Assembly: GCA_964247055.1 (NCBI GenBank)
Contig: OZ176054.1
Coordinates: 8,246,001 to 8,310,000, forward strand
DNA length: 64,000 nucleotides
Source of the DNA: Paragordius varius
Taxonomy: Eukaryota; Animalia; Nematomorpha
Direction: 5' to 3'
Part shown: in pieces, positions 1 to 64,000 of the stretch
Layout of the letters: each line of letters begins with the position of its first letter
Numbering within the stretch: the stretch's first letter is position 1
Program-made: the position numbers and the translations under genes
Notes under the pieces: model-generated
The model's input: the letters and a program-made list of their open reading frames with translations, nothing else
Told to the model about the DNA's origin: nothing
Database searches by the model: none

Positions 1-757
1 CCAAAACTCGAATCTATAATTATAATAATCGATACACTCAAATGACTCTAATCGAATGCCTACTTAAAATCGCCATAGATTCGCAAGACATATTTCGTCC
101 ATATGAAAGGCTATATTGCATAATTAATTTTTCCTCAAATCTTTAAAATCGTAAGGGCCGATTAATGAGTTTTTACTTAAGAGTAAATTAACCGTTTTAC
201 CAAAATGGACGGTGGCGAAAAGTGATTTGTAACAGGAATGATAATTTATTTGAAGAAAAAAGCCCTTTAACAATTTAAAAGAAGTTCCCATTTGTAAAAC
301 ATTCGTTCGCCCTATAATTAGATTAAAATAAAAAAATTTATTTAAATTACTAATGGCGAAGAACAAATATCTATATGCAATAAGAGAAATCTTTAGCATC
401 AAATTAAGAAGCAAAAGTATTAAAATATCATTCGACAAAATTTTGCTATAATTTAATTTTTAGAGTTATCGAAAAATCATTTTTCCATAGTATTTTATAA
501 AAAATGATTTTCATCATAGAGAGACACAATGAATTTTGAATATTCTTAAAACATCCAACCAGAAGTAAAATGGAACCGAACCGGAACTAGGCGATTGAAA
601 CTGTATTGAAGCCTTTATATTTACTAAATTATAATTCTCATTTGCTTTTGGCTATATGGCTTAAGAACCATTTAAGAAGTTATTAACACTTTTGTAATTA
701 TAAGAAAGAAAATTAATTTATAATTTGCAAAATACTAAGTGTGAACTACATATTTAA

Positions 758-1326
758 CACTTCGATTCAATTTGAGGTATCTAAATACCCCAGACTAAAT
801 TTGAGTTAGGAGTTTGAAAAAAACTACTGAAGGAAACGGTCCCAATTTAAATTTATGCTTCTATCCTAAAAAAAATTTGCCAAAATATCTAAATGAAATA
901 TTGTTTTGAAAAAAAAGTTCCATGTCAAACTACTTCGCCGCCATTTTTATTTTACAAAATTTTTGCAAAATATCGTCTTTATTTGATTTTAAGGTTAGAA
1001 TTAATGCTAATTTTTTATTTAAATTACAGCTAACATTGATAGAAATAGAAAAAGCGGTTTATTTTGTTTTATTTTTCATTTTACCATTGCACACATGTCA
1101 CGCTAACTAAATTTTTACCTTTCGGTTTTAGCTTAAAATAAGTTATATCAAATATTTTTGAATAATTTTTTTTATATATTTCTGTTTTTTAATGTTTTAT
1201 AAGTGCAAAATTTTGCCATAGTTTCGATTGCTTCCATATTTTTTAAAGAATTTAATTTTAAACAGACCTGCGGTAACTACCCCAATTTAATTCAAAGGAC
1301 TAAAATGAGTGTGTTGTATCCAAGTG
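758..1326 (+). mobile_element. piggyBac-like non-autonomous element (MITE), copy 1
   Basis: TTAA at 754-757 and 1327-1330. Termini CACTT...AAGTG. Imperfect 13-bp TIR (cacttcgattcaa / cacttggatacaa) plus an asymmetric subterminal IR. Homologous copies at 54033, 54986 and 57822. Confidence 0.85.
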
Positions 1327-1706
1327 TTAAATACACGTAAATAAATAAATGTAACAATTGTGGTAAATTTACGTTGGTTGACTCTTAAAATTTATTTATT
1401 ATTGTTTATCTTTCATTCAAATACAACATGTAGATTTGTTGCTCGAGAAGTTTTGGTTAGATACCCATGTTCTCAAGTCTAAAATCTAGATGACACTCAA
1501 CACCACCTAAGACAAACAGACTTTAAATTAATACTATCCAATTTATTAAAAAAATACAAACAAAAGCATTTTATTTTAATTTTTTAACCATAATGCATAA
1601 ACGTTATTTGGCGCTAAAAGATTATGGAATTTTTGTTTAAATTTTACTTTCTAAGAATTTTTTTCGTGCACTGAAAGTCCAAACCAAGGGATATTAATTA
1701 TTATGA

Positions 1707-1740
<34 letters not shown>

Positions 1741-1830
1741 CAGATATGAAGTATTAGAATTATCATTATGAAATCGGTTATAGTTACGAGTGATTTAAGT
1801 TACATTTTTTTGGTAAGAGCTCTATAAATA

Positions 1831-2713
1831 TAGAAAACGGCAAACAGCACATCTTGAAACAAACTTTCTTAATGTAGGCTAAATCCTTCGTTTCGAAAAT
1901 CACTAATATAACATAAACTAATAGCAAAACATATTTTCAATATTATCAATTTTTAGATGTGGGTTTTGAAAGTCCCAAACTTTTTGCTCTTCAGTTCTTT
2001 TGAATATTAAAATGCCGGCATTGCGCGATAAATTTTAAATAGATACTTAATTTTAACATAAAAAAAAATATTTTTTTAAAAATGCATACTTTTTTCAAAA
2101 ATTTAATTTTCAGCAAAATCTTGTAGAAGCGTACTTATACTAATTTGACGCATGATGGAAATTGTATAAAACAATTTCAGATACTATAAAAACATTTCCT
2201 TTATATAATATGATGAACCATTCTATCACCTCACAATTTTTTAAATATTCTATCGTCTTCAGATTTATATTAAATGAAAATACAAAAATTCAACAAAATT
2301 TAAATTAAACGAAATTTAAAATACGGAAGCGATATCAAATTATACAAAAAAAAGTTTTTTAAAAAAGTGTTTCAAAAAAGCGTTTTTATACTGTTACCAT
2401 CCAAATTTAAAATATGAAGTACGCTTCAACAAAATCTCGCTAAAATTTTTTTAAAAATATGCATTTTAAATATTTTTTATGTGATTAGTATATATTGTAA
2501 ATTAACGCACAATTCCAGCATTTTCGCGTTTATTGGGAATTAGCCCATTTTAAAGATCAAAAAAATTGAGAGTTTCGGGGCTTACATCTAAAAAAAATAT
2601 TTTAGAAATATAGTTTTCTATGATATATTAGAGATATTTTTTGAAAGGAAGCATCTATCTTTCACCAAAAAAAATTATTTAAATATATGTGCGCAAATAT
2701 TCGCCATTTTCTA
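1831..2713. mobile_element. Degenerate long-inverted-repeat (foldback-type) element
   Basis: Arms of ~300 bp at 1831-2147 and ~2402-2713 are diverged reverse complements (e.g. cttgtagaagcgtactt / aagtacgcttcaacaa; tagaaaacggc / gccattttcta). Spacer is ~250 bp. Confidence 0.6.
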
Positions 2714-3052
2714 ATACGGATCACTTAGCACAAAAGTGTAAATAACTTTCTTGTATCCTTCATAAGAGCCAAAACTAAAATCACTAAGATAATTCTCATA
2801 CATTTCTTATCAGAATATATACATATTATCAGTTATTTTTATCTGTACGTATTATATAATTTAAGCAAATATATTTCAGGTATTAAGGCTAAATTTAAAA
2901 TTAATTAATATTTCAAAGCCTATATTGAATCTTATATCGTTGCTTACAGTTTATTTTAAGTTCTGGAATTCCGCACCAAAACGAGACATGATAAAAAACA
3001 CTCCTTCGCCTAGCTTTTGAACATCAGGATCACTTTTTTAAAAATTTGAATT

Positions 3053-3641
3053 ATGACCCGGGTAGAAAACGCTTGCTATTATAAAGATCTTCTATATCAT
3101 TCAACATTAGGCCAATTTAGTTTTGAAGAAATTAAAGCTCAAACAAAACCAATTACTGAAAATTTTAAAAAAAGACAAGAGCGTTTGTTAAAATTGTTAA
3201 TCCAATATTATAATAATCATAATGATCCAAAAGATTATTATCAACCCTTTTTTGAAAAATATTTAGATAAAATTGAAATGTCAGAATTGTTTGAAAATTA
3301 TATACGACAAAATATGACAATGGTCATAAATCATTTAAAAGAAGAACATGATCCTTATAAGGATAAAAATTTGCAAATAATTGAAATGTTTAAAAATGAT
3401 TTTATGGAAACAAATAATAGGTAACATTTTTTATATTTTAGAAAATTATTTAAAGCATTTGAAACTCAATGTACAGAAATTAAAAATCAATACATATTGG
3501 ATTTATTTGAAAAATTTCGAAGTTTAATTTAATTTATATCTTTAAGCTCAATACCCTGAATTCACACCTTTAGAAGTATCCAAAATTTACTATGTGCTTT
3601 TTTCAAATAACGAACAAGAAATCAATAAAAGAAAAGTATAA
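3053..3641 (+). CDS. Orphan protein-coding gene with two ultrashort introns; 5' end uncertain
   Basis: ORF 3053-3420 continues in frame through GT-AG introns 3421-3441 (21 nt, contains the stop) and 3522-3546 (25 nt) to TAA at 3641 (...RKLFKAFETQ...RTQYPEFTPLEVSKIYYVLFSNNEQEINKRKV). No family recognised. Open-frame pieces back to ~2729 do not join cleanly. Confidence 0.6.
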
Positions 3642-4190
3642 TACATTAGCTATGACTTTTTTATTTTTGATTCTTTTTTCTGATCGCGAATTTTGATACC
3701 CCAATATTTTAAAAAATAGAACAAATGATATATTATTTCTAATTTGATTTGTTATGTAATCATACACAGTCTTCCATAATAACTTAGATTCTGCGAAGGC
3801 ATAGTTTATCCACTGTTAATAAAACCTTAATTTATAATTAAAGTTTTTCCAATTAGTATGCGTATTATTCTACAATTATAAATATTTTCATTGAAAAAAT
3901 GATTTATTTTTTTTGTTTCATATTAAATTTGGCTCATTACAAGGGCTCCAAATAATTAAATTTTTAAACTTTAAACGACTATAACCTAAAATCTATAAGC
4001 TTAAAAGTACATTGCTCATCACATGAGCTAATTACTATTTAGAAAACGCTGTTTTTTTTTCTAAAAACCTCATTATGTTCGGAGTCATTTCAGGAAGGTC
4101 ACACACTAGATTCTTATTAGATAACTTTTGACTACCTTAATTCCCATGTATCAATATTTTTAGATAAAAATATTTATTTCATATTACTAG

Positions 4191-5373
4191 CACGAAGTCA
4201 TTCTCAATAAACTGCAGAATACCAATTTTTCTATTGGACAAGGAAGTAAAGTATTATGCTAACCAATTTTAATAAATGAAATGTATATTCAAACCGTAAA
4301 AAATAAATAAAGTCGTCATTGCAAACAATTAATAAAATTAAATTACTAATGGTTAAGATTTTGTTACATTATAAACGCCCTCACAAACCGTTTTTGTAAA
4401 GCCGGAATAACCATTACTCTTTTTGAAACATTTAAAATTAAACTTGTTTTAATATATAATATAAAATTTTCCAATCTTAACATATTATTAATATCGTAGT
4501 ATATAAAGCTATTGATATCTTAATAATAATGGAGCAAACGATATAAAAATTATTGAATAAATCATGATTTTATTAAATAAAATAATTTTTATTTATAAAT
4601 TTACTTTTTTACAAGGTGACAAAAATGAAAAATGTGAGAATGAGTTTGCATCCAAGGTATTTTTATTAAAAAAACACAATTCTTGAAAAAATTTTGCCAC
4701 AAATCATATTAGTTATAAGTTAAGCTCCATTAATATAAGATAATAAACAATATTTTGTTTTTTTACCAATTATAACCACTAATAATTCATCAATAACCAA
4801 TAAGATCTGATCTGACTGAGTTATCCCAATATTAAAAAATTGGTTTTAGTTTAGCATATATTTTATCAATTTTTAATATTTTTAGCAGATTGAAAAGCAG
4901 CCAAGTAAACCCAATCTAAGTACGATATATGAGACAAGCAGAGAAATATGTAAGATTTTTACATTCTTGATTATATTAAAGTCATACTATGTTTCATACA
5001 TATAATAACTTAAATGTGTGATACGACTTTAATTAATTAATCATATTTTGTCGCCAGTGATTTTAGTTATCAAAAGTTAATGATAAAGTTTTTAACATAA
5101 ATATCATAATAATGAATAAATTCATTCATACACCTAATTAAGAATATTTGGAACAGCTTAGCTTTAATTATCTAAATCCAATTTTTTTTTACCGTTTACC
5201 AAATATTTCTGTAACTAGCTTCCCAGAGTCATATAAATTCAAATGAAGCGACAAACATACATTTTTTGACTGGATCAAGTACAAATACATTTTCAAGTCG
5301 TACAAAATCTTCAGTTTCGGGATCCTCCTCAAATGCAACAAATTATAGCTATAATTCGGCCTGGAAAATATGA
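4191..5373 (+). CDS. Possible multi-exon orphan gene with Ser-rich C-terminus
   Basis: Phase-compatible exon candidates 4616-4656 and 4889-4949. A last exon pair 5143-5193 / 5219-5373 is joined by a 25-nt GT-AG intron (...TGSSTNTFSSRTKSSVSGSSSNATNYSYNSAWKI*). The junction from 4949 to the next exon is unresolved. Confidence 0.3.
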
Positions 5374-5533
5374 ACCATTTTTATCAATAACATTTTGTTT
5401 AATTTTTAATTGGTTGTATTAAAGTGTAAATAAATTGGTGATGGGTTTTTACTTATATTGAGATTAAATTGTATCAACTTATGGGTATATAACGTAAAAT
5501 ATGCCAAATGGACATTACAGTATGACACATACA

Positions 5534-6126
5534 TAGGGTTGTGCTGACAAAGTTATGACCCATTAATTGACGGGGTCATGACCAGGTCAGTGACTATTTA
5601 TTTTTGACCATGGACATTTTGAAAACTGTTTTTTTTATATATTTTTATAAATTAAATTAATTTAAATATATTAAATAATCGATATTTAAATATGCTTATT
5701 TAACAATATATTAAAAATTTTTAAACATGCATCCTTATAACATTAGCATTTAAAAATATCCAGTTATTTTGAATGACAAAACAATCAAGCCTTGTGCTAA
5801 ATATCCAATTACATATATGTGAATTAATAAAATGAAAAAACATTTTATATTAGAATATTAATTCATTGATGGTGATGAAAAAAAGAGTAAAACAAACTAG
5901 GTAATTTATGAAACAATTTGAAGATTTAGAAGACCACAAACATGTGGCAAAATTCATTTGAAAACAAAATTCTTGATTAAATTTAATATATTTGTAATTA
6001 ATAAATATCAAAAAATGTATAATAACCTTTAATCCAATATGGCATGATAATTACTTAAGTAAAAAGTGGTCATGGCCATGGTCTGACCGGAGTTTCTTGA
6101 AAAAAGCATTCAAATGCACAACCCTC
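5534..6126. mobile_element. Non-autonomous hAT element, copy 1
   Basis: TIR TAGGGTTGTGC...GCACAACCCTC. Perfect 8-bp TSD CACATACA (5526-5533, 6127-6134). Subterminal TGACC repeats. Homologous to 19290-19986. Confidence 0.9.
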
Positions 6127-6361
6127 CACATACATTAACACCGCAAAGTGTTTTATTATTGGCTAATACAGCCAAAAGCGAAAAAATTAACTTTAGGCCA
6201 ATAATTTCTTTTGCTACATATGCTATCTGGCAATAATTAATGAAAAACTGCCAATTACTAACTCATGATAAAAGGTTTAAATATTAATATACATTTAAAT
6301 ATTTATTATATAAATAGATAAATTAAATAAGCTATTTGTATATATATATATATATTAAATA

Positions 6362-17958
<11,597 letters not shown>

Positions 17959-18592
17959 GTGTTGTAACACATTGAATTCGCACTGTAAGTTTTCACAGGT
18001 GACTTTCTATATTTGGGGTTTTGTAAATGGTACCCGGAGAATTTTAAGCAAAAACTATTAATGTTGTGTTAGTATATTAAACTTTATTTATCATACATTA
18101 TAATTATGCCATAACAACCATTTCATAAACAATATGCACATAATATTTTGGTGAAAACACTTAAATTATAATTGTAAAAATTTTTTTGGGAGAATATATG
18201 AGTCGAATTTTAATCTTACTTGTTTTATAAATAATGCTTAGTACCATATTTAACTGTCCTTCATTAATATAAATATTTATGAATATGAATTTTAGGATTT
18301 TTTGATTGTGCAAGCGTTTTTCAAAGAAATTTTTTTTGGAAAAATCTAATTTTTTATTTTTTTTAAATATTGTATTTTTAAAAATTCAGAGATTTTCTAC
18401 TTTGTAATTGCTTTGATACTTTCATATGCATTTGTAATTTTTTAAGATTTTTATTTTTAAAGGACTTTGCTATTATGCTTAAATAAACCAAAGAGAAGGG
18501 CTCAAGGCCGCCACGCTACAGAAAACAATTATTACTGTTTTAACGTTGTCTCGCCTTTTAGTATATTTAAAGTTTGACATGTGAATATAGCA
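17959..18592. promoter_or_regulatory. Divergent intergenic region, probable bidirectional promoter for Vps34 and NUDT18
   Basis: Only 634 bp separate the head-to-head start codons, with a small GC-richer patch at ~18495-18520. No TSS evidence. Confidence 0.45.
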
Positions 18593-21341
18593 ATGCGTGC
18601 TAAAAACTATAGGCAAGGCATTGATTCTCTGACAAATCTATTAAGCCAGAATATACCGAAAAAACGTGTAATATTTTTTTATTTTAGGATTGATTTTGAG
18701 AACAAATGTCTCCTATATTGTGTGTGCAATTATTATTCAAAAGGAACAAATATTATTAATGCAAGAAACAAAAAGGCATTTACAAAAGCGTTGGTATATT
18801 CCTGGTGGCAAAGTCGAATATCAAGAATCACTCACAGTATTTTTAATCATATTTTAGGATGCCCTTATAAGAGAAACTCTTGAAGAAACTGGAATAAAAT
18901 GCCTTCCTAAGGCTTTAATTAAAATTGAATGCGATAAAGGCAAATGGTTCAGGTTCATATATTTTTGTGAAGCCGTCGGTTTTATTTTTTTCAAATTTTA
19001 GGTGGAAAATTAAAAACGCATGAAAATAAACATTCTATGCAAGCAAAGTGGTTTGATTTGGATGAATTATCAAATTTATATATGAAGTTCTATTTAACTT
19101 TACATATAGATTCACTGATCTCCCGGATTTTGTTAATATCCCTTTTGACACATTTTCCAAATTGAAAAAGAAATTTACTATAATGCCTAAGCCTATCTCA
19201 CAACCCAACCTAATATTACATTTTTTAACATGTGTTAAAGTTGGGTAATTTAAAATAATACTAAATATTATATAAGTATGTATCTGAATTAGGGTTGTGC
19301 TGACCAACTCATGACCCGGTCTTGACCGGGTCATGACCAGGTCAGTGACTATTTATTTTTCGACCATGGTCATTTAAAGAAACAGCTGTTTTTTAAAAAT
19401 TGCTAGTAAATTTTTTTTGGAAGAGATAGTAAAATTTTATTGCTTTTTAATATACTTTTTAAAAAATATAAATTAAATATTTAAATATGCTTATTTACAA
19501 TATAAAATTGGTTAACATGCATCCTTATAACATTAGCATTTACATCCAGTTATTTTGAAAAACAATCAAGCATTTTGCAAAATATGCGATTATTTTATAT
19601 ATATGAACCAATAAAATGTAAAAACATTTTATAATTGGATATTTCAATGATGAAAAAAAGTGTAAAACAAACTAGGTAAAATTTTATTTGAAATATCCAG
19701 TATTAAAAGCTATGAATTTGAAGATTCAGAAGGCTACAAGAATGTAGCAAAATTTATTTCAAAACAAAATTCTTGATTAAATTTGATTGAATATATTGTA
19801 AATATAAAAAAATATATAAAATAAACTTTTAGAAAAAGCATCACATTATTAGTGAAACACAAGTGTCATTCGAACTTTATTTTCACATCCAATATCGCAT
19901 GGTATTTAAGGTAAAGTGGTCATAACCATGGTCTGACCGGGTCTGACTGGACTTTTTTTGAAAAAGCAGTCAAATGCACAACCCTAATCTGAATTCTATA
20001 TTATTTCGGTTTTATTTTTAATGTTTTTTTATAAAAATTTTGTTTTTTGTTGTTTTTAATATTTATTCTTAATAAAAGCAACTTTTCAATTTTGACGCGA
20101 TTTTGAACCAAAATACAGTCTATTAAACGATTTTGGAAACGTTTTTCGCCAATTTACGGTGAAATATATAGTATAAACATATGATTTATTGAAATAAAAC
20201 ATAAATATATTTTTTTATGTAAAATAGGTCGTTAATTTTAAAAATGGAATCATTGTTGAAAAAACGCATTCATATTTTTTAAAATTTCCGTAATGATTTG
20301 GAACTGTTTTCTTTTAAAAAATATCCGGAATTCTAACTTGGAACCGGACAATATAAAATATTTTCCAATTTCTCATTGTTATTTAACCACATTTCAATTT
20401 TAAAATACCTACTTTAATTGCAATATTAAATATAGAGGCAAAACAATAGGTGTATTGCTCAAAGATCAAAATATTCCTGCCCTTATAATCAACCATTCTT
20501 TTACTCATTTGTCCAAAATCGACGAATACATTAAGGTATATATTTCGTTTTCATTATTATGCCACCAATTTTTTACATAATAATTAAGTTAATTAATAAA
20601 TATAATTTTTACTGGAACAATTCTAATTTTTTGAAATATTTCATCTAATTTTAATGATATTAGAATATTTGGCTATTAGATCATTTAATCCTTAATCAAA
20701 TGATATTTCATAGAGATAAAACGAAATACAAAATTTTCAAAAAACAACCATACTGTTTAAACCTTTATTTTCCCTTATATCCCATTTAATTACAATTGTA
20801 AAATAAATTATTGATTGTTATATTTTACATTTCTATTTATTTTGCAGTTTAAAACAATGAGCTATAAAGTTCAAAAAGATTCTCTTTAAATATTTTACGT
20901 CTTGTCAGTATAAAACTTTTCCTTAAATTTTATGTATAAATGTCCATTTTTGTTGACCAACAACTTCTTTGTAATTTACTTTTTGTACATGTTTAACAGA
21001 GTTTATTAGCGATTGAACCACATCGCATTACACATCATGGTGTAATTCAAGTCCATCATACCCCTGCAAACGTACATAGGTTATCTCCCAATGGTCTGGC
21101 ATTAACTTATCTAATCTCAATTTCCTATGTAAAAAATCAATTTCCCGACGACGACGACCTCGTAATCAATAATATAGAGAACATTGCTAAATCAATTGTT
21201 AGCAATTCTGCTGCTGAATATCATATTGGGGACCCGTTTGTGGGAAAATGTGATTTTACCATCAAAAAATTTGTTAATCATTTTATAAAAAAATCGGCGT
21301 GCATTCCATTAACGTTTAACACGTTAAAAATTCCTTATTAA
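18593..21341 (+). CDS. NUDT18: Nudix hydrolase 18-like (8-oxo-dGDP phosphatase), ~334 aa
   Basis: Exons 18593-18665, 18688-18836, 18858-18978, 19002-19086, 19110-19244, 20436-20535, 21000-21341 (1005 nt). Nudix box GGKVEYQESLTDALIRETLEETGI. NUDT18-like context LRTNVSYIVCA, WYIPGG, WFRFIYFCEAVGGKLKT, SMQAKW. Confidence 0.88.
19290..19986. mobile_element. Non-autonomous hAT element, copy 2, in NUDT18 intron 5
   Basis: TIR TAGGGTTGTGC...GCACAACCCTA. Perfect 8-bp TSD ATCTGAAT (19282-19289, 19987-19994). Confidence 0.92.
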
Positions 21342-22601
21342 TAAATACAATAGATAAAGTATATCATATTTATTTATTAAGTTACGCTTTTAGGGATTAA
21401 GTTGTTGATTTTTTACGAAAGTTTTGTAGGGACCTTTTTGAGTCTTTTTATTTTTAATTTGAGCGAATAGACGATGATAAATTGAAAGAGATTGAGCATT
21501 ATAAATTAGATTTAAAAGCTCTAACAAGTAGTTCCTTTAAAACACGGCACACAACGATCACAAAAGATCTAAAAAAACGCAATATTGATGTTAAATACGG
21601 TTACAACCTCAAAATATGGAAGAAATAAATATATTAGACACTCGTTATTGAGTACCCTGATTAAGGTTTTAAATTAAATGTAGATTTGCGCGGTTTGATC
21701 TATTAAAACAATTTTAAACCTATATTTAAACATTTTCTCTATTTTATATCGTAAAATCTAGTTTTGTAATTTTCAGATGGAACCAAAGGTTATATACCCC
21801 AAAAAACAATATAACTTTAGGGATAAAAAGACCATTTGTAATATATATATATATATATATATATATCGTTTCAAAACACTTTTCCGTTCTTTTTAGAAAA
21901 AATTGATAAAATATCATAATTTATTTTCATTTTACAACAATTAATTATGTCGCATAATAATATTCATACACCATAAATATATATATAAACAACCGCCGTA
22001 AATATGTATTCAGTTGAAAATTTATAATGATATAATATGGATTATTTCACGGGGTAGGGGTACGATAATACATTATATAAGTTTTATAATGACTATAATT
22101 CACATTGATATCTATTTTCAATGAAATTTTTACATAAATATTTAAAATAAATATATTTATCAATAAAAATAATAAAATTAATCATGTACCTTTAAATTTA
22201 AATGGAAAAAATTTAATGTGTGAAAAAAAAATCGTTTCTAACTAAAGTATGCACACACAGACACATCTTTTAAAGAACTAATGATACTTTAATAAAATAT
22301 ATTTTATAAAAATTGAATTATATACTACTTTATTAATTGGAATTTATATTTTGTTTACTTTTAATAAATTGTATAATTCAATAAATTGCACCATTACATT
22401 CTCCAAATGGCTGGTAGTACTAAAAATGTTAGAATACTTTCTTGTTTAAAACAATATATTATTATTATTGTTGTTGTTGTTTAAATATCCCTGTAAATTT
22501 TAAATATTTTTGAAACTGTTGAAATTCAATGCTTTAACAGTGCCGGTTTTGTTGTCGTGTTTAAGATTTTAGAATCGGCATATGAGGTGATAAAATAATG
22601 A

Positions 22602-22829
22602 TTAGAAATCTACAAATTCTTTTTGACATTTTTCAGATGTTGAAATTCGGAAAGGTATCCAGGTATCCAGAAAAGGGTGTGGCAGGCATGGTCCCAACCG
22701 CCACTGTCCGCACAGGACGACCCTTACCGCCTTCCTGCGCTTTTACACGCTTCAGGGCTCCTCATCGTAATCATCAAAGTTGGATGCATCACCTGGTCCT
22801 TTGAATTTGGGAATGAAAGGTGCTTCAAT
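22602..22829 (-). pseudogene. Duplicate PKA-C terminal exon disrupted by a 102-bp insertion
   Basis: Same exon as 25945-26070 ([24 protein letters not shown]...KEFVDF*). The insert at 22657-22758 introduces TGA after DEEP. Confidence 0.9.
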
Positions 22830-23825
22830 CTATTCATTAAAATATTTTTGTGTTTTTGCAAAAAATGAACAAAAATATATGTAATTTTAGGTAATCACTA
22901 TATTAACCAAATATTTTCAAACATCTGTTTATTACTATTTCAAGTTTATGATTTTTTGTGACATGAATAAAAAATTTGCCAGGATAAAATAATACATAAG
23001 ATTTCGAAAAAATAATTTAACATTTACCATATTAAAAAAAATTATTTTATTGTTAACTGCTGTCAAAAAAAATCTGTCCAAACAAAAAACTTTTTAATAG
23101 TTATACCGGTAAGTAATATATGGTAAATTTTTGAAAGTTTAATAAATAAATTAAAAATTGTCCCGTAGTGTGATGTTAACGCAATACACAATAAATTTAT
23201 CCCCAAATTAAAGAAAGGCAAAATATATTTTAAATTAAATGAATTATTTTATAATCCATTTAATTTATTGTCTTAACAACTTTGTAATAAGCTGTATATA
23301 AATGTTATAATTTACACGATCCAGTATTAAAAGCTATGAATTTGAAGATTCAGAAGGCTACAAGAATGTGGCAAAATTTATTTCAAAACAAAATTCGGTT
23401 TTATTTTTAATGTTTTTTTTATAAAAATTTTGTTTTTTGTTGTTTTTAATATTTATTCTTAATAAAAGCAACTTTTTAATTTTGACGCGATTATGAACCA
23501 AAATACAGTCTATTAAACGATTTTGGAAACGTTTTTCGCCAAGTTACGGTGAAATATATAGTATAAGCATATGATTTATTGATATAAAACATAAATATAT
23601 TTTTTTGTGTGAAATAGGTCGTTAATTTTTAAAATAGAATCATTGTTGAAAAAACGCATTCATATTTTTTAAATTTCCCGAATCATTTGGAACTGTTTTC
23701 TTTTAAAAAATATCCGATATTCTAACTTGGAACCGGACAATAAAATATTTCCCAATTTCTCATTGTTATTTAACCACATTTCATACTCACTTTAATTGCA
23801 ATATTAAGTTATTAATTATATATAG

Positions 23826-24676
23826 AGGTAAAACAATAGGTGTATTGCTCAAAGATCAAAATATTCCTGCCCTTATAATCAACCATTCTTTTACTCATTT
23901 GTCCAAAATCGACGAATACATTAAGGTATATATTTCGATTTCATTATTATGCCACCAATTTTTTACATAACATATTTTATTTAGTTTCAATAATATTAGA
24001 ATATTTGGCTATTAGATCATTTATTCCTTAATTGAATGTTATTTAAAGTCATAGAGATAAGACGGAGAACAAATTCAAAAGACAACCATACTTTTACCTT
24101 ATTTTTCCCTTATACAATTGTAAAATAACCACTTGATTGTTATAAATTACATTGCTATTTTTTGAGTTTAAAACAATGAGTGAGCTATATTTAAAAATTA
24201 AAGTTCAAAAGTATGGTTGTTTTTGACAAAATATTTTTTTTATATATTACGTTTTGTCAGTATAAAACTTGTTTAAATTTCAATATTTGTTGACCAACCA
24301 ACTGCTTTGCAATTTACTTTTTGTATATGTTTAATAGGGGTTATTAGCGATTAAACCACATCGCATTACACATCATGGTATAATTCAAGTCCATCATACC
24401 CCTGCAAACGGACATAGATTATCTCCCAATGGTCTGGCATTAACTTACCTAATCTCTATTTCCTATGTAAAAGATCAATTTCCCGACGACCCCCTCGTAA
24501 TCAATAATATGGAGAACATTGCTAAATCAATTGTTAGCAATTCTGCTGCTGAATATCATATTGGGGACCCGTTTGTGGAAAAATGTGATTTTACCATCAA
24601 AAAATTTGTTAATCATTTTATAAAAAAATCGGCGTGCGTTCCATTAACGTTTAACGCGTTAAAAATTCCTTATTAA
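23826..24676 (+). pseudogene. Duplicate NUDT18 last two exons (open frame, splice sites intact; use unknown)
   Basis: 23826-23925 and 24338-24676 keep AG/GT sites and an open frame to TAA. There is one in-frame codon deletion and the substitutions are mostly non-synonymous. Confidence 0.7.
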
Positions 24677-25314
24677 TAAATACAATAGATAAAATATATC
24701 ATATTTATTTATTAAGTTACGCTTTTAGAGATTAAGTTGTTGATTTTTTATGAAAGTTTTGTTGGGAACTTTTTAAGTGTTTCTTATTTTTAATTTGAGC
24801 GAATAAACGATGATAATATTTTGAAAGAGATTCAGAATTATAAATTAGATTTAAAAGCTCTAACAGGTCGTTCCTTTAATACACGGCACACAGCGATCAC
24901 AAAAGATCTAAAAAACGCAATATTTATGTTAAAGACGGTTACAACCGCAAAATATGGAAGAAATAGTTATATCAGACACTCGCTATTAAGTACCCTGATT
25001 AAGGTTTAAAATTAAATGTAGATTTGCGCGGTTTGATCTATTAAAACAATTTTAAACCACCTATATTTAAACATTTTCTCTATATTATATCGTAAAATCT
25101 AGTTTTGTAATTTTCAGATGGAACCAAAGGTTATTTACCCCAAAAAACAATATAACTTTAGGTATAAAAAGACCAGAGTAAAAAGGAGCTTTATATAATA
25201 TATATATATCGTTTCAAAACACTTTTCCGTTCTTTTTAGAAAAAATTGATAAAATATCATATTTATTTTCATTTTACAACAATTAATTATGTCGCATAAT
25301 AATATTCATACACC

Positions 25315-25345
<31 letters not shown>

Positions 25346-25944
25346 AACAACCGCCGTAAATATGTATTCAGTTGAAAATTTATAATGATATAAAATGGAT
25401 TATTCACGGGGTAGGGGTACGATAATACACTATATAAGTTTTATGACTATAATTTACATTGATATCTATTTTCAATGAAATTTTTACATAAATATTTAAA
25501 ATAAATATATTTATCAATAAAAATAATAAAATTAATCATGTACCTTTAATTTAAATTTAAATGGAAAAAATTGAATGTGTGAATAAAATAGTTCTAACTA
25601 AAGTATGCACACACAGACACATCTCTTAAAGAACTAATGATACTTTAATAAAATATATTTTATAAAAATTGAATTATATACTACTTTATTAATTGGAATT
25701 TATATTCTGTTTACTTTTAATAAATTGTATAATTCAATAAATTGCACCATTACATTCTCCAAATGGCTGGTAGTACTAAAAATGTTAGAATACTTTCTTG
25801 TTTAAAAACTATTATTGTTGTTGTTTAAATATCCCTGTAAATTTTAAATATTTTTCAAACTGTTGGAATTCAATTCTTTTATAGTACTGGTTTTGTGTCG
25901 TGTTTAAGATTTTAGAATCGGCATATGAAGTGATAAAATAATGA

Positions 25945-35533
<9,589 letters not shown>

Positions 35534-37110
35534 ATCAAAATATGTTTCGGAAAAAATTAGGGATAATTAACACTAATTTTATAATATTCGTGTGGAGTTT
35601 AATTAAAAAAATTTAAGTCATTTTTAAGGTGATCGATATATGGTAGGTAGATATTTAAAATTTTCAGGAATTTCACAATATATGTATTCTAACAAATATT
35701 ATAAATATTCCTCATTCATTTGTAGCAAATTACCAGAGAATAATTATTTTTGCATAAATAAGTTGTGTCTGTGTTTACATTTAACGGATAAGAGATAAAA
35801 AAAAGTGTCAAAAATAGTAAGAATTGCAAATTTTTTCTATCCTTCTATAAAGATATGATGACACATAGAAATATTTGTTATAAGAGAAAAGGGAGACCAC
35901 ATAAAATAAGCCTTGGCTTTATGCAAAACGCACAATCTCTTTTTTAAAAAAACTCAACAAACAAAATCAATTGAGCTTTTGTTATTATAAAATTTGAGTC
36001 AATTATATTTTTTTCAAAAAAATTGAATGGCTAAAATCATATGACTTATCAAGAAAGCTGAATAGAAAGTTATACAATACAGTATGTGTGGTTAGAACGC
36101 AGTTAATTAATTTTAAATTTATAGAAACGCATACATAAGGAGAATAACGCAACACTATTTTTAATATTTTGTATATGTAACTGTTTTTTTCTGAAGTTAA
36201 AAGAAAATTGAATTCATAAAAATATTTTTTTGGCTAACTTCGGTACTTTCATATTTTAGCCATAATGATCCATAATTTAAACAAAACAATTAATGCTTTG
36301 CCTTCTAATTGCTAAACTTGATAAATATTTTAAGTGTATACATAATACTTATAGTTGCTTTTTTAGTGAAGCATTTTTTTGTAATGCGTTTCTTTTTGTA
36401 CAAAATATGTATAGGAAGCACAAATTAAAACAGTTATAACGGTAAACATTATCTATTTTTAGTAACAAACAAAACACATTGAAACAAATTATATATTACA
36501 TTAAACATGTATAAAACGAGAAATCAATAAATATATAAAATTGTATTACACATATAAAGGTTTATCGAATGTTAAATGCAAACACAGTATTGATTCCAAA
36601 AACCAAAAAAAGTATATTAAGTTGTTTATTTATATTAAGTAATATATATTTTTTTATATAAACGTCAAATTTTGGACGAACTATAGGATATGTTTTACCT
36701 TATACTATAGTTTATGGATAACAGTTTTAATATTTATACTTGTAAAAATAATATTTATAGGTGGTATATGTATAAAACAGAGCAGAGCATCGTAATACAT
36801 GTTGTTTAAGATTCATCTTTGTCCTTAAAGTAGAAATAAAATTTATTACATAATATCGATTTTTTTATAGTCAATTTGAAAGGAAGCTTAGAGCTAACTT
36901 TATAATAAATGCAAAGGCAAACGAATTCGAAAAAATAAATGAATAAAAAAACATAAAGCGCTATGCAATAAATGTTAAACAAAATATAACTCCTCGAAAA
37001 CTATCATTTAAAATTAACTCTTAAAAATTAATTAGCGTAATGAATAGTTGTATGGTTGTGTTATTGGAAAATATAAAAAAGCCTAGCAGCATAAAAAAAT
37101 CTATATATAC

Positions 37111-37237
37111 CTTTTTCCAAATTTTCAGCCTGGGACATATGACTGTCAGATGTGGAAGGGCCACTATTACCACCTGACTCACTCCTACTACTGCCCTTGT
37201 CATGTGAAAATATATGTTTAAATGCTTGAATGTTCAT
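37111..37237 (-). CDS. Candidate distal alternative first exon of PKA-C (42 aa)
   Basis: MNIQAFKHIFSHDKGSSRSESGGNSGPSTSDSHMSQAENLEK plus G|GTATAT. GC-richer island, phase 1, and splicing to exon 2 regenerates VKEFL. Confidence 0.65.
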
Positions 37238-38228
37238 ATCAATTTGATTTTGGGGATTGTGGAGTTAGTTGATGTTGATTTAGGTTTATGGGTGGTTAAT
37301 TATCTCATAGCAACAAACATTTAAACAGTATTTTATTAAAGCAACCTTAAAATACTATTTGAGATAGGATAGATAAAATTATTGTACGGTAAAATGATTA
37401 CAGGAATGACAATCTATGTTAATACACGAAAAGGTATTAGCATGGACAGGTTATGAGATGCGACAAATCAATTCTTAGATTGGAGTAAAATTTAAACGCA
37501 ATTAATGGAGGGTATGTTTAACATTCATACACAAAAAGATAGGGTAATGTTTATTTTTTTCTCACTTTGTAAATAAATATATAACAAGATAAAATTGTAA
37601 ACAAATTTCGCTTTTTTTATTACATATATTTCTTTGTTTTCGTATTTAGCGTGTGAAGATTATTATTTTTACGATTTATATTCTTTTTGCTATAGGGCTA
37701 ATTGTCAAAAAATATTTAAAATATTTTTCTGAAATTTATATATGATGGCCAAACAGGTTGGGTTTATATTTGAAATAAATAACATTTAAATGCTATTTTT
37801 TTTTCGCAAATTAATATCAGTTGCAACATGCTAAAAGAAACGATAAAATCAAGTTGATTTTTTAACGATCGAAGCGGACGACTTTAGCTAAAGAAAATAA
37901 ATTTTTGCCCCTATTTTTATTTACATTAAAACTTGGAAAGTGGACTCAACGGATAATAAAAACTTAGTATCGGGATATTTTTCGCACATTAATTTTAATT
38001 TTTTTTAGGAAAATTAGGGATGTTGCGCTATTAATAATAAATAGGAATATTAAGGAGCTAAATGCGGATTTGTTATTACGAATTGCGAGATTTTTATAGT
38101 GAAAATCAAATGACGCAATTTTTTTTTGGAATGGACCGCTAGTTTTTTCAAAATCTCCAAATTGAGTAAAAGCCAAAAATTTAGGATAATTAAAAAAAGA
38201 TTTATTTTAAATTTTATTATATTTTATC

Positions 38229-38265
<37 letters not shown>

Positions 38266-38266
<1 letters not shown>

Positions 38267-38790
38267 CTTGGATCGAAGTCAATTATTCGCTATTTTGTAT
38301 TCGCCAGCTTAAACGGTTAGATGTAAGGGATAATTACTGTTAATTTGTTAGAGGTTTCTTTAGTCAAATTATCGATCCAACCCGTTTTACACCTGCCGCG
38401 TTTTCTGAAACCTTCAATTTTTCCTGAGCGGGTACTCCAACTTTTTGGCTTTAGAGATATGTCCAAAATAAAAAAGATCCATTTTTAGGCATGAGACGCA
38501 TAGTCATACGTCGGGTTTAATTTTGTCAAGAATATCGATGTTTTTGATGTTATCTTCCAGTGATTTGGGGAAATTTTCTCCAATACCACATTTCGAAAGC
38601 ATTGTTATATATTTCATCTCCTTTTAATGTCCAATTCTCTGCGGCGTAAAACATGCTTGGGAGGAACAGAGATTCGAGGACACTTAATATTGGTTTTAAG
38701 TTTACTTTCATTTGATGACCATAACTTGTTATATTTTATTATATTTGCTTTCCCTATTGCTATTTTACTGAAGATAAGACTACCTAAATC
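38266..38790 (-). mobile_element. RTE-clade non-LTR retrotransposon, degenerate 3' fragment
   Basis: Frameshifted peptides LGSLIF..IAIGKA, FYAAENWTLK, AFEMWYWRK, GKIEGFRKRGR..WIDNL. The 3' end runs into (TA)n at ~38230-38265. Confidence 0.8.
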
Positions 38791-39056
38791 AGTGGCATTC
38801 AAACTGCGGCCCCAAAAGTTTTTACTGAATTATTTAAATTTTTGTATTTATTTTCATTAGAAATATTAAATGTGTCATATAGCTATGAAGTTTTCTACAA
38901 ATTTTTTTGGTTACTACTGGTCAGGATAAATGTATATTGGGTTAGAGCAATTAGAATATCCATGAATGTAAGGTATTTTATAGATTTTGTGAATTTTTAA
39001 TGGTTGGACCAATTGGCTTGGTATTATATATAAGATTCTTGAGGTTGGTTGTCAAG

Positions 39057-39445
39057 CAGTGGCGTACCGAGCATTTGCGGCGCCCGGGGCATACTTTTAT
39101 GGCGCCCCTCCCCCCTTTTTTTAAAAGCCGATAAAACAATTTAGTAAAAAAATACAAACGTTGTAACCTAAACACCATAGATAAGACAGCACAGTCATAT
39201 ATATTTTAAATCTATAAAATATATATATATTTATATGATACTAAATTTATTCAAAGGTACTAATTAGGTGAATAATAGAGTATATATTATAGGGATTATT
39301 ACCTAAATTGCTGAAAAATCTCATTTGAAAGTTCTTATTATTTTTGCATAATTAAAATTTAATTTTAAAAAATCATTTAGGCGCCCCTAAATAACGGCGC
39401 CCGGGGCACGATGCACCCCCTTGCCCCCCCATCGGTACGCCCCTG
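39057..39445. mobile_element. hAT MITE with GC-rich subterminal GGCGCCC motifs
   Basis: 14-bp TIR cagtggcgtaccga / tcggtacgcccctg (13/14 match). Perfect 8-bp TSD TTGTCAAG (39049-39056, 39446-39453). Confidence 0.92.
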
Positions 39446-39606
39446 TTGTCAAGTGGATTTAATAAGAATATGGTGTCGTTTGCGTAGTGCAGTTAATAAC
39501 GTGAAATTATCAGTTTACTTGTCTCAATATATAAATATAATATTTTTGGAAAAATAAGAGTGATAAAATTTAATTAAAGTGATTTTTATACCTCTTTTAT
39601 TAATAA

Positions 39607-40730
39607 CACTAGACAACAAATTTTTCTGCCACTCGAGTTTTTTGCATTTTTTGATACTTAATATCATTTTAACAGTAAATCTGAAATAAAAATTATAACT
39701 CGTTGGAAGAATTTTGTATAATTTGATTTTTTAGATTATGCGCCCTCTTTATCAAAATTTTACTAAAAAATGTTTTTCTTTGAAAATATACAAGTAATGC
39801 CCATTTGTAATATATCATTCGAAAGAGTATTAAAAACTCTATAATATGTATACTAATATGTATTACATCGACAGTTAATATTGGACACAAAGAGCGACAA
39901 ACGCGCGAAGCGAGAGCATTTTTTTTAATTATTATATTTATAAAACTAATGGATGAAAATAGCTCAAACTTTGTTTAGATGGAGATGAATGTCCAAAAAA
40001 GATAACACAAGAAAGTTTTTTTTGATTAAAACATTTTTTATTGCTTTTATGTCACTCAAAACAGCCATTTTTAAGTTTTTTGTTTTTTAAAAATTACCAT
40101 CTCATCATTATTAATTTATTTTCTTTACAAGGCTGATAATTTCGAAAATTTAAAGATAAAAACAAAGTTTAAGGTATTTTTGATCTTTTATAGCCATTAT
40201 GTAATAAATTTACAGTTATAACTATGCATTTTAGTATCCACTAGGTAAAATATTTATGATAATAATAATTTTTATTAAAAAAGCAAACCAAAAGCTTTTC
40301 CAAACATTTTTTTTAATTAAATACTAATATAACCCTAATAATTATATTAAAATAATTTATATGATTTTCAAATTAGTTTGTCTGTGAAAATTCTTGACTT
40401 ATTTAAGGATAAAAATTTCGACCATTTAAATCCAAATAACTTTTACATCCGATTGATTTAAATGACTTACCTCCATTTAAAAGATGCAGTTTTTTGAGCT
40501 CTTTCGAATGATATAAAATACATGGCTTCATATCTAAAACTTTAAATTTTTGAAATTTCGAGTTTAATGTTATATCGGGGCCAAAAATTATCGATAAACT
40601 CTAATATATAAAAAATTCTTCCATGTAAGACCAATTTTCTTTTCAGATATACTAATTATGTACTTTAATGAAATAAATTTTAAATTTACAAGAATGGCAG
40701 TTAAAAAAAGTTAAAATTTGTTGTCTAGTG
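39607..40730. mobile_element. CACTA/CMC-like non-autonomous DNA transposon
   Basis: TIR CACTAGACAACAAATTTT / AAAATTTGTTGTCTAGTG. 3-bp TSD TAA (39604-39606, 40731-40733). Internal inverted motif atcattcgaaagag / ctctttcgaatgat. Confidence 0.8.
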
Positions 40731-41349
40731 TAATTTAACCATCTAATATTAACATTAGCAAAAAACTCGGTTAAGATGTTTCGCGTTTCTATAATGATGA
40801 AGAAACAAATACTAAATTGATTGAAACTTTTAAAATTTAAAAAAATCAATGTTTTAGAACCCGACATGTTCTTGATTATTACAGGATTGCCACATGACTT
40901 CACGGTCTACATTCTCATCTCAAAAAATCATGCGGGTCGATTTAAAAAATACATGAGCATATATTAAAAACATAAGATTGATTGATATACACAATATAGC
41001 TACTATTTGTTTGATCGATTATGCTTTTTGCAAACATATACCGAACCGATAGTAATTAATTACTAGAGGAAATGTGGTATATAAATATTTAGCCTAATAA
41101 TTACCCTGTATCTAACAATCATAGAGTTTATAAAATTTGAGCCGAATATTAATATCTAAAAATGAATCTTAAATGTTAAGAATGATAATAATTTTAGCAT
41201 TAATTTAAACTAAGTAGAATTTGAAATTTGAAATTTTTGCGAGCAGAACAGTTTTGGGACAGAATGTGGAAGGATATTCCTGTTTTAAAAAATTAGATTG
41301 CTAATTTTATTGTAGCCAATTTAATTAGATATACATTTTTAAATTAGGT

Positions 41350-42330
41350 ATAACGGGCGGAATCCTAATGGACGGTTCGGTGAAACGCATAACTCTGAGG
41401 GAAATCAATTTTATTTAAAAATATTGTCTATAGGCTTCTACACATTTCTCCGATATGTCAGGAAATATGAATGCCGTGCCAGAAAAACTGATTGTTTTTT
41501 GTGGAAATCCATTCGTCAATTCATTTTCCTGCGTCTTGGAAATTGTTGAAGTGTTGCTTTGCGAGCATATGCCTATTGATGCGAAGAGGTTATAATCAGG
41601 TGGCGCTAAATCAGTATATTATGGCTGATGCGGAAACATTTTAAACAAAACGTTTAAGTGTCTTTTACCGGTTTTGCTGTTTGAGGCGAATCATTTCAGT
41701 CGTTTTTCGAATAATGTAAGGGTTTTCATTAATTATTTGTTGGCGATAGCGCTATTATTAAAGTTTTCACCGGGTATCAAATGTTTATAATGCTTAATGT
41801 CGATCTGGATCCAACCGATACATATATATAACCTTTTCTTTGAATTGACAAAATAAAGCCACTTCTCCGTCGCAATTTTATGGAGAAATAGTTCTTTTTC
41901 GTGACATTGATCTAGGGTTACATACAGTTTGCGATTCTCGATTCAACTTTTATTTAAATTGTGTTTGACCCATTTACGGATTTTATTTTCGTTGCTCGTA
42001 GAGGTTTAGTGATTGTTTTTTTGTAATGAATGTTATGCTTCAACCCATGTTTTAGCTCTTTCATATCTTCGCAGTTGTTGGCCCTGATCCCTTTACCATT
42101 ATCAACTATTGAGTTTTTAAAATTATGCTTACATCTTTTAATCGATGGCGCATGTACGTCATATGTTCCAGTCAAAATACTTTTCAATAGCCATTTTCTT
42201 CTGATGCAATAAGAAAAGCAATGTGTCCCGCATATGTCTTTTTCAGGCACAAAGTGTGTTTGTAATTTAATGACAGATAAACAAAATGGCGTCTGTGTCA
42301 AATTAAGCTGATTACTTTTTGTTGTGGTCT
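41350..42330 (-). mobile_element. Degenerate mariner (Mos1-like) transposase
   Basis: Fragments FVPEK.., FLHKIAT.EKWLYFVN, PHQP*YTDLAPPDYNLFAS, EKCVEAYRQYF* occur in the expected order with many stops and frameshifts. Confidence 0.85.
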
Positions 42331-43029
42331 TCTCTGAGTTAAACCGGTAATTATTAATGAGCATATGTAGTATATCCAAAAATCCGTTTTCGAAGAAAAT
42401 AACTAGGTAAAAAGTGGAAGCTTAACATAGTTATTAGGACGGTGGAAACCGAAATCGGGTTAGTTTCTAAAAATTAAAAATGAACCCGGGGCGGTCGTAA
42501 CATTTTAAGGATGATGGTTTAAGCATGTGTAACCGGAACCAGTTTGGCTCATTTAAAATGTAGTGGTTACAAAACCGGTTTTTGATATTTTAACTGGTTC
42601 TTTTTTTCATACAATAATTTTCGACGTAGATTCTTATTAATAAAATCATATCAACTATTTTAAAATTTTGGAAATATAATTTTTAAATGGCTGATGAAAG
42701 TACAAAGGTAATGAAGTATATTTCCATTTCCATTTTTTTAAGAAAATATAAGCGATTCTGTAGTCATACTATTTCAATCTAAAAAGCTTCGTTAGTTTCT
42801 GAAACCTAATCTAACTATATACTTATGTTGCTCGCACAGCCATTATAATAGTAGCCAATTATAAACACTGTGAATAGTTTCCTGAAATTTCCAAAATGTC
42901 GTATATATAAGAAGAAATAAAAAGTATTAGTTATATGTGATTATATTTACCATTAGTGACATGGGTTTATGAACCATAATGTATAAATGATACATGTATC
43001 TCTTAACCCATATTAGTCAATATAATCAA

Positions 43030-46000
43030 GAGTGTGACATGTCATCAAGTTAATTTGATTTTACCACTTTAGTTTCATACTAATTTATTGTTCTTTTGAT
43101 TTATATAGCATTGCATGTAAACTCTAGGGTCAATAGTTTTCTATGCCAACAAGCCCGAAATTAATATGTGATTACTATTGATAAGAGATGTTCACATATC
43201 ATCTGCATTTTAATTAAAATATTTTCTGTATATATTCATTTAAAAAATTGATCTAGTTATGAATATCATATCAACTGACAGATATTTGTAATATCTTGGT
43301 TGATTGATGTATTTGAAAAATATTACTAATTCATTTATTTATTTATGTTTGTTTTTTTCAGACATTTACCATTAACTAGATGGCCCTTAATTGCCGCTGC
43401 GTATTTTATTTAAAATTGTTGCACATAAATGTTAGCCAATTCACATTATAGTCGGCCACACGGTCGAATTAGTATACTGATTGGTAGAATCCTGGCTTTC
43501 AAAATTATTTAAGAGTACACATATAAAGAATGGCTGACAAGCCAACTAACCTGCACTTTATGAATAATATTTTTATATGATTGATGATTAATTTCTGTGA
43601 TTATAGTAATTTATGTTGATGTATTTTTACGATTATATATAATGATCAATAATATTATGAGAAATATAATGTACAAAAGGTATTTTTCATCCTTTTAGCT
43701 TAACATCATTTATAAAAAATAATTAAATATTTTTGACATCTCTTATTCAAAATATATGTGTGCGGTTTTTATATTTTTAATTTGTGTTTTTTTGTTTATA
43801 TTAATTAATTATTTAATATTTTTGACATATCTATATATACAGGTAAGATTATGTTACTTTGCGGTTTTATGTTTGAAATTTTAATTACAAAAATATTTAC
43901 ACTATATTTACACTGCCACATGTCACTAATATTAATATATAAAGTTTTAATTTGTTTACATTATACATCATATTCACAACTCTGAATTTATTTTCTTTTT
44001 ATACACCAAAAATACTAAATCGATTCATAAGCCATCTTTTAAATGTACTCTTAAGGATGAACAACTATTGAAATAATCTAAATGAAAAGTGGTGGCTTTG
44101 TGATCTGTTTCAGAACCGGTAGACCCATTCAAATCCAAATATCGAATATATATAATCATTAATGAATGCCCTGACAATAGCTTCGCCCTTTTTTGAATTA
44201 GGCCCCAGTTCGGGCCCACCTCGTGTAAAAAACAGGTTTTATAATCGTGTCTTTGAGACAATTTTCCCGGAGAACGTGTTAGACCATTCAATTTCAAATA
44301 GGATTATTGTTAACATACTTTCGATTGCGCCGAACATAGTCGGCTCTCATTTTTAATTTAGGCCCTCTTTTTACCCGCTACCCCTGTAATTAAATCTATT
44401 TTTCGCCAAAGGTATGAGACCGTAAAAATTCAATAAGGTCACGTATTCCCTGTTAAAGGGCAAAAATTTTAGTCAAGCGTTTATTTGATGATAGCTGCTG
44501 AGTAAGGAGCTACCCGCGAAAAAGTGACCCGTCATATCGAAATAACGTGCTTTTGGAGCTAAGTTTCAGAAAACCTATCAGGCCATATGAGTTCAATAGC
44601 TGCTTAAAGTATTACCCGTAAAAAATTTAGATCGTGCGGTTTTTTAAAATTAGCCGTTAATTAGGCCCTTCACGCCCTGAAAAATGCGCCACTATAGAAG
44701 GATATTTTAATTTTGAGTTTTTCCAAAAACTAATAAGAGCATATATAATCAATCATGATTCCAGGTATTCTCCGTATAAAGGGAAAAATTTTAATCAAGC
44801 GCTTTTTTTGCATTAGCCTCTGGGAAGGGAGCTACCCGCCAAAAACTGCGTCACTATATAGAAATTACGTTGTTTTGGAAATATTTTTAAAAAAAACTTA
44901 TGCCAGATGATCTCATTTAAAGTTCGAATACCCGTAATTAGGTAAAAATTAAGGTCAGGCCTTTTTTTATCATCCGTTAATTTGGGGCCTTTATGACCTA
45001 ATACGCCATCATATAACGATTATTTAGTGATGTATTTTTTCGGATAATCCATGAGACGATGGTCTCAGCGCTTTTTCCATATGGGCCTATGGATAGGGGC
45101 TACCGGTTTAATACTGGCCATACAAAAGTGGCGTGGCTTTGGACATAATTTTCAAAAAACATAAGAAGCCATACGAGCGCAATAAAGGCTTTAAATATTA
45201 CGCATAAAAAGGTAAAAATTATAGTATAGCGGTTTTTTCCGTTAGCCGTCAATTTGGGGCCTTTACACCAGTAAACTGTTTCGAAATAATCCACATATAT
45301 CCTTTTTTTAAATAGCCCCCCTAGAATTCCGTAGGACTTCCTCGGGCTACGTAGCAGCACGAGATTTACGCTAGTTAATAAATATAAATTAATTTTAAAT
45401 GCGGAATTGTAAATGTATAATTATGAAATATATTTAAATTCATAATAAAATGTTGGAAACATTTATTTATATGAAAAATATATTTTATAATGAAATTCGT
45501 CATAAATATTGGTTAAGAGAAATGTATATTAAAGCATATAGAGACACAGATAGGGATAAAATAGTTGGTTATAAAACGCTAATAGTATATCTTAGGCCCA
45601 TAAGTTTTTGAATTTAGGTTTTTATCAAAAAATTTTTTATAATATTTTGATTAGTTAAAAAATCTAAAATGAGTATAATGCAAAAGGTACTTTTAAAGTG
45701 TTAAATTTCGAAAAAAAAATAATAATATCAAACTATTCATATCCAAATCAAAAATATCTAAACCAGGTATACTAAATTTTCAATATTTCATCAAATAGTG
45801 TAATATAAATAAATATGCCTCTAAATTATATTAAGTTGCATATTGCCCTTGAAAGAAAAAAAATACCCTTTAAAAAAAAGTAATTTCTCCATTATATAAA
45901 TGTTATTTGTTTAAAACGTAAAGTGGCAAACTGGTAAAGCATACAACGATTTCACTATGAATTTTCTTTTTCTAAAAATTTTTCACCAATGAAGGCAAAC

Positions 46001-46560
46001 GATTTATTTGTCATGGTATTAGTATCAAAGTTTTTGAAAATAAAATTTTGTTTTATTCTCAATTTACCTTCATTATTGTAAGAAATTTTGGGTGTTTTTT
46101 TAGTGGAACACAAAAAAAATTCGTAGTGAAAACTAAACGATTGACATATAATAAATAATTATTAAACAAGTATAGGCCATCTAATTAATGGTAGATGTAA
46201 TCACTTAGAATTTATAGAGTTTTTTGGTCACATTACAGGAATAAATAACGAATTTTCAAATACAGCAACCAACTAACATATTACAAATATCTGTCAGTTG
46301 ATATGATTCATAACTATAGCATTTTTTTCAAATATATATAACCAGAAAATATCTTAACTGGAACGCAGATGATATGTGAACAGCTCATCAATAGTAATCA
46401 TTTACAAGTTTCGGGCTTGTTAGCTTCAATATTACATAATTATTTATATTGAAAGTTAACATGTAATTCTGCTATCCAAATGAAGAAATAAATAATCTAA
46501 TATTAAACTTAGGTTGTGTACAATCAAACTAAATTGATGATATGTCGAAATACGATCTTT
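43030..46560. repeat. Pair of ~370-bp diverged inverted arms (~43030-43390 and ~46170-46560)
   Basis: For example tcatatcaactgacagatatttgtaata vs tattacaaatatctgtcagttgatatga, and aacaagcccgaaa vs tttcgggcttgtt. Arm limits are approximate. Confidence 0.75.
44077..45374 (+). mobile_element. Non-autonomous Helitron with internal ~320-bp tandem units
   Basis: A|TC start, degenerate subterminal hairpin (ctacgtagcagcacgag) followed by CTAG|T, no TSD. Internal repeats at ~44445-44765 and ~44765-45060. Confidence 0.72.
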
Positions 46561-46759
46561 GGTGTTAGACCTTAGATTAGTGGTACTCGCCAAAAAGTTT
46601 GACCGACTAAATAAAATATTTTTGCCTCATTGGCCGTGCTTTATAATACCACTAAATATTGCATAGCTTTATGACATATAAGCACATATTTATACTTTAA
46701 ATGACCAAAACTTTTTGTAAATAAGCCATCTGTTGTTGTCTTTACTTGTAGTAGGTTAC

Positions 46760-47190
46760 ATTAGCTATTTTATAAAAAAACTTCCTCCACTCGGTTCTGT
46801 CGTAGGCTTTTTGAGATAGTTTTTGCAGTGACATTTTGGAAAGTGATAAGATTTCGGCTATTCAACAAATACGTCTTCGTCATCTTCCTCTCTTGCCATT
46901 TACTTTTCCTAACATAATATCCTTTTCCCAAGAACGTCCTCGAATAATGTGTCCGTAGTAACCGAATTTTCGTTTTATTATTTTACCCCGAAGCGTTGTT
47001 TGTGCGTTGATTTTGTTTATTTACGATGTCGATGTTCTTTATTTTGTCCTTCCGTGTTATACCAAGTATTTTCTCCAATTGAAAACAGGGAGATATATGG
47101 AAAGTCGCGATTATAATTGGCCTACATTATAATGGCCGTACCAGCAGCATATGTTTTTAACATATAGATTAGACGCCAGAGGATTTTCAG
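46760..47190 (-). mobile_element. Second RTE-clade LINE fragment
   Basis: Minus-strand YYGHIIRGRSWEKDIMLGKVNGKRGR*RRR matches the RTE C-terminal motif. Confidence 0.75.
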
Positions 47191-47927
47191 ATTGAAAAAG
47201 TTTGACCACGGAGCGTATGTCAAATTTATAGGCGGTTTTAATGGTACAACTAAAAATATTATTTTCATATTTTTTGAGGGAAATATGTCCGTAATATCCT
47301 CATTTACAACAATAAATGCGTTTGTAAAACATCAATATATGGTTTTGAGCCATGTTTTTTCCCTTGAAACCCAAGAAGAATTTTCTGTAAAATTCACAAA
47401 CTAAAATCTTCCGTTTTTGTTTCGATATAAAATCGGAGATAAAAATCATCATAATTTATTTTAGAAGAAAAATTTTAAATGTTTTTATAGCCACCTATTT
47501 AGACTAACGAATTGAAACCAGAGTAGTTGTTGAACCAGGTAGCTTTCGACCTAACGAAACCGGTTCTTGTTATGATTTTAGGAATATTGTTTTAAGTTAT
47601 TCGATAAATATATATACAATAATAAGTTTAATTAAATTAAAGCATTATTTTTTAGATTACCCATTCATTATTTTCACTATTTGTCTAATTTGAAATTTGT
47701 CAAAAAAATTTAAATCTAACGGTTGTCAAATGTTTATATAAAATTGTGTGATTTTTTACCTCATTATTTTTGATTGGTAATGGGTGTGATTATGCATATA
47801 TATAATCACGCATGTTAATTATATATTGTTAATTATGTCAAATTAGAATCAAATATAATTACTCAACAATCATTATTGTTAAAAAAATTATTCTATTACT
47901 CCTCGCAACATTAAAAGATTTTTTATC

Positions 47928-48992
47928 ATGAAACGTAAATCGTCGTTTATTTTAAGCAAATCCAAAAAACAAAAATTATCTAATATTCATTCACAAGCAA
48001 CTCAATTAGAGACTCATCAAACATCTTTTAAGAAAAATGATCCCACATATAAAATGGGATTACAAAATAAGGTTGTTGAATATGGTTCAAATAAATGTAT
48101 TAATGGAAAACCAAAGAATTCAGAAACAACTGATATCAAAGTAGTTTCCAAAGGTATCAAGAGAAAAGCTGAAACCCTAAAATGGAACAATATAAAAACT
48201 GCTCAAAAATTTAAAGCTCGACAATCTCACCGAGGTGTCAAAGATAGTAAATCCAAAGGTCCTTTGTGTGGAAATAGTGAAAATCGAAAGAAAACTCCCA
48301 CAAAACAAGTAAGAAAAGCAAACACTAACCGCAAAAAGATAAAAATAATGAATAGTGATATAAATTTGGATAATCGAACCTCAAACTCAAACATGAGAGG
48401 ATCCCGTCAAAACCAATGTTTAGAATTAGAGACAGTAATTAATGTACCAAATATCAAAAATGAAAAAGAAATTAAAGCATCAGCACTGCAAAACGTAGAA
48501 GAGCCTACAATATCAAAGCAGCAAATTATTTCAAAGGAAGATGAAACCCCAATAAGCTATAAATGCCTCCGTGGCAAAAATAAAGTGAGAAAATCGATTG
48601 GAGATAGAGTGTCCGCATATAATACCCATCGAGTGATTAGCGGGAAATCCTATACTTATCGTTCAAGCGTGTGGAGAACTCAGTCTGCGGAGCGGAAATC
48701 TCCCATTCCAACAACCAAGAAATTAAATATTATGTGTTCAAAGTAAGGGCTAACTTTTTTATTAAGTATCATTTAACAGTTATAACTAAACACATTCACT
48801 TGTAGATGTAAATGTTCCTACCTCGGAAATCCAAATTCGAAAGACGATCTGCCGTACATTAGAAGGAGGCGCGGAAGAATTTTTACCGAGCCAGTACCTA
48901 TCTGCCCGTTGCCCGGTCAGGAAAACAGACATTATCTGTCAGACTTAATGGGTCCCAATTGTTTGGCGCCCATCTTTTCTTCCCACTTTTAA
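47928..48992 (+). CDS. Lys/Arg-rich orphan protein, paralog 1 (~333 aa)
   Basis: Exon 1 47928-48742, 63-nt GT-AG intron, exon 2 48806-48992 (…MCSKCKCSYLG…RRRRGRIF…CPLPG…). No family recognised. Confidence 0.75.
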
Positions 48993-50212
48993 CGTAATTT
49001 TTATATTTTTAAATGTTTTCCCAAATTTAATTTTCTAATGTATAAGCAGAAATAATTTTTTATAAAAAAATGTTTTATTCATAACAAACAAGTTCTAAAT
49101 CATTATTATAAACAGAAATCAATCATTCAAACATCAATGTATCAAAACATTACTAACAATAATAAAAGAATATTACATGAACTACTGTTTTTACAAAAAT
49201 GTATAAAAGTACTACAGAATGTGAAGTTATTAATCATTATCCCATTTATTCAGTTGCTTTTATGATTACCAATATTACTGTCAAAAGATTTTTTGGTCAA
49301 TGAACAGTCACCCATCTATAAATTATAAATCTTCGCAAACAAGCCAAAAAATTTAATATTTTTTAGATACTATAACCTTGTTTTTGATTTCACTCCAAAC
49401 AGCCCAAAATTGTTGTAATAATAGATTTTCATTACAATCGGATTCTCATTTACTAATTAAACTGAAAAATTGATATTTCAAATAATTGTAACCCTAATAC
49501 ACAAGTCAATATTTAGAAATTTAAAACTTATGAACAATACCAAGTATTAAAATGTTGTTCTAAAATAAAACTACCTCCTGTAAGCAATCTAGTCACCCTT
49601 ATGCAAAATTTAAAATTTGACCAAACATCATACAGGAAATCGCATTGTTTTTTTAGTTTAATCACTATCATTCTACCCACCTGTCATCTTATATCTACCT
49701 TTGAGTTAAGCATTTTTACGTAAGAAGGTAAACAAAATGGCTATATGATATTAACAATAAACTAAACTCTATACTCATGCAAGAAACGTCAAAACATTTG
49801 TGAAGATTACAATACTCATTGAATATTGTGGCAAATTTGGCAGTATATCTTGAGTTCAAATATTAAATGAATATAGTTTGTGAATTCCAAAACTTAATAT
49901 CAAATAAATTATAAAATACAATATTTTTAATTGGATTTATACTATTGTCTTTCCATTATTTGTACGAATGTTGGAGTGATAATTGAGTCTGATACATAAT
50001 AATCATAGGCACCCGCTAATTATTTTTTTGAAATTAGCCCGGGGAAAAAGGGTAGCCACCTCTGTTTTATTGTATCAAAAATTGAAATAAATATATAAAA
50101 GATAATTATTTTCGGCACGTTTAGAACTGCAATTCTGTATTTAAAACGTTGCATATTTTAATTAACAGTGTTTTGCATCCAAAATAGAAAACTTATCGGT
50201 TCCAATATCTAA

Positions 50213-51000
50213 TCTATATATTTATAAAAATGGAAAGTGGTAGCTTTGTGATCTGTTTCTGGAAAAACGGCACACCCATTCAAATCCAAATATCAAAAAA
50301 ATATAATCATTTATGAATGCCTGGACAATAGCTTCGTCCTTTTTTTGAAGTAAGCCCCCAGTTCGGGCCCACCCCGAGCAAAAACGCGTTTTTTTGAAAA
50401 GAGAAGTCCACAAAAATCGTGTCTTTGAGATAATTTTCCGGAAAACGTGTTGGACCATTTAATTTCAAATATGATTTTTAATACTTATTTTCAATCGCGC
50501 CGAACATAATCGGCTCGCTTTTTTTTATTTAGGCTCATTTTACCCGCCTCTCCCCCCCGTAAAATGCCATTTTTTTCAAAAAAATTAAGTCCACAAAAAT
50601 AATTTTTTAAATCTATTTTTCCCCCAGGGTATGAGACCGCAAAAATATAATGAGGCTTCCAGATATACCTTGTTAAAAAGCAAAAGTTTAGTGGTGCATT
50701 TTTTTATATTGGCTGCTGGGTAAGGAGATACCCGCTAAAAACTGCGCCACCATATCGAAATTGCGTTGTCTAGGAGTTATTTTCAGAAAACCTATCAGGC
50801 CATATAAATTTAATAAGAGCCCGAAATATTACCCGTAAAAGGCAAATATTTAGGTCGAGCGGTTTTTTTCAACCCTTAATTAGGCCCTTACGCCCTAAAA
50901 ATATTGAACTATTATTTAGTTTTGAAGCCATTCTTCCAAAAACAATTGAGAACATATGGAATGAATAATGATTCCTGGTATTCCCCTATAAAGGCAAAGC
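50213..51000 (+). mobile_element. 3'-truncated copy of the Helitron at 44077
   Basis: Starts A|TCTATATATTTATAAAAATGGAAAGTGG, is colinear with 44077 onward, and has no CTAG end. Confidence 0.7.
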
Positions 51001-51408
51001 AAATTTATCGAAAGAGGCCAATATATGTGTTATAAAAATAATATATTACACATTAAATGTTTTATTTAGATTTCAGATATTTGTTATATAAACTAAAACT
51101 GTTTTTGGAACCGGTTGCATATTAGAAATTTAGAACAAGCGTTTTAAAAAGGAATTCCGATTTTCCAGTTCTAAAATCCTAAAAAAAATCATACAGATTT
51201 GATCTTTACCAAAAGTATTCGTATTCAAATAATTTTTTAACGGTATAAAAACAGATGAGAATTGTGTGATAAAAATTACATGTTGAAGTTTTACAGGGCC
51301 TTGCCTAATATATTTTTTGCATTCTATTATCTATTATATAAGCCTAACAATCATATATTGATTGTTTAGCAAAAAAATTCTATTACACATTCTAAACAAT
51401 TTTTATTC

Positions 51409-52451
51409 ATGAAGCGTAAATCATCTATTATTTTAATTAAAACAAAAAATATCTCACATCCAAACGAAAGCATCCTAATTAATGGTTCAACCGGCAAAAC
51501 TGAGTAAAAAGCTAGCATCCCTTAATAAAAAGAAATACAAAAACATAAAAGATAAAGTTGTTGAGAAAAAGAGTTTGAAGGACCAAACTTTTGCAAAAAA
51601 GCCAAAGAAATCGATAAAAACTGAAATCGGAAAAAGAAAAGCGGAAACTCCAAAATGGACCATTAAAAAAGCTATTACTTGTCAATCTAAAAGAGACGAA
51701 GGCCGATTTAAATTTCTTTTGTGTGAAAATAATAAAAATCGAAAGAAAACTCCCACAGAACCAGTAAAGAAAGCAAGCACTAACCGCAAAAAGAGAAAAA
51801 CAATTAATGATGATATAAATTTGCCTAATCAGACCTCAAATTCAAACATGAGAGCCCCACGTCAAAACCAGTGTTTAAAAATAGAGTCAGTAAACATAAT
51901 TAATGTATCAAATATCAAAAATAAAAAAGAAATTAAAGAATCAGCAACGCAAAACGTAGAAGAGCCTTCAATATCAAAGCAGCAAATTATTTCAAAAAAA
52001 GATTACGCTCCAATAAGCGATAAATACCTCCGTGGCAAAAATGAAGTGAGAAAATCGATTGGAGATAGAGTGTCCGCATATAATACCCATCGAGTGATTA
52101 GCGGGAAATCCTATACTTATCGTTCAAGCGTGTGGAGAACTCAGTCTGCGGAGCGGAAATCTCCCATTCCAACAACCAAAAAATTAAATATTATGTGTTT
52201 AAAGTAAGGGATAACTTTTTTAATTAAGTATCATTTAACAGTTATAACTAAACACATTCACTTGTAGATGTAAATGTTCCTACCTCGGAACAAATTCGAA
52301 AGACGATCTCCCGTACATTAGAAGGAGGCGCGGAAGAATTTTTACCGAGCCAGTACCTATCTGTCCGTTGCCCGGTCAGGAAAACAGACGTTATCTGCCA
52401 GACTTAATGGGTCCCAATTGTTTGGCGCCCATTTTTTCTTCCCACTTTTAA
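51409..52451 (+). CDS. Lys/Arg-rich orphan protein, paralog 2 (5' frameshift; ~301 aa from ATG 51482)
   Basis: The homologous start MKRKSS at 51409 is out of frame by 1 with the long ORF 51482-52203. 64-nt intron, exon 2 52268-52451 open. Confidence 0.65.
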
Positions 52452-54032
52452 CGTATGTTTTATTAAACCTAAATTGAGGCACTATTATAATATCCATATT
52501 CAATAATAAACTGTCTTACTTTCACAAATCTTTAATATTTTCAAAACTGTGCATAACTATTTAAATTTAATATTTGCAGCTCAGATGTATTCAAACTTTT
52601 TATAAATACTTTTAAAAAGAAACCAACATACATCAACCCACCCAACTCTATATCCAAGACTTTTTCATGAATATATTTGTTGCCGCTTATAACGACGTGT
52701 GATTGTTTCACAAAATTAACAACAAACTTTTACAAACTGTTAAAAACTCTCAAACAATTTAAAAAGTAAATCTAAAATTTGTTTCAAAAGGAAAAAAACA
52801 CCCTTGGTTAAATTAATTTTCAGCTAAAACAACTGTTGTTATTTCTAAATGGCTTGAATTCTAGTAAACAGACAATATTTGGATATAATTAAAACTACGA
52901 AATCAATAAAAAATATCGTATGGTAATCAGAAACAATGGATTTATTTAAAACGGAATCTTTGTAATACCATCAATCATACATTTGAATTCGCTCCAGGAA
53001 CATCACATATAAAACAAAATGAAAATGTTTCAAAAAATGTTATATCGTTCCCATATTTACAGTTTTGGATTTTTTAAAGTGACGGAGCAATTATGATATG
53101 GAAAAATGATTATGTATTAACCGCAAATTAACAAATGGCAATATTCAAGAAAAGTCATTCGTATTTTGGATACAATATGTAATATGAATACGTAACCGGT
53201 GTACTATGAAAATAGTTGCGCATTTATAAAATATCAAATAAATCATAATATAATACTATTATTATAAATCAAACCATTAACAGCGAAACAAATATTTATC
53301 ATTTGAAACTGTTTTCGCTAACACTACACAAATATAAAGAATGAACCAAAAACGAAATGGGATATACGATTTGCGACAGTTTTATATTGTGGGCTGAACA
53401 TTATTTTGACAACACTGAATTAATTTAGATAATTACAACGACCGCATAACCTATTTAAATAATTAGCACTTATAAATTAATGAGATCCTTCATACCGGCG
53501 TAGAGAAAAACAACACCCAAAGCTCCACATTAATTTATTATATTTGCTAAACATTAACAAAAAGTTTTCAATGCAAATTACTGATCGGCTTAAAGGATCA
53601 GAATTTTCTGGAAGCCTTGCATCGTATATTTTAGAATTATGTAATTCGGTTTCCTATAAGGCTGAGTGATTTGGGTCTAACCTCATGTAAAATTAGCGCA
53701 GCTATTTATACCATATATCGCCCCAAATTTATAGACAATTACAAGAATTAAAGGGTTAAAAATAAAATTCCGATTATATAAATATGTTGTGATATAATTA
53801 CGTATTCTATTCATGGTGATTTTATTTTGGCTTCATGTTATTCAACACCTTTTCATTTAAATTGTGAAAGAAAATCCGTAATAAGCAATTATGCATTTAA
53901 TTTTTTTGGCTGAAACCAAGTTTTATTCCATTTTACATTATATTTAGCAAGTAAGCTATTACCTATGTTAAAATAATTTTTAAATGTGAACTTCAAATGT
54001 GTAACTTTGGAAAATGGGCTTGTTTTCCTTAA

Positions 54033-54563
54033 CACTTGGATCAACACATTCATTTTAGTCCTTCGATTCAAATTGGGGTAGTTTAATACCCCAGGCATGT
54101 TTAAAATTAAATTCAAAGATATGTAATCGAAACCTATGGCAAAATTTTGACTTTTAAACATTAATAAACAGAAATATATAAAAAATTTTATTCAAAAATA
54201 CTGATATTACTTATTTTAAGCTAAATTGAAAGGTAAAAATTTAGTCAACGTGACATGTGTGCAATGGTAAATTGAAAAATAATACAAAATTAACCGCTTT
54301 TCTATTTCTATCAATGTTAGATGTAATTTAAATAAAAAATTGGCCCTAATTTTACCCTTATAATTAAATGAAGACGATATTTTGCAAAAATTTTGCAAAA
54401 TAAAAATGGCGTCGAAGTAGTTTGACATGGAAATTTTTCACAAAATTTTATTTAATTTTGGCATATTTATATAATTTTATCAGGAGAGAAGCATGAATTT
54501 AAATTGGGACCGTTTCCTTCGTTTAGTTTGGGATATTTAGATACCCCAATTTGAATCCAAGTG
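54033..54563 (-). mobile_element. piggyBac-like MITE, copy 2
   Basis: TTAA at 54029-54032 and 54564-54567. Reverse orientation relative to 758-1326. Confidence 0.87.
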
Positions 54564-54985
54564 TTAATGATATTTTTTTGAATAAAGCACATATTTATCC
54601 ATTTTTTTATTTAGCATTATATGCACTAATCTAAATTTTTGGATATGGGGCAGAGGAAGTTTGATTATATATTTAGTATATGATTTTTTTATCATGATAG
54701 AAGCATAAACCATTTCTTTCAATAGTTTTTAAAAAGATTAATCTGTTGTCTGCGGTATTTTTATAATCCAGTTTGAAACGAAGTGTTAAAAATACTCACG
54801 TTTCGAACTTTTTGCTGCCAAAATTTTTCGGATTTTTTTTGACTAAATCGCTATCAAAACTCGCATATAAAAATATTATGATTAAGATTTGAAATTATTC
54901 AACTTTTAATGCATTTAATTATGTTTGGACAACAAATCTTCGGTAATTGAATTTTAAACAGCTGTTTATTTCGATTGAATATTAA

Positions 54986-55567
54986 CACTTCGATTCAAAT
55001 TGGGGTATCTAAATACCCCAGACTAAATTTAAATTAAAATTTTTAAAAAACTACTGAAAGAAACGGTCCCAATTTAAATTTATGCTTCTATCCTGAAAAA
55101 TATTATATAAATATGCCAAAACATCTTGATAAAATTTTGTTTTGAAAAAAAAAGTTCCATCTCAAACTACTTCGACGCCATTTTGTTTTTACAAAAATTT
55201 TGCAAAATATCGTCTTCATTTAATTTCAAGGGTAAAACTAAAGCTTATTTTTTATATAAATTAAATCTAACATTGATAGAAATAGAAAAAGCTATTTGTT
55301 TTGTATTAATTTTCAATTTTACCATTGCACGCATGTCACGATGACGAAATTTTACCTTTCAGTTTTAGCTTAAAATAAGTAATATCATGTATTTATGAAT
55401 AAAATTTTTTATATATTTCCGTTTATTAATGTTATATAAGTGCAAAATTCTGCCATGGTTTCGATTGCTTCCATATTTTTTAAAGTATTTGATTTTAAAC
55501 AGGCCTGGGGTATCCAACTACCCCAATTTGAATCGAAGGACTAAAATGAGTGTGTTGTATCCAAGTG
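54986..55567 (+). mobile_element. piggyBac-like MITE, copy 3
   Basis: TTAA at 54982-54985 and 55568-55571, both termini intact. Confidence 0.88.
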
Positions 55568-56548
55568 TTAAAGTTATCCAAATTTTAATCCAGTGGTACT
55601 CAAAACGTGGCTTCAGGCCGCATGCGACCCTAAAAGTTACCCATGCATATATTTATTTATTGATATGTATTTAACACTTCCTTACCTTCTACTTTTCTAT
55701 CTTAGTTACCTTTTGGGGTAGTTTTATATAAATTTTGTTAATAAATGACAGTTTTGAAAGTTATATAGTTAAAATTTGAATATTTAATTGTATTTATGTA
55801 TTAGATAAAACACTTATAGTTTTACAGTTTCGTGACTTCTAGAGTATAAAATTGGAAATTGGGACAGCCCAAAACACGATCGAAAAGAACAGTTGATATC
55901 AAAACAAATTATATCAAGTTTTTGAGGGTAAAATGTAGCCTTAAGACTTTTAAAGTCTATTATTTACATTTTTAACTATAATATACATTATTTGGCCGCT
56001 GCATTAGCGGTTTAAAAAAATTTATAGAAAAAATGGCAGTCAAAAAAGTTTGTGAGGATATTTTACAATTTAAAATTGTTTTAAAAGTTTTTTTAATGGG
56101 CCTGAAAAGTTAAAAAGCATATATTGAAATTCGGCTTCATACCTTAAATACTTTTCACTAAAAAACTACCATAAACGGGAATGGAGTGTTTAACCAAAAT
56201 ATGCAGTTATTTGTATGTTGTATTATATTTGCTATTTAAAAAAATAAAGTTTTACATTTAAAAAATTTTTATTTCATGGGCCTAAAGGGCTAAAAAACGC
56301 ATATATTTAAATATAGCCCAATGTTAAAATTTTTTTTGGATATTTAAATTTTAAATGGTCCTAGGTTATAAAAGTATCCCAGAAGGTCGTTAAGGGTAAA
56401 TTGCTTCAAATGAACATTTTATATTATCATGACACTAGCCTCTAGTATTCATACCTAACAGTAATAGATTTGTCATATACGTTTATCAACCTTATTGCAT
56501 TTGCCACCGATTGTAAATAAGCTGATTTATATAAAGTCACCTTACACG

Positions 56549-59500
56549 ATGACTAATCAAAACGAGGCCCTAAACTTTTTTTTAATATTCGGAGCTTCCG
56601 TATATAATATTTTTATATATTAGGGTGACTTAGCTAAGAAGAAAATATATCCAACATTATGGTATACCGATTTTAAATATTAAAGGGAGTTATTTTCCAA
56701 GAAATTGTTGCCAATAAATATTTATATTGTTGGTTATGCGCGAAGTCAATTAACAGTCGAACAAATAATGGAACATTGTGAAAAATTTATGAAAGTATTT
56801 TATGTTTTATTGAAGGATAAACCAAAAGAAAATTGTGAAGATTTTAGAAACTTTGTAAAGCGCAATTACTATGTTCGGGGAAATTATGATAGCGATGAGC
56901 ATTTTGAAAAGCTGAATCAAGAATTAGATAGTTTTACAAAACAAATTATTGAGAAAAAAATGTATGAATCTCATGATGGACGAGTCAATCTTTATGATCA
57001 AGAAGCCGAAGAAACTATAAAAAAGGCTGAAGCCAATCACGAAGAAAATCCACATAAATATTGTGTTAATATTGAAACACTTGATACTTTAACATCAGAC
57101 TCGCATAATGGTACATAACGATTACTCATATTTTTGATTAACATTGGTTATTATAACGGGTATTCAATTATTATAATCCATGATTTATGTTTTAATAACA
57201 TTAATAACAAAATTTATATTTCGTCCAAATTTATTTTGGTGTTTGTTTTTATTAACAAAGGTATATAGTCAATTATTTCTTTTTCTATTATTATATGTAT
57301 GCGGAATCTCAAAATTATTACTCAATCAAAAATTATTTTAGACAAATTAAAAGCCTCATGCGGTGATCCAGATCATAATTGTGGTTCTCAAAAATCAGGA
57401 CCCATGGGTGATTCTTCTAATACAGAGGACAAAACAAGTCAAAATATGTCACAAGGATATAATGGTATTCAAGTCAATCATTTATTCTATCTTGCCCTAC
57501 CCCCTAACGTTTATGCAACGGTTACATCTATGATCAGAAAACATTGTATGAGTAAATGGTAATAATTATAATTTTCTTCCAAAATACTTTATTATTACAA
57601 GTATAAATACGGTTAAAAAATATTTTTAATTACATGGATTATTAGAAAATTATATTGCCCCATACATTACATGCTATATAAATGACATTTTTTATATTTT
57701 CTGAGTTTTTTATCTATTTGACGTTAAGATTCTTTAGATATCAAATAATTATCATCATTATCCGCATATCTTTGCATAACCCGAGGTTTATTTCCGTTTT
57801 ATTTTTTGTCATGGCGTTTAACACTTGCACACCACACATTCATTTCAGTTCTTCGATTAAAATTGGGGCAGTTGGATACCCCAGGAATATTAAAAATTAA
57901 TTATTTCAATATGGAATGAATTAGAACCATGGCAAAAGTTTGCACTTATATAACATTAATGAACCGAAATATAAAAAATATTTATTCAATTATAACATAT
58001 TAAGAGATAAAACCCAAAGGTGAAAATTTAGCCAACCTGGTATGTGTGCATTAGCTAAATATAAATGCAATATATACCACTTTTTTGTATATAACAATGT
58101 TATATGTGATTTAATTAAGTACACTTAATTTTGGCCTTAGAATCAAATAAACAAGATATATTGCAATAATGTTGTAAAATAAATCGGCGTCTATGTAGTT
58201 TTATACGAAACTTTTTTTAAAACTAAATTTTCAGATAATTTGGCGTTTTTATATAATTTACATTAGGATAGAAGCATAAATTTAAGTTGAAACCGTTTCT
58301 TTCAGTAGTTTTTAATATTATCAACTTAAATATTGTTTGGGGTATTTAAATACCCCAATTTGAACATATACTACATTATAGCGATTTCTTCGTTATAACT
58401 CCAAAATTCATTTTGTTTTTTATGATAAGTTAAATTTGTTAAAAATAGTATGTATTTTATACATCTGGTATAATAGGGCACTATTAAACTAGAAAATATT
58501 TATATTCGACAAACAATAAAAATCTTAATGTCGTTTATAGGGGATGGAATCGACTAATTATAGAGAAACCATTTGGTCGAGATTCGGAAAGTTCAAACAA
58601 GCTCTCTGCTCACATCTCTAACCTTTACAATGAATGCCAGATCTATCGAATAGATCATTATTTGGGCAAGGAAATGACACAAAATATGTTGATTACACGG
58701 TATTGAATTCAATTTTTTTGACAATTTAAGATAATTTTTAAGTTTATTTTGAGGTTAGTTTCAGTTTTCTAAATTAATGTTATAATAATATTTTTTTTCC
58801 AAAATATATATATATACATCTTTCCCGCCATGTCATTTCTATTAATAATTAGCTTCACGAATCGAATATTTTGTTCATTGTGGAATCGGGATAATATTGC
58901 GTCTGTAATGATTAGCTTTAAAGAAGACATTGGTACAGAAGGCAGAGCTGGTTACTTTGACCAATATGGTATAATCAGGTAATCAATAAATTTATTTATC
59001 ATAAGAAAATGCCAAAGTTTTCATATATTTCCTCAATTTATATAGTTGATAAATACCCTTTTAATTGAAATCGATTATTTTATAGTAATTTTTTTAGAGA
59101 ATAAAATAATTTTTAGATAATATCTATTTTTTATCGATGTTTTTTTGAATAAATCCCTATATTTTTATTGTATAATATAATATAATATAGAGATGTTATG
59201 CAAAATCACATTTTACAATTATTATGCGTAACAGCTATGGACAAACCCGTTTCTCTTAGTGCTGATGATATCAGAAATGAAAAGGTAAAACTGTTAATTT
59301 TAATGCTTGGTTTCAGCATTAAGCATTTATTTTTTCATTTAAAGATAAAATAATTTTTTGGTTACAAATAATTGGCTTGTTAATAGACGATGATGAATAT
59401 TTAATTTATTTTATATGATAAAAAAATACTTACCATTTTTAATTTTTTAACAATATCATCATTATTTGTTACCTATCCATTTTTTGCCGTAATTTTGACT

Positions 59501-61436
59501 TAGAAAAAAATGTTTAAACTTTTTTCTGTTTTGATATAATAAATTATAGGTACGAGTGTTGCGTTGTATCAAAGGTATAAATTCTAGCGATGTAGTCCTG
59601 GGCCAATATGTAGGAAATCCGGAGTATAATGCTCAAACTGCCAAGGCCTCTTCCCAAGGCACTGAAGATCAGAGTAAGGCTTACACGGATGATCCTAAAA
59701 TCGATAAGGGCTCAGTTACACCCACATTCGCTACCTGTGTTCTCTTTATAAACAATGAACGATGGGACGGTGTCCCTTTCATACTAAAGTGTGGGAAAGG
59801 TACATACATTGTTTTTTATCTCGCTTTAATTTTGTCTCTAAATGGTAATGTCTAAAATGTTTTCGCTAATTATATTTTGTATCGATATTTAACCATGCAT
59901 ACCCTACTAGGTTTTTATTCAAGTCTATTTGTTTTTCGCTAAAAAGAAAAAACTCTATAAATCTAAAAGTATAGTTTAGAATTTTTATTTCTTAAAAATT
60001 TGAGGGTCTTTTAATTGGCGTATAGATAAAAATTGTTCTTATATAAACGCTACATAAGACAAATATTTTCCCTATCTTTTAATTTAAATATTCATTTAAA
60101 AGTTGCTTAAAAAGGAATGTCTCTCAAATTCTTATTAAACTCTCTTTACCAAATCTATCAAATGATAAACTAATTAATTTTGATCCAATACAATATTTTT
60201 AACTTGTCTGAATATTAATACATCATTGTGTTAGCCCTAAATGAACGTACCACATATATTCGTATCCAATTTCGGGATGTTGCCGGCGATATTTTCCCAA
60301 ATGGAGCGATTAAACGTAATGAACTTGTTATTCGGGTTCAACCACACGAAGCGGTTTACCTCAAAATTATGACAAAAGAACCGGGAATGCATTGTCATGT
60401 GCTTGAAACCGAGCTTGATTTAACTTTTAGTCGTCGATATAAAGTAATTAGAGCATTTTGAAAGGGGAAATTTAATTACTTTCAATAATAAATCATTTGG
60501 AGTAGGAGTAAAATACATTGCTATTTTCGATTAAACATTGACATTTATTATTTAAAATTAAAAAAAGAAACGTTAGTGCTTTCATGAATCCTAAGTGCGA
60601 CTTATGTCCTCACGCTTAAATTAGAAGGCAGGCATAAGATTTTAGAAACAAGTATTTTATTTTAGAAATCATTGAATTTTTTTACTAAAATTTAAAATAA
60701 TCAATAATATCTAATCATTATCATCCCTTTTTAAATAACGGAAATTAGGATTACTAAATATCCAAAATATATGTGGAGATATTATTCCATTTTTTAAGTA
60801 TTCATGCATTTTTTAACTTTGGCAGAAATAAAATAGGTTTTTTTATGTGTTTAGGGTGCACCAATGCCAGATGCGTATGAAAGATTGATAGTTGATGCTT
60901 TCCTAGGAAATCAACTCAATTTCGTTAGGACAGATGAATTAGCTGAGGCATGGAGAATATTTACACCTTTATTGCACAAAATTGAACGAGAAAAAATTAA
61001 GCCCATACCTTACGTTTTTGGCAGGTTTTTATCTTATTTTTCCAAAAAATATTTTAAATATTAATGTTTAAAGGTATGAATAAGGTCGGATCCTACCAAT
61101 CAATGGATAACTTTTAATAATAACCAGAAAATTTTAAAATCATTTTATTACAGGATTATAATGTATAAATAACATTGGTTTAATTTTGACACTTTTAAAA
61201 AGGAACGGTTAACTTTATTTTATAGTCTAGTAACCACATTTTAGTTAAATTAATGGTAATATTTCGTTTATGATTGACTACATTTATAAGTCTTTATTGC
61301 TTCATATAAATTCAACCTATACAAAATCATTAGCCGTGGTCCTAAAGAATCTGATGAGTTAGCTAAAAAATATGGGTTTATATTCACTGGTACATATATG
61401 TGGAAAGAACCCGTGGAAGAATGTAAAAAATCTTAA
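56549..61436 (+). CDS. G6PD: Glucose-6-phosphate 1-dehydrogenase, ~606 aa
   Basis: Exons 56549-56599, 56624-56661, 56686-56794, 56816-57110, 57342-57558, 58541-58699, 58853-58978, 59191-59284, 59550-59799, 60235-60443, 60855-61024, 61334-61436 (1821 nt). Motifs [67 protein letters not shown]. Confidence 0.97.
57822..58364 (-). mobile_element. piggyBac-like MITE, diverged copy 4 in G6PD intron 5
   Basis: TTAA-CACTT end at 57818-57826. The other end is truncated after taccccaatttgaa. Confidence 0.7.
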
Positions 61437-61793
61437 ATTGATGTAGAGATCTCAAAGGCCTTACAATAGTTAGTAATAATGATAAAATATTATCTCTTCT
61501 ACTACATATGCAAAATTCTCATTTAGTTAACAATATCTAACACTTTTGTCTTCTCAATTATTTCAGGTTATATCGTAGATTATTTAAACGAATTATATTG
61601 TGATATATGTTATTACATTAGTTGTATTGTGATATATCTTTTCTTATTCTATTAAATTAAATACATCATCTAGTCCCATTGTATACTATGAAAATAAATT
61701 AAATTATATTTATGAATATTATGATACAGGTAAAGTATGCATTTTCTGGTTTTCATAATTCTAACATTTTCCATACAAATTTTATCCGTAATT

Positions 61794-61961
61794 TTATAAG
61801 ATTTCGTGTATGCATTTGTCGATTTGTGGCAATATTGCACCAATTTTAGTATCAATTTTGATGTTGGCCAAATGATCCCCTCTTGTTTCACCAATATTTA
61901 TGATTGCAATGGGTTTTCCTGCTTTGTGAAATTCATAAACAATTCTGTAAGCGGAATACAT
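61794..61961 (-). CDS. SIRT4: Terminal exon of a sirtuin-4-like gene (upstream exons not found in window)
   Basis: AG|MYSAYRIVYEFHKAGKPIAIINIGETRGDHLANIKIDTKIGAILPQID…* resembles the SIRT4 C-terminus (YSGYRF…PIAILNIG.TR.D.LA..K…G..LP.ID). Confidence 0.78.
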   Translation of the reverse strand: MYSAYRIVYEFHKAGKPIAIINIGETRGDHLANIKIDTKIGAILPQIDKCIHEIL

Positions 61962-62988
61962 CTAAAAAGTAATGAAAAAGAAAGTTTTTTACAGATTTTT
62001 TTAGAATTCTTGATAATATAAAAAAAATACTGAATAAAAAGAGTAATGACATTTCTAAAAGCTAATAGTCTAGCGTTAAAATTGGTAAAATATTGGTTCG
62101 CCAATTGATAAACGCATTTTTACATAGTAATAATAATACCTCAGGACTGGATCGAAAAGCTTTAAATTTTAAACTAACTTAGTCATACTTAACTTACGCG
62201 GTTGTAAAATCAATAGATAAAAAGAATAAACGAATTTCCATATTATCTAAATATTTTATGTGCATTACATAAACTACTAAACTCAAATAAAGTCGCATTT
62301 TATTTATATCCTAACAAGTAGTGCAATCATTTCAAGGTAAGGTTCCTATCTCTGTAAAATACACCATCATGTATATATAACTTGGCTTCGAAGCTATAAA
62401 TCGCCCATGTATGCGACTATATTATTTTAATAAAGTTGATTTTTTTCTTAATAGCAAAAACTTAGGAGCCTTTTACAAATAAACTCTATGGTCCCAACCC
62501 TTGTCCACTACCATATAAATATAAAGAGCTTTGTAGCGCAAAACTTAAAAAATCATATAGATTTAAAAATGGTTTAATAATTCCCGTTTATGCTAAATTA
62601 AAATTTCTTTAAATTAGCCGATTGTTAGCGGCCCATTCTATGAATAACAATTTAATTCACACAACATGCAAAAATATCATATGGTCAATTAAATGAATCA
62701 AATACGGGAAGTTAATGAGCTCATTCCCTAAATTAGTTCTATAGGATTTACTCATTCGCATGGACTATAGCTTATGAGGGAACATATGTTTAAGGGAGGT
62801 TAATGAGTTTTTGAGGCGGTAATTTTAATTTTTTTTATCAATATGATGGATAACACTTCTGTACGCGATTTATGTGTAGGTCTTATTAAAAATTATTTAT
62901 AGATATCCGTGCATCTTTATGAATACCGTAAATAAATTTAGCAATGGCCAAAAGCTTTAGGCCTGGAAGGCTTTACCCAAAGAAATGG

Positions 62989-63618
62989 CCGATTTGGGAT
63001 ACAAACAACCAAGAGATATATGACAATATTCTTGAATTAAGCGCAAGCATGACCTGGCCCGTAGGACGGGGAATTAGGCTTCCCCCAAACGTGCAATTTA
63101 ATACATAACCACAAATCGCCGAAAATAGAAATCTACCTGGGGGTAGACTATCCCTTTATTCTATAATAAATCATTTTTTTTCATATTTAAAATAGACTGG
63201 AACCGGTGGGATACACACCTTCACATACAGAAATATAATTAGTATGATGTTCTACTAAAATTAAATAAAAAATACGGGATTTGGAGGGACAGGCTGTGTC
63301 ATTAAAATTATTATTTTAAGAATTAACATTTGTTTCTAAAAAGGACCATAAAACTAAATATAATGGATATACTCGCTCACATGCATAATATATTTATTTC
63401 TACATTTATTTAATATAAATACCTTTTCTAAACGCCGCTACTCTACCCCCAGGTTTCTATTTTTTGGCGATTTGCGGTAACGCATTAAATTACATATTCA
63501 TTTTTTGTCTGAGAAGTTTGGCGGAAGCCTAATTCCCCGTCCTACGGGCCAGGTCATGCTTGCGCATAATGCAAGAATATTGTCATACATCTCTTGGTTG
63601 TTTTGTATCCCAAATCGG
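62989..63618. mobile_element. Long-TIR (~160 bp) foldback/MULE-like element
   Basis: Arms 62989-63147 and 63442-63618 are high-identity reverse complements (e.g. gcatgacctggcccgtaggacggggaattaggcttcc). ~295-bp spacer, no TSD found. Confidence 0.8.
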
Positions 63619-64000
63619 GAAAATATTTGTATGACATATTCATGATTCGAAAAAAATATATATCAGCACCTATTATATTTAAAAATATTATGGTGCTTAA
63701 TAGCACGTACACCCCTTTTAAAGTTGGCATGTCCCATATACATACTATAGTAAAATAAGTTATTTATCTGACCATTTATTGCATAAATATATAAAAAAGC
63801 ACCAAAACCTAATAACCTTTAGTGAGCATTTGCACGAAAAATATTTTTTGATACAAGTTTAAACTTTCCATAACCTACCATATACATATATTAAATTTTT
63901 TTTTATTCAGGCTTATAGTTTTCAGATTCCAAAAATTATTTCTGATTCTCGAGATATCTGTTTTTGTAAAACCTTAATCCGGAAAACCCAGGCTCAAAAA

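Follow-up and report, generated by a model that had tools for sequence, protein, structure and literature searches.

Introns of only 21–25 nt are found in a 64,000-nt stretch of hairworm DNA (hereafter the window), and in the three conserved genes that carry them they are confined to the 5' end, ahead of introns up to the kilobase range in the same gene. This confinement, which was absent from the initial annotation, is the most informative feature of the tiny introns. Judging from homologous proteins and intron positions, the segments are very probably spliced out, and they probably go back to old introns of the major (U2) class which deletions cut down to 21–25 nt in a hairworm lineage.

The window has a G+C content of 26 % and harbours, besides much repeated DNA, the following genes, whose models yield frames without stops under the standard genetic code after intron removal: (i) an orphan gene (start at 3053, + strand) with two candidate tiny introns of 21 and 25 nt, (ii) Vps34/PIK3C3 (6362–17958, − strand; 18 exons, 978 aa) with introns of 21 and 24 nt followed by fifteen of 115–2617 nt, introns 10–12 being the less certain part of the model, (iii) NUDT18 (18593–21341, + strand; 7 exons, 334 aa) with introns of 22, 21, 23, 23, 1191 and 464 nt, (iv) the PKA catalytic subunit (25945–29650, − strand) with nine downstream exons, eight introns of 86–688 nt, none of them tiny, and an unplaced first exon, and (v) G6PD (56549–61436, + strand; 12 exons, 606 aa) with introns of 24, 24 and 21 nt followed by eight of 153–982 nt. 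Vps34 and NUDT18 are arranged head to head with 635 nt separating their start codons. The NUDT18 model is based on exon-wise PDB matches to NUDT18 and on six intron positions common with Gordionus; an end of this gene near 19200 was ruled out, as two further long introns (1,191 and 464 nt) follow and the gene extends to 21341.

Among the 44 introns modelled in the window, 11 measure 21–25 nt, none 26–85 nt and 33 between 86 and 2617 nt; the median of this window sample, which is not a genome-wide one, is ~240 nt, with 11 of 44 introns under 30 nt. The bimodal size distribution described in the initial annotation is reflected by the empty 26–85-nt class (n = 44), but its figure of at least 63 nt for all other introns needs correction, since the shortest long intron has 86 nt and a 63-nt intron was not found in the window. 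That genes with tiny introns carry kilobase introns as well, as also annotated, applies to NUDT18 (1191 nt) and Vps34 (up to 2617 nt).

All nine tiny segments previously annotated in NUDT18, Vps34 and G6PD are present (21–24 nt, GT-AG ends), and reading frames, homologue gaps and common intron positions agree with the earlier view that their removal is needed to restore the conserved proteins. NUDT18 intron 1 (18666–18687, + strand, 22 nt, phase 1), retention of which would shift the frame, has a phase-1 counterpart at most 2 alignment columns away in Gordionus (42 nt), Mytilus (2552 nt) and Ephydatia (66 nt). Intron 2 (18837–18857, +, 21 nt, phase 0) contains an in-frame stop and does split the Nudix box, as had been proposed: the segment falls into a 7-residue gap in all 19 of 19 full-length NUDT18 homologues, the flanking exons match residues 15–60 and 63–99 of solved NUDT18 in exon-wise PDB searches, and introns occupy the identical column and phase in Gordionus (40 nt), Glandiceps (1210 nt), Mytilus (1205 nt) and Ephydatia (59 nt). 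Retention of intron 3 (18979–19001, +, 23 nt, phase 1) or intron 4 (19087–19109, +, 23 nt, phase 2) would again shift the frame; identical columns and phases are used in Gordionus (38 nt), Salminus (171 nt), Glandiceps (188 nt) and Mytilus (7294 nt) for intron 3 and in Gordionus (37 nt), Glandiceps (807 nt) and Mytilus (799 nt) for intron 4. For these comparisons, NUDT18 proteins were mapped onto their own genomic loci, Gordionus, Mytilus, Glandiceps, Salminus and Ephydatia representing a hairworm, a mussel, a hemichordate, a fish and a sponge, respectively.

In Vps34, intron 1 (17745–17765, − strand, 21 nt, phase 1) contains an in-frame stop and lies between exon 1, weakly similar to residues 9–68 of solved Vps34 (E 0.65), and exon 2, which resumes at residue 73. 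Intron 2 (17605–17628, −, 24 nt, phase 0) is in frame without a stop and corresponds to an 8-residue gap relative to solved Vps34. In G6PD, introns 1 (56600–56623, + strand, 24 nt, phase 0) and 2 (56662–56685, +, 24 nt, phase 2) each contain an in-frame stop; intron 3 (56795–56815, +, 21 nt, phase 0), in frame and free of stops, coincides with a 7-residue gap relative to solved G6PD. In a G6PD locus of another genome (L001), the junctions of the window's introns 1, 2 and 3 are occupied by introns of 157, 943 and 2203 nt, respectively, and the exons between them are 38 and 109 nt long in both. The two segments annotated in the orphan gene are likewise present with GT-AG ends (3421–3441, +, 21 nt, in-frame stop; 3522–3546, +, 25 nt, frameshift) and are candidate introns by their sequence. 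Searches for homologues of near-query length were blank for an orphan exon and for a Vps34 exon.

All 11 tiny introns are bounded by GT-AG, and at the nine homology-defined sites such ends would arise by chance with a probability of ~1e-19, five registers per site being allowed. No frame-compatible alternative GT/GC-AG pair exists within 12 nt for eight of the 11; the other three have one longer alternative each (30, 30 and 35 nt), which would remove aligned codons. If retained, seven of the nine segments in conserved genes would introduce a frameshift or an in-frame stop. Removal yields stop-free frames of 335 (NUDT18), 979 (Vps34) and 607 codons (G6PD). It is very improbable that the segments are not spliced at all, i.e., that they represent assembly errors, belong to genes in decay or are inserts kept in the mRNA and translated via recoding. 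Such a reading could draw on the facts that the mapped sequencing runs are DNA, that look-alike motifs are common and that 17605–17628 and 56795–56815 are in frame without a stop, so that retention may at times be possible. It conflicts with the GT-AG ends at the nine sites and the ancient intron positions, with the recurrence of the segments in independent DNA contigs, and with the state of NUDT18, Vps34 and G6PD, three housekeeping genes that are otherwise intact without any further stop or frameshift. A lax motif scan returned 113 tiny-intron look-alikes in the window; the motif on its own is too unspecific, and the case for the tiny introns therefore rests on homology. One 23-nt GT-AG look-alike (30250–30272, − strand) shortly precedes an ATG at 30239 on the 5' side of the PKA exons in the model; PKA could thus possess a tiny 5' intron as well.

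Four sequencing runs mapped over 16300–21400 cover introns and repeats, with no GT-AG joints among those listed, and are hence DNA. Runs X3–X5 had been considered as RNA, containing 27–38 % of the window's words, i.e., about the exonic share; this was rejected since mapping on 16300–21400 showed DNA. In the RNA-like runs X6–X10, next to none of the window's sequence words are present. DNA contigs from three samples span tiny introns, one differing from the window in 13 letters (18700–19089) and another in 2 (17430–17799), both with 0 gaps. The segments recur in these independent contigs and are thus not assembly errors, and their length is kept, with no gaps, in haplotypes that diverge by 2–4 %. 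Overall, haplotype contigs differ from the window in ~2–5 % of letters across 16300–21400, with indels of 15–34 letters in long introns and intergenic DNA. In one contig over 18816–19190, 6 letters are missing, and 19089 is the common endpoint of contigs from three runs; the variant suggested at ~19090 could either shorten NUDT18 intron 4 to 17 nt or remove two codons from exon 5.

Within the two genes compared, position and phase are common to other genomes for all tiny introns (NUDT18 4/4, G6PD 3/3). Their positions thus mark them as old introns reduced in size rather than new insertions. Minor-class signals, i.e., the RTATCCTT donor and the CCTTAAC branch box, are absent from all 11. The best full-length match of the NUDT18 protein is XP_065325233.1 from Gordionus sp. 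(Nematomorpha). Identity over 120 columns of the Nudix domain is 53 % with Gordionus compared to 36–43 % with 16 other animals, and the NUDT18 tree places Gordionus as sister to the window sequence (support 100/98); this kinship is that of one gene in a tree with no sequence identified as nematode or arthropod, and in which the window and Gordionus sequences are both AT-rich and long-branched. All six NUDT18 intron positions are common to the window and Gordionus (XP_065325232.1; L002 10001–11198). Match, tree and intron positions favour a nematomorph source other than Gordionus itself, and a dicyemid, orthonectid or myxozoan source was discarded on these grounds. In this one gene, the sizes in Gordionus are uniform (42, 40, 38, 37, 38 and 40 nt) without a switch between 5' and 3' introns, whereas those of the window are tiny and then long (22, 21, 23, 23, 1191 and 464 nt). 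If 40 nt were the ancestral size, which one gene cannot show, the lineage of the window would have changed intron size in both directions. The Gordionus genome paper makes no mention of introns, and no report on hairworm intron sizes was found in the literature searched, which left most subscription papers outside.

The tiny introns always come first: they are the initial four of six introns in NUDT18, two of 17 in Vps34 and three of 11 in G6PD (joint P ~3e-6 under random order). In these three conserved genes, 9 of the 10 introns starting less than 500 nt from the ATG are tiny as compared to 0 of 24 beyond, with the qualification that the 500-nt cut was set after the data had been seen, that introns within one gene are not independent and that three genes with known starts contribute. 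The exception is Vps34 intron 3, which begins at +427 yet is 320 nt long. Donors of tiny introns match U1 at 4.0 of 9 positions on average versus 5.8 for long introns (P 4e-4), and a G at donor position −1 is present in 4 of 11 tiny versus 25 of 33 long introns. A G at position +5 is rare in both classes (1/11 short, 4/33 long). The interiors of the tiny introns have a G+C content of 8–16 %, exons one of 33–36 % and long introns one of 22–23 %. An A is located at −7 before the AG in 7 of 11 tiny introns, no more often than expected by chance (P 0.28 after shuffling), and within −6 to −9 in 11 of 11.

These observations may be accounted for by a largely conventional major spliceosome which would excise the tiny introns by intron definition, i.e., by recognizing donor and acceptor across the intron. 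The U-rich interior would serve also as pyrimidine tract, and a branch A few bases upstream of the AG would produce a ciliate-like lariat loop of ~13–18 nt. Less surely, a transcript would accommodate tiny introns with weak donors only up to ~500 nt from its start, where the cap-binding complex and the promoter-proximal polymerase may assist U1 loading, while downstream introns would require stronger donors and greater length and would grow via repeat insertion. The cap-binding complex is known to assist U1 where the donor lies close to the cap, and in Drosophila the donors of first introns are weaker (PMC4889658). The ciliate Stentor coeruleus splices introns of 15–16 nt with all snRNAs kept, the branch A being at position 10, six bases from the end, and the lariat measuring 10 nt (PMC9505925). 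In myxobolids, U2AF1 and U2AF2 are retained together with the part of U2 that reads the branch site (PMC13644364). Taken together, splicing of 15-nt introns in Stentor and retention of U2AF and U2 in myxobolids imply that a size of 21 nt forces no new machine. Several points count against the account: (i) short and 5' coincide, so that the weak donors may stem from intron definition rather than from position, (ii) the cap is known to aid mainly the first donor, but NUDT18 has four successive tiny introns, and (iii) Vps34 intron 3 at +427 has 320 nt and the introns of Gordionus NUDT18 are uniformly 37–42 nt. As a whole, i.e., shrunken U2 introns, conventional spliceosome, intron definition and cap-proximal tolerance combined, the account is given an even chance. 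A wider proposition, that minimum intron size is set by transcript position through a cap- or promoter-coupled mode for tiny introns, with hairworms as third animal group and first moulting animal, is put forward as tentative and on balance doubtful.

A purely mutational origin of the 5' pattern, to which we assign a minor share of probability, would leave the introns real and conventionally spliced; promoter-proximal chromatin would favour small deletions and bar transposons, e.g., where recombination is centred on promoters and the mending of its breaks yields small deletions, and gene bodies would gain repeats. Repeats do reside in several long introns. NUDT18 intron 5 (19245–20435, + strand, 1191 nt; Gordionus counterpart 38 nt) is largely high-copy repeat, depth over ~19207–20061 being ~150–500x the single-copy level (run X4) and further copies being present in the window; intron 6 (20536–20999, +, 464 nt; Gordionus counterpart 40 nt) contains high-copy repeat near 20746–20916, Vps34 intron 5 does so at 16300–16640, and repeats of G6PD intron 5 and of PKA intron 8 recur at other sites. 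A mutational origin would likewise suit the boundary near 430–650 nt, which is distance-like as expected of a chromatin domain, and the fact that the 5' introns of NUDT18 are shorter and its 3' introns longer than those of Gordionus. However, although an intron of 22–40 nt offers insertions a small target, all 32 downstream introns have at least 86 nt, and most downstream introns are without a repeat shared within the window. Moreover, no step in GC or CpG marks the first 500 nt of genes in the window, and mutation alone leaves the weaker donors unexplained.

An altered spliceosome as suggested in the initial annotation, in which changed U1/U6 pairing, trimmed branching factors or a bypass of U2AF (e.g., SPF45/RBM17) would permit 21-nt substrates, does not follow from intron size by itself and is unlikely. 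Precedents point in its direction, as the human A complex spans 79–125 nt and short human introns require SPF45 (bioRxiv 10.1101/784868), and as the branching factors of Stentor are trimmed of some parts facing the active site (PMC9505925); the scarcity of G at donor position +5 would also fit. Against this, myxobolids reach medians of 22 nt with conserved U2 and U2AF (PMC13644364), and a changed machine alone would not restrict tiny introns to 5' ends. Neither snRNA nor splicing-factor genes were recognised within the 64-kb window, and Rfam returned nothing at gathering score there.

With respect to known systems, the placement of these introns far below the usual animal minimum in the initial annotation has to be qualified, as their size class has already been published for myxobolids (PMC13644364) and Dicyema (PMC6543705). 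A survey from 2026 that covered 51 animal genomes attributes introns below 30 nt only to myxobolids and dicyemids (PMC13644364), with median sizes down to 22 nt for myxobolids (22–27 nt genome-wide). The window resembles the myxobolids Henneguya salminicola, Thelohanellus kitauei and Myxobolus rasmusseni, as described there, in GT-AG introns below 30 nt, ancient positions, reduced motifs, clustering of short introns and a parasitic host lineage (PMC13644364). It differs in that the myxobolid median of 22–27 nt is genome-wide and cnidarian, whereas the present ecdysozoan has a median of ~240 nt in the window, with tiny introns only at gene starts. With Dicyema sp. and D. japonicum it shares spliceosomal introns of 21–27 nt and a conserved exon-intron structure; these spiralians, however, have a median intron of 27 nt (PMC6543705), two thirds of introns below 30 nt and a mean of 38 nt, and a 5' confinement was not found for dicyemids in the accessible sections of both reports (PMC6543705, PMC6736024).

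The layout recalls that of the fluke Opisthorchis felineus, where short introns near the transcription start and kilobase introns downstream led to a proposal of intron definition, but the microintron peak there is at 37 nt with stronger splice sites than in long introns, as opposed to 21–25 nt and weaker donors here (PMC6530080). As in Stentor, the introns are AU-rich with GT-AG ends, leave no room for a separate branch site and pyrimidine tract, and often follow a last exon base other than G; in contrast to Stentor with exclusively tiny introns and a fixed branch A, long introns coexist here and an A at −7 is present in 7 of 11 (P 0.28) (PMC9505925). The hairworm is a probable third animal lineage with such introns, joining myxobolid-like size with fluke-like layout. 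If true, this would be the third independent origin of sub-30-nt animal introns, differing from myxobolids and dicyemids in that a single gene combines tiny with kilobase introns and that a relative has 40-nt introns at identical sites. A single genome could then serve to test the lower size limit of animal introns and the tie of intron definition to the transcript start. On the practical side, default minimum intron sizes in gene finders and aligners would break the 5' ends of genes in a genome of this kind, which can inflate apparent gene loss.

Further features were observed in the window. At 15795–16139 in Vps34 intron 5, a GIY-YIG endonuclease fragment was detected (Pfam E 3e-4); together with the high-copy repeat of this intron, it looks as if derived from a Penelope-like element. 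Vps34 has ~90 additional residues in the helical region (~12400–13600), and G6PD contains an insertion of ~90–100 residues in the NADP-binding domain (~56930–57470), interrupted by a 231-nt intron. A tandem duplication (20005–22656 versus 23394–25999, 87.6 % identity) includes NUDT18 exons 6–7; just past it, similarity between 22756–22842 and 25997–26083 involves the terminal exon of PKA, which is convergent to NUDT18. In the gene models, NUDT18 terminates in the first duplicate copy and PKA in the second.

The stretch 61797–61961 (− strand) is presumably, by resemblance, the last exon of a SIRT4-like sirtuin, although it has no Pfam match and upstream exons were not found in the window. Two related lysine-rich ORFs within repeated DNA (47928–48746, 272 aa; 51482–52207, 241 aa) have no Pfam match and are probably transposon-related. 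Finally, similar sequences at ~62930–63160 and ~63480–63660 form an inverted pair, much like the termini of a small DNA transposon.
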